Shown piece by piece: positions 1-64,000 of a DNA stretch of 64,000 bases (positions within the stretch are counted from its first letter, which is position 1; every line of letters starts with the position of its first letter). This stretch comes from the human T2T-CHM13v2.0 reference genome, Homo sapiens. The stretch lies in the NCBI RefSeq assembly GCF_009914755.1, contig NC_060925.1. The stretch is one strand, 5' to 3'. The position numbers and the translations under genes were made by a program. The notes under the pieces were generated by a model. The model searched no databases and was not told where the DNA came from. It was given only the letters and a program-made list of their open reading frames with translations.

Positions 1-518
1 GGGGAATTATTACCTGTAATTTAGGATGGCTGAAAACATTCACTATGTTAAAGGAGAAATAGTTACTAATAGAAGTAGTAAATATCTTTAGATACAATGG
101 TTTCTTAATATTTTCGTGCATTATTTAACTTTGACATATGAACTATTTTCTAAAACTTATGAAGGAAGAAAGATTTTCTTTCCTTTGATTGGCCATATAC
201 TGGCAGTGGAACTTGAAATGACTACTAATTACCACTTTAAATTATACGTTATCTGGCAAGAATTTATAGATTTTCTAGGAGGCTAATAGTTGGGGAATGA
301 AGTCGATTTTACGTATCTTTGCTCCCTGTTAATTGGAATTAAAAGTGATATTGAATGTGTGTAAATGTATTTCAGTATATTGACTAACTATTGTCTTGTG
401 ATTATAAGTTACAGACCCTTTCTGAACTTTGACCTTTTCATATATTTGCTATATTTCCAAATATTAGCTGTTATTGTTCTACTTCTATTCTATATATGGT
501 ATTTTTATATAAATGGCA

Positions 519-519
519 T

Positions 520-578
<59 letters not shown>
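519..578. repeat. compound (CA)n(TA)n(GA)n microsatellite
   Basis: Direct reading of consecutive CA, TA and GA dinucleotide runs. Confidence 0.95.
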
Positions 579-3500
579 AATCTCAAATTGTTTTGTGTTA
601 CCAATGATCTAGAAAGTTTGGAACTGTTTATAAAATAAAGGTTTTATTAGGTATATTGTCGCTGTTGTTTTTATTGCTTTTAAGTTTAGAGGCTTTTTTT
701 TTCGTCTTCAAATCATGTAAGCTAAAGTGAATATACTCATTTGGAGCCTTTCCCAATGTGTTAAACTTGCTTTAATAAGTTTATCAACTTTTAATGTATA
801 TTGTTACTCCTGTAACAGAGAAATTCTATTTTTAGCTTGGTTAGTTGTGTTGTCACATATTAATAAGTAACTTTACAGCTTATTAATTCTGAAGAAATTC
901 AAAAGTACTTCACTTGATTACACTGTCGTATTTCCAGTATTGAGAATAAGGCTTTCTAATGCCTCTTAATATTCAAATTGAACTCCAACATATGAAAATC
1001 ATTTTGCTTCCTATCAGAATACCAAGTACTCTTGCGTTTTAAAAATGCTTCTGCAAGTTCTTACTTTAGGCTGGGCATGATGGCATGAGTTTGAGGCCAG
1101 TCTGAACAACATAGCAAGATCCCATTTCTAAAAAAATTAATTTAATTAAAAAAATAAAATTTTACTTTGTAAAATTGTAAAATTTCACTTGGTAAACTTG
1201 TATGTATATTTCAATTAACTACCAATTATCTGTATATCTTGGCAGTGTCTTTTCTCAATCTTCAGTGAAAAAGTTTTTAAAAACTTGATTGCTGATAAAT
1301 TAGGGAAGGGAAAGTAATTTATTTTTAATAAAATACTATTCTAAATGTTTCAGATTTAGTTTTGTGTCATCACTAAATTATATTAAGTTACATCACTAAA
1401 GTAAATTAGTTTATTAAAGTTCTTTTTAAACTGAAGTCTCGGTAAAGAAGATCAACTATAGGACTTCTCCACATGTCAGGGAGAAGTAGAAATAAAGATG
1501 ATGAGACATGACCAATCCTGTGTCTTCTTGAAGCCAAAGATATTTGTTTAAATGAAGATTTGGATAAACTCCAAGGTAAACAAAAGGGCTATTAAGAAAA
1601 GGTAGGGAATTCTGGAAGGAGTGTGAAAGGACACCCTCTTCCACTACTTACTGGCCCCTCACTGTTCTTCAGTATCACGGCCACCTCTGGAGGCAGACAT
1701 AGGATGACCCGATGACAGCAATCCATCTCTGTTCCCAAAGGGTATTCTGCATCCCTTAAAACTGTGAGGGGTCAAGCCTTTGTTTCAGTACCTCATAAAC
1801 ACAAAATCTGAAATAAGTAAAATACAGTAAAATATGATATGCAAATCCATGAGTTTTGCAGGAAGACAGGTCCAAATGGCAGGAAAATCTCTTTCTGCTT
1901 TGACTGGAAGGAATGAAAACAGAAATGGTGATGAAATGCCTGCAAAGCATTAGGCAGTTTGGAAAGTCCCTGCAAATGTCCCTGTCCCCCATCCTCCAGA
2001 CCACCCCACACCATTATCACGACTAGCAACATGACCAGGTCACACAGATGTTTGACCATTTTTGTGGACTGCTCATTGATTAGCATTATGTGACAGAAGT
2101 ATTCCGAGGCAGCTTACTGCTTACTGTAGAAGGTGCTGGTTTTCAGCGAAGATAGTCAAGTGGTTTGGAAGGGGAAAGAATTATCTTAGCCGGAATCTAG
2201 ACACTGATTCTACTCATTCTGATACTACATTAATTCTGCTTTGCAAAGGGGAAAGAATATTCCTTCTTATTTGACTCCTAAATGAACTTCTTTCACTATT
2301 TTGAGGGCCCAACATCCCACACACCCCAGGCCAGTGCGGAAACCCCCTAAAGGAAGCAGTTCCTCTTCTTTTTGGATAACTGGCCAGATTTTTTTCCAGG
2401 AAATCTCTAGGATTCATTTTGTTTTTTTACATATGACTTTTATGTTGTATTCAAGATACCCAAACTCTAAGTAATGTAAGTTTATTAGATTGCAAAACAT
2501 TGCAACTGTTTTAAAACTCCATATTAGTGTCATGACAGGAAACCGTAACTGATTTTTAAAATACTTGAATTGGGAAAAATTAAGTCTCATGGAGAGTGAT
2601 TCTCTTCTCTTGCATCCACCTGCATGGTCTCTACCATGCCCCTACACTTGCTATGTGTTCTTGGCAATACCCCAGGAGGTTCAGACAATAGCTCATCAAC
2701 ACTGAGAACCACAACTTGCAGATGTGGTAGCCCCATTTACACAATGGCAATTGCTTTGTGCTGGAGCAAGGATCTCATCCACAACCTATGGTCTAAGGGT
2801 AACTTGTGCATAAATAGAATTCTGCTGTAAGGCAGGAGGACTAGAGATGGTTTAGAATGGCTTGATATCAATCTCCTTTATAATTCAGCAGAAGCTAGGA
2901 AGTTCCAAAGCTGATCATGGAAACAGATACTATCTTAGGATAAATCATAGATTGGGAAACATTTTGCTAAGGACTTCTGGTTGGTGCATTCTGGTTGCTG
3001 TTGACAGCAAACATACCCTCTCTTCTTGATCTATCTGCAGTAATGGCCCCTTATACCTTTCTAATATTCATCATTACTTTTATTTTTGTCCCTCTGTTTA
3101 TTCTTGATCATTCTCACTGGTCATTTGACAAATTAATTAGATTTTTTAAGAACCCAACTTGGCTCCTGTTTTTGATGTCACTGATTTTTTGTTTTAATTT
3201 TACTATCTCCTTTCTTCGGATTTTTTTTTCTGACCTCTTAAGACAATATATCTAATATCTCTTTCTAAAACCCGCATTAGCTGTATCCCATAAATTTTAA
3301 TGTTTTTTTCTCCTATGGCTCAGTTTGAAAAACACACTAATATATGTTCGTTTCTATTATGATTTTTTTCTGCCCTATGTATAAGTTAGACATGTCTATC
3401 TTAATTTTCAAACATACAGTTTTTAAAAAGTATTTATTGATTATTAATTTCTAGCTCAATGGCGTAGAGATCAGAGAACATATTCCACATGATTTCAATC

Positions 3501-3959
3501 TTTGAAGTTTTTCGAGACTTGCCCTATGATCTAGCTTGCAATCAATTTTTGTACATTAGCTTTCTGTATCTGAAAAAGGATGTCTTCTGCATTTATCAGG
3601 CGCAGTGTTCTATAAGTTCCCTATGCCTTGCAAGTTAATCATGTATAAATTTTCAATTTATTTGCTAATTTTATCAACTTATTCTATCAATTATCAACAG
3701 ATAAAATGTATCTGTGAATTTAAATTTGCATTGTAAATTTGTCTGTTTCTTCTTGTAGTTCTGTTGAATTTGTCTTAAATGTTTTGAAGATACACTATTA
3801 TATGTAGAAAAACTTAAAATTATTATATCATCTAAGTGAACTGTTCTTAAATTTTCTTTTGTCAACAATTGATATAATTACATATATCTTTTACTACTGT
3901 TTACATAACATATCTTTTTCCATTACTGATTTTCAAGTTTTCTTTATCTTTAGGGTTTT

Positions 3960-4670
3960 TTAAATACAGTTTTATTAAACCATAATTCATATACCATGCA
4001 ATTCATCCATTTAAAGTATGCAATTCAATGACTTTTAGTATATTTACAAATACATTTAGTCATTACTAGAGTCCATTTTAGAACATTTTCATCACCTGAA
4101 GAATACTCTTTTAGTGTCATCCTCTATCCACTCCCTATTATCCATCCTCCCTTTATACTCCCCTCCGCTGCTAAGCAATCACTGATCTATTTCCTGTCTC
4201 TATAGATTTTCCTGTTGCAGACTTTCACGTGAATGGAATCATATAATGTGTGGACTTTTGTTATTGGCTTCCTCCAGTTAGCATAATGTTTTCATGCCTC
4301 ATCCAAGTTGTAACATATCAGTACATCATTCCATCTTATGGTTTTTTCCGTTATATGGATGTACACACTTTGTTTATCCATCAATCCGTTGATTGACATT
4401 TGAGTCATCTCTACCTTTTGACTGTTATGAATAATGCTGCTATGAACATTCATGTACAAGTTTTTGTGTGAACATATGCTTTCATTTCTATTGGGTATTT
4501 ACCTAGGAGAGGAATTGCTGGGTTTAATCATTTGAGAAACTACCAGATTGCTTTCCAAAGTACCTGCACCATTTGATATTCCTGCCAGCAGTGTACAAGG
4601 GTTCCAGTTTCACTACATCCTCATCAGCACTTTTTATTATCTGATTGTTTAATTTCAGCCATCCTGGTGA
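3960..4670 (-). mobile_element. old LINE-1 (L1M-type) 3' end fragment, within a larger L1M-rich region ~3000-6100
   Basis: Antisense L1M 3'UTR motifs (caattcatccatttaaagt, tgaatggaatcatataatg, aataatgctgctatgaacatt, ggaattgctggg). Confidence 0.75.
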
Positions 4671-4827
4671 GCTTTGATTTCTGTTTCTAGTGGCCCGAAA
4701 TTCTACAAGAATCAAAGCTCAAATTCTCCCACACCCCTAAAATGACCTAGTAGATTTCCACTTTCTCTTTTATGTTGCCCTAATAATTTCTCTTATACAT
4801 TCTGATTATATATATTTATAGGGATAT

Positions 4828-4952
4828 CTAGATAGATGATAGATAGATAGATATATAGATAGATAGGCAGGATGGATGGACAGATAGGATAGATAGATCG
4901 ATCTAAACACACACACACACACACACACATACACACACACACACACACACAC
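4828..4952. repeat. (GATA)n-like plus (CA)n microsatellite
   Basis: tagatagatgatagatagatag... followed by a long CA run. Confidence 0.9.
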
Positions 4953-6090
4953 GTATTTCAGCACTTAGGGTTGTTTTCAGTGGAATAATTCATCCAGTTA
5001 ACCTAGGACATAACATTACTGAAAATAGAATTCCATTCTTTTACCCATTTTAATTGGTATATCGTTCCTATGGGTATGTAGCAGTTCTTCACATGTTCTA
5101 CATAACAGTCTCCTTTTTAGTTATATGTATTGCAGATGACTTATGTCTTATGTAAGTCATGTGGTTGTGCTCTTGTAATAATATATTTTAACAAATGAAG
5201 TTTTTAGTGTTAATATACTTGAATCCATCAAACTTTTCCTTTATCATTTGCATTTTCATGTCTATTATAAGAAATATTTCCTTACCCCAAGGTCATAAAA
5301 GTACTCTCATATATAGGTTCTTCTACATTTTTTAATGTCTTACCTTTCATGTTTAAGCCATCATCCATTGGGAATAGAATTAATATGTATGAGGTTTGGA
5401 TTGATTTTATTATTCCATTATATGTAATGAATTGTCCCCAAATTATTTGTTGAATAGTCTCTCTCATCTTTCACCAGCAATCTTCAGCACTACCCATGCC
5501 ATGAAGCTACTTTCTATATATGAGGTCTTTCTCTTTTTTCTTATTAATCTATTTTTCTACTCATTCATCAATACCACACTATCCTAAATATTAAGAATTT
5601 AGGTCTTGATACCTACTAGAACAAGTATCAGGAAGTGTCACTTTTACTGTTTGTGTCCCTTTGCTATGATGTATTTTAGAACGACATTGTCAGGTTCCTT
5701 TAAAAATGTTAAATTTTGACAAAAATTGCATTGACTATACATTTGATCAGTTTGTAGAGAGCTCATATATTTTTTAATCAAGTTGTCCTGTACATGAATG
5801 TGCTTATTTCTTGATTTATTTAGGTCACATTCACTTTACCTGAATAAAATGTTATAATTTTCTCCATAAAGATTCTTCAACTATTCTGTTAGATTTATTC
5901 CTATTACGCACTTTTAGTAAGCATCCTCTTCTTAAGATTTAAAATGAGCTCAGTTTAAAACAAAATGCTTCTAATATTTTACCATAAGGAAAGATATTTG
6001 CTGCAGGTATTTTTTGCAAATATCTTTATAGGGCTAAGGGAACTCTTTTCTATTTCTCTGTAGTTTAAAGGGCTTTTAAAAATCGGTTAA

Positions 6091-6404
<314 letters not shown>

Positions 6405-6460
6405 AAATCTTTTATGAGTTTATGTTTGTGGTAGATTTTAATCTGTTGAAAACTATCTTT

Positions 6461-6712
6461 GTAATCCTAGCACTTTGAGGACATGGCAGGAGGATTGCTT
6501 GAGGCCAGGAGTTTGAGACCAGCCTGGGCAACAAGGGAAACCCTGTCTCTACAGAAATCTTTAAAAATAGCCATGCATGGTGGCATGTGCCTGTAGTCCC
6601 AGCTACTGTGGTGAGGCAAGAGGATCACTTGAGCCCAGGAGTTCGAGGCTGCAGTGAGCTATGATAGTGATACTGCACTCCAGCCTGGGCAACACAGCAA
6701 GATACTGTCTCT
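6461..6712 (+). mobile_element. Alu (AluJ-like), 5'-truncated
   Basis: gtaatcctagcactttg...gaggattgcttgaggccaggagtttgagacc...gcagtgagctatgat. Confidence 0.88.
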
Positions 6713-7104
6713 AACAAAACAATACAAAAAAACTGAAGGATGGTTCCTCTGAAGAAGAATGTGTTTCCTTCAGTTAGAAGCCAGAGGACCACAACAGCAC
6801 TCGGCTTAATTCAAGTATCTTAAGTCAAATTGCCTACCTTGTGCAACTCCCTGCATATAAAGCTTAGTCAATTGTAGTAAAAATTAACACAGGACAACCT
6901 CCTTTGTGTACACCTACAAATCACTGCTCCAATTTTAGTTCCATTTACCTTTTTTTCAAAATTGTCCCCATTGGCACCAACATGTATGTACTCTGGATTT
7001 TGTTTATTATAAACAACTACAAAATCCTTTTGATGTATGTCTAATGTCTTAAGCATATTACAGGATGAAAACTCTGTGCAGAATCCCCATTTTCTCATGA
7101 GATT

Positions 7105-7750
7105 TGTGTATTTATTCATTCAAAAAATTTCTATGAAGTGTCTACCATGGATCAGGCAATATTCATGGAACTAGGGGGCTCGAACATAGAGAAACAGACA
7201 GACAAAAAAACAAAATATTTCCTTCATGGATCTTACATTGTAAGAGAGACAAACACAAATGAGGTCATTGTAAAATATATAATGTGTTCAATGGAGCTAA
7301 GTAGTAAGAGAAGAAAAATAGACCAAAGAAGGGGATATGAATGGAAAGGGAGGTAAAAGTGTAAGAGGATATCTAGGAAAGATCTCACTGAGAAGGTATC
7401 TTCGAGTAAAGACTAGAATGAAATGAGGGAGCTGGCCACTGGGGCTATTCAGGAGAAAAACAATCTGGACAGAGCAAACAAGACCCTCCGAGGGCAAAGG
7501 ACCCCAGTCAGAGTGCAAAGAATACTAGAGCAGCAAAGGCCATTGTGGCCAGAGGGAGAAAAGAAGGAGAAAAGGGTCAAAGATGAACTCAGAGAAGTTA
7601 AAGGAAAGCAGATCACATTGGACTGAATGGATCATAGTTATGACATTGCCTTCTACTTTGAATGAGATAGGAAATTATTGGAGGGTTTGGAGCAGAAGGC
7701 AGTGATTTCTTTTTTCCTGACAAACATGTAAACAGGATCACTGCAAGATA
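7105..7750 (-). mobile_element. LINE-2 3' fragment
   Basis: Begins with the attcattcaa L2 tail and continues with typical purine-rich antisense L2 sequence. Confidence 0.6.
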
Positions 7751-7869
7751 CTAGACACCAACACACTCATCTACAGAGGAGTTAAGTTTTTGTGTTGCTG
7801 AGAAGTGTTTATTAATAAAAATATATTTGGGAAATTTATGAGGGCAGACAAGAATAAGCATGAAAAGAA

Positions 7870-10130
7870 TCATGAATCTAACTGTAAAATAAATGAAACA
7901 ATACACGTGCAAGAAGAAAACATGGATGAATTATTGTGTAACCTGGAGAATGGTTTTTAAAACCATGGCTCCTAATCCAGATGCAATAAAAGAAAAGATT
8001 TATCAACTTGACTGCATTAAAACAGACAATGCTTACAAGGCAAAACGATGCCATAAACAAAGTCAAAAGACAACTGACAAACTGGGAGGAAACATTTGCA
8101 AAACACATCCAGAATAACAATCCTAATATATATAAATAAGTCTCAAACATTGAGAGAGGAAAAGGCAAATATACATGATAAAAATATATTTTATAAATGT
8201 TCAGCGTTACTCATAGGGAATGCAAATTAAAGCTACACTGAGATAAAATGTCTCATTTATTAGACTGACTAAAATTTAAAACCATGATGACAGCACATTA
8301 GATTAATGAGGTGCTCTCACACAGTTTTGTAGGAATATATGTGGTACAATTCTTATTAAGGAAATTTGGCAATATCTAACAAACCTACATATGTGTTTAC
8401 CATTTGACCCAGCAATCCCACTTCTAGGAATTTGAACTGAAGACATGCTTCTAACAGCAGAAAAATAAATATTCACAAAGTTACTCTTTAGAGCATTAAA
8501 AACAACCAAACTGTCCATACATAGGGAGATGGTTGAATAAACTATGGCATATCCACACAGTGAAGTATTGCATGCAACTGTAAAAATGAATGAGGAATAT
8601 TTGAATTTGTAGGAAATAGTGGATTCCAGCATATTTGTTAAGTTAAAAAAGAAATGTGCAAAAGAATACCTATAGCATGCTTTTAAAATGTAATAAAAAA
8701 GGAGAACTAAGAAGACAAATGTGTAGCAGCTCATTTGAGCAAAACTAAGGACAAACCAGAAACTACTGAAATTGAGTACCTATGGTGGAGAGGATAGAGG
8801 TGATGGAGAGAAGTGTCATTTCCCTTTTATTGTGTCTTTTTATATCAATCTGACATTTGGGACTATGTTAATGTTTTATTTAAGCAAAAAAAAAATCAAA
8901 AAGATTGAGGGGAAACTAAAATAGAATACAAAGAGAAACAAATTAACAGTATTTTGAATGAATAACAATCACACTGAAGAGGGGGAATAATCTGAGTAAC
9001 TTTGGAACACAACAATGCTGTTTTTATATTTTCGGGCTATAAACAAAATAAAACTTTAAAAACGAGTAGATTTGATTTCCATCATAGTATAGAAATAGCA
9101 ATTTTAAACTTCTTTCTGTGTATTCTAGGATTAAGCAAATAAGTAAATATATTGTGGATCTAGGTGTCTCACTGTTGAAGAAGGGAGTTACACATGCAGA
9201 AAGAGGGAAGGACAGAATGAACTCTATGCTAACGGACTGAAATTGGAAGAATCACTGTGAATTCATGACATATATAAATATAGATATGGGAATGGATATA
9301 CATATATATATATAATACATATCCTTGCTCTGTCTGCTGAGAGGGTGCGGAAACAATGATACTCCAATAAAAATGAACACACTTAGCATCCAATTCTGGC
9401 ATCTAAATGCCATTCTCTGCCAGAAAGAACCAGCATTCCTTGGAGAAACAGCAAATTCCAGTGTCAGGTCTAGAGGTGAGTCTGGAGCATTTTTTTTTGT
9501 GTGTGTGCCAGAAAGTAAGGAAGTGCTCAAAGAACAATAAGAACAAGTCAAAATGACATAGGAACTATTTTGAGGGCTCCCACTGGCCCGATCAGGGAGA
9601 ATTTAAGCATCAAAATAAATAATGGTAGCCATGAATTATGACCCATTGAGTAAATAAATAAAATTCATATTGATATAGTTTATGCTGATATAGATAAATG
9701 AATAAATAAATAGAGAAGGGAAAACTTTTATTTACAGTAAAATGCCAACAGATGAATATAGAAGTAATTATTAAATTAGGAAAAAACACCCTTTGACAAC
9801 CATCATAGTAAAAATTGATTCAAGAAAGGATCATCAATAGACGCTAAAATTTGTGGGTAAAAATTTGATGAAAAAATGAGGAATTTACATAGTTTTAAAG
9901 TATCTCCCTATAAAATACTTATTAATTACAAAGGGAAAAATACTGAGTCTACACTAAGAAACATGGCAGGCACCATCTTAACTAAGTGATCAAAGTTACC
10001 ACCACCAGTAATAGGACAAATAGACAACATATGCCTCCCCGTAAGGATAAGACATCCTTTCTGGTATTCCTGTCAAATAATTAGATTCAATAACCTGAAT
10101 CTATCATGAAGAAATGATAGACAAATCCAA
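7870..10130 (+). mobile_element. old LINE-1 (L1MC/ME-type) ORF2 end and 3'UTR fragments
   Basis: catttgacccagcaatcccacttctaggaat, gggaatgcaaattaaagctacactgag and other L1M motifs; no open ORF. Confidence 0.7.
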
Positions 10131-10132
10131 AT

Positions 10133-10602
10133 TGTGGGGTGTGATCCTGTCTCCTGACATTACCATCCACGTATACTGCCCTCCTACACTGAAAAGGGCT
10201 GATCTGTACAATCAATTGGATATTCTGGAGTTAACATATTGTGATTTCTGAGGACAGGTCACAAAGGACATTATGGCTTCTTCTTTCTTGTTCTCAGAGA
10301 CGCTAGCTGGCATGTCACGAGGACACTCAACACACAAGCAGCGAGCCCTATGGCAAAATCCACGTGGTGAAGAATGAAGCTTCCAGCCAAAGGCTGGTAA
10401 GTGAGCCATCTTAGATGTGGATTCGCCTATCCCAGTTAACCCTTCAGATGACTGCACCTCCAGCTGGTGTCTTAACTGCAATCTCCTGAGCGATCCCAAG
10501 CCAGAACCACCTGACCGACCCACAGAAACTGTGAGATCATAAATGTTTATTCTTGCTTTACACCACTACCTTCAGGGTAATTTGTTATTATAATAGATAA
10601 CG
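10133..10602 (+). mobile_element. MaLR LTR (MLT1E/F-like) inserted in L1M
   Basis: 3' end cccacagaaactgtgagatcataaatgttt...ggtaatttgttattataatagataac typical of MLT1. Confidence 0.7.
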
Positions 10603-11160
10603 GACTTAAAAGTCATTCTCCAAAAATAATTGTGGTGTATTCGTCAAAAATGTAAAGGTCATGCAATACCAAAAATGCTGAGGACATTTTTCCAGAATAA
10701 AGAACTGGGGGTGGGGGGAAGGCATAATGATCAAACACAATACATGATCCTGAAATGATTCTGGACCAGGAAAAACAAAGGTTGGTTTCTATTGTTGTTA
10801 TTGTTTTTACCATAACACAGGTTATTGAGATGATTGTCAAAATTTAAATACAGATGGTAGCTTATAGTCTTGTGTCAATGTTAAGTTCTTATTTTTGATC
10901 ATTGCACTCTAGTTATGGAACAGAAAGTCCTTAGTGAACCATTTAGAATAGGAATAAATGCTAGATGGTTCCAAAGTAATAATTATATAATTATAATTAT
11001 ATAATCACATATATGTACATATATGTCTATAGAGAAAGAATAGAGAATGGTAAAGAAAATACAGCAAAATGTTAACATGCAGAGAATCTGGGTGACAAGT
11101 ATATGGGAATTCTCTGCAGTACTCTTGAAACTTTTCTGTAGAGATTACTTCAAAATAAAG
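10603..11160 (+). mobile_element. L1MC-type 3' terminus
   Basis: aaaatgttaacat..gagaatctgggtg..atatgggaattctctgcagtactcttgaaacttttctgta...aaaataaa resembles the L1M terminus. Confidence 0.7.
11105..11114 (+). promoter_or_regulatory. CR2: NF-kB-like site GGGAATTCTC about 0.5 kb upstream of the CR2 TSS
   Basis: One mismatch to GGGRNNYYCC; position agrees with my recollection of a distal NF-kB element in the CR2 promoter. Confidence 0.6.
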
Positions 11161-11562
11161 AACAGAGCAGAAGTGGCTGCTGTTCCTAAATTCCCTAAGT
11201 AAACTTACACTGCTTTTTCAAACTGGGAGATGAATCCACTAATAGGTTTTGAAATGAGTTTGGTGGATTTCTAATAAGAATAGGATAGCCTAGCCTAGTC
11301 TAGCATAACACAGCATGGCACAGAGGACGAACATTGTAGATTACTAAGGGTGAGTACTAACTTGTGAAAGTTTTGTTTAAGTTCTAGTAAGAGAAACAAG
11401 TGAGTGTAGTGGGTTGCGTGGTCAAAAAAGTGGGGAAGCCACCGCAACGAGGGGTGAGTCTGAGCCAAAGAGTGGCTCAGAGCTCCCCGCCCACCTCGTG
11501 CCGGGCCGTCCCTCCCGCTTGTCCCACCCTCACCGGCGCCGCGTCAGCCCCCAGGCCGCCTG

Positions 11563-11606
11563 CAGGTGTGCGCTCAGAACTAGCACGTGTGCCGGACACT
11601 ATTTAA
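11563..11606 (+). promoter_or_regulatory. CR2: CR2 core promoter: E-boxes CAGGTG (11563-11568) and CACGTG (11584-11589), TATA-like TATTTAA (11600-11606)
   Basis: Motifs read directly ~115-155 nt upstream of the ATG; GC-box-like sequences upstream; TSS inferred at ~11630-11640. Confidence 0.8.
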
Positions 11607-11719
11607 GGGCCCGCCTCTCCTGGCTCACAGCTGCTTGCTGCTCCAGCCTTGCCCTCCCAGAGCTGCCGGACGCTCGCGGGTCTCGGAACGCATCCCGCCG
11701 CGGGGGCTTCGGCCGTGGC

Positions 11720-11777
11720 ATGGGCGCCGCGGGCCTGCTCGGGGTTTTCTTGGCTCTCGTCGCACCGGGGGTCCTCG
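11720..11777 (+). CDS. CR2: CR2 exon 1 coding part (signal peptide MGAAGLLGVFLALVAPGVL-G)
   Basis: ATG in good Kozak context (ggcATGg), hydrophobic leader, donor G|GTGAG. Confidence 0.98.
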
Positions 11778-13999
11778 GTGAGCTGGGAGGGGGAGCACGG
11801 AGGTGGGGACGCGTCCCGGGCAGGGAAAGTTTCTGTGCCGCGATGCAAAGCAGGGGGCCAAAAGCGAGACGGTGGGGGCAGTGCTCGACGCGTGTCCGCC
11901 TCCCGCTAGCTTTGAGGGACCACTGCAATAAACCGCCTGGTCCTGATTGTCCCCACTGGCCCCTCCGGGAGCTGGGACCTCCAGAATTGGAGGCTGCGCC
12001 ACAGAGGGGCGCTGTCTGGTCGGCCCGGTGTGGCTGGCGGCGTGCGGGTGCTCGCGGTCTCCTGCCGGGCTCCCCGCCCCCAGGATTCTGCAGGTGCTCA
12101 TCGCTCTCTGGCCGGCGGTCAGCGCTACCGCTCGCCACGGGAAACCTACCCACTGCATGAGGCACCAGCTAGCCACGTGAGGCTGTTTCTGTACACCCGA
12201 ACCGCGCTCTTGCCCAGCAAAAGCGGCAGAACCTCGGCTCCCTTCCCTAAATAAGAGTAAGACCTGGTTCCCAAGCATGGGTCTCAGATTTTCTGAACTC
12301 TAATGTGATATTGGTAGAGATCCTAAACATTAACCATCCGTAGTTATTTTTGAGACATGGATTAAAACTATTGTTTTCTTCTTGTTATTAACCTACTGTA
12401 ATGGTGTGGACGTCCGCAAAGGTCTCATTCACCGTTTATTATATCTTTTTTTCCTCCAGATTGGCTTGATTTTAAAGAAAGATTATAATTAAGATTAGCG
12501 TCTCTTGGCTACAGGATGGGTCTAAGTTTCTAATTATCTCCACGGTACCGTGCATTCCTAGTTTATAAGACGTTTACTGTGTGCAGACCTCAATAACTGG
12601 GTGACTTTTGGCAAGTCATTTAGCTCCCTGATCTTCAGTTTCTTCATCTGTAAAATGAAACTAGTGATTAACTGGCCTTCCACCTCACTGAGCTGCCCTG
12701 AGCACAGATGAAACTAAGCAAAGAAAGTTGGATGTTAGTCGTTACTACTAAATATCAGTAATAAGCCTCCTGTACAGACTTGATTTTATGGAGCCAGCAT
12801 TTAAGCTAACAAGCTGGGTGTCCAATTGTTTCTATGGACATCCAGCTTATTGAGGTGTCTGGAATACAGCACATATTAGTTTATTACAACTTTTTGCTTT
12901 CCTGACATTTTACTGTCTCCTGACCCTTAAACCTTTCTCCAGACCATTATCTTCATCTCTTTTCTTTTTCTGCATATTAACTCCCTTTGAACAAATGTAT
13001 ATTCACACTTTTTCTAAGAGCAGAGTACGTCCCTGACTTCTCACCTATTTCTAAATTTCAAAGAGGATATTATCAACTGAAAATCAAATTCTTCACCAGT
13101 CCTGCCAATTCAGGGCCACAGCAGCAGCATCATGTAGGTCACTTAACTGGAGCCCCATGAAATACCAGGTCTACCTATCAGCCATTCAAGCTACTGTGCT
13201 TCTGTTGTTTGTCCATTTCTCATTTTTGTACCAGTATTCCCATCCTAAGCATTATAATTACCTGTGTAACAACCTCATCTCTTTTAAGAGATTTTGGTTC
13301 TTATGATTGGAAAGGTTAAAGAGTGACCTATAGGTCACTTTCCAATTATGAAAACAAAAAATTAAGAAATACATATATTTTCATTATTTCACTCCATTGT
13401 TCAAAAATCTAAAAGGCCTCCAGTGGAAGAAAATCTGGTGTCTTCAGCCTTTCTAGCCCTTTGGAATGGAATCTCACCGAAGCTCACACCCCCTGATTTC
13501 TCCAGCTGCCTGTCTTGTATGCGCTGCTCATGGTCTTCCCCACCTGTCTCCCATGGCTCATGCTTTGCCCACTCTCCACTGCTAACTTTTACTGCTACTG
13601 CATGCTCTCCACACATCATCTCTTGGCCAGTTCCTGCACTTGAGTGTGCTTAATAAACTACTAAAGTACCTTTATAAAATGTAGGTTCCTGGTTCCACCT
13701 CCCCCTCCAGAGGTTCATAGGTTTGGAGTTAGCACAGGAAAGCTGAGGTTTAACAATCACTCTAGAAGATTCTGCAACAAGTATCTATAGGGCACACTGC
13801 TATAAGCAAAGTCAATGGAAGCAAATTTCCTTTTTAGTGTTTTCCTATTTTTCCTTTTGTCTATTTGCATAAACAGTTTCAAATTTCCTACACTTCTAGA
13901 TTTTACTCAAGCCTTCAGTGGCCACCTAACTTTATCCTATGCTGAGAAAACAAAACCATGAAACAAGAATGCTCCCATTTTCTAATCAGCTACAAACCT

Positions 14000-15359
14000 A
14001 CCAACTTACAAACTTACCTCCATCTAGAATCAGATTTTGTTCTCCACTGCAGAAAACCTGCTGAGGCCTTCCCGTCACATTAGAATAAAACCCATACCCC
14101 TTATTCTCCAGTCTGAGGCCTTCTGCCTCTCCCTGAAATTCTCTGTACCCCACTCACTCTCTCTGCCCCAGCCACACTGGCCTTCTCTTTATTCTTTGAG
14201 CACAATTGCACTAGGTATTCTCTCTTTTGAAATGCTCTTCCTACAAATTATTCTTTGCCTGTCTCCTTGACATTCAAGGCTCAGCCCTCTGTTGTGCTTC
14301 TCTGACTCTTGTCTGAAGTATCCATATTCCAGGGTACTCTCCAATACAAAACTGTGTTCTATTTTCTACAGACCACCTATCACCATCTAAAACCTTCTTG
14401 CTTATTTATGTACCTGTTTGTTGTTTGTTCCCTCACTGGAATACAAGTTCCATGAGTGCAAGACCTTAATCTGCCTTATTTCCTGATTTGAGTTCCTATC
14501 AATAGCCTGTAATTTGGAATTCAATAAATATGAATTGAAATCTTGGTATGTTTCCTCCTATAACAATGAAAGAAGTATCCATTCTGCTGACAAATTCAGC
14601 TCCTTTTCCTGTATTCATGATCATGTTCCATACCCTCTTGCCTTTGCAAGGACTTTACTTCTGCAGATATCTCCTACCTTGCATCATCAATGTACCTCTT
14701 TCTGTATGATCATCCCCACCAGCATTTAAGTATACCCCAGGAAATCCTTTATGGACCTTCTCATGACCCACTGGAACTCCATTTTCCTGTCCCTCTTCTT
14801 GTTCTTCTCAGCAAAACTTTTCATTGACTACTTACTCAAATTTCGTTATCTCCTTCTCCACTTCAGACAGGCTTCTTCCCCACAGTCTCCTGAAGCTGTT
14901 TCTTGCAATGTCGCTACTGACCCTTATGCTGATAAATCCAATGGTCATTTTTCTATGTTAATCTTTCTCAGTCTTTCAGCAAAAACTGATGACTTCCTTT
15001 ACCTTGAAACCATTATCATTCTCATCTTCCAAACCAAGACACTCTTACCTGTTTTTTCCATACTTCCCTGTTGTCTCTTAGTCTTTTTTGTTCTATCTCT
15101 AAATATTAGAGGGTCTTGGGGCTCAGCCCTGAGCCTCTTCTTTCTTCATTTCTTCTTCCTAAAAAACCTCAACTCATCTTGTCTCATGGCTTTGAATACT
15201 ATTTATATGTTGATGACTCATATTTATTATCTATAGTTCTGTCCTCTCTCCTGAGCTGCAAACTGCCTACTTGGCATCTTGATGTGGATGCCTAGTGTGT
15301 TAGATATACCAAGTCTGAATGGAAATGATTCTGAACACAATTCCCTACCTCAAGGCCAC

Positions 15360-15418
<59 letters not shown>

Positions 15419-16225
15419 CTTTTTCAGGCTTTCCATCCTCAGAACAGGGTAATTCTATCAATTGTGTAGCCCAAGTCAGAAGTCTAGAAGTCAGGAATCC
15501 TCCCATTTCCTCAGCCCCACATGTAAAACAACAAAAAATCTTGCCAATTCTATTTCTAAAATATATCCACTGCTCAATCCTTTGCCAAGCTTCATTTTTT
15601 TTTTTTGGCCCTAAACTGTACTCTTTGCTTCTAAAAGTAAGCAGTTCGATCCACTCTCTACCCAATTGCCAGAATATTCCTTTAAAAATGTAAGTCAGGC
15701 CTTGTGATTCTCCTGCTTGAACTCTCCAATGACTTCTATTCAGGATAACATTCACATATCTGTGGTCTAAAAAGCCCTTCATGATCCCTCCTGCTGAGTT
15801 TTCTGACTTGATCGTGGACCATTCTGCTTTGCTCATTGCATCCCAGCCACACTTGCCTTCTGTCTGTCCCTGGAGCATACCAAATCCATTCCTCCTGTTA
15901 GGCCTCTGCCTAAAATACTTGTACCCAGCAATTTGCCTGGCTGCTTCCTTCTTCCTTCTTGTCCTTCAGTCACAACTTAAATGTTGCCTTTTCACAGGCC
16001 TTCCTTAACCATCATAACTGAAGTTGCATGCCACCCTGTCCCTTCTCCTTCCAGTGCATTACATTGTGACATATCACTCTATTTCATATTTCATGTTCAG
16101 CACCTTCTTATTTATTTCCTGGTATCTATTTACAGTCTGTCTCTTTCTGTTGGATTATAAATTCTATGAGGGTGGGAACCTTGTCTCTGATGTTCACAGA
16201 TACATCTCCTGTGCTTAGGACTGAA
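14000..16225 (+). mobile_element. LINE-2 fragments with a (CA)n run at ~15358-15416
   Basis: Pyrimidine-rich L2 body; L2 3' ends near 14440-14540 and 16140-16225. Confidence 0.65.
16172..16178 (+). promoter_or_regulatory. CR2: RBPJ/CBF1 motif GTGGGAA in intron 1 (candidate CR2 intronic silencer site)
   Basis: Exact core motif ~4.5 kb into the gene. A CBF1-dependent intron-1 silencer is known for CR2, but identity with this site is inferred. Confidence 0.45.
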
Positions 16226-16226
16226 C

Positions 16227-16689
16227 TTTGGTTAATATGCATAACTGTTGTTAAACTAAATAACAAACAGGGAAAGACCCTAAAAAAAAAAGATATTTGT
16301 TTGGGAATAGAACATTGCAATGGGAATATGTGTGTGATTATGAATTGTGTGTATATTCAAGGAAGTAAAAGAAGACAAAGGTTTTTAAAGGAAAAATATG
16401 AGGATTACATAATTGTTTTAGAATAATTATCCTTGGCTACAAAGACCAATAACAAGGGTGATGCCAGTTTGAGGTTATACAGGCAGATGCCGGAAGGATG
16501 TTCTTGTAGGGTTGCAGTGGCTTTTGTGCACGGTTGTGGTTTTTCAGTCTTTTATGATAGTTTGGGTTAACAGGTATACAAGCATGAGAACCCTATTTTC
16601 ATGGCCTTCCCTGGCTTTCTGAAGGTGTTTTTTGTTGTTTTTTTTTTTATTACATTAGTGACTCTATTTTGATTCTGACAACTTTCACA
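16227..16689 (-). mobile_element. ERV1-class solo LTR (MER65-like)
   Basis: Reverse complement begins tgtgaaagttgtcagaatcaaaatagagtcac; TG...CA termini. Confidence 0.6.
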
Positions 16690-18929
16690 TCATCATTCAA
16701 AACTTGCTTATCAAATAGGCAGGAAACCCAGTATTAAGGTATTTGATTATATGAATTATCAGTCTCAATAATGATTTTCCCTCCTACCTGCTTTCTGACT
16801 AAAATTTCAGTTTTATTTTTATTATCCTATATGTTTGTTTTTCATCCATTTCAAATGGATTTCCAAGCCATTCCAGGTAAAGTCCCTGGGCCCAAGTAAT
16901 TAAATATATCTCTGTTCATTTAACTCAGAAACTGCTTCGCCTGTTAGTTTTAAACATGGTTGGAAGGATATGTGTCTGAATGTCAAGTCACCATCTTTGA
17001 TCTTCAATCCAGTCATGATCTCCTCTGAGTTTTACTCCTGGCTACAGAAAGATGTGAAGAGGGTCCAGTGACCCTCAAGAAAATTTGTATTACTTGATGG
17101 CCCATGGCTTAACCTTCCCTTTTCTGATATGATCTGCCTTGTGACTTGGGATTCTGGCTTTCGTTACTAATGAGGATTGATGTTCCCAAAGGAAGATAGC
17201 CCTTAAGTCTCCTTATTGGAAATGAGACCCTCCCATTTTTTATCATCCAGAAAGTGTGATCCGTATCTCCTTTCATCATGGAAAGTTATGCTGTGAAGCA
17301 CCCTTCTGCTTTTGCTATTTCTGGATCTTCATTCCATCTTCGTCCATGTCATTGCCACTGATTAAATCGTGTAAATTTAAATTGGTTTTCCAGCTTGTGG
17401 AGGATAATTTGATATTGTCCTTATTTACATTTGATAATTACAGATTAAGTCACTTGACTAGAGTCACTAGTACAAGTAGTATCAGGATCATGAAGTTTGT
17501 CTTCATTGAGGTCAAACCCTGATATTCCTTATAGAATCTTGCTATTTTGCACAGAGTAAGCACTTGGAGACTTTTGTAGTTGTTAATGGAGAAAACTAAA
17601 GAAACTGAGGAAATAAATAGAAGGGGACCTATAGTGATATCTGGCTCCCAATAATGATGCCTATTCTTAGAACCAGTCTTTGTGACTTCTCCAGTAGTAG
17701 TTTGGGGTCACAGCTAAGGTCTGGCTGTGTTTTGGGAGCTTTGTGTGTGACCTTGTGTCAGTTCATCCATGTTTATACTTTGACTTTCACCCGTACCTGT
17801 CTCAGACCTGTTTGAAAAAGGAGATTATAAATTTGATATTTAAATACACTGCTATTCTAGGAGGGCCTTACAACTGAGTACTTTCTTTTTTTGCCTGGAC
17901 TACCATCTGATCTGGAAGAAGAGTTAACTTCTTGTTTTCTGCTTGTCAGTTTAGGGCGTTGAAACTTGAGCTCGTTCTCATACATAGAAAAATGACTTTT
18001 CCAGCTATATCCCTAAGTGTATCATTGCTATAGTTTCTTACCTATCTCCTAGAATAACTTCTGTTCCATTATTAATAATAATATTGTTACTTTAAGTCAC
18101 AGGAATCTGTGTTGAAATGACTGTCCCTTTATCTAGTTCCCATCAGAAAGTATTTACTGAGTTCTCTTTGGTGGCATATTACTCTACTAGATTAACAGAA
18201 TAAAATAATGAAGAATAATCAACATATTTTCTCCTCTCTAGGCATTAACGGTTTAATAGCTAAGATAGTTATGTAAATTCATTAAAGTAATTTTCAGGAT
18301 CATATGTGTACTGAGCTTTTACAAGATCTCTTATATACTTTAGTTTCTTATGCTATCCTGGGAAAGTTTGTATTTAAAGATTTTTACCTTTTTGTCCCAC
18401 AAATTCACAAATAGCGTACATTAGTTATGTGCAGTTTTTTTGTGTATAAATAAGACCTCATTGAAGCTGGGAAAAATATTAATATCCGCTCCCCCTACCA
18501 CCCTTATAAAAAAAAATCAAAACATATGTAATCATCCTTCAAGGCCCTTGCCACATGCCTTTCCTGTTTTCCCCAGACTCTGACCTCACTGTGAAAAAAC
18601 AAGCAAACAAACTAAAACCACTAATTTTTACTTGTAAGGGTGAAGGAGATGGAACAATTCTGAGGATTTTCTGAAATTTTATGAAAAATTACTTTCTCCA
18701 TCTCTGAAGTCTACCCTAAAAATTCTCTGAACCTCTGAGCTTATTTCTGTGTATATTCACCCTTACTGCAATGATATGCATTCTTCATTCCATAAAATAT
18801 TGCCCTATTTTAGACTTTCATTCTAAAGATCAAAGTTTTCAGGATAATTGGTAACAAGGCAGAAGCAGAGAAGAGGTTTTAGCCTCTCTTGGTTTTTATG
18901 TTTCTGTAGCCTTTGTCTCAGGTCCTCAG

Positions 18930-19109
18930 GTCAGGGTAAGTTTCTGCCAAGGTTTCCTTTTGCTAAGCCTAAAATTCAGAGTAACCAATCTTAAGTTTGC
19001 TGTTGAGATATCTTGCAAATACAAATGCTTTCTTGGGTATATCAAGAGGCATTCTTTATCACCTCCCTAGAGATCTTCAAGTGGTCAGATGCTCAGCAGT
19101 TCTGTAAAG
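18930..19109 (+). pseudogene. pseudo-exon 1: decayed CR1-like SCR1 (GQGKFLPRFPFAKP...KWSDAQQFCK)
   Basis: AG/GT flanks; 180 nt, same as CR1 exon 2 in this window; Cys1>Gly, Cys3>Ser, +1/-1 frameshifts with TAA at 18992-18994. Confidence 0.88.
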
Positions 19110-20451
19110 GTGAGTAATCCTGTAATAGAGGCATATTTGGGTCTGTCGCTGTATCTGGATGAGATAACATGTTATGTTTAAGATAAAAGACCAGTAAATT
19201 CACATGTCATCTCAAGTGAAGAGGGCTCCTGAGTGCTCCATGCTTCCTTTTACTCCTAGGGGCACTGGGTATGAGGGTTAAGTCATGATAGCTGGCCAAA
19301 CCTATTCATCCTGTGATCTTTATGACTTTGATCTATGGTATCCATACTGTGTTAGGGTGAGGTTAGAAGTTAGAGACAAGAGATGTTAATATTACCTCAT
19401 CCTCATCCCATTCAATTCAAAAAATACTTTTAAGTAACTACTAGATACTAAGCTCTAGACCAGACAGTGGGGCCTGGGAGTGACATAAAAATGAATCTGA
19501 TAGTCTTTGCCTTTGAGAAACTCCTACACTAGTTGTAAAGGCCGACTCTTAAATATATATTGTACTATGAGGTAGTTCTCTTATTTAAGAAGTGCTATGA
19601 GGTCATAGAGAAATAAATCATAAATGCTACCTAGAAGAATTAGAGAACTATAGGCCCTCTGAGCAGAGGAAACAGCATTTGCAAAAGCATAAGTGTGCAA
19701 GAACATGATGTCTCTGGAAAAAATCAGTGTTGTTGGAGTATAGGCTACATAGTGAGGAATGGTAGTTGATTAAATGGATTGGAGCTTACTTGTAAAAAAA
19801 TATATGCATTTTTTCCCTATAAACAGTGGTAAGTCATAGTAAGTTTTTAAATGTGCAGAGTGGCATGACCACATTTGTGTTTTAGAAAGATAAATGTGCA
19901 GTAGTATAGAAGGTGTACCAGCCCAAGGGAGAACAATTAGAAAAGTAAATTATGTCATTCAGTGATCCAATGAGAGACTACTGCAATGACAAAATAGTTG
20001 GTTTGGAGAGAGATTTCTGGAGTCCAGTCACTAAACTTCAGTAAGTAATTGAATGAAGAGAAGAGAGTAGAGGATGAGTTAGAGGATGAGTTACAAAAAG
20101 GAAATGATCACTGTGAGATTTTTAAGGCAGAAGACTTGGTAGATGATATCATAGATTAACAGAATATGTATAAAAATGGAAAATGAAGACTATAAGTTAT
20201 AACTGACCACAAATAAAGTTGGCATCCATGCACAGAAATGCAGACTGTGTGCATTAAACAAGTAGTGTTCTAGAGTTGACTGATCCGTTGGAAAGTTTTG
20301 TAAATGTAAGAATTTCTGTGAGTAAACATAAGCAGGCCTGTCAGCAAGTCCAGTCAGGTTGAGATTTAATATAAAACACAAAAAGTCTCCAAAAAGTCTC
20401 CTGAATCCCAGCCTCAAATTCTGTTTGGGTTGATTTGGTTTTCTTTTGTAG

Positions 20452-20551
20452 ATAAATCATGTGTGAGTCATAGAGAACTCCTTTAGGACTCTGTGATTAC
20501 ACACATGGGTATTGCATTTGGGTTGACAATGACATATTCTTGTAATAAAGG
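20452..20551 (+). pseudogene. pseudo-exon 2: first half of split SCR2 (KSCVSHRELL*DSVITHMGIAFGLTMTYSCNKG)
   Basis: 100 nt, phase 1/2 like CR2 exon 4; ttttgtAG acceptor and GG|GTGAG donor; in-frame TAG at 20484-20486. Confidence 0.88.
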
Positions 20552-20952
20552 GTGAGTTGGCAGGAGACAGTTCCTGGGTACATGGATACCAGAACAGCAG
20601 TTCCAACCAGAAACCATCACTCTTCCAAAAGAGATCTGAGTAATTGCCACATACTTTTTAAAATAAATAAGCAAAAAGGAATCACCTCCCTGATCCACTC
20701 CAGAGACACTGCTTCAAGATTACCAGCTAGAGAGGATCCCTAGAAGAGAAGGAAGTTTTGGCTGCTCTCTTCCAGTTTTAAGTCTCCAGTGCTACTGACC
20801 AGGAGCTTGAATTTCATTTGGCTTTAAATTGTATGAGTCCTTAATCTGTCACCCCTGCTTGTCATAAATGATATTCTATTCTCTGCTATTCTTTCAGTAG
20901 AGAAAGAACTAAGTTTTTCTAAAATGTAAGTCTAGCTGGGAGATGATCACTC

Positions 20953-21028
20953 TTTATTTTTATTTTTATTTTAAGTTCTGGGGTACATGTGCAGGATGTG
21001 CAGTTTTGTTACAGGGTAAACGTGTGCC
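20953..21028 (-). mobile_element. very short L1PA 3' terminal fragment
   Basis: T-rich tail followed by ttaagttctggggtacatgtgcaggatgtgcag..ttgttaca..taaacgtgtgcc. Confidence 0.8.
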
Positions 21029-21056
21029 GCGAGATTTCTTATCTCTTTGTCTTTAG

Positions 21057-21142
21057 ATATCTACTCTTTGGTGACTCATCTGCTACATGTATTATCTCAG
21101 ACAATATTGTAACCTGGGATAATGACATGCCTTTTAATGAAT
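21057..21142 (+). pseudogene. pseudo-exon 3: second half of split SCR2 (YLLFGDSSATCIISDNIVTWDNDMPFNE)
   Basis: 86 nt, phase 2/1, ctttAG acceptor and T|GTAAGT donor, open frame, final Cys replaced by Asn. Confidence 0.9.
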
Positions 21143-21699
21143 GTAAGTAAAACAATCTCTTTATTGCACCCTATTTAATTCCTCTTGTCCCCTTCCAGAG
21201 GGAAATTGAGCATCTGCACACCAAAGTGAGTAGCCAGGAGGGTTTACACTTGGTTTGAGTAGCTCTAGGCACACAGCTATGACTTACCCATCTTCCTCAT
21301 GGCCCCCAATCCTACCACACGTTCCTTTGTTTACTGTCCTTTGATTATAAGTTATTTCATAGTGAGTAAATGCTTACATCTAAAACATTCCAGGAGATTA
21401 CACACTGCCAACTTTATTCCATGCAAAAAGTAAGCCACCCTAGGTCCCTTCTATAACAATTTATCTGTGGTCTGGGGCGGGGACTGGTGACCAGCTCATA
21501 GCTTTTCGGTTTTTATCAGCCAGTTCCATATATCTTTTGACCTTGCTACTTCCTATTTAGAATCATCTTTGAGATCAGGATACAGAATTTCAACAAAATA
21601 GGTAAATTGTAGGCTGAGTTGCAGTTTGGATTGCAAGAATGAAGAGAAAATTCTCAGAAAGTATAATATTCTCTCTTTCCCCACCTACTCCTTAAAAAG

Positions 21700-22093
21700 G
21701 TATTCCTTGTAAGTCACTCCCAGCCATCCCCCATGGGACTTTGACAGCAGCAGCAGGGAGAGGGGTTTGCTATGAAATCATCAGTGCCATATTGGATGTA
21801 ATAGGGAAAAGCTGTTTGACCTCTTGGATGAGAAGTCAATGCATTGCACCAGCAAAGATAATCAAGTTGATGTCTGGAGCTCTGGAGCAACCCTCCTCTT
21901 CAGTGTATTACTCTTACTTGAATGCTCAATTATAGAAGTTGAAAATGGAGTTGTGGAATCTGGATTATGTTCATTTTTTTAAAATGATACATGATATTTA
22001 AGTGTAAGCTTGGTTTTACCCTGAAAGGCAGCAATGTAATATGGTGTCAACTAAACAGCAAACAGAATCCTCTACTGCCAAAGTGCTTCAGGG
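21700..22093 (+). pseudogene. pseudo-exon 4: decayed double SCR3-4 (IPCKSLPAIPHG...REKLFDLLDEKSMHCTSKDNQVDVW...IFKCKLGFTLKGSNVIWCQLNSK..PLLPKCFR)
   Basis: AAG acceptor, G|GTGAG donor, 394 nt (cf. 387-408 nt double-SCR exons); several frameshifts, a stop and an 8-bp duplication. Confidence 0.92.
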
Positions 22094-22210
22094 GTGAGTT
22101 GGGCTGAAACTTCAGGATCTAGAAATAAAACAAGGTTTTTCTGGGAAATAGATATATGGTACCTATGGAAAGAGCAGAAGGAAGATAGTATATGTGGTTG
22201 AGTTTTCTAG

Positions 22211-22549
<339 letters not shown>

Positions 22550-23685
22550 TAAAGAGTTTAAAAGTAAACTTTGAAAGTAATATCTAAATGTTGCAGATGT
22601 AGGACTTTTTCTTCTTTTGTATTTTGGGGCAGTGCTAGATCTGTGTTATTGTAGGGGAAATTAAAAGATGCTTTTTTAAAAAAGCAGATAGCACCAAAGT
22701 CAATGATTAGAGATTTTTTCATACATATATATATATAATTATCACATCTTATCCATAGGTGTGCTTTGAACATATATATGCCACTCTTCTCTGTCTTCTG
22801 GAATGCAGACCAAAGATGTTAAATTGATTCAGTTGAGTATATATTATACTGCAGATTCTATATGTATAAAGACAACAGTTCTCGAAAGTTACCCTTACTG
22901 AAACCAAGTATAGCACTGATGTGATGAAACAGTTTGGCTGTATCTTCTTATGTCAGTTTTCACTGAAGACCTCCTCTTGGAGCCAAAGGGAAGTTAACTG
23001 AAAGTTCTAGAGGTTGGCAATTTTCCCTTTATTCTGAGACTCCCTCAGAAAAGGCGTGCATAACAAAGTAAATGTAAACAATATCCTTCATGGTTATTAG
23101 GACAAGTAAATGAAGAATATGAGGCCATTATTCAAAACCTCTGTTCACTTCCTGTGGCTTTTTCAAAGTGTTCCAGCCTCAAGTCAGGACAAATCACCTG
23201 TACTGAGGCTCTAGCATCTTCAGCAGCAGGACCAAAAGTGGTCATCTCAGCCTGTACCCCCAGTTGTGTGTTTGAAGCAGCCATTGAATAATTAGTATGT
23301 TCCAGGTATTGTACTTTCTCTGTTCATGTACTTTTAGCACTGGATTCTCACTATACCTTATGAAGTAGTTTGCGTTATACTATAGACTAAGAAACTGAAG
23401 CTTAAAGAGAGTAAGACTTGCCTGAGGTCACACAGCTATTGAATGACCGTGGGGAGTTGAAACTAGGTCCACTGAGCTCAAATTTCCCTAATCCATGGTA
23501 CCTCCCCACATGTAACTATCATGCCACTAATATGTTATTTTCATGTGCTGAATTTGCCTTTTGTTTCATTATTAAAATTGATTAGACTCAGAACTTTTGG
23601 ATATATTCTTTTCATTATTATTGTTTGGTCAAGATGATTTATGTTGATCTGTTTGCTGAGGATGAAGAAAAAGGTAAGAATTTAG

Positions 23686-24300
<615 letters not shown>

Positions 24301-25554
24301 TGAAGGACAAACATTGTGAACATGTAATGATGAGGGTGGAAGAAGGAAACAAGGGAAAAGGTGAAAGTTATGGCTTCTTCGTGGAGGCATATAACTGCTC
24401 GTTCAAAAAACATCAATTGAGCAAAGGAGTTTAAAGTACATGGAAAAATGTAATTAAACATACCTAATAATTGAGTAGGGTAAGTTTTGCAAGGATGGGG
24501 TCAGAGTTTGTTGGGGATGTGGGAATGGGGTGGTTTTCAACTGTATATCTGTGTTACTGTTAAAATGAGAAGAACGGTGGGATCTTATAGCAAAAATACA
24601 CCCAATGGATTTGAAATTAATGTATAAGTAGCTGCTAACACCGTCTAGCACAGGTGATATCCTGCTCTCTGTGGTCTCTGTAAACATGTTTTGAAGTTAT
24701 CCACTATTTCCCCAAGTCATCTTCTGAGCCATCACATTTCAAATAAATGCCTTTGAAAATAGGGACCTACTGTAAATTATTCATTCCTTCTCTTTTGGTT
24801 TGGTTTATGTTGCTGCTGAAATATAAATCTGAATTTGAATTCCACAATTACAAGAAATGGCAATATTTGACAAAAATTATACTATCAAATTAGGTATTTT
24901 CTTAATAAAGAACAATATTGACAAATTTTAAGCAGATTAAAGAGCTGACAAAACTGTTAAATTAGTATAAAATGGGATTCTGTTTATTGATTGATTGATT
25001 GATAAATAGCCTTGGAGGAAGGAGATCTTAACGATAGTTACAAAGGGCAATGGCTGCTGAAAACAGTTAAGCCTTTGTAACAATTTAGACAGACATATAT
25101 GTATGGACATGGAAGGATATCGTATACATGTCGCTAAGTAGAGGAAGTAAGGCATAGAATATGTATTAGTTGTACACACACACATAATATAGGTGTATAT
25201 ATGTATCATGCATAGGATCCCAATAAACTATATTGCCAATATCTACCAGGATAGCCCTTGAAATGATAGCATGCTACTTTTGGAACAGAGAATAAGCTTA
25301 AGGATAGGGTGAGAATATAGGTGAAAATTGACTTTTTTTGGTAATTGAAATTTTTCACAAGGCAAATGTAATTCATATAGTGTAACTAAAAATGAAAAAT
25401 AAGGTACTATTTATGGCTATTTGTGGCATAAAATGGATACACTTAAACCACACCTGTTTGATCTTTAAAAGACTAGGTTGAAAGTTAATACCAACTGGCT
25501 ACCATAGATCATGTGTCATTTATTTAAATCCATATCCTAAGTCAGCATCTCGAT

Positions 25555-25778
25555 CAAGCTTGTCCAACTCGCTACCCGTGGACAGCATGTGGCCCAGGAT
25601 GGCTTTGAATGTGGCCCAACAGAAATTCATAAACTTTCTTAAACCATTATGAGATTTTTTTTTTGCAATTTTTTTAGCTTATCAGCTATCATTAGTGTTA
25701 GCGTATATTATGTGTGGCCCAAGACAATTTTTCTTCTTCCAATGTTGCCCAGGGAAGCCAAAAGATTGGACCCCCTTG
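25555..25778 (-). mobile_element. MER30 (hAT-Charlie MITE)
   Basis: caagcttgtccaac...gggaagccaaaagattggacccc terminal inverted repeats and the MER30 body; ends ~60 nt before exon 3. Confidence 0.85.
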
Positions 25779-25840
25779 ATTCTAGATTGTGAAGGATGCA
25801 TCATCTGACGGCTTTTTTTTCCTGGTATGTGTGTGTAAAG

Positions 25841-26029
25841 TTTTCCCTCTCGAGTGTCCAGCACTTCCTATGATCCACAATGGACATCACACAAGTGAGA
25901 ATGTTGGCTCCATTGCTCCAGGATTGTCTGTGACTTACAGCTGTGAATCTGGTTACTTGCTTGTTGGAGAAAAGATCATTAACTGTTTGTCTTCGGGAAA
26001 ATGGAGTGCTGTCCCCCCCACATGTGAAG
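25841..26029 (+). CDS. CR2: CR2 exon 3 (SCR3)
   Basis: [15 protein letters not shown]...VPPTCE; AAG acceptor; 189 nt. Confidence 0.96.
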
Positions 26030-26113
26030 GTACCCTAAATTTACAATCTATTTTAAGAATCTGGGCTGTTCTGTTATTTGCCATGCATTTCTCATCTTTG
26101 GTTTGTTTTTTAG

Positions 26114-26213
26114 AGGCACGCTGTAAATCTCTAGGACGATTTCCCAATGGGAAGGTAAAGGAGCCTCCAATTCTCCGGGTTGGTGTAACTGCAAACTTTT
26201 TCTGTGATGAAGG
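26114..26213 (+). CDS. CR2: CR2 exon 4 (SCR4, first half)
   Basis: [13 protein letters not shown]...FFCDEG; 100 nt. Confidence 0.97.
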
Positions 26214-26446
26214 GTGAGTGTCAGGATTATTTATGAGATTTAATTCATTTGTCTTGTGTGTGCGTGGTGTGGACTGTGAAACCTGCAGAAGTCTCCTCTG
26301 TGAGGATCTCTGGGCAGTCTGGGGTAGGGTTGTGAGAGGTAATGCTGATAAAAGGAACAGATGCACACTGATTGAAATGAACTTGTCTTGAATTGTAAGT
26401 AGAGGCTGCTGTTCTTCAGCACAAACTGCCTAATAGTTCTGAATGA

Positions 26447-26593
<147 letters not shown>

Positions 26594-26929
26594 TAAAAGC
26601 TTTTGGTTCAGTCATTACCTTACAGACTCTTACTGAACACAGAACTCCTAGAGATCTTTAAGGATATGTGCTTCACCAAAGCATCCTTATTTTTTGTTTC
26701 CTCAAGTAAAATGGGGTTCCTAGGCTTTCCCTCCTCTGAAAGCTATGCAGACCTTCTAAGTAGGTAGACCATATGCATAAAGAAAATAGTGTATTTGGTA
26801 AAAGAAATCAAAGGATCAGCAGAGTACATATACTCAGGAATGAAGCTTGAGAATCAATCTTCTAAATTATGTTGCTTTAGCTGCCTTGACTGATTCATTA
26901 TAGACTCGGATATCACTGTCCTAGGATAG

Positions 26930-27448
<519 letters not shown>

Positions 27449-27974
27449 TGATTCGTTTCTGAAAAATTAGAAGAAGGGGTTGTGGGCTTTAGGTAGGGCC
27501 TTGTCCAGTTTATACTTCCCTCAAATCTACTACATCTAATCAATATAAATTTTGTAGAGGGCATTCTTATCACTAGCCCCCCACCATTGTTTTATTTTGT
27601 GGGAATATGCTTGGAAAAAATGTTAGGAATCACTAAGTTTCTCATTTCTATAGGGGAAAAAATGAGGAGAAAAATGCTTGTTTGTCTTAATAGTGACTTC
27701 TTAAAAGAGAAGTCATTCAAGCCCTCATTCCTAGGGATATATCAGAATCTCCCATAAAAAACATACAAGATGATTCCTTATGAAGGGAAGAGGCAGGAGA
27801 GGAGTTGCAGAACCCAGTGGAAAGTGAACAACATCTGCAGCAGCCTCTGTGCAGAAAACAACAACAACAACAACAACAAAAGATTGGGAAACTGTGATCT
27901 AAAATTACCCAAAGCTGATCTGCAACATATGTTCTGTATCATACAGCTGACGCCAGAGTGGAATTATAGCATGA

Positions 27975-28247
<273 letters not shown>

Positions 28248-28297
28248 TAGACATTTTGTTAACTTTAAGATTGCCTTGAATTAAATTCTCATCCTAG

Positions 28298-28402
<105 letters not shown>

Positions 28403-28437
28403 TGAGTGAAGGCTGACTTAGTCTGACCCAATTCCGG

Positions 28438-28512
28438 TGTATCAGCACACACTGCAGGCTCTATGTAAGAGTTTGTATCAGTACACCCTGCAAGCTCTAT
28501 GTAAGAGTTTGT
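28438..28512. repeat. 36-bp tandem duplication (2 copies, 3 mismatches)
   Basis: tgtatcagcacacactgcaggctctatgtaagagtt / tgtatcagtacaccctgcaagctctatgtaagagtt. Confidence 0.92.
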
Positions 28513-28736
28513 CTCATAGGTGCTTGCCTGTCACATGGTCATGGAAGTGTCTATCATACTATTTTTCCATGCATGGAAATTATGCCTGTGCAATGAGAAG
28601 TTGGTGCTGATGTTGGCTACATTTTTGTTGCTATTGCTTCTTGGCCTGAAAGTAGTGAGTCTGCTTGGGAGCCATGGCTCTTGCCTAACTTAATGGTCAC
28701 CTGATGGCAAAATGACATACGTGACTCTGTCTCTAG

Positions 28737-28813
28737 GTACAAGTTAAGTGGGAGTGTTTATCAGGAGTGTCAAGGCACAATTCCTTGGTTTATGGAGATT
28801 CGTCTTTGTAAAG
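28737..28813 (+). CDS. CR2: CR2 exon 9 (SCR8, second half)
   Basis: [25 protein letters not shown]; 77 nt. Confidence 0.96.
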
Positions 28814-29280
28814 GTGAGTAGCAAAAATGATATAGGAGCTGAAATAATGTGAGATCTATACATTTCCTGGGAGATTTTTGTTTTGGGACATGTTATGAGA
28901 ATTAGAGTATTAGATTCTGTTCTATTGATTCTGCCAATAGTTATGGTTGCACAGTTTTACCATGTCTTTCTTTTGCTACCTTTTTCTTCATCAATAACTT
29001 AAATCTACTTTGTTACTGATTCTATTTTGTGGTTTACGATTATGGGAATAATGACAGCGGTGAGTATATGAGCCACCATCTTAATTTTGGGTATACCACA
29101 GTTTAGTGGAGAGAGTAAGGGATAGGTGTCAGATCTGAATTCACATTCTGTCTCTACTGCTTACTAGTGTGAGACCTTGGACCACTTGTACAACTCCTCT
29201 GAAACTCTAGCCTTTCTTCTGTAAAGTTGGCATAAGACTACAGACTAGGAGGTCCAGAGAATGTAAATAAAAAGTAAAAA

Positions 29281-29603
<323 letters not shown>

Positions 29604-30045
29604 CTACAGACTTCAAATTATTCAAATTAAATTGTACTATTGCTACTTTCTGGATGAGGAAACTGCCTATCACAAAGTAGGTGCTCATTCAACAATAAGT
29701 TTTCTCAGCTAGCCATATAAACCATCATATCACCTCAGCACAGAGTAACCAAGAAAGCATAATTCTATTACCCTGTGTCTTTTATTCTCCTATTGCCTAA
29801 TTAAAAAGAATTCTTCTTTTAATTAGCAATTTACTACTGGGCCTAACTAACTCCTAATGTGATGTTGATCAACCACATTCACTTTGAATAAAGATTTTCT
29901 TTCCTATGAAATGTGTTTAAATTGCATTTTACATACTTAATGAGCTTTCACACAACTCACATCATGAAAATGTACCCATACCGTCCAGGAAACAACAGAT
30001 TCATAACCAGCTTCATTTGGTGGTTCTTTGTTCTTTGGTGTCTAA

Positions 30046-30693
<648 letters not shown>

Positions 30694-30858
30694 TAATGAG
30701 AGAGCCTTTTTAAAGAGCAAACAGCATTCAGTAGTGAATTTGAGCTTCATGATCTTTGGCATCAGAGTTTCAGACTGTCTGTCCAATGTTGTACACTTAG
30801 TGTTCTTGAGTAGAAATTCCTCTGTGTTGGTATTTATGTAGGGAGTTTTTCTCTTCAG

Positions 30859-31035
30859 GCTGCCAGTCACCTCCTGGGCTCCACCATGGTCGTCATACAG
30901 GTGGAAATACGGTCTTCTTTGTCTCTGGGATGACTGTAGACTACACTTGTGACCCTGGCTATTTGCTTGTGGGAAACAAATCCATTCACTGTATGCCTTC
31001 AGGAAATTGGAGTCCTTCTGCCCCACGGTGTGAAG
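30859..31035 (+). CDS. CR2: CR2 exon 11 (alternatively spliced extra SCR; 15- vs 16-SCR isoforms)
   Basis: [16 protein letters not shown]...SAPRCE; 177 nt, symmetric phase 1; inclusion gives 1092 aa, skipping 1033 aa. Confidence 0.96.
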
Positions 31036-31074
31036 GTACTTTAAGTTCCAGAGTTGTCCTTCTCTTTGATATGA

Positions 31075-31200
<126 letters not shown>

Positions 31201-31513
31201 TGAGTATGAAGTGGTCTATTCTGAGAAAAGGTCTCAACCTTGTTTTGTGGATTAACTTGACCTTCAACTTGTCTTGGTGGCATCCTTTAGAGGCTCCTCA
31301 TTGTCACAGGCATGGAGAATATGAGGTTCCAATGGCCTAAATAGCAACTCTGACTCTTCAGTCGTCTCTTGACATGGAAAGGGCTTTGCTTAACTCAAAA
31401 GTAGTTTTTTTACTTGGAGTAAAAAAAAGTAGTTTTTTACTAGAATTTCAACTCCTCTCTGCCAAAGTTCTTATTTAGAAGTCCCTTTTTGCATGCAGTT
31501 TGAAGAGATATGA

Positions 31514-31660
<147 letters not shown>

Positions 31661-32124
31661 TGACAATGGTAATGGAGGATTAGAGAGGGCAGGCCACTGA
31701 AGAATTAGTCTACTGCTGCTTCAGCAGTCTTAGGCGTCTCCCTCATTGGAGGTTAGATAAGAAAAATCTTATGGTGTTGGTCAGTATTGACACTGAGAAA
31801 CAACATTGTCAAGTAGGAACTGTTTTTCATGCATCTGCTAATTTTGCTAACAATAACAAAATATATAGCCCATATTCCTAGGTCATGGGAACATAGCTGT
31901 ATTTCTTTCTTCCTTCACACTTTACTCTATTTTCTGAATTTTTATGGAGTATATAGTACTCCTATAATCACATTTAATAAAGCTGTTTTTAAAAAAAGCA
32001 TAATCCATATTCCAAAATTTAAGTTATTTTCTAGTTATGTGAAATATATGCAGTTGCATATTGTCATTTGTACCTGAATGAAGACCGCTCACCTTGAGGT
32101 ACTAGCTGAAGTAGAACTCCCTAA

Positions 32125-32589
<465 letters not shown>

Positions 32590-33546
32590 TGAATCTGCAC
32601 TTGACATTCTGCCTAAAGAAAAGCATCTAAGAGCTAAGGCAGTTATATTGTTTTACAAGATATTTGCCTTTTCCTATCTTCTCACTTGATTGTTTGTTTT
32701 CTCTTTCCTTTCTCAGTATATTGAGCAATAAATAGTACATGAAAGGATAATGGCTAACTTCCAAATTGATAGCATCTCCAAAAATTGTTATTGTTATGAC
32801 TTTAGTGTAAGAAAAATGCACATACATTTTTGGCAAATGTTTGGCAGTAATATTGCTAATTATTTGATATTTAAGGCTATGTTGCCAGCCAGAAAGAGAA
32901 CTTTGGGTGTTCTGGAGAATTAATTGGCCCTCCAACCCATTGAATTGTCTTTCTTGTAATTGTAGTTATCATTTGGCAGCCTTATTCCTGTCCATGACTA
33001 TCTACAGCAGAGGCTGTTTGGCAACGGTTGTCTTTGACCAGCACAGTAATCTTAAGTGAAACCCATCTTCAGTTTAAGATAAATAGTGAGCTTGCGAGCC
33101 ACAAGACCCCCTTTGCTTCCCAGCAAGGCACCAGTAACTTGAGCTGAGCAGTGGCTGCCACTTTTAGAAGGACAGGGGCTCTCTGACTTGTCGTATCTGG
33201 TGGCTTCACTTCCTAGCTCTCGTAGACATTTGAAGGTGTAACCATGTCTGCTATTTAAAGGGAAAGGAAAAGAAAACTGTTGGCTGATGGATTACCATTG
33301 TGAACTGTATCCATTAATGTTTCATTATCTTATTTTTTAACACTTTTCTTCAAATCATATTGGCTATCAGTAGGAAATGCAGATCTCCATCCAGTGTTGC
33401 TGGTCTGGGTGGAATGAATGAATGTTTTTGGATACCAGTTAGTTGGCTTGTTGCTTCTGGCCTTCCTGTATCGCTATCACCCAGAGATAGTGCAGGCTAT
33501 GTGTTCCTCTGTGCTGAGTTAAAGACCCTTTCTTATTGGTGTCTAA

Positions 33547-33816
<270 letters not shown>

Positions 33817-34413
33817 TAGCCAAAGAAATGAATTAACTGTCTGATTACATTAAAGGCTTTAATTAGATTAATACAATCATTAAATATCTCAAAATAAGAA
33901 AAAATGTCTCAGGCTGTAGTCTATCTGGTGAATGACCACTTATGTAGTCATTTACACATAGAAAGTTGGAGTTATGTCTGTAAATTAAACAACCAAAGCA
34001 CAGATTGTATTTACACACTGTAGTTACAGTTATGTTAAGTGTGTATTTGATAAAGTACCAATAAAAAGCACAGCAATCTTTTGAGAATATTTACTGAGTG
34101 TTGGTGGGATTATGGGTACATTTTTAATAAAAGTTTCAGAAAGTCATTTTCATTGTCATAAACAGTGCATATGAAATATGACTAGTAAATTAGTGTCTAG
34201 TATTCATTGAACACTTTTTACTCTATGCCAGACACTGTGCACAGCACCTGACATGCATTATTTCATTTAGTCTTCATGAGAGCCACATGAGGTTGGTGCC
34301 ATGATTATCCCTGTTTTATAGATGAGGTTTCAGTAGCATGGAGAGATTTGGAACTTACCCAAAGTCACACATCTAGGAAGTACTAGAGCCAGGCTTCAAA
34401 TCCAAGATCTCAC

Positions 34414-34775
34414 TGTGTTAATCCATTCTCACACTGCTAATAAAGACATATCTGAAACTGGGTAATTTATAAAGGAAAGAGATTTAATGGACTCACAGTT
34501 TCACATGGCTGGGGAAGCCTCACAATCATGGCAGAAGGTGAAGGAGGAGCAAAGGCACATCTTACATGATGGCAGGCAAGAGAGCGTGTGCAGGAGAACT
34601 GTCCTTTATAAACCATCAGATCTCATGAGACTTATTTACTATCACAAAAACAACACAGGAAACCCCACCCCCATGATCCAATGACCTCTCACCAGGTCCC
34701 TCCCATGGCGCATGGGGATTATGGGAGCTACAATTCAACATGAGATTTGAGTGGGGACACAGCCAAACCATATCA
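34414..34775 (-). mobile_element. THE1-type MaLR solo LTR, 5-bp TSD CTCAC, next to a MIR (~34200-34413)
   Basis: tgtgttaatccattctcacactgct...gacacagccaaaccatatca; ctcac at 34409-34413 and 34776-34780. Confidence 0.92.
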
Positions 34776-35182
34776 CTCACACTATTGATGACTACACTGA
34801 AAAGAAGAAAGAAATGAGAAAGCACGCACATGTATGAAGAATTAGAGAGTAAAACTAGAAGCAGAAAATAACAGTAATTCAGAATACTTCATAATATTAC
34901 CAATTCGGCCCTCACCATTTCTCCAAGAAGCCATTAAAATTATCCATCACTGTTTGGATAGAAACTGAAGCAAAAAACACAAATATAATCTGGCTTAAAT
35001 TACCCAGAGGTTATTGAGATAGAGGGCTGACAGTAAAAGATTGTGTCTAGGATATAGTCTTATCCTATTTCAGTGCAGCTTTCCTTACTGAGAGTGAAAC
35101 AGGTTGGTTTTATAAATCTTTCTATTAAGGGAAATTTCTGCTTTCTTGGTAAAAGGCCAAAATATGACTGTGCTTGAATTAG

Positions 35183-35413
<231 letters not shown>

Positions 35414-35535
35414 TAACTGGCTAACGGAGAGAAGAGAGTGAGAGTTTCCCTCAGCGTGGAGAGTCCTGGGTTTTAAATTGACATAGGTTTGTGACCAGTT
35501 GTATAATTACAGAGGAACTTGAAGTCAGTGGTCTA

Positions 35536-35870
<335 letters not shown>

Positions 35871-36279
35871 AATTAAATAAAATAAAAAAGAAAAAGGAAA
35901 AGGAAAAACACAACTTTCTTAGGATGGGGAAAGTGAAGAAAAGAAAATAGAAACACTAATTTAAAAGGAACAAAAATGTGAAACAAGCAACCTGAAATTT
36001 TGAAAGGAGTTGCTGCATAGACCACCCTACGTGCTGAATCTGAGTTAATAAGTGCTTACAATTTGACAGGGAACTCCAGAAATAGGTTAAATAAATAGTT
36101 GTTACAGTTAATATTTGCATTCTAACCTGAGAAATCTCTGATTGTAAAGTTGAGTATATTGTTTTTGTCATTGGTGGACTCCCCCAATCTACTTAGAGTG
36201 AAAAAAAAAGGCCAGTGAGTTGCTACATAAGAAACAAGTGGATATAACTCAAGGTTCCAATACATCTTTTTTATCTGTT

Positions 36280-36449
<170 letters not shown>

Positions 36450-36569
36450 TAAATCGACTTGGAAGGGAGCTAGAGTGTTGATTTCTGGGACATTACCATG
36501 AAACGTGGGGCTACATTGAATTATGACACTATACTGATAATCATTTTCATGATTTTGTACTATTTTTAG

Positions 36570-36593
36570 GTTCACTTGCTCCTGTCCTTTGTG
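36570..36593 (+). CDS. CR2: CR2 exon 17, 24-nt micro-exon (RSLAPVLCG, juxtamembrane/start of TM)
   Basis: tttttAG and G|GTAAGT; joins exons 16 and 18 in the known protein. Confidence 0.95.
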
Positions 36594-37290
36594 GTAAGTC
36601 TTCTTAAATACTTGAAGAAAAGCTCTTATAATATTTTTTAAAAATATGTAATGCTAGAGGTCCTATATCCTATCTGATGATATATTTAACTCATAGGGAA
36701 TGTTCTCTTTTTGGTGTTTTAAAGATACTTCAATGTACATGTCACATTACAAAATGTCACTTTGGCATAGAGTTGGATAAATTATTTGAACAGCCAGCTC
36801 TTTCTTCTTTTTAAATTGATATTTTAGTTTTTATTAACTGTTGGTGTTTGGCTTGATTTGGTCTATTGAAATAGGCAGGCTTCTTCTGCTGTAGCAAAAT
36901 ACATTTCACAGCTGAGAGTTAAATGTTATGCAAAATTATAAGAACCTGGTGTCCTGTGCGCCTAATTTCTATTCTTGAGATTTCTCTCTTGTCACCTCAG
37001 TGACAAGATTGTTACTAATAAAACTAAAAGGAACAGAAAAACTCAATGAAAAGTTGACTGGAACCTTGTGGTCATGTGCTTGGTGCTTTAGATTAAAGGT
37101 GGACTGGATCAAATCAGAAAAACCTTAAGCTCAACTATGATTATTCAGGAATTCAGCATTTATGTCCAAGAAGAGTTAAGTATGAGTCACATAACATTTT
37201 CCCCACCACTAGCAATAGGCCCTGCAATCAGTCAGAACAATGTAGGTGATCGTCTTCTGGCATTTGATACTTGCTGGATTTTTCTTCTAG

Positions 37291-37366
37291 GTATTGCTGC
37301 AGGTTTGATACTTCTTACCTTCTTGATTGTCATTACCTTATACGTGATATCAAAACACAGAGAACG
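37291..37366 (+). CDS. CR2: CR2 exon 18 (transmembrane segment and start of cytoplasmic tail)
   Basis: [25 protein letters not shown]; 76 nt. Confidence 0.97.
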
Positions 37367-40300
37367 GTAAGTTCAAAGGCGAATACTTGATTGACCAACA
37401 TGCACAAGTGGTTTCGGCTTCTTGTCTGAAACTAAACACAGAAGCACAAGTTATGTGAAATAAATACTGCAATGTGATAACTAAATGAAGTATCTCGTGC
37501 TATACAAAAGGAAGCCCTTTCTGTAGGACTTAAGAGATATCACTTAGCTTATTTTATTGAATGATGTTTATTCAGATAGTATATTGTAAACAAATCTAGA
37601 GAATAGGAAAAAAATCCCAGTGGGAACGACTGCAAATACTTTGGTGTATTCGTATCTGATCTTTTTCGTATATTTTTTCTCTCTTTAAACTGAAATTTTG
37701 TCATTTTCATCTTCTGTCTTGATTTTTTTCATTTAGACTCATGTTTATGTTTTTATGCTTTAAGTCATGTTTTCAGTTACTAAATAGCATATTATTCTAT
37801 TCTGTGTATTTATATATGTATTTATGTGTTTTAAGTTCCTTCCAAATTTACTTTGATAATATATAAAGATAGGAGTAGCACCTCTGGCTAAACCTTTTTT
37901 CATACCCACTTATTTCCTTAGAATAGATTTCTAGAATTACTAAAGATAAGTGCATGAGCATTTAATATACTTGATAACTATTGTCAGATGACTTGCCAGG
38001 AAGTTTGTTCTTAGTAATATTTAATGTACTGGGATATGTCGTGTTTCTCAACCCCTTTTCCTGCTTCATTGATTTGCCTGTTCCATTACAAACCACTTTG
38101 TGTTTAATTAATACCTTTATGTTATTATATCTGGTAGGGCAAGAATTCACACTACAATTTTATAGGACTTTCCTCTCTATTCTCTTCTGTTTGTTCCTAT
38201 AGGTGATTTTTAGAATCATTTATAATTTCAAAAAAAAATTGTGATTACATTTAAGTCTATAGATAAATTTGTGAGAAATTGGCATCTTTTCTGTAATGTC
38301 TTCTCATTCAGAAATATACTAGGTCTTTCCATTTGATCAAGTAATCTTTTCTCTCCCTTAGTCATTTTCATGATTACTTAATATTAACTATATTACTACG
38401 TTTCTATGTTTTGGTATGTTATGTTTTCTTATCCAGAAATTAGATATATTTTTGCATATTATTTTTAATTATTTTTAAACATCTTAATCCATTAGGAATT
38501 TATTTTATGGTATGGTAGTTGAAGTAAACCTACTTGTACTTTTTTTCCCTATATATTCAATTTTTTCAAAACCTATTTTGAGTAAACCATCCCTTCACCA
38601 TTGGTCATAGTTTTCTTTATCAGATAAAGCACGCCTATTCAATTCTTGTGTACACTGGGGCTTATGTCAGAGATATCTGACATAAATATGCAAGATAGAT
38701 TATATTCCACTGATCGGCCTGTCTCTATGAGCCAGAGCTACTCTATTAATAAATGTAGCTTTTTCCGAGATGTGTTCCCCCTCTTCAAAACTATTTTGAA
38801 ATTTTCTTCTATTTATTTTTGCAGATAGGCTATAGAATTATTTGCACCACGACTACACCTCCCATACCCTAGAAAAATAAAATAAAATCTTAGATCATTG
38901 ATAGGAAGTGCCTTAAACCTATATATTTATTTGGGAAGAACTGACCTCTTCATGATATTCACTATTTCCTTCCAGAAATACCAGATGACTAATTATTCAG
39001 ATGTTTTGTTATATTTTAGTTAAAATTTAATAGATTACCTTATATAAGCTACATAGCCATAAAAGTATCTTATTTTTATTGCTTTATAAATAGAATCATT
39101 TTTGGTTATGTCTTATAAGTAATTGCAAATGATATCTAGGAAAGTCTATCTTTATACAGTCATTAATTCTAATAGCTTTTCAGTGAGTTACCCAATCATC
39201 TAAGTAGAAAACTATATTTTCTACCAATTATTATTATTGGTAGAAATAATTTCTACCTCATATCTACCGATTATACATTTTCATTTATTTGTTTTTGTCT
39301 CATTTTACTGAGAAGAATTTTAAGGAAAATCTTCAGTAATATTAGGGAATATTGGCATATTTTAACCTTTATTTTTAATATAAAGCCTCTAGTGTTTTAT
39401 CACTAAAAATGATACTGCATCCTTTTTTCTTTTCTATATTACATAAAGTGTATTTATAGTCACAAAAGTTGTTTTTCCCTATTTAAAATCACTGAAAAAT
39501 CTTGTTTCCCTTCTTTAAGCATATTTTTATATCACTATAAATATTTGCATAAATTTTTAAAATACAAAAGTAAATATGCTTGTTGTAGCAAATTAGTTTA
39601 TAAAGATACTGAATAGTCTCTTCCACTGAACAACTGCTGGTGCCTTCAAGTCCAACATATTAAGTTGATGGATGTCAGCAATTTGCTGTAGATACTTTCA
39701 TATGTTGCTCTATCTAGTATATACATGCATGGCTTTTAAAACATTTGAGCAGTAATGTTAGAGAAATAGAAGTCATGCGAAAAGAGGAATGACCACGTCC
39801 ATCCATTCTTTTCTTATACAACAATGGCTGAGTGCCTACTATGCCTTAGCACTATACTAGGCTAGAATCACAAAGCCTAGTAGCATATGGCCTCTGTCAT
39901 CAAGGAGGTCACAGCCTGGTAAAGGAGGACAAGCATGTCGCTAAACAAGTACCATAAAATAACGTCGCCATGGTGGATTATATGATATTTGGTGAGGATG
40001 CAAAGCAAATGGTCAATATTTGGGAGTTTTAATCAGGAAAAGTTTCAGCGTGGAAGAGATGTTTCAGGTGAGCCTCAAGAGAGTGTAGACAAGAAGAGAA
40101 AGGCATTCCAGACAGAAAGAGCAGTTTGAATAAAGGCCCAGAGGCTTGGCTTTCCATCATGTGTTGTGAGAACTACATAACCCATTTGAAATGGCTGGGA
40201 AATAGTGTGTGTGTGATGGTGATTGAAGGCGAAAGTGGCATAGCTTTAGGTGGAGACATGCCATTAAAGAAAAAAAAAAAAACCCTGACACGTAAATCTT

Positions 40301-42394
40301 GTGGAAGCTACAGAATACTAATATGTGCAAAGGATACATTTTTAACAAAGCATACCGTCAGGTGTTGGCCTCGGATGTTATGTGTGCATAGGTTCGTGAG
40401 TCTTTGTACATGCTAGTGTTAGGGCGGATAATCCAATGAAGTCTTACCAACTCTCAGGTAGCTCCGAGTGGGGAGATGACCAAGTCATGCCACCTAAAAC
40501 ATGTCACCAAAAAGCTCCAGCAAAATTTCTTTCACGTGCCAAGTCCCCTGCATCTATCATTTACCCTGCCACCAGTGCCATCTGATGCCATGGCTCAGTT
40601 ATGTAATTCCTAGAATAGGCTCAGACATGAAGGGGTTGCACTGAAACTATGTACTGAGGGTATCTACGAACCTGGGCAGTTTGTTCTAGGCTGGAGGCGG
40701 GAGGGTGAGGGCTGCCTATGGGGTTCTGGCTGTCCTGTACAGTTAGCGTGTACTTAGAGTGTAGAGTTTACCAGAGTGTGTACCACACAACCCTGCTTTC
40801 ATGAATGACTTCAGAAAAAAAGGGTGTTCTATGGCAAATAAGATTTGGACATACTGCACACTGTTTTTTTTTCTTGTGGAGAATCACAAGGACCATGAGA
40901 ATATTTAATAAGAGGTTTTTTGCTATCAAGAGGACAGGATTTCCAGGACTTGGTGACATGCTGGATGTGGGGAGAAGGAGGCACATAGAATGGCTCACAT
41001 GAAGGCGATGAGGTGGACCCCCTGACTCACTAAAAGAGGAGAGGGGCAGGATTTGTGGGGGAAGATGAGGAGTTCGGTTCTGACCTGGTACTTTGAGGTA
41101 CTCATGATTTAGGGCTTGGGAGAAGGGTCTGGACTCGGGTGGGTGACACTTAAATCACAATGAAAGCTGTGGAACCAAAAAGAACAGAACAGATAAAAAT
41201 TGGGATGAGAACAGCCCTCAGAAGAACAGTAATGTTCAAAAGGCAGAAAGTGAAGGAAGAGAGGCAGGGGGAAAACTAGCAGAGAGTAGCGTCACAGAAT
41301 TCAAGGAGAAAAGGGTCTCAAAAAAAATTAGGGATGTTATTTGCAGGGCCTTCCTCATAGGAAGTCACAAGATAATTTCAGCCAAGAGGCATTAGAAATG
41401 TAAATACATAGAAAATACAGTCTCTATCTCTTTCCTTCATGCTACTGAGTTTGCTATCAGAGCACTGCATGTGTATAAAAATTTGCAAATTTGGGGAATG
41501 CTTACAAGTGCAAATAATTTATAATATTCCAGTCTAATTATTGTTTATTAATATGATTATATCATGTACTATACTTAAGTGCCTCAACTGATATGAAGCA
41601 AACATACCTGTTTAACCAGATTCCTAGTTGCCATTCATTTATTTCCATTTGCTAACCCACTTCAATTGATTTTCCAATAATTGATAAAGACACTTGAATG
41701 GCCTGAAATGCTTTTTTAAATGAGATGAGTAATCATTTAAAAATGAATGTCTAGTGACAATATTAAATATTTTGAAAAGCCATCTAAACACTTGAAAGAC
41801 ACTATGCTATTCTTTTCTAGTCATCTAAGATATTGTAACAAAGCTTAAATCTCACATTGACCTAAAAATTACTGTTTTATAATCTTCTTAACATATCTCC
41901 TGTACACGGAACTCTTCAATATTCTAGTGAGTGACATGCTGTCAGTGTCTTTAGCAGTATTCTTTCTTCCCCAGTAATTTTGTATTACGTTATTTTAGAG
42001 CTTTACATGGTAGTATAATCACATTTTATTGTCTTTTAGTAATTCTGGCAAAGTGGTTTTAGAAGCACAATGAAATATGTGTACTTTCAAAGAAGGAAAG
42101 TAAAAACATTCTCTTCAAACTCGTTTAAAGCTTTTAAGTCAGACTAGAACATTGAGTCCCAAAAGGGTAAAGTTATGATCTAAAATAAGAACTTATTTTT
42201 GCTTCTTTTCTTCAATTTGGAAGTTGTAGTTGTTAGTCATTAAGCGTCCTGGATCCTAGGGTAAAGCTGCTTAGTGTCAGCCTCTGACTTGAACACTTAC
42301 AAGCCTAGATCATTCATTTTTTATGTGCCTTTCCAAAAAATGGAGTTACAGTGTTTACACTTCATAGGATAAAAACAATAAAAATGAAATCATC

Positions 42395-42862
<468 letters not shown>

Positions 42863-43256
42863 TCAGAAGACAAACTGGTGGTATGTAATGAAATGGAATA
42901 TTATTAATTTACATATAAAATTTCCTTCAACTTGTATTTATCAATAAGCGTAGCATTCACGGTGTATATACATGCTTCTTACTATTGCACAAGTCTTCAG
43001 TAATCATGCATAGCAATTGTTCATTTACCTACTTCATTTTGCCAACTAATGTTCCAATTTTTTAATCCATTCATCCATTCAACAAATATTAAACTAAATA
43101 GCAAAACAACTAAGAATAAAATCAATAAGATGATAAGCATTATATAGAGACATAATAAAGCAGGCAAGGGGGATAAAGAGAACAGGGTGGTCGCAAGGGA
43201 AGCTCTTACTAAGAGAATGTCATTTGAGAAAAAACTCAAGGGAAGTAAAGAGCCAG

Positions 43257-43537
43257 GGCCGGCCTTGGTGGCTCACGCCTGTAATCCCAGCACTTTGGGA
43301 GGCTGAGGCAGGCAGATCATTTGAGGTCAAGAGTTCGAGACCACTCTGTTCAACATGGTAAAACCCTGTCTCTACTAAAAATACAAAAATTAGCCAAGCG
43401 TGGTGGTGTGCACCTGTGGTCCCAGCTACTCGGGAGGCTGAGGCAGGAGAATCACTTGAGCCTAGGAGGCGGAGGTTGCAGTGAGCCAAGACTGCGCCAC
43501 TGTACCCCAGCCTGGACAACAGAGCAAGACTGCATCT

Positions 43538-43575
<38 letters not shown>
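43257..43575 (+). mobile_element. Alu (AluS-like) with long A tail, inside an L2 region (~43060-45350)
   Basis: Full sense Alu; agccag on both sides. Confidence 0.92.
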
Positions 43576-43576
<1 letters not shown>

Positions 43577-45660
43577 CCAGCCATGTGGCCATATGAGGGA
43601 GGAGGATTCCAGAAAGAACAGTAGGTGCAAAGGCCATAAGGCAGTGTGTGCCAGCTGTGTTGGCGGCACAGCAAGGAGGCCAGTGTGGCCTACAGTTGTA
43701 GAGATGAAGTCACAGAGATGGGGGTGGGATGTGGGCGAGAGGATGATCGTACAAAGTCTGCTATGTCATTGTAATGGGATGGTGGGCAGGAGAGGATGAT
43801 TGTATAAAGTGTGCTAGGTCATGGTAAAGAGATTGGTTTTTATTTGGAAGCTTTTAAGGAGAGGAGCAACACATTCACCTTAACTGCTGTTAAGAACAGA
43901 CTGTAGGAAGCCATGGGTGGAAGATGGGAGTCAATGAGGAGGCTGCTGCAATCATCCAGGCAAGAAATTGTCAGTGGCTACCACCAGGTTGTAAGAAGAG
44001 GCCAGATTCTGCATGCAATTTTAAGACAGTGACAGTAGGATTTGTGGATAGTTTGTATCAGAATATGAGAGGAAGAGAGCTGTCAATAATGACACGAGGG
44101 CTTTTGCCTAAGCAACTGGAAGGATAGAACTGCCATTAATTACATGATTGAGATTGCAAAGAGCAGGACTGGGGAGAAAAATCAGGAGTTCCACTGTGGA
44201 GATGTTAAATGTGGATGTCTAATAGACTTGGCAAGAAGACAGCTGATGTACAAGTCTGTATTTTGGGCAATTGGTCCAGGCTGGAGATAAAAATTTGGGC
44301 TTTGTCATCATGTGGATGTACATAACAAGGAGACTGAATAAGATCTCCGGGAAGTGAAAGAGGCTAGCAAAAAGAAAAGGTCCAAGTACTGAGCCCTGGA
44401 TCCTCCAACATTAGAAGTCATGGAGTGAGAAGGCACCCACTAAGAAGTGAAGGAGCAGCCTCTGATACTATCCAGAGAAGAACCTTAAAGTCAGGCAAAG
44501 AAAGAATTTTAGGGAGGAGGGAGTGATCAACTCTGTCCAGTGTTGCTGGTAGGCCAAAAAAATGAGCCCTGAAAACTGACCATTGAAATTCAGTAGCACA
44601 ATTTTTTTGCTGTTGTTGTTTGAGACAGGGTCTCACTCTGTCGCCCAGGCTGGAGTGCAGTGGTGTGATCTCAGCTCACTGCAGCCTCTACTTCCTAGGT
44701 TCAAGTGATTCTCATGCCTCAGTCTCCTGAGTAGCTGGGATTATAGGCAAGCAGCACAAAATTTGCTGCTGAACTTGACAAGACAGTTTTTGAAGAGAGG
44801 AAGGAGGCAGGAGCCTGACTGGACGGAGCTTAAGAGAGAATGAAAGGAGAGAAATTGCAGCTATCAAATACAGACAACTCTTTCTAGGTTTTTTTCTATA
44901 AAAAGGAGCAAATAAGTAAAGTGCTAGTAAGAGTAAAACATAAAGTCAACAGAAATATTTTTTAAGATTGGAGAAATAGCAGTTATGCCCTATTCCTACA
45001 TGATGATGGGAATAATTTAGTAGAAAGGGAAAGAGTGATGGCAGAAAGAGAGAGAAGAATTGCTCGAACAAGGTCTGGGTAAGCTAGGAGGAACAGATTA
45101 AGCAGAGGAGCTCCTAGCTGCGTGGGCTTAGTAACAGGAGGGAGGGCAGAATCTGCAGGTGCAGATGAAGGCAGGTTGGGAGCTGTGATGGGGAGTGAAC
45201 GTGTGGAAGTTCTCTTCCGATGATTCAGTCTTCTCAGTGAATAGAAAGCAAATTATTCAGCTGAGAGTGAGGCTCAGAAAGGAGGTATTAGAGAGTTAAG
45301 AAGAAAAAGGAAGGCATTAAATCATCAACTAAGAACTGAAGACTGAATTATAGGGAGTACAGAAAGGCCGACAGGCCACATGAGATGTGCACCTGAGTTT
45401 CCCATGAGAAAGTGGGGATGAACATTTGAAGGTTTACTCTGTCCGGGGATTATGTGACAGTCTTTCATGCCTTCTCTTACTTAGCCATCAGTACCACTTT
45501 GAAAGGTGGGTGTTCTCCCAAGATAATATCAAGATGAAGAAATAATATCCAAGAAAACCTTGGGCAAGGTCTCAGGGTCAATCATTGGCAAAGGTGGAAT
45601 GCAAGCTCATGTCTGAGTTTAAACTGCTTTCTCCTACATAATCTAGAAAATAAAGATACC

Positions 45661-45990
<330 letters not shown>

Positions 45991-46458
45991 TTAATAAGAT
46001 AAATAAGACCCATAAATATCATAGGTAATAATACATACCATAAACAAGGTATAGAAAATCTGTGATGGCAGTTGAGGAAGAAAAGGTAACCTGCTGCTGG
46101 TGAGTCCTGACAGGGGGACCATACTAGTGACCTCTAAATCCAAACCAGTTGGGGTACAGAGTACACCTAGCTCATAAATATTTGTTGAATGAGTTTATGA
46201 ATGAGAAAGATTAGTACTTTCATTTCTCATTTAGTTTAATTCATGTTTATATGAATGTATATAAAATGTAGTTATTTGTTCCAGAGCATGTTATATGAAG
46301 AAAGGCCTTTCAATAGAATGATATCTTCTAATAGACTTGATGCTTTGTTGGTTATACCAGCTGTAACTGGTATGTAAAGAGAATGTTAGCATTATTTAAA
46401 CTTCGAGTTGCACCGCTGCTATTCATGCTGCCTCCTAAACAGAAATGATCTATTTCAG

Positions 46459-47205
46459 TGTGCCTCATTGCTTGGAATTCAGCGGAATATTGATTAGAAA
46501 GAAACTGCTCTAATATCAGCAAGTCTCTTTATATGGCCTCAAGATCAATGAAATGATGTCATAAGCGATCACTTCCTATATGCACTTATTCTCAAGAAGA
46601 ACATCTTTATGGTAAAGATGGGAGCCCAGTTTCACTGCCATATACTCTTCAAGGACTTTCTGAAGCCTCACTTATGAGATGCCTGAAGCCAGGCCATGGC
46701 TATAAACAATTACATGGCTCTAAAAAGTTTTGCCCTTTTTAAGGAAGGCACTAAAAAGAGCTGTCCTGGTATCTAGACCCATCTTCTTTTTGAAATCAGC
46801 ATACTCAATGTTACTATCTGCTTTTGGTTATAATGTGTTTTTAATTATCTAAAGTATGAAGCATTTTCTGGGGTTATGATGGCCTTACCTTTATTAGGAA
46901 GTATGGTTTTATTTTGATAGTAGCTTCCTCCTCTGGTGGTGTTAATCATTTCATTTTTACCCTTACTTGGTTTGAGTTTCTCTCACATTACTGTATATAC
47001 TTTGCCTTTCCATAATCACTCAGTGATTGCAATTTGCACAAGTTTTTTTAAATTATGGGAATCAAGATTTAATCCTAGAGATTTGGTGTACAATTCAGGC
47101 TTTGGATGTTTCTTTAGCAGTTTTGTGATAAGTTCTAGTTGCTTGTAAAATTTCACTTAATAATGTGTACATTAGTCATTCAATAAATTGTAATTGTAAA
47201 GAAAA
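46459..47205 (+). other. CR2: CR2 exon 20 (non-coding 3'UTR exon)
   Basis: tatttCAG acceptor, unique non-repeat sequence, AATAAA at 47182-47187 followed by a T-rich downstream element. Confidence 0.85.
47182..47187 (+). terminator. CR2: CR2 polyadenylation signal AATAAA
   Basis: Canonical hexamer with a downstream U-rich tract at ~47221-47238. Confidence 0.8.
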
Positions 47206-47589
47206 CATACAACACTTGCCTTATTTTGTTTTTTTTTTGGAGTCAATGAACTCTTCGATAACAGAGAGTCTTAGGGCTTTAAAGTCCACGATTTAACAGT
47301 TATTCATTCAGGATCCCATCACTTGGTCGTTTTAGCCAAACTTTTAACCCACAAATTCAATTTCCTCACCCTCAAGACTTTCTCTTATATTTGTCCAGCC
47401 AATACCTTCTCCGGCTCACTCATCCTCTCCCACCACACCCTTGATATAGATATAGCTGTTAATTTTCTCTGTTCCAACATTTAAACTATTGAGAAAATAA
47501 AACCTTGCTCACTGGTGACCACAAATTTACTCTGTACCTTCCCCTAGACTAGGTATGCTGTTCAGCATCTGTTTTTTTTCTGTTTTTTA

Positions 47590-49020
47590 AAATTGTGATT
47601 AAAAACACATAAAATTTACCATCTTCACCATTTTTAAGGGTACAGTTCGGTAGAGTTAGGTACATTCACATTGTTGTAGAGCAGATCTCCACAACTCTTT
47701 TTCTCTTATAAAACCAAGATTCTATATCCATTATATAGTAACTCCACATTCCCCCATCCCTTCAGTCCCTGGCAACCACCATTCTGTTTTCTGTCGCAAT
47801 GAATTTGACTACTCTCAGTACCTCATATAAGTGGAATCATACAGTACCTGTCCTTTTGTGACTTATTTCACTTAGCATAATGTCCTCAAGGTTCATTAAT
47901 GTTGTAGCACGTGTCAGAATTTCTTTCCTTTTTAAGGAAAGGAAGAAATTCATTGTGTGTATATGCAATTTTGTTTACATTTTGTTTATCCATTTATCTG
48001 TCGATAGACATTAGGTTGTGTATTAGTCTGTTCTTACATTGCAATATAGAAATACCTGAGACTGAGTACTTTATAAAGAAAAGAGTTTTAATTGGCTCAT
48101 GGTTCCGCAGACTGTATGAGAAGCATGATACTGGCATCTGCTCAGCTTCTGGGGAGGCCCCCAGGAAACTGACAATTATGGCAGAAGATGAAGAGGGAAG
48201 CCAGGCATGTTTTACATGGCAGAAGCAGGATCAAGGGAGAGAATGGGGAGGTGCCACACACTAGAACAACACCAAGGGGATGGTGCTAAACCATTCATGA
48301 AGGATCCACCCTCATGATCCAATCACCTCCTACCAGGTCCCACCTCCAACAACTGAGGATTACAATTCGACATGAGATTTGGATGGGAACACAGCGTTTT
48401 TCTGAGCCCTCCATATTTTTCCAACCTCTGCCTGTTACCCAATTCCAAAGTTGCTGCCGCATTTTCAGGTATCTTTATAGCAATGACCCACTCCTGGGTA
48501 CCAATTTTCTGTATTAGTTTCTTCCCACATTGCTATAAAGAAATACCTGAGACTGGATAATGTATAAACAAAAGAGGTTTAATTGGCTTATGGTTCCAGG
48601 GTCTGTACAGGAAGCATGCTGCTGACTTCTTCCTGCCTTCTGGGGAGGCCTTGGGAAACTCACAACCATGGAGGAAGGCAAAGGGGAAGCAAGACATCTC
48701 ATACGGTGGGAGCAGGAGGAAGAGAGAGAGGGGGCAGGTGCTACACACTTTTAAACTACTAGATTTGGTGAGAACTCACTCCCTACATGGTACCAAGCTA
48801 ATCCATTCATGAGAAATCCACCTTCATGATCCAATCACCTCCTAGTAGGCCCCTCTCCAACACTGGAGATTACAATTTGACATAATATTTGGATCCAAAC
48901 CATATCAGGTTGTTTCCATCTCTTTACTATTGTGAATAGTGCTTCCATGAGCATGGGTGTGCAGATGTCTTTTCAGACATTGCCTCAATTCTTTTGGATC
49001 CATACCCAGAAGTGGGATGC
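47590..49020 (-). mobile_element. L1MA/MB 3' fragment interrupted by an MST element
   Basis: Antisense L1M 3' motifs on both sides of the MST insertion join across the TSD. Confidence 0.78.
48019..48907 (-). mobile_element. MST MaLR provirus with internal deletion (LTR 48510-48907, ~115 nt internal, LTR 48019-48394), TSD GGTTG
   Basis: Two tgtattagt-starting LTR copies, MST-int-like piece between them, ggttg at 48014-48018 and 48908-48912. Confidence 0.85.
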
Positions 49021-49799
49021 TCTTCAGCACCTTTTATTCGTGTACAGTCAGCAACACTTTCATTTCCCCACATTGTCTGTTCACTCACCTCGAGCCATCT
49101 ACTCTATTCTACATTCATTCATTCTTCCTTCTATTAAGGGATGATGAAAACATCCGAAGGTAATTCTCTTAACTTCCTCTCCCTCCACCTTCCATCCTAT
49201 CTACATCCACTCACCCTTACCCTCATGTCTGTCTTCCACTTTTCACAGCCTATATCTTTCACTCTTCATCCCTTTCTGTCTTTTCCAGGACATTGTTCCT
49301 TCAGTTAGCCCCTCTCTCATCATTGGCTCCTTCGTTCCACCTCCAAAACTCCTGAAGCCAAGACCTGCTGAGCTGCATGTGACAGAAATCCACCTCACAC
49401 TGGCTTAGACCAAAAATGAATTTTGCTAAATCACATGACAGAAAAGTCCAAGCATGTAGCTGGCTTTTGTCAAAACAGGAATAGTCAAAGGGTGCCTTCA
49501 GGAATATCTTCTCCTTCTGCTTTGCCTGGCTGGCTTCATTCTCTGGAAAAAACTCCCTAAAAACTGGCAAAATATTTACTGATGATGCAACATGCACGTC
49601 TCATCAGCTTAGCCTTCCAGTACAAAGAGCCTCTCGTCCAATAAGTCTTTCAAAAGTCCCTTCAATAGCTTTCATTCTCCAAATAGGGTTACATGCCCCC
49701 AAAGGAAACAATAACTAGGAGCAGGACAGTGAAATAAACACAGGGCAAGGCCTGAGTTGCCTGCCCAGCCTTGGAGATGGGGGTAGGGTTGGTCTACCT

Positions 49800-50016
49800 C
49801 ATTGGTTCTCAGGTGGGATGATTTTGCCCTCCCAAGGACATTTGGCAGTGTCTAGAGACATTTTTGGTTACTACAACTGAAGGACGGAAGGGCTTCCAGC
49901 CTCTAGTAGGTAGAGGCCAGGGATACTGCCAAACATCCTCCAAGGCAAAAGACAGCCCTCCAGAACAAAGAATTATCTGGTCCACGATGTCAATAATATT
50001 GAGGTCGAGAAACCAT
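49800..50016 (+). mobile_element. MER20 (hAT-Charlie)
   Basis: ggttctca..gattttgccctcc..ggacatttggca..gtagaggccagggatactgc..gagaaacc. Confidence 0.85.
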
Positions 50017-52250
50017 AGTCTTCCAGAATCACATTGAACTATGGGAAAGAGGGGATTTCCCAGTGGAAAAATCTAGGGGCAAATCCCAGAGGAAGGGACC
50101 CATTTAGAGCAACAGATATCCACCTTCACCTCCATCTGAAAAAAATCTTCCCCCAAACCATCTATGTTTCTCGTTTAAACTACCTCTCTTACACCAAATT
50201 TTCTGAAAGAGTGGTTGGCCTTAGCTGTCTCAACCACTGTAGTCATTCATTCAAGTGATGATAATTATGGAGCTCCTTCTATGTGCTAAGCATTATTTTA
50301 GGTCATGGGATTTGGCAGTCGTAAACTGACATGTTCTCATGCAGCTTTTATTCTGGTGGGAGAGACACACAATAAGCAGATTTTCAGTTGGTAATAAAAT
50401 GAAAAAATGATAAGTATAATTTTTTAATCTATATGAAACAGGCAAAAAGGAAAGGAAGTTCTGAATTAATGTGCAATTTTAAATAGTGGCCAAGGAAGGC
50501 TCCATTAAGAAGGTCTCATTTGAGCCAAATAACTCAAGGAGATGAGGTAGTAGCCATGCAGAGCGATATCTGGGCAAAGAGCATTCTAAGCAAAAGGAAT
50601 ATTAAATGGGAGGAAAAAACTGAAGAGAAAAATACACCTGCTGCACTTGGAGAAATAATTTGTTTGCAAGCTGATGGTAAAAATCCAGCAGAAAGAGGTG
50701 TATGATAGTGCTGGAGGAAGTGAGAATTGCTGGTTTCCTTGAGTGAGTGAGAGCAAATCGAATCTAGGGCACAAGTGGAGAGATCACCCTTAGACTTAGA
50801 CTGTGAACAGTATAATTATATTAACAGGAGAGACGGAGGTTTCATGGGCCAAATACAAGAATTTGGGTGGAGTGATGGTAGAAAATTGTAGATCTATTTG
50901 ATTGTTTCTATTTTCTCAATAAAGAAAGAAACAAAGCCATTCACAGAAATTAAGAATGTTGGAGAAGGTGTCAGAAATAAATGTCAAAATAAAAATATGA
51001 AATAGTCATTTAGGAGAATGGGAGAATAAATGGATTAGACAAACAATAGTGGGAATGTCAGGCAGAAGTATAATGGTCCATTTGAAATTATTTGTTACTA
51101 AAGTAAGGCTAGTCATTGTGGCTATGTGTCTTTTCCAGCCACATTCAGTTTCACAGGTATGACAGCAAAATAATGGAGAATTGATTCTAACCAGTAATGT
51201 TGTTTTGTCTAATGGCTATAATAACCCAAGAGAAGGGTGAGGGAGCTAACAGTGGGTGCAAGATGGTGATTATAAAGACAGAGTATGGAATTTAACCTGG
51301 TAGTGATGAAAGTGAAGACACAAAGGAGGTGAGAAGCTGAGAGAGATAGCGGTAGGATCAATGGGCTGCAGGCACTGAGACAGACAAAGATTGCTGGATT
51401 CAGTTTAACGTTACTAGGGTAAAAGAAAAGAGTTGGATTGGTGGTTAGAGAGTGGGATCATTGAAATCACTGAGAGGTTGAAAGTGACAAGTCTCCGAGC
51501 ATGCACATGAGCATTAGAGTCAGAGGAGAGTGGAGGACAAGACCACAGGCAGAGAAGAGGTCAAGGCACTGGAAGGCCAGGGATTTGAAAATACTATTGC
51601 TGTGAATGTTGAAATCACCAGGAACTGTGGCAGAAGTAACAGTGGAGAAGGTGGCCATGAGCCAGGAGCTCAAACTTTCAAGGAATGAGGGAGAAAGTAG
51701 ATACTAGGAGATGGATACCAGCAGAAGTGGTAAGGAGTGGCACCTTCTGATAGCATGTGATGTAAAACTGGGGAAATGAGCCTTCTCCTCTTCTCTTTTC
51801 CTAAGCCTACTACAATCTGGCTGCTACTCCCATTACTCTGTTGAGAATAACTTGAAATGATGATAGCAAATCCTTAAAAGAATGTCACTGGATGTACTAA
51901 AAACTGTGATAAGTGATATGATCAAAGTAGACATTTCTTCCACTAGAATTTTGGGAGGAAGCCTAATGGAAACCAATGCGCACAGAAAGACAAATGCTGT
52001 ATGTTATTAGTCATATGTGGACTCTAAAAAACTCATCTCATAGAAGTAGAGGGTAGAATACTGGTTACCAGAGGCTGGGGAAGGGAGAGACAATGGGAGA
52101 TGGAGAGAGATTGGTTAAAGGGCACAGGATCACAGATAGATAGGAGGAATACATTCATCCTTGAATACTTAACCCTCTGCCCTAAATCTGTCAGTCCTAC
52201 ATCCATACTTCTTATTTCAGTAAGTAGCACCACCATTCATTTCTAATCCT

Positions 52251-52803
52251 GGGGCTAACTCTTTTTTTTTTTTCTTTTCTGAATCATGTCTCCTTTTAAT
52301 GGTTAAGGAAAACAAGTTTAACATAAAATTAGCAACAACAACAACAACAACAACAAAATCAAGGTTTAAAGTCAAAATTATTTTAAGAGAAAAACCCAGG
52401 CAAAATAGCCTACCTACAGACAGGCAGTACATGTCAGAAGGACAGGCCACCCCCAATAAAAAAGATAAAATATTATTTTTTCTACCTTTTTTAAACTTAA
52501 TTATTTAATTATTTCTTTCTTTTTTCTTTTTTTTGTTTCTTTTTTTTATTATACTTTAAGTTTTAGGGTACATGTGCACAACGTGCAGGTTTGTTACATA
52601 TGTATACATGTGCGACGTTGGTGTGCTGCACCCATTAACTCGTCCTTTACATTAGGTATATCTCCTAATGCTATCCCTCCCCCCTCCCCCCACCCCACAA
52701 CAGGCCCCGGTGTGTGATGTTCCTCTTCCTGTGTCCATGTGTTCTCATTGTGGAAGCTGGAAACCATCATTCTCAGCAAACTACCGCAAGGGGGCTAACT
52801 CTT
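52251..52803 (-). mobile_element. young L1PA (L1PA2-4-like) insertion with 5' inversion and 3' transduction, TSD GGGGCTAACTCTT
   Basis: TSD at 52251-52263 and 52791-52803; poly-T 52262-52278; unique ~230 nt; second T-rich tail ~52510-52548; antisense L1 3'UTR to 52750; sense L1 piece ~52752-52790. Confidence 0.9.
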
Positions 52804-53239
52804 GATTGCTTTCTTCTCACCACCAACCTTAAGAAAGGAAGTAACCAAAATCCAATACATGAGCAACTGTTCATTCCATCTCCAATATCTTTGTTAATTG
52901 TCCACTTTATCCACCCAGTCAGGGCCGCCATCAAACCTCACTTGGATGTCGGCAAAAGCTCCCCTGACTGGTCTTCGCAGTCCATTATTGCCCTATTCTA
53001 ATCTACCTTCCATACTATACACAGATTTACATTTTTTAAATGTGTATCTAATTGTCCCTCCCTTTTAAAAAATCTTACAATGGCATGACGTCTCAATTCA
53101 GGGTAAGGAAATTGTTTCTTCACATTCCCTGTACACCGTACACATCGCCTGCAATTGCCCTTCAACACGGAGAGCAGGCATTTCATTAGCTGACCTTCCC
53201 ACACACATTCTTGCAAAGAGGAAAAGTTAAGCAGGGTGT

Positions 53240-54050
53240 TTGGAGGCGAGCTGCCATCATCCACCGCCTTTGTCTGGAAGCGCAGGGCCTCACACGCGGG
53301 ATCCATCGGAAGCCCGAGCATTGTCAATCTCTGCTGCTGCACCTGGGTCAGCAAGGTGGGCTCTGCCAGCGAAACTCGTTAGAAACAATGCAAATGGGGA
53401 GTAAACATGACCTCGCCCATGAAGGGGAAGCTGTGGTCAAAAGCATTTTGTCCCGGAACCCCGCAGCCCTCCCCACACTCTGGGCGCGGAGCACAATGAT
53501 TGGTCACTCCTATTTTCGCTGAGCTTTTCCTCTTATTTCAGTTTTCTTCGAGATCAAATCTGGTTTGTAGATGTGCTTGGGGAGAATGGGGGCCTCTTCT
53601 CCAAGAAGCCCGGAGCCTGTCGGGCCGCCGGCGCCCGGTCTCCCCTTCTGCTGCGGAGGATCCCTGCTGGCGGTTGTGGTGCTGCTTGCGCTGCCGGTGG
53701 CCTGGGGTGAGAGGCGGGCGGGCGTGGGGAGGCGCCCGGGCGGACGAGGAACCCGGGGCCCCGCAGAGAACTCGCGTGCAGCGCTGAGCTGCGCTGCTCT
53801 GCGCGCCCGGGTCCGAAGGCAGCGCGATGGGTGGGCTGAGCGCGCGACCCGGCAGGGCGGCGGGTGTAGGATCCTTCTGCGCACTGGAGACCCTCGGTGC
53901 TTCTGGGTAAGCGTGGAGTTCCCAGGTGCAGGGGCTTAAGTCGTGACGAGCGCAGTGGAAGGCGCAGATGCTGAGCGGGTGCCGCACGAAATTCCTTGCC
54001 TTTGTGTATTCACAGCCTCGGCTGGCTATAGCCAAGACGTGGCGTTGATC
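53240..54050. promoter_or_regulatory. CR1: CR1 CpG island and TATA-less promoter (RUNX motif TGTGGT 53432-53437, ETS motif CCGGAA 53453-53458, inverted CCAAT 53499-53503)
   Basis: GC/CpG-rich segment and motifs read directly upstream of the CR1 ATG; no TATA box seen. Confidence 0.8.
53586..53706 (+). CDS. CR1: CR1 exon 1 coding part (signal peptide [41 protein letters not shown])
   Basis: Recognised CR1 leader; agaATGg Kozak; donor G|GTGAGA; in-frame upstream ATG at 53571. Confidence 0.96.
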
Positions 54051-55689
54051 CTAGTGAAAGGGAACTTGGGGATCCGACAAACCTGAGTTCTGGTCCTAGA
54101 AACTTAACTGTGAGGCAACTTAGCACACCTGAGTCTGTTTGCTCTTCTGTAAAATGGGGACACTGGTATCTCTGCATCGTGGAGTTGCTGCCTCAGTGGC
54201 ATTAAGCCTGTCGAGTATCTAACACAGGGCTATGTGTCCCCGAGTCCATTTCTATCCCCCAACCGTTACCTCTGTACTTAGCTCCCAATGGTGTTTAGAC
54301 AAGCAGTCCTAGGGATGCAGGTGTTACCTGACAACTGCCCCGCATGGAACTGTCCTCGCCCCCCACACCAAGCCACCACGGCCATCATCACCATGCACTT
54401 AATTGACAGCATACTTTAAGACAGATGCATGCCAGGCACTTGCGGATTAGAAGAGCAAGGGAAGCCCCAGAACATGCAATGTAACCGTTGCAGGTAGAAG
54501 GGACAGTAGATATGTTTACAGTTCGCATTTTAGTGATGTGTTTAGTACAAAATAACGCCTATTATAATTATTATGGAAATTTTGAGGCCACATCTCTTCC
54601 TTTTTCTTAACTTCAAATAGGTAAACATCTTCAGTTAGAACCCTTCTATTATTATTTTTCGGCTCCCCAGAAGTCTTCTTGGTTGCCTAGACTCACTGGC
54701 AACATCTCATTTGAAGTGACAGTCTTGGTTGTTTTTGTCCAGCCTATTCCTGACAACTCCGGGTTCGCCCTTCTCTGCCACTAGACATTTTACATTCATT
54801 ATTTGAGTGTTCCTTCTTCTCTAAAAGAGTAAATAAAATAAAATAAAGTAGAACCAAGTCCCGCAAGAGTTGTTATTAATATTTGATCTCCTTAGGCACC
54901 AGAAAGTAACCTGTCAGGTGCAGAGATGTGATAAAACGTACAATCTTATTTTTAGGAGAGAAGCATGCCCAGTAAGTTAAGCAATCTGTTGTCAACGCTT
55001 AGGAATTTGTGTCATCTTTGGGAGTACTGGCCCTCTTCTTACTAGAATGTTGTTTTACTTAGCCTATGTTGATTAAGTTACTGTTATAAACAATCCCAGA
55101 CACTATTAATTGCAAAAAAAAAATTTACTGAGGTTATCACAATAACTTCCAAATGTGAAACAGCCTAAACTAAACTACCTAGAAATTTTGTTGCTGACAT
55201 AATTTAAATTTTAAAATGCTGATGGATGCTTCCAGTGTGCATGGTCCTTTGGAATTTTAAAGAAGTATAAGAGCTCTGCACCCAAAGTGTATGCATATAG
55301 AAGTAGGTGGTGGAGTTTTATGAAATCTACTTATTAGGAAGCCAGCGTTCTGCTTTTTCCAGCCTCTGCTACTTACCAGCTGGTGTCTTGGACCCAGTAA
55401 GTTAAGTCACATCACTGACCTTCAGTGTCCACATGTATAAAATGAGCATAACTGACATCCTGATCTCTGAGAGAGACGTTTTGAAAATCAGATGGTGTAA
55501 TGCATGTGACAGTGTTTTGTAATCTGAAAACCCCCATGCATGTCTGAAAAACCATGACTAAGAAGTCGTGCAAGACTGCAGGATCACCGAAAAGCGAGAA
55601 ATCTCAACTCCTATGATCAGGAAAGGATGAGTGAAAGGTATATGGCTTTACTAGCACTTAAAGAGTGAATCTAGAAACAGATTGCATAC

Positions 55690-56970
<1,281 letters not shown>

Positions 56971-58344
56971 CGAATTAAGCTTTACCAGGCAGTGTTTAAT
57001 ATAGGGTGGACTCTGGCGCCCTCACGTGGTCCTCATATAGGATCTGGTTTGGTTATCCCTGCTAGGTTAAGGTGCAAGATAGAAGGGAAGTTCCAATTTG
57101 CTTTCTGTGCTTTGTGGTGTATTTTGGTTTACATATGCTCAGATGAGTGGATGTGTGATTTATATTATCTATTTTAATCTAAAATAAGCTTCACATTTGG
57201 ACAGGTAACATCAAAAGTGTCCTACACAGAAATGCTGGGTGAAGATCCCAGTAATAAAACCAACTCCAGAAAACAAGAAAATGGTAGAGTTGACAATCCC
57301 TCTCACCCTCTCCGCAAAGACACATGTATACACATTTTTTGTCAGAGGCATTAAGTAGAAGAAATGCTGTCAGTCTAATCACAACTGATCACAACTCGAT
57401 GAAACCAAAAAACCTAGAAAGTATCATGAAGACTGTCGAAATAAGCTTTACATTCACTATTGTGAACAGAGAGACTCAATGTGACTGTTTTTTGTCCCGT
57501 TAGATGTTAGCTAATGATTGTGCTAAGTCATGATGATTAACAAAGCATTTAAAATATTTATTTTATCTGTGTTACATTTCAAAAATTTATATTGAGGCAT
57601 ATAATTTATGTTCGCGTACATATATAATTTATAAATTTATATATTTGAAAGGGCATGCTCTTTTTTTAAACTGATAGAGGTGCCTAAGCAAAGCAAGTGC
57701 AAATCTATTCCTTAAAGGGTAAGTATGCAGAATGGAAAGCAGAGTGTTCTTTGGGTTGACAGCTCATATTGCAACAGACATGAAAGTGATGATGTGTTAA
57801 TTGTGCATATAGCACAGAATACATCAACTTGCTTTGAATGGAATATCTGAACCAGGAGAATGTGAAAGTGGGCTGAGTCATACAAGACAAAACCCGAAAT
57901 GAGATAACAATACATACCCACTAGAATGGCTAAAATGAAAAAGATTGACCGAGCCAAGTGTTGGCGATAAGGTGGAGTAACTGGAATTATAATATACTGC
58001 TATTTGGCAGGTAAAATTATAACATTAACTTTAGAAAATAGTTCAACAGATTCTTAAAACCTTAGACACACACTCAACATTTTACTCTTAGGTTTTTACC
58101 CAAGAGAAATGAAATCATATGTCCACACAAAGACTTGTACATGAATTTTCATAGCAGTTTTGTTTGTAATAGCCAACACGTGGAAACAATCCAAATGTCC
58201 CTCAACAAGTAAATGGATAAACTAAATTAAGATATATTTATGCAATTGAATATTACCCAGCAACTAAAGGAAACAATTTGTATACATGCAGCAACCTAGA
58301 TGGATCTCTAATTATGCTGTGTGAAGGCTAAACCATAAAAAAAA

Positions 58345-58537
58345 ACCTGAGTGATTTCCTTTATACAATAGGATATAAATGAAGTGATTTAGGTTATATG
58401 AAATTTTAGAAAGTCAAATCAATCTGTAGTAAGAGAAAACCACCTGAGTTATTTCCTTTATATGATAGGATATAAACGAAGTGATTCGGGTTATATGAAA
58501 TTTTAGAAAGTCAGATCAATCTGTAGTAAGAGAAAAC
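58345..58537. repeat. ~97-bp tandem duplication within an L1ME 3' fragment (~57890-58760)
   Basis: Two copies of acctgagt..atttcctttata..aggatataaa..gttatatgaaattttagaaagtca.atcaatctgtagtaagagaaaac. Confidence 0.92.
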
Positions 58538-60661
58538 ACATTGAAGGTTGCCTAGAGAAGGAAGTGGATGTTTGGATGGATTACAGAAGGGCATGAGGGA
58601 ACTCTGTGTGGGTGGGATGTATGATGGAAACGTTTATTGTCTTCATTTTGGTGATGGTTTCACAACGCATACATATGTTATAAGTAATCGAATTGTACAC
58701 TTCAAATACTCATCAATCATTGTATGTAATATATCTTGATAAAGCTATAAAAACTTTTAAAATTATGGTAGGTCTTCAGTTTGTGGATTTTATATTAATA
58801 TATTTGTCATAGGAACTAGTCACAATTGAGGGATTGGTAATAAAGGAGAGAAAGGAAACTACATCAAGCTTTCTTTGTTGAAGGCTCATATATTCCTTTT
58901 TTGAGCTATTATACAACTTTGCTTTTTATAATTACCTATACTATTCATATACTACTATGCAGGTAAGAATATTATGTAATTAAGGGGAAGGAACTTCTTT
59001 CCAAGAATGGTTCATTCAATTTGCTTTGTTACTTTAGGTCTCATTCCTTCCTCTCGTTGCAAGCTTTGCTGTGACATTTACCCTCTCTCAATACAGCTTT
59101 TGGCGCTAGGCACTTCACATGGAATCTCTTCCTTTGTCCGGCATCAATGGATAAGACAAATATCAAAATTGTATTTCATCCCACATATCAACTAGAGGAA
59201 AGGTGAATGCATAACACTGAAAATAACAGCAACTGTTTTACTCAGTGTTTTTTTTTTTTACAGTATCCTCAAAGTGCTGTTATCTATCAAAATCAGCTGT
59301 GAAAATTTTTAAAAATAGACTCCTGGGCCCTAACCTAGACCCACTAAATCAGAGATTTGGGGGACATAGCTTGGATTCTTGATTTTTTTGAGTTTTATAA
59401 GTAATTCTTCATTTTTTGTTCATTGCAACAAATATGCATTGAGTTCTTATAATTGAGTGTTAAGCACCAGGACTAAGTATTAATTTAGAGGTACAAAAAA
59501 ACACATCATCTCTTGCCTTTAAATTATGCATATCTAATATCTATTGAGAGAAATAGATACTTCTAAAAGCACACAAAGATAAAAAGCACAAATTGTAATA
59601 ACAAACAATTATTGATATGAAAGGAAAAGCAAAGTGTCGGACTAGAAATTATTATAGGGTGGGGCAGAGGGAAGTAGTTTAGATTCCAAATCCCTAAGAG
59701 GGTCAGGGAAGGCTTCAGATGAGATTGGGTGTGTTCAGGGTGGTATGGCCATAGGCAGGCTGGGGAAGGCTTCTATAAGAAAGTGACATTTTAGCAGATG
59801 CCTGAAGGAAGAATTGAAGTCAGAGTGAAGATAAAATTGCGTCACATAGAAGGAATGTCATAGACGGGAAAAATGTGTGTCTTTGGGAAACTGAAAAAGG
59901 GGAAAGGGCCACACCTTGGTGAGGGGACCAAGTGGCACAAGATGAGGCAGGGAACATAGACAAGGGCTTCCTTGCTTAACAACTGCTGGCTTAATAAAGC
60001 AAATGTGTGATGATGGATACAGGCTGTCTGGGAAAAATAAGTAAGAAATATGAGCTTTCTTGGAGCATCATCCTTTGCTTCAGTAGAAAGCACAGAGTTA
60101 GGCTTCCAATTCTGACTAAAGCCATTGACAACAGGGAAAAGGCAACCTTAGGAATTCTCCTCTCTGTCCGGGGTCCCGTGGGCACTATGATGGAGCTCAT
60201 GAGATGCAGATGAGAAGTCCCAGGCTGAATCCGGGGCACATTCACTCAGGAGAGCTGAGGTCACCAGTCACTGAGGTCATCCAGTGCATTCCCGACAGCA
60301 TAGGCTCATTCCAAGCTAGTTCTGCAAAGGAGCAGAAAATGAACTCTTGGAAGCAAAGCAAGCACTCCCACTTTAGCGGAATAATCGAATTTAACTCTTA
60401 GAAGTCCCCTTACCCTTTTCTAAGGGTAATAATCGTAAGTATAATTTATGAAGTGCCTTCTGTGTATGTGGCAGCATATACTACTTTTGATTCTCCCTGC
60501 AAACCTGGTAGGAAAATATTATTCCCTTTATGAAGATGAAACTGAGGCTCAGCAAGATTAAGCGGTTTGCCTAAGACCTCATAGCCATTAAGTAGAAGAC
60601 ATTGGGTTCAAGATTCAATCTATGAACCCAACATTTTTAATACTATATACCATTCTCTTTT

Positions 60662-61101
60662 TGTATTAATTTCCTATTGCTGCTGTAACAAATTTCCACA
60701 AACTTAGTGGCTTAAGACAACAGAAATGTATTCTCTTCCAGTTCTGGAGGCTGACGTCTAAAATAGATCCATAGGGCTGTGTTCCTTGTGGAGGCTCCAG
60801 GGGAGCAGGGGTTTTCTTGCTCTTTCCAGCTTCCAGGGGCTGCTTCCGTCCTTTGGCTCTTGGCCTCCTTCCTCTACCTTCCAAACCAGCACCATAGTGT
60901 CTCTGAATATCCTTCTTCTGTCTCCTTTCACCCTCTTGCCTCCCTTTTATAAGGACCCTTGTGATCACATTTAAGGTCCACCTAGATAACCCAGGATAAT
61001 CTGCCCATCTCAAGATTCTTAATCACATCTGCAAAGCCCTTTAACCATTACAGGTAACAATCACAGGCTTCAGGGATCAGAACATGGATATCTCTGAGAG
61101 G
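60662..61101 (-). mobile_element. MLT1C/D-type MaLR LTR
   Basis: tgtattaatttcctattgctgctgtaacaaat...cttagtggcttaa...agcctaccaca. Confidence 0.85.
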
Positions 61102-61194
61102 TCCTTACTTAGCCTACCACACCTTTCCATATAGATTCTCAAAATTTTAGCTGAGCCTAATAAGGGAGTTCATTACCATTAGGGTCCGGTTTAG

Positions 61195-61552
61195 TAGCAA
61201 GTGCTTCCTTTAAGTGAAAAGGTGAAAGTTGTCCACTTAATAAGGAAAGAAAAACATTGTATGTTGAAGTTGCTAAGACCTAAGGTAAGAAGGAATCTTC
61301 TATCGATGAAATTGTGAAGAAGGAAAAATAAATTTGTGCTAGTTTTGCTGTCACACTTCAAACTGCAAAAGTTACAACCACAGTGCATGCTAAGTGCTTA
61401 GCTAAGAGGGGAAAGGCATTAAATTTGTGGGCGGAAGAGGTGAACAGAAATGTGTTCTAATTGACAGCTGTCAGGTTTGGTACTATCTGAGGTTTTGGGT
61501 ATCGGCTAATGTCTTGGAACATGTCCCCCAAAGATAAGTGGGTGACTACTGT
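61195..61552 (+). mobile_element. Tigger2a/MER28-like DNA transposon fragment
   Basis: aagtgcttcctttaagtgaaaaggtgaaagtt...cccccaaagataagtgggtgactactgta. Confidence 0.75.
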
Positions 61553-62133
61553 ATATTCAAAATAAGCATTTATATACTGGGGAGTAAATCTCCCATGTTA
61601 TTTGTGTTTTATTTGTCCCACAAATAAAGTAAACAAAGTAGAATTTTAGGCAAGATTCATTTCTAGAGGCAGAGATATTTTATTATAATAAAGAAGGTTG
61701 CTCTACCATAAAATATAGCAATTTAAATTTTTATAATCCTAATAACCTCAAAATATATAAAATAAAAGATGGACAACATTATAAAAAGAAATAGACAAAT
61801 GTACAATAAATAAAATATTTTAACACAACTCATTATCTAGTAAGACAAGTACTCCCCCCAAAATCAGTAAAGTATCTAGAAGATTTGAATAAATATTAAC
61901 AGATTGGATTCACTGACCTTGTTACAAGAAAGAATTATACATGATGATAGGAGAGAGGAAGCCACAGCACAGGCACTTACTGATTAACTAAATTTTGAAG
62001 CTGTGAAATGCACCTTATCCTTTAGTGAAAGATGATATAAATAGCTTAGTTGCCTTCAAACTGGCAGAGACTTTTTGAATGGATGGATGCTGATTTTTTA
62101 AAAAGGAGCCCATTTCTGAGGCATCTTTTAAAG

Positions 62134-62798
<665 letters not shown>

Positions 62799-62885
62799 GC
62801 TATTATTGAAGTGTTCTTTTTCTTTTTTGATCACATCTATGAAGTATATTGGAGAGAAAGAGAAGGTAGAATGGGAATTTCAACA

Positions 62886-63181
62886 GGGTCACGGTGGCTC
62901 ACTCCTGTAATCCCAACACTTTGGGAGGCCAAAGTGGGTAGATGACCTGAGGTCAGGAGTCGAGACCAGCCTGGCCAACATGGTAAAACCCCATCTCTAC
63001 TAAAAATACGAAAATTAGCCAGGTGTGGTGGTGGGCACCTGTAATCCCAGCTACTCAGGAAGCTGAGGTAAGGACAATTGCTTGAACCCAAGAGGCGGAG
63101 GTTGCAGTGAGCCAAGATAGCGCCACTGCACTCCAGCCTGGGTGATGGAGCCAGTCTCCGTCTCAAAAAAGAAAAAAAAAA
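62886..63181 (+). mobile_element. Alu, sense
   Basis: Sense Alu with A tail ending ~50 nt before CR1 exon 2. Confidence 0.9.
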
Positions 63182-63232
63182 GTATGGTAATTTCTCCATT
63201 AACTTTGATGCTTCTATGGTCTTGATCTCCAG

Positions 63233-63412
63233 GTCAATGCAATGCCCCAGAATGGCTTCCATTTGCCAGGCCTACCAACCTAACTGATGAGTTTGAGTTT
63301 CCCATTGGGACATATCTGAACTATGAATGCCGCCCTGGTTATTCCGGAAGACCGTTTTCTATCATCTGCCTAAAAAACTCAGTCTGGACTGGTGCTAAGG
63401 ACAGGTGCAGAC
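63233..63412 (+). CDS. CR1: CR1 exon 2 (SCR1: [59 protein letters not shown]); gene continues beyond the window
   Basis: ctccAG acceptor, C|GTAAGT donor, 180 nt; absent from the ORF track but reads as the CR1 N-terminal SCR. Confidence 0.97.
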
Positions 63413-64000
63413 GTAAGTAACTCTGGAGTGGGAACCCCCCTGTTAGTCAAACATCTGTAAGATCTGATTCAATTTGTTCAAATTTTGTAACTGAGTTGCA
63501 TATGACAATTAGTTTGCCAAGGTGCAATACATATGAGAATTATTCTTGTAGATCATACCTTGTTACTGCTTTGAGTTCCTGGCGCCTTCATTAAAAGTTT
63601 ATTTCATGAGAAACAGTCATTGCAGGACATGATTGAGGGAAAATCCCCATTCACTGGGGGTCTCCCATTTTCATGACTAAAATTAAGTAATGAATGACTT
63701 GGGACAAGAAAGAGAAGTGGATTAAATAACTAAAAGATGTGACAATCTTGGGCTTTGAGATCTTTGGATTATACCAGTTGAATTGAATTACAGATAATAA
63801 CAAAGTTTACATTTTTCTGGGAGGCATAATATGGGGATGAAACAGATCTGAAAGGAAAGTTTTTTTTGAAAGGGAGCTGATCCTGAGGCAGTCTGGTGAG
63901 TTTCCTCAAGGTAGCAAAATCTGTGGAACCATCAGAACTGCGTGTGTTCCTCAGTAAGCTACAGGCAGGTTGAGACCTTATGTACTAAAAAAAGTTTTTA

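What the first reader, a model, noticed from the sequence alone, without database searches (positions are those of the whole stretch)
18930..22093. Fossil CR1-like cassette: four decayed SCR pseudo-exons in CR2 intron 1
Seen: four AG/GT-bounded segments of 180, 100, 86 and 394 nt that translate, allowing stops and frameshifts, into SCR/CCP motifs in the order single, split-a, split-b, double. Established: mouse makes CR1 and CR2 from one Cr2 gene by splicing in six extra N-terminal SCRs; the peptides here (KWSDAQQFCK, GDSSATCI.SDN.V.WDNDMP, REKLFDL..EKS..CTSKDNQV) closely resemble my memory of mouse CR1 SCR1-4. Inference: these are the dead C3b/C4b-binding exons of an ancestral dual CR1/CR2 gene, whose function passed to the separate CR1 gene just downstream. 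I recall such remnants being reported, so this is probably not new, but the ORF track misses it entirely.
Basis: partly seen in the sequence, partly recalled or inferred. Interest (0 to 1): 0.8.

Follow-up and report, generated by a model that had tools for sequence, protein, structure and literature searches.

The report
Dead CR1-type exons inside human CR2
The first intron of the human CR2 gene still holds four decayed exons that once let the gene also make a CR1-type complement receptor, as mouse Cr2 still does; this is real but was reported in 1990.

Summary
CR2 intron 1 holds four AG/GT-bounded segments on the + strand: 18930-19109 (180 nt), 20452-20551 (100), 21057-21142 (86) and 21700-22093 (394).

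They match SCR1, SCR2a, SCR2b and SCR3-4 of P0007 in order. P0007 is an unnamed 21-SCR CR2 orthologue with a CR2-type leader. E-values run from 5e-07 to 2.5e-18, and 148 of 244 residues are identical along a frameshift-corrected path.

A tree and an AU test (p 0.0004) group the cassette with the N-terminal SCR1-4 of such dual-type CR2 proteins, not with CR1-type repeats.

The segments are dead. They carry six frameshifts, three stops on the corrected path, three lost cysteines and two lost tryptophans. None of 15 inclusion combinations reads through into CR2 exon 2.

Only four of the six extra SCRs survive. No SCR5 or SCR6 trace lies in 22094-23839.

All eight splice dinucleotides are intact.

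The relic matches the title of Holguin et al. 1990 (J Immunol 145:1776), seen only as a citation. The finding is correct, well supported and already known. Interest is low.

The parts
11629..11777 (+). CR2 exon 1 (leader). It ends in phase 1 and is the upstream neighbour of the cassette.
   Evidence: Annotation supplied with the finding. The leader translation is 14/19 identical to the leader of P0007.
18930..19109 (+). Pseudo-exon 1, an SCR1-type single exon of 180 nt. It has two compensating frameshifts (18992 and 19050). Read straight, these put TAA and TGA in frame. Cys1 is changed to Gly (18935), Cys3 to Ser (19064) and one Trp to Cys (19014).
   Evidence: 34 of 58 residues are identical to P0007 SCR1. 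105 of 182 nt are identical to the real CR1 SCR1 exon.
20452..20551 (+). Pseudo-exon 2, the first half of SCR2 (100 nt, phase 1 to 2). It has an in-frame TAG at 20484-20486.
   Evidence: 18 of 32 residues are identical to P0007 81-112. The donor has the same GG|GTGAGT form as the real CR2 split-a exons.
21057..21142 (+). Pseudo-exon 3, the second half of SCR2 (86 nt, phase 2 to 1). It is open, but Cys4 is changed to Asn (21136).
   Evidence: 21 of 28 residues are identical to P0007 114-141. The best PDB domain is CR1 94-119.
21700..22093 (+). Pseudo-exon 4, a double exon for SCR3-4 (394 nt, not a multiple of 3). It has frameshifts at 21738, 21884, 21913 and 21992, stops TGA at 21773 and TAA at 21980, and a Trp to Gln change at 22063. 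All eight cysteines are kept, but across different frames.
   Evidence: 75 of 126 residues are identical to P0007 142-273.
22094..23839 (+). The rest of intron 1, where SCR5 and SCR6 exons would be expected. None is detectable. It includes a repeat-masked stretch at 22216-22549.
   Evidence: best score 16.5 bits against shuffled mean 17.1 and maximum 20.0. Searches also found nothing here.
23840..24226 (+). CR2 exon 2 (SCR1-2), the downstream neighbour of the cassette.
   Evidence: Annotation supplied with the finding.

Best explanation
These are four unprocessed pseudo-exons. They are the decayed remains of the SCR1, SCR2 (two exons) and SCR3-4 exons that, in an ancestral dual-product CR2 gene, were spliced between the leader exon and the CR2 SCR1-2 exon to give a 21-SCR, C3b-binding CR1-type receptor. 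Mouse Cr2 still does this.

In the human lineage the cassette is no longer coding. The CR2 transcript joins exon 1 (ending at 11777) directly to exon 2 (starting at 23840). Any inclusion of a relic exon would put a stop codon within 31 to 98 codons of the start and should send the RNA to nonsense-mediated decay.

Shown here: homology, order, exon architecture, orthology to the N-terminal block of a 21-SCR CR2 orthologue, and loss of coding capacity.

Inferred: that the exons are skipped rather than included and degraded, and that the CR1-type function is now supplied by the separate CR1 gene.
For: - **Collinear matches.** There are significant + strand matches to P0007 SCR1-4, with 148 of 244 residues identical on the frameshift-aware path.
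- **Nature of P0007.** It has a CR2-type leader (14/19 identical) and a CR2-type C-terminal 15 SCRs (58% identity).
- **Ranking.** The cassette scores 57% and 284 bits to P0007 21-273. Every other block scores 43% or less and 214 bits or less.
- **Tree.** The clade {cassette, P0007 21-273, P0020 279-532} has support 100/99. The 14 CR1-type blocks form a separate clade at 100/98. The AU test rejects the cassette grouping with the CR1-type clade (p 0.0004).
- **Relaxed constraint.** The cassette's end branch is 0.5 against 0.088 for P0007.
- **Exon architecture.** Sizes and phases match: 180 nt like CR1 exon 2, and the split at profile position 33|34 like the real split exons.
- **No coding capacity.** 0 of 15 inclusion combinations are open.
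- **Orthologous flanks.** P0018 is an open frame across an intact equivalent of pseudo-exon 4 in another genome. Its flanks align to the human intron on both sides.
- **Literature.** Holguin et al. 1990, title only. PMC2119091 abstract. PMC7487969 discussion passage. PMC12165806 passage.
Against: - No named mouse Cr2 sequence could be used. P0007 is an unnamed gene prediction, so its 21-SCR structure is not experimentally anchored here.
- Only four of the six expected SCRs are present.
- All eight AG/GT dinucleotides, and near-consensus donors, survive despite heavy decay inside the exons. A pure neutral-relic model does not predict this, although my rough estimate puts it within chance.
- The cassette's raw identity to P0007 (57-61%) is no lower than that of functional CR2 to P0007 (58%).
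- Generic Sushi profiles mostly fail on the pieces.
- The clade for the AU test was named after the tree had been seen.
- No transcript data were available, so skipping is inferred.
Confidence: 0.93

Rival explanations
1. The relic exons have been co-opted. With intact splice sites, they act as poison or decoy exons whose occasional inclusion, followed by nonsense-mediated decay, tunes CR2 output. Alternatively they form part of the regulatory activity of intron 1.
For: All four acceptors and donors are intact, and three acceptors have good pyrimidine tracts. Every inclusion gives an early stop. Intron 1 is reported to hold a silencing domain and to be transcribed, with ESTs aligned to it (PMC4717392 passages).
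Against: The reported regulatory sites lie at the 5' end of the intron. The SLE-associated variant is 97 nt into the intron, and the RefSeq silencers are at 11468-12187. Both are about 7 kb upstream of the cassette. No junction or conservation data were available. By a rough estimate, survival of 16 bases is within chance.
Confidence: 0.05
2. The cassette is a secondary copy, by duplication or gene conversion, of CR1 or CR1L exons that landed in the CR2 intron. On this view it is not the orthologue of the dual gene's N-terminal exons.
For: The PDB CR1 chain is the best or only significant solved-structure match for segments 1, 3 and 4. CR1 lies only about 6 kb downstream of CR2.
Against: Pseudo-exon 1 has only 58% nucleotide identity to CR1 exon 2. 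Protein identity to the CR1-type blocks is 41% or less, against 57% to P0007's N-terminus. The tree and AU test reject the grouping. The position, strand and leader context are what the dual gene predicts.
Confidence: 0.015
3. The segments are still coding alternative exons of a rare human CR2 isoform.
For: The splice sites are intact. Pseudo-exon 3 is open.
Against: 0 of 15 combinations are open. Six frameshifts, three stops, three lost cysteines and two lost tryptophans lie on the corrected path. RefSeq lists no such exon in the annotation supplied with the finding.
Confidence: 0.005

Closest known systems
N-terminal CR1-specific exons of the rodent-type dual Cr2 gene (21-SCR product), represented here by the unnamed library protein P0007
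   Same: The position between the CR2-type leader and CR2 SCR1 is the same, as are the strand, the SCR order and the single / split / split / double layout. Identity is 57-61% over SCR1-4 and the two fall in the same clade.
   Different: The human copy is dead, with frameshifts, stops and lost Cys and Trp residues. It also lacks recognisable SCR5 and SCR6.
The CR1- and Crry-like exons of human CR2 described by Holguin et al. 1990 (J Immunol 145:1776)
   Same: The title describes CR1- and Crry-like exons lost from human CR2 transcripts through CR2 gene mutations. That is what is found here.
   Different: I saw only the title in a reference list. Neither the paper nor the Jacobson & Weis 2008 review is held. 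I therefore cannot say whether its coordinates, number of exons or lesions agree with mine.
Human CR1 long homologous repeats (PDB chain 2q7z_A; library protein P0004)
   Same: The SCR types and exon layout are the same. CR1 exon 2 is also 180 nt. The second SCR of the repeats is split over two exons (PMC2189269 abstract).
   Different: Identity is only 37-41% and the blocks fall in a separate clade. Within CR1, the relic resembles the later repeats more than the first. Segment 4 scores 41.2 bits at residues 1505-1568 against 28.6-30.8 at the earlier repeats. Segment 1 aligns to 457-509, 907-959 and 1359-1412, and no domain is reported at the first SCR.
Crry (PDB chains 1ntj_A and 2xrb_A)
   Same: It is the second-best solved-structure match for segment 3 (20.1 bits at residues 97-122), and it matches segment 4.
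   Different: The PDB sequences could not be retrieved as records. Crry was therefore not placed in the tree under its own name.

Membership tests
SCR / CCP / Sushi domain (Pfam PF00084) | Match to the family profile above the curated threshold | tested here: inconclusive
   Only 1 of the 6 straight-frame pieces passes: 21988-22095 at 24.0 bits against a cut-off of 20.7. The intact CR1 SCR1 exon, used as a control, scores 33.6. After frame correction, a profile built from the window's own SCRs gives four ordered domains at 3.0, 21.2, 12.1 and 28.5 bits.
SCR / CCP / Sushi domain (Pfam PF00084) | Four conserved cysteines and one tryptophan per roughly 60-residue unit | tested here: not met
   Against P0007, SCR1 has lost Cys1 and Cys3, SCR2 has lost Cys4, and SCR4 has lost its Trp. 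SCR3 and SCR4 keep all their cysteines, but only across different frames. The units are decayed SCRs, not foldable ones.
CR1-type N-terminal cassette of a dual CR1/CR2 gene | Lies between the CR2 leader exon and the CR2 SCR1-2 exon, on the coding strand and in SCR order | tested here: met
   together with the annotation. P0007 has a CR2-type leader directly followed by the cassette.
CR1-type N-terminal cassette of a dual CR1/CR2 gene | Exon layout single, split-a, split-b, double, with phases 1-1, 1-2, 2-1, 1-1 | tested here: met
   The split at profile position 33|34 comes. The phases follow. Segment 4 has 394 nt, so its net frame is broken.
CR1-type N-terminal cassette of a dual CR1/CR2 gene | Nearest relatives are the N-terminal SCR1-4 of 21-SCR CR2 orthologues | tested here: met
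   One search gives the ranking, another the clade at 100/99, and the AU test at p 0.0004.
CR1-type N-terminal cassette of a dual CR1/CR2 gene | Six SCRs | tested here: not met
   Only SCR1-4 are found. There is no SCR5 or SCR6 signal above shuffled controls in 22094-23839, or anywhere else in the window.
CR1-type N-terminal cassette of a dual CR1/CR2 gene | Open reading frame spliceable into CR2 | tested here: not met
   0 of 15 combinations are open. The exons are therefore pseudo-exons.
CR1-type N-terminal cassette of a dual CR1/CR2 gene | Alternative splicing into transcripts | not testable with these tools
   No transcript data were available. RefSeq lists no such exon.
Processed pseudogene | Intronless cDNA-like copy | tested here: not met
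   The four pieces are separated by 1342, 505 and 557 nt and keep their splice sites.

The most novel reading that the evidence does not exclude
The relic exons are not fully inert. Because all eight splice dinucleotides and strong donors survive, they may be used at a low level as poison or decoy exons that couple CR2 splicing to nonsense-mediated decay, and so contribute to the cell-type-specific control assigned to intron 1. A linked question is whether loss of the SCR5-6 exons was the founding lesion.
Probability: 0.05. Interest if true: 0.45.

Novelty: already known. Interest (0 to 1): 0.15.

Why it matters
The relic is a physical record of how primates divided CR1 and CR2 functions between two genes, while rodents still make both from one. 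That bears on how far mouse complement-receptor models carry over to humans.

In practice it is an unannotated source of spurious open reading frames. Library proteins P0010 and P0018 look like such predictions from other genomes. It is also a set of splice-competent-looking intronic exons that should be kept in mind when interpreting CR2 intron 1 variants.

None of this is new in principle.

Tried and rejected
- **Word-indexed protein database.** A search with the longest open piece, asking for longer proteins, gave 25 candidates and none scored. That database gave no usable comparators.
- **PDB chain retrieval.** PDB chains cannot be fetched as records. CR1 and Crry from the PDB were therefore used only through the printed alignments.
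- **Papers.** Jacobson & Weis 2008 (PMC3366432) and Holguin 1990 (PubMed 2144008) are not held. For the 1995 and 1992 J Exp Med papers only the abstract and references are held, and there is no supplement. The content of the 1990 report could not be read.
- **Literature searches.** Four were run. They found the citation and one sentence on primate CR2, and no open description of the relic exons.
- **Rfam scan of 11700-23900.** No family matched.
- **CR2 and the CR1 N-terminus as probes.** On their own they detect only pseudo-exon 4 clearly. The in-window CR1 SCR1 protein gave no significant tblastn hit to pseudo-exon 1, because of its frameshifts. The nucleotide alignment did detect it.
- **SCR5/6 relics.** A search with three probes found nothing above shuffled controls.
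- **Rejected readings.** I rejected chance similarity, a processed pseudogene, a recent CR1 copy and a live alternative exon set. The reasons are given under the rival explanations and the membership tests.
Full report
**What is there.** The window is the human CR2/CR1 locus, and the finding lies in CR2 intron 1 (11778-23839).

| Segment | Coordinates | Length |
|---|---|---|
| 1 | 18930-19109 | 180 nt |
| 2 | 20452-20551 | 100 nt |
| 3 | 21057-21142 | 86 nt |
| 4 | 21700-22093 | 394 nt |

Each follows an AG and is followed by GTGAGT or GTAAGT. The donor of segment 2 has the same GG|GTGAGT form as the real split-a exons of CR2. Three acceptors have good pyrimidine tracts. The acceptor of segment 4 sits behind 'aaaaag'.

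Read in the phase set by CR2 exon 1, segment 1 has TAA and TGA in frame, segment 2 has a TAG, and segment 3 is open. The quoted peptides are present.

**Is it more than chance?** Yes.
- Within the window alone, segment 4 matches CR2 SCR9-10 across a frameshift, with a joint E of 9.6e-12.
- Segment 1 aligns end to end with the real CR1 SCR1 exon (63233-63412, also 180 nt). 105 of 182 columns are identical, z is 15.8 against 500 dinucleotide shuffles, and it is the best-scoring place in the intron on either strand.
- A profile built from the window's 17 intact SCRs, run over all six frames of the 64 kb, finds + strand non-exon matches at segments 2, 3 and 4. The only other matches are two weak ones, at 59991-60041 (E 0.06) and on the minus strand at 41776-41814 (E 6).
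- That profile places segments 2 and 3 at positions 21-33 and 34-55. This is the same break as in the real split exons.

**Solved structures.** The residue ranges below are in the numbering of the full-length CR1 chain 2q7z_A. Calling them long homologous repeats is my own reading of the roughly 450-residue periodicity and of recalled nomenclature.
- **Segment 3:** best match CR1 94-119 (20.4 bits), then Crry chain 1ntj_A 97-122 (20.1 bits). 27 distinct sequences scored E of 1 or less.
- **Open middle of segment 4:** best match CR1 1505-1568 (41.2 bits). Residues 152-211, 602-661 and 1052-1111 score 28.6 to 30.8 bits. CR2 scores 25.9. Nine sequences scored E of 1 or less.
- **Tail of segment 4:** it matches CR1 1575-1607 and CR2 607-638 equally, at 19.6 and 19.7 bits.
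- **Segment 1 with X at its stops:** CR1 is the only significant hit (E 9e-07). The aligned ranges are 457-509, 907-959 and 1359-1412, and no domain is reported at the first SCR.

Results against the reading:
- The head of segment 4 finds only factor H.
- Segment 2 alone is closest to DAF (E 0.019), and CR1 scores only E 0.27.
- Pfam's Sushi model passes on just 1 of 6 pieces.

No named mouse sequence was available. An exhaustive HMMER search of an unnamed protein library with the open middle of segment 4 gave 38 hits.

One of them, P0007, has 1412 residues and 21 SCRs. Its C-terminus is like that of human CR2, and its residues 397-1346 are 58% identical to human CR2 21-902. Its leader is 14/19 identical to the human CR2 leader and unlike the CR1 leader. 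It is therefore a CR2 orthologue with six extra N-terminal SCRs directly behind a CR2-type leader. That is the architecture published for the mouse 21-SCR Cr2 product (PMC2119091 abstract).

tblastn of its first 400 residues against the intron gives five collinear + strand matches:

| P0007 residues | Window position | Identity | E-value |
|---|---|---|---|
| 20-79 | 18929-19108 | 45% | 7e-11 |
| 81-113 | 20454-20552 | 58% | 5e-07 |
| 114-141 | 21058-21141 | 75% | 8e-09 |
| 156-239 | 21740-21991 | 48% | 2.5e-18 |
| 202-274 | 21880-22095 | 43% | 5e-14 |

All 38 proteins, searched against the whole window, hit non-exonic DNA only at these four places.

**Lesions.** A frameshift-aware alignment to P0007 gives 34/58, 18/32, 21/28 and 75/126 identical residues, 148 of 244 in all.
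- **Segment 1:** frameshifts at 18992 and 19050. They compensate each other, and the two straight-frame stops lie between them. Cys1 is changed to Gly (18935), Cys3 to Ser (19064) and one Trp to Cys (19014).
- **Segment 2:** TAG at 20484.
- **Segment 3:** Cys4 is changed to Asn (21136).
- **Segment 4:** frameshifts at 21738, 21884, 21913 and 21992. Stops are TGA at 21773 and TAA at 21980. A Trp is changed to Gln at 22063. There are also several codon indels.

For all 15 subsets of the four segments spliced between exon 1 and exon 2, the first stop falls at codon 31 to 98. None is open.

**Orthologue or copy?** The frame-corrected cassette (X at every break, built and used only in scripts) is 57% identical (284 bits) to P0007 21-273. 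The next block is P0020 279-531 at 43% and 214 bits. The CR1-type blocks of P0004 reach 37-41%.

The tree had 25 rows: the cassette, 22 blocks with at least 120 bits and at least 80% coverage, and 2 CR2-type outgroup blocks. 116 HSPs were not used. It puts the cassette with P0007 21-273 and P0020 279-532 at support 100/99. A separate clade of 14 CR1-type blocks has support 100/98. The cassette's end branch is 0.5 against 0.088 for P0007.

Forcing the cassette into the CR1-type clade costs 33.5 log-likelihood units (AU p 0.0004). The caveat is that the group was named after the tree had been seen.

So the relic is the orthologue of the dual gene's N-terminal exons, not a copy of CR1. [quoted passage not shown]

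**What is missing.** P0007 has SCR5 and SCR6 at residues 275-394. Those regions, and the same regions of the closer relatives P0017 and P0022, find nothing in 22094-23839. The best score is 16.5 bits, against a mean of 17.1 and a maximum of 20.0 for 20 shuffles. Nothing turns up elsewhere in the window either. Only four of the six SCRs survive recognisably.

**Relatives in other genomes.**
- **P0010** (68 aa, 88-90% identical) reads in the same shifted frame as human around 21884-21913. It has Lys where human has the TAA at 21980, and it needs no shift at 21992. Some lesions are therefore shared with that genome and at least two are not.
- **P0018** is an open frame across an intact equivalent of segment 4. 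Its flanks align to the human intron upstream (21444-21700) and to the read-through 'GELG' downstream.

**Mechanism.** Shown: homology, architecture, orthology and loss of coding capacity. Inferred: the exons are skipped in CR2 splicing, and any inclusion would be removed by nonsense-mediated decay.

The survival of all eight splice dinucleotides is the one feature a plain neutral relic does not predict. My rough estimate from the branch length puts it within chance, so I give the co-option reading about 5%.

The reported regulatory sites of intron 1 lie about 7 kb upstream. The SLE-associated variant is 97 nt into the intron (PMC4717392 passages), and the RefSeq silencers in the supplied annotation lie at 11468-12187.

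[quoted passage not shown] I saw it only in the reference list of PMC2191854. The paper and the 2008 review are not held, so I cannot compare details.

The four literature searches found no open text describing the relic further.

Verdict: the finding is correct and already known. The additions here are T2T coordinates, an explicit lesion list, the absence of SCR5-6 and a formal orthology test.

Noticed in passing
window 18928-22099 (the eight splice sites of the four pseudo-exons): All four AG acceptors and all four GT donors survive, and the donors are near consensus, although the exon bodies carry six frameshifts and three stops. By a rough estimate this is within chance, but it is the one feature a neutral relic does not predict.
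   Followed up: partly
window 22216-22549: A repeat-masked stretch begins about 120 nt downstream of pseudo-exon 4, in the interval where SCR5 and SCR6 exons would be expected. From recall it looks Alu-like. It might mark a rearrangement that removed those exons.
   Followed up: no
window about 20955-21035: A short stretch just upstream of the acceptor of pseudo-exon 3 looks, from recall only, like a fragment of the 3' part of an L1 element. It is not in the list of masked stretches of 100 nt or more, and it was not tested.
   Followed up: no
window 59991-60041 (+), in CR1 intron 1: There is a weak match to the window-derived SCR profile (E 0.06, profile positions 25-41). None of the 38 library proteins hits it at E of 1e-3 or better, so it is probably chance.
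   Followed up: partly
PDB chain 2q7z_A compared with window 18932-19108 and 21776-21982: The relic resembles the later repeats of human CR1 more than the first one. Segment 4 scores 41.2 bits at residues 1505-1568 against 28.6-30.8 at the earlier repeats. Segment 1 aligns to the first SCR of the second, third and fourth repeats, and no domain is reported at the first.
   Followed up: partly
library proteins P0022 and P0020: P0022 runs from SCR1 straight into SCR3 with no SCR2, and has lost a cysteine in SCR3. P0020 has SCR1-4 followed by an SCR6-like unit with no SCR5. Either these are gene-prediction gaps, or the cassette is partly decayed in other lineages too.
   Followed up: no
window CR2 exons compared with P0007: Functional human CR2 is only 58% identical to the CR2 part of P0007. 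That is about the same as the dead cassette's 57-61% identity to P0007's N-terminus. Raw identity therefore does not separate the relic from the fast-evolving live gene. The tree's branch lengths do.
   Followed up: partly

What the first reader, a model, noticed from the sequence alone, without database searches (positions are those of the whole stretch)
52251..52803. L1 insertion with both twin-priming inversion and 3' transduction just upstream of CR1
Seen: a 13-bp TSD (GGGGCTAACTCTT) encloses, read on the - strand, an inverted ~40-nt L1 piece (GG microhomology at the TSD), the L1PA 3'UTR, an A-rich tail, ~230 nt of non-L1 sequence containing a (TTG)n run, an ATTAAA signal (tttaat at 52295-52300) and a second poly(A) about 16 nt later. 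Established: this is the signature of L1 read-through 3' transduction plus twin priming. Inference: DNA from another locus was delivered ~0.8 kb upstream of the CR1 ATG; it tags the source L1 and could influence the promoter.
Basis: partly seen in the sequence, partly recalled or inferred. Interest (0 to 1): 0.7.

Follow-up and report, generated by a model that had tools for sequence, protein, structure and literature searches.

The report
Parentless L1 transduction upstream of CR1
A short jumping-gene (L1) insertion 0.7 kb in front of the human CR1 gene carries about 210 bases that match an intron of another gene on chromosome 11, where the parent L1 that likely made the copy is absent; it is a clean example of a known process, and any effect on CR1 is untested.

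Summary
The anatomy is real. A 13-bp target-site duplication (52251-52263, 52791-52803) encloses a 39-nt inverted L1 piece, 202 nt of L1 3' end, a 61-nt A-rich tail, a 213-nt extra segment with ATTAAA, and a second poly(A). The paralogous CR1L site holds one copy of the 13-mer. The extra segment has one other close match, chr11:27,244,208-27,244,434, with 6 substitutions in 213 nt. It lies in a sense-strand intron of the gamma-butyrobetaine dioxygenase gene (BBOX1). The copy starts 12 nt after a T/A9 endonuclease-type motif and ends at the first downstream poly(A) signal. The best reading is a 'parentless' 3' transduction whose source L1 was lost, a class described in dogs and primates. Corrections: the TSD overlap is 1 nt, not GG, and the 'non-L1' segment is a decayed ancient L1-type repeat in antisense. 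No evidence for a promoter effect was found. New member of a known kind.

The parts
52791..52803 (-). Target-site duplication, copy at the element's 5' end (13 bp); the plus strand continues TCTT/GA, an L1 endonuclease-type nick site
   Evidence: single copy at the CR1L empty site C1:206,915,398
52753..52791 (+). Inverted L1 piece, 39 nt (L1 sense reads on the plus strand); shares 1 nt (52791) with the TSD
   Evidence: 97% to other L1 copies over query 1-38, in opposite orientation to the rest; junction comparison with 29 copies
52752..52752 (.). Inversion junction: one base matching neither arm (untemplated, or a later substitution at a 1-nt overlap); 45-46 nt of L1 are missing between the arms
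52550..52751 (-). Non-inverted L1 3' end, 202 nt, 5'-truncated, no promoter; L1PA4/L1PA5-like (subfamily label recalled, no consensus library tested)
   Evidence: 94.7-97.6% to 29 genomic copies; 4 of 202 positions differ from their column majority
52489..52549 (-). First A-rich tail (61 nt, decayed poly(A) of the source L1); no match at chr11
52276..52488 (-). Transduced segment, 213 nt, copy of chr11:27,244,208-27,244,434 (+), a BBOX1 intron; itself part of an ancient L1-ORF1-type repeat in antisense; contains the (TTG)n run, also present at the source
   Evidence: E 2.2e-86; 6/213 substitutions, indels of 8 and 6 nt; profile of 18 old-repeat copies hits it at E 9.8e-12; gene context
52295..52300 (-). 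ATTAAA polyadenylation signal, 16 nt before the second tail; present at the source, where it is the only A(A/T)TAAA in the ~990 nt scanned from the junction onward and is followed by a T-rich stretch
52264..52278 (-). Second poly(A) tail (15 nt); absent from chr11 beyond 3 templated A
52251..52263 (-). Target-site duplication, copy at the element's 3' end (13 bp)

Best explanation
The 540-bp insert upstream of CR1 is an L1 insertion with a 13-bp target-site duplication, a short inversion and a 213-nt copy of a chromosome 11 intron, likely made in one twin-priming event from the read-through RNA of a source L1 that likely sat at that chromosome 11 site and has since been lost from the human lineage. 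Shown: the TSD, the empty CR1L paralog, the inversion with a 45-46 nt internal deletion, the single chr11 source, its poly(A) signal, and the absence of an L1PA upstream of it. Inferred steps: (1) a full-length L1PA4/5-age element inserted at the T/A9 motif (C11:27,244,196) in a BBOX1 intron, in the gene's sense direction; (2) transcription ran through its weak signal and was cleaved 16 nt after the first downstream ATTAAA; (3) ORF2p nicked TCTT/GA upstream of CR1 and copied about 490 nt from the poly(A), while the second nick primed inside the L1 RNA and copied 39 nt in the other orientation; (4) the daughter became fixed while the parent never did (lineage sorting or drift, possibly helped by selection against a sense-oriented intronic L1). 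The rough age is 12 million years (range 4-25), from 2.8% divergence and a recalled rate of about 1.2e-9 per site per year. The insert is most likely neutral for CR1.
For: Exact TSD and clean empty site at CR1L. Inversion geometry as the twin-priming model predicts: the 3'-most end of the inverted piece abuts the TSD, with a deletion at the junction (model in bioRxiv 10.1101/2024.08.27.596794, passages). One close source (2 of 2 candidates; two exact-pattern scans). The homology starts 12 nt after a T/A9 motif, and T+A8 runs occur only twice on the plus strand in 29.2 kb. It ends at the first ATTAAA. The chr11 site is collinear with relatives of the ancient repeat on both sides, with no flanking deletion, as an empty site should be. 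Source sites without an L1 are common: 17 of 18 in PMC7980453, 24 of 27 in PMC13141329 (passages), and nearly all non-human primate cases in PMC4862182 (section 14). [quoted passage not shown]
Against: The source L1 itself is not observed; no ape genome could be searched. The CR1 copy does not reproduce the three bases between the A9 run and the start of homology, so a later change in one copy must be assumed. The chr11 site has about 30 extra A-rich bases relative to 18 relatives (80 nt between anchors against a median of 49.5, range 9-63), which could also be a scar. The site lies in a sense-strand intron, so an RNA with this sequence and poly(A) signal could arise without any L1. The published parentless cases are young and polymorphic, whereas this one is old. 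Divergence from the source (6/213) is not significantly below CR1-CR1L divergence (47/901; Fisher p 0.16), so dating alone does not order the events.
Confidence: 0.78

Rival explanations
1. RNA chimera with no parent L1 at chr11: reverse transcription began on an intronically polyadenylated BBOX1 RNA, reached the A9 run, and switched template onto the poly(A) tail of an unrelated L1 RNA, which was also twin-primed.
For: The source is in a BBOX1 intron on the sense strand and has its own ATTAAA with a T-rich downstream stretch. The break falls beside an A run that could guide a switch. No L1 lies upstream and no siblings were found.
Against: It needs two RNAs in one particle plus twin priming on the second. 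The same A run is equally a canonical endonuclease target. Parentless transductions are common and are explained by unfixed sources. Use of this poly(A) site by BBOX1 was not tested.
Confidence: 0.09
2. The source L1 was fixed and was later removed in the human lineage by recombination between its target-site duplications or by gene conversion, possibly leaving part of the A-rich 30-nt excess as a scar.
For: About 30 extra A-rich bases lie exactly at the start of the copied segment, including a 5-nt direct repeat around the A run.
Against: About 17 of the extra bases are already in the CR1 copy, so they predate the event. The remaining bases do not match the CR1 tail next to the junction. Precise deletion is described as the less likely route compared with lineage sorting for SVA (PMC6139936, passage).
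Confidence: 0.08
3. The 2.7-kb L1 fragment that begins about 740 bp downstream of the source on the same strand (C11:27,245,175-27,247,862) is a rearranged remnant or local daughter of the missing source.
For: It is close, on the same strand and of broadly similar age. PMC4862182 lists truncated L1s near source loci as either unrelated or remnants.
Against: It lies 3' of the segment, not 5', and has no 3' UTR or tail. It is only 91-94% identical to its best-scoring relatives. The 6 relatives whose 3' ends were recovered (of 8 fetched) all carry G at a site where the CR1 element has A, pointing to an older lineage. Its short end duplication suggests an independent, internally primed insertion.
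Confidence: 0.03
4. Functional add-on, not exclusive of the above: the insert affects CR1 by supplying poly(A) signals that end upstream antisense transcripts, or by pushing upstream elements 540 bp away.
For: All 3 minus-strand A(A/T)TAAA hexamers within 2.5 kb upstream of the CR1 TSS lie in the insert; CR1L has 2 others in 2,078 bp. That such signals enforce promoter directionality is recalled knowledge.
Against: There is no L1 promoter in the insert and no RefSeq element over it. A -74/+77 fragment serves as the CR1 promoter (PMC10435571). A-rich tails produce such hexamers by default.
Confidence: 0.1

Closest known systems
L1 partnered 3' transduction (Moran 1999, Goodier 2000, Pickeral 2000, Szak 2003; cited through reference lists, texts not held)
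   Same: L1 3' end, first A tail, flanking DNA in the same orientation, own poly(A) signal 16 nt before a second tail, all inside one TSD
   Different: No L1 remains at the source; the transduced DNA is a decayed ancient L1-type repeat rather than unique DNA
'Parentless' 3' transductions (dog: PMC7980453, PMC13141329; chimpanzee, orangutan, macaque: PMC4862182)
   Same: The source locus is found but is not adjacent to a donor L1; a truncated L1 lies nearby, as in class 2 of PMC4862182
   Different: Those are polymorphic, recent insertions whose parent may still segregate. This one has 2.8% divergence, is probably fixed (not tested), and its parent is probably extinct in humans
Twin-priming 5' inversion (Ostertag and Kazazian 2001, recalled; model as given in bioRxiv 10.1101/2024.08.27.596794)
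   Same: Inverted arm next to the 5' TSD, internal deletion at the junction, inverted arm shorter than the forward arm
   Different: Very short arms (39 nt and about 490 nt); only 1 nt of overlap at the TSD and one unexplained base at the junction

Membership tests
L1 TPRT insertion | Target-site duplication with a single copy at an empty homologous site | tested here: met
   (CR1L)
L1 TPRT insertion | Endonuclease-type nick motif and 3' poly(A) | tested here: met
   TCTT/GA at the empty site; 15-nt tail; motif consensus recalled
L1 3' transduction | Extra segment between two A tails maps to another locus in the same orientation | tested here: met
   C11:27,244,208-27,244,434, E 2.2e-86; 6/213 substitutions
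L1 3' transduction | Poly(A) signal 10-40 nt before the new tail, tail not templated | tested here: met
   ATTAAA 16 nt upstream; the source continues without a tail; range from PMC9311842 passage
L1 3' transduction with identifiable donor | Full-length L1 immediately upstream of the source | tested here: not met
   no L1PA 3' end in 18.5 kb upstream; not filed as having an identified donor
Parentless 3' transduction | Source site is an intact empty site with an endonuclease motif at the start of the segment | tested here: met
   collinear old repeat on both sides; T/A9 12 nt before the start; caveat: 30-nt A-rich excess
Parentless 3' transduction | Parent L1 demonstrable in another haplotype or species, or through sibling transductions | not testable with these tools
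   only one human assembly is held; no siblings in it
Twin-priming inversion | Inverted arm abuts the 5' TSD at its L1-3'-most end; deletion or duplication at the junction | tested here: met
   45-46 nt deletion
Twin-priming inversion | Microcomplementarity at the internal priming site and at the junction | tested here: inconclusive
   1 nt at the TSD, 0-1 nt at the junction; not above chance
L1PA4/L1PA5 subfamily | Best match to the subfamily consensus at diagnostic sites | not testable with these tools
   no repeat library held; label recalled; 2.0% from the majority of 29 similarity-selected copies

The most novel reading that the evidence does not exclude
No L1 ever sat at the chr11 site: the insert is a chimera in which L1 reverse transcriptase started on an intronically polyadenylated BBOX1 RNA, jumped at an A run onto an L1 RNA and twin-primed it, so some 'parentless transductions' are host-RNA captures that never had a parent.
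Probability: 0.09. Interest if true: 0.6.

Novelty: new member of a known kind. Interest (0 to 1): 0.27.

Why it matters
As best read, the insert is a fossil record of an active L1 that once sat in a BBOX1 intron and left no other trace that I could find in this genome. It gives a precise, testable coordinate for a lost source element in ape genomes. It is also a clean marker that distinguishes CR1 from CR1L and can date their divergence. The mechanisms are textbook and missing parents are well described, so a specialist would find it neat rather than surprising. It would matter more if the chimera reading held, or if deleting the insert changed CR1 expression, since CR1 levels are studied in malaria and other disease (search listing).

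Tried and rejected
L1 upstream of the source: none (only weak 80-85% hits to an older L1 3' end about 10 kb downstream). Siblings: none. The third hit (C23:109,302,786, 3 mismatches) was not followed. Sister L1 copies sharing the insert's rarer variants: no copy among 29 shared both rare positions. GG microhomology: rejected. Segment as unique DNA: rejected; the Pfam support is 1 of 21 peptides, picked by hand from 64 stop-free stretches, and comes from a relative (L020), about 0.85-1 kb along the repeat from the segment; the profile hit has a large composition-bias term (23 against a score of 32.5 bits). Downstream L1 fragment as donor: disfavoured. Rfam over 51500-56000: only an SRP-like (Alu) piece outside the insert. 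The bacterial promoter and terminator scan is not applicable to a human locus and was not used. Literature: none of the listings showed a paper on this insertion, and BBOX1 had 0 occurrences in the 20 listed (of 32) papers. Szak 2003, Pickeral 2000 and the id tried for Hoyt 2022 were not held; their tables or supplements, and McLure 2005 on CR1/CR1L indels (recalled, not read), may list it.

Full report
Observation. The region 52251-52803 reads on the minus strand as TSD, inverted L1 (39 nt), one junction base, L1 3' end (202 nt), A-rich tail (61 nt), extra segment (213 nt), poly(A) (15 nt), TSD. The 13-mer occurs twice in the window and cannot be extended. Such pairs are not rare alone (36 pairs at 12 places), so I tested the paralog. 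A search with the left flank found C1:206,915,179, upstream of a second CR1-like first exon (CR1L; name from the finding and recall). There the two flanks join across a single copy of the 13-mer, followed by GA, giving the nick site TCTT/GA. The insert is therefore a true 540-bp addition, 672 bp upstream of the RefSeq TSS and 783 bp upstream of the ATG. CR1 and CR1L flanks differ at 32/650 and 15/251 positions.

Inversion. Against the 29 best-matching genomic L1 copies fetched (of 40 candidates scored among 1,687), the piece at 52753-52791 is L1 sequence in the opposite orientation. Its L1-3'-most end touches the TSD, and 45-46 nt are missing between the arms. This is the geometry of twin priming, in which internal deletions are frequent (bioRxiv 10.1101/2024.08.27.596794, passages). 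The overlap with the TSD is 1 nt, not 2: there are 5 G at the filled site, 4 at the empty site, and two in 22 of 24 informative copies. One base at the junction fits neither arm. The forward L1 part differs from the column majority at 4 of 202 positions (the copies were chosen by similarity, so this is biased low). I call it L1PA4/L1PA5-like from recalled diagnostics only. PMC7449397 places L1PA7-L1PA3 at 30-10 MYA and the L1PA5 peak near 25 MYA (passages).

Source. The extra segment has one other close match, C11:27,244,208-27,244,434, plus strand (2 of 2 candidates). It shows 6 substitutions in 213 aligned nt (2.8%, 95% interval 1.0-6.0) and indels of 8 and 6 nt. A longer query (23 of 23 candidates scored) and two pattern scans found no sibling. 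An exon 10 kb upstream encodes residues 111-178 of gamma-butyrobetaine dioxygenase (E 8e-43), and further TauD-domain exons lie 16 and 23 kb downstream on the same strand. The source is thus in a BBOX1 intron (symbol recalled), in sense. The ATTAAA is present at the source, is the only such hexamer in the ~990 nt scanned from the junction onward, and is followed by a T-rich stretch with no genomic tail.

The missing parent. There is none in 18.5 kb. Instead the homology begins 12 nt after T/AAAAAAAAA, a motif found twice on that strand in 29.2 kb. The whole chr11 region is a decayed interspersed repeat. Local alignments of 5 of 10 relatives run well through the junction without a large gap, and a profile of 18 copies covers both sides (E 1.3e-29) and the CR1 segment itself (E 9.8e-12, with substantial composition bias). 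One relative encodes an L1 ORF1 domain on the opposite strand (PF17490, E 1.2e-5, above cut-off; 1 of 21 peptides; also tblastn E 1.6e-4). So the 'non-L1' DNA is ancient L1-type sequence in antisense, and the site has lost no flanking DNA. It does carry about 30 extra A-rich bases relative to relatives (80 nt against a median of 49.5, range 9-63, n = 18). About 17 of these are in the CR1 copy and so predate the event. I read this as an old A-rich tract that served as the target, but a scar is not excluded.

Mechanism. Most likely (0.78) a full-length L1 inserted at the A tract, read through to the first poly(A) signal, seeded the CR1 insertion by twin priming, and was then lost without being fixed. 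Missing parents are common: 17 of 18 and 24 of 27 canine transductions (PMC7980453, PMC13141329; passages), and nearly all non-human primate cases in PMC4862182 (section 14 read whole). Sense-oriented intragenic full-length L1s are the minority (PMC3985663, passage), which makes selection against this parent plausible but not shown. With a recalled rate near 1.2e-9 per site per year, the divergence suggests about 12 million years (4-25), so macaque should be empty and gibbon is uncertain. The rivals are an RNA chimera with an intronically polyadenylated BBOX1 transcript (0.09), later deletion of a fixed parent (0.08), and a link to the L1 fragment about 740 bp downstream (0.03). That fragment lacks both ends, is 91-94% identical to its best relatives, and 6 of 6 recovered relatives (8 fetched) carry a different 3' variant than the CR1 element. 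Against the best reading: the parent is unseen, three bases next to the A run are not in the copy, and the divergence from the source is not significantly below the CR1-CR1L divergence (p 0.16).

Function. The insert has no L1 promoter, is antisense to CR1, and overlaps no RefSeq element in the supplied table. PMC10435571 uses -74/+77 as the CR1 promoter (passages). PMC12083581 reports promoter-region hypermethylation without naming this element in the passages seen, and PMC9831336 showed no mention of it in the 12 of 22 passages seen. One lead remains: all 3 antisense-strand poly(A) hexamers within 2.5 kb upstream of the TSS lie in the insert, so it could end upstream antisense transcripts (about 0.1).

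Novelty. Ten literature searches (listings only unless cited above) showed no description of this locus. However, Szak 2003, Pickeral 2000 and Hoyt 2022 were not obtainable and no supplements were read, so it may already sit in a table. PMC6139936, PMC13192797 and PMC9311842 were seen as passages. Interest 0.27.

Noticed in passing
L015:176-2863 (C11:27,245,175-27,247,862, +): A 2.7-kb L1 fragment lacking both ends, with no 3' UTR or tail. It stops at an A-rich ORF2 stretch and has a 5-nt duplication at its ends, which looks like an internally primed insertion in the same BBOX1 intron.
   Followed up: partly
L002:1487-1517 (about C11:27,244,194-27,244,224): About 30 extra A-rich bases relative to 18 relatives of the ancient repeat, exactly where the transduced segment starts; origin unexplained.
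   Followed up: partly
L043 (C10:89.85 Mb) and L045 (C2:123.98 Mb): Two other L1 copies (2 of 29) carry short inversions of the same L1 stretch with different junctions; independent twin-priming events, enriched by the query.
   Followed up: no
window 52212-52239: 28 bp present at CR1 and absent at CR1L, between short direct repeats, about 12 bp left of the TSD.
   Followed up: no
window 55002-55124 (CR1 intron 1): About 123 bp present in CR1 and absent in CR1L, ending in an A10 run. It has no other match in the genome (1 of 1 candidate), so a deletion in CR1L is as likely as an insertion.
   Followed up: partly
window 54968-54981 and 55393-55406: Exact 14-bp direct repeat 425 bp apart in CR1 intron 1, with no obvious element between.
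   Followed up: no
window 42380-42663 and 22207-22559: Two other insertions with 15-bp TSDs within CR2 introns: a short L1 3' end and an Alu-like element.
   Followed up: no
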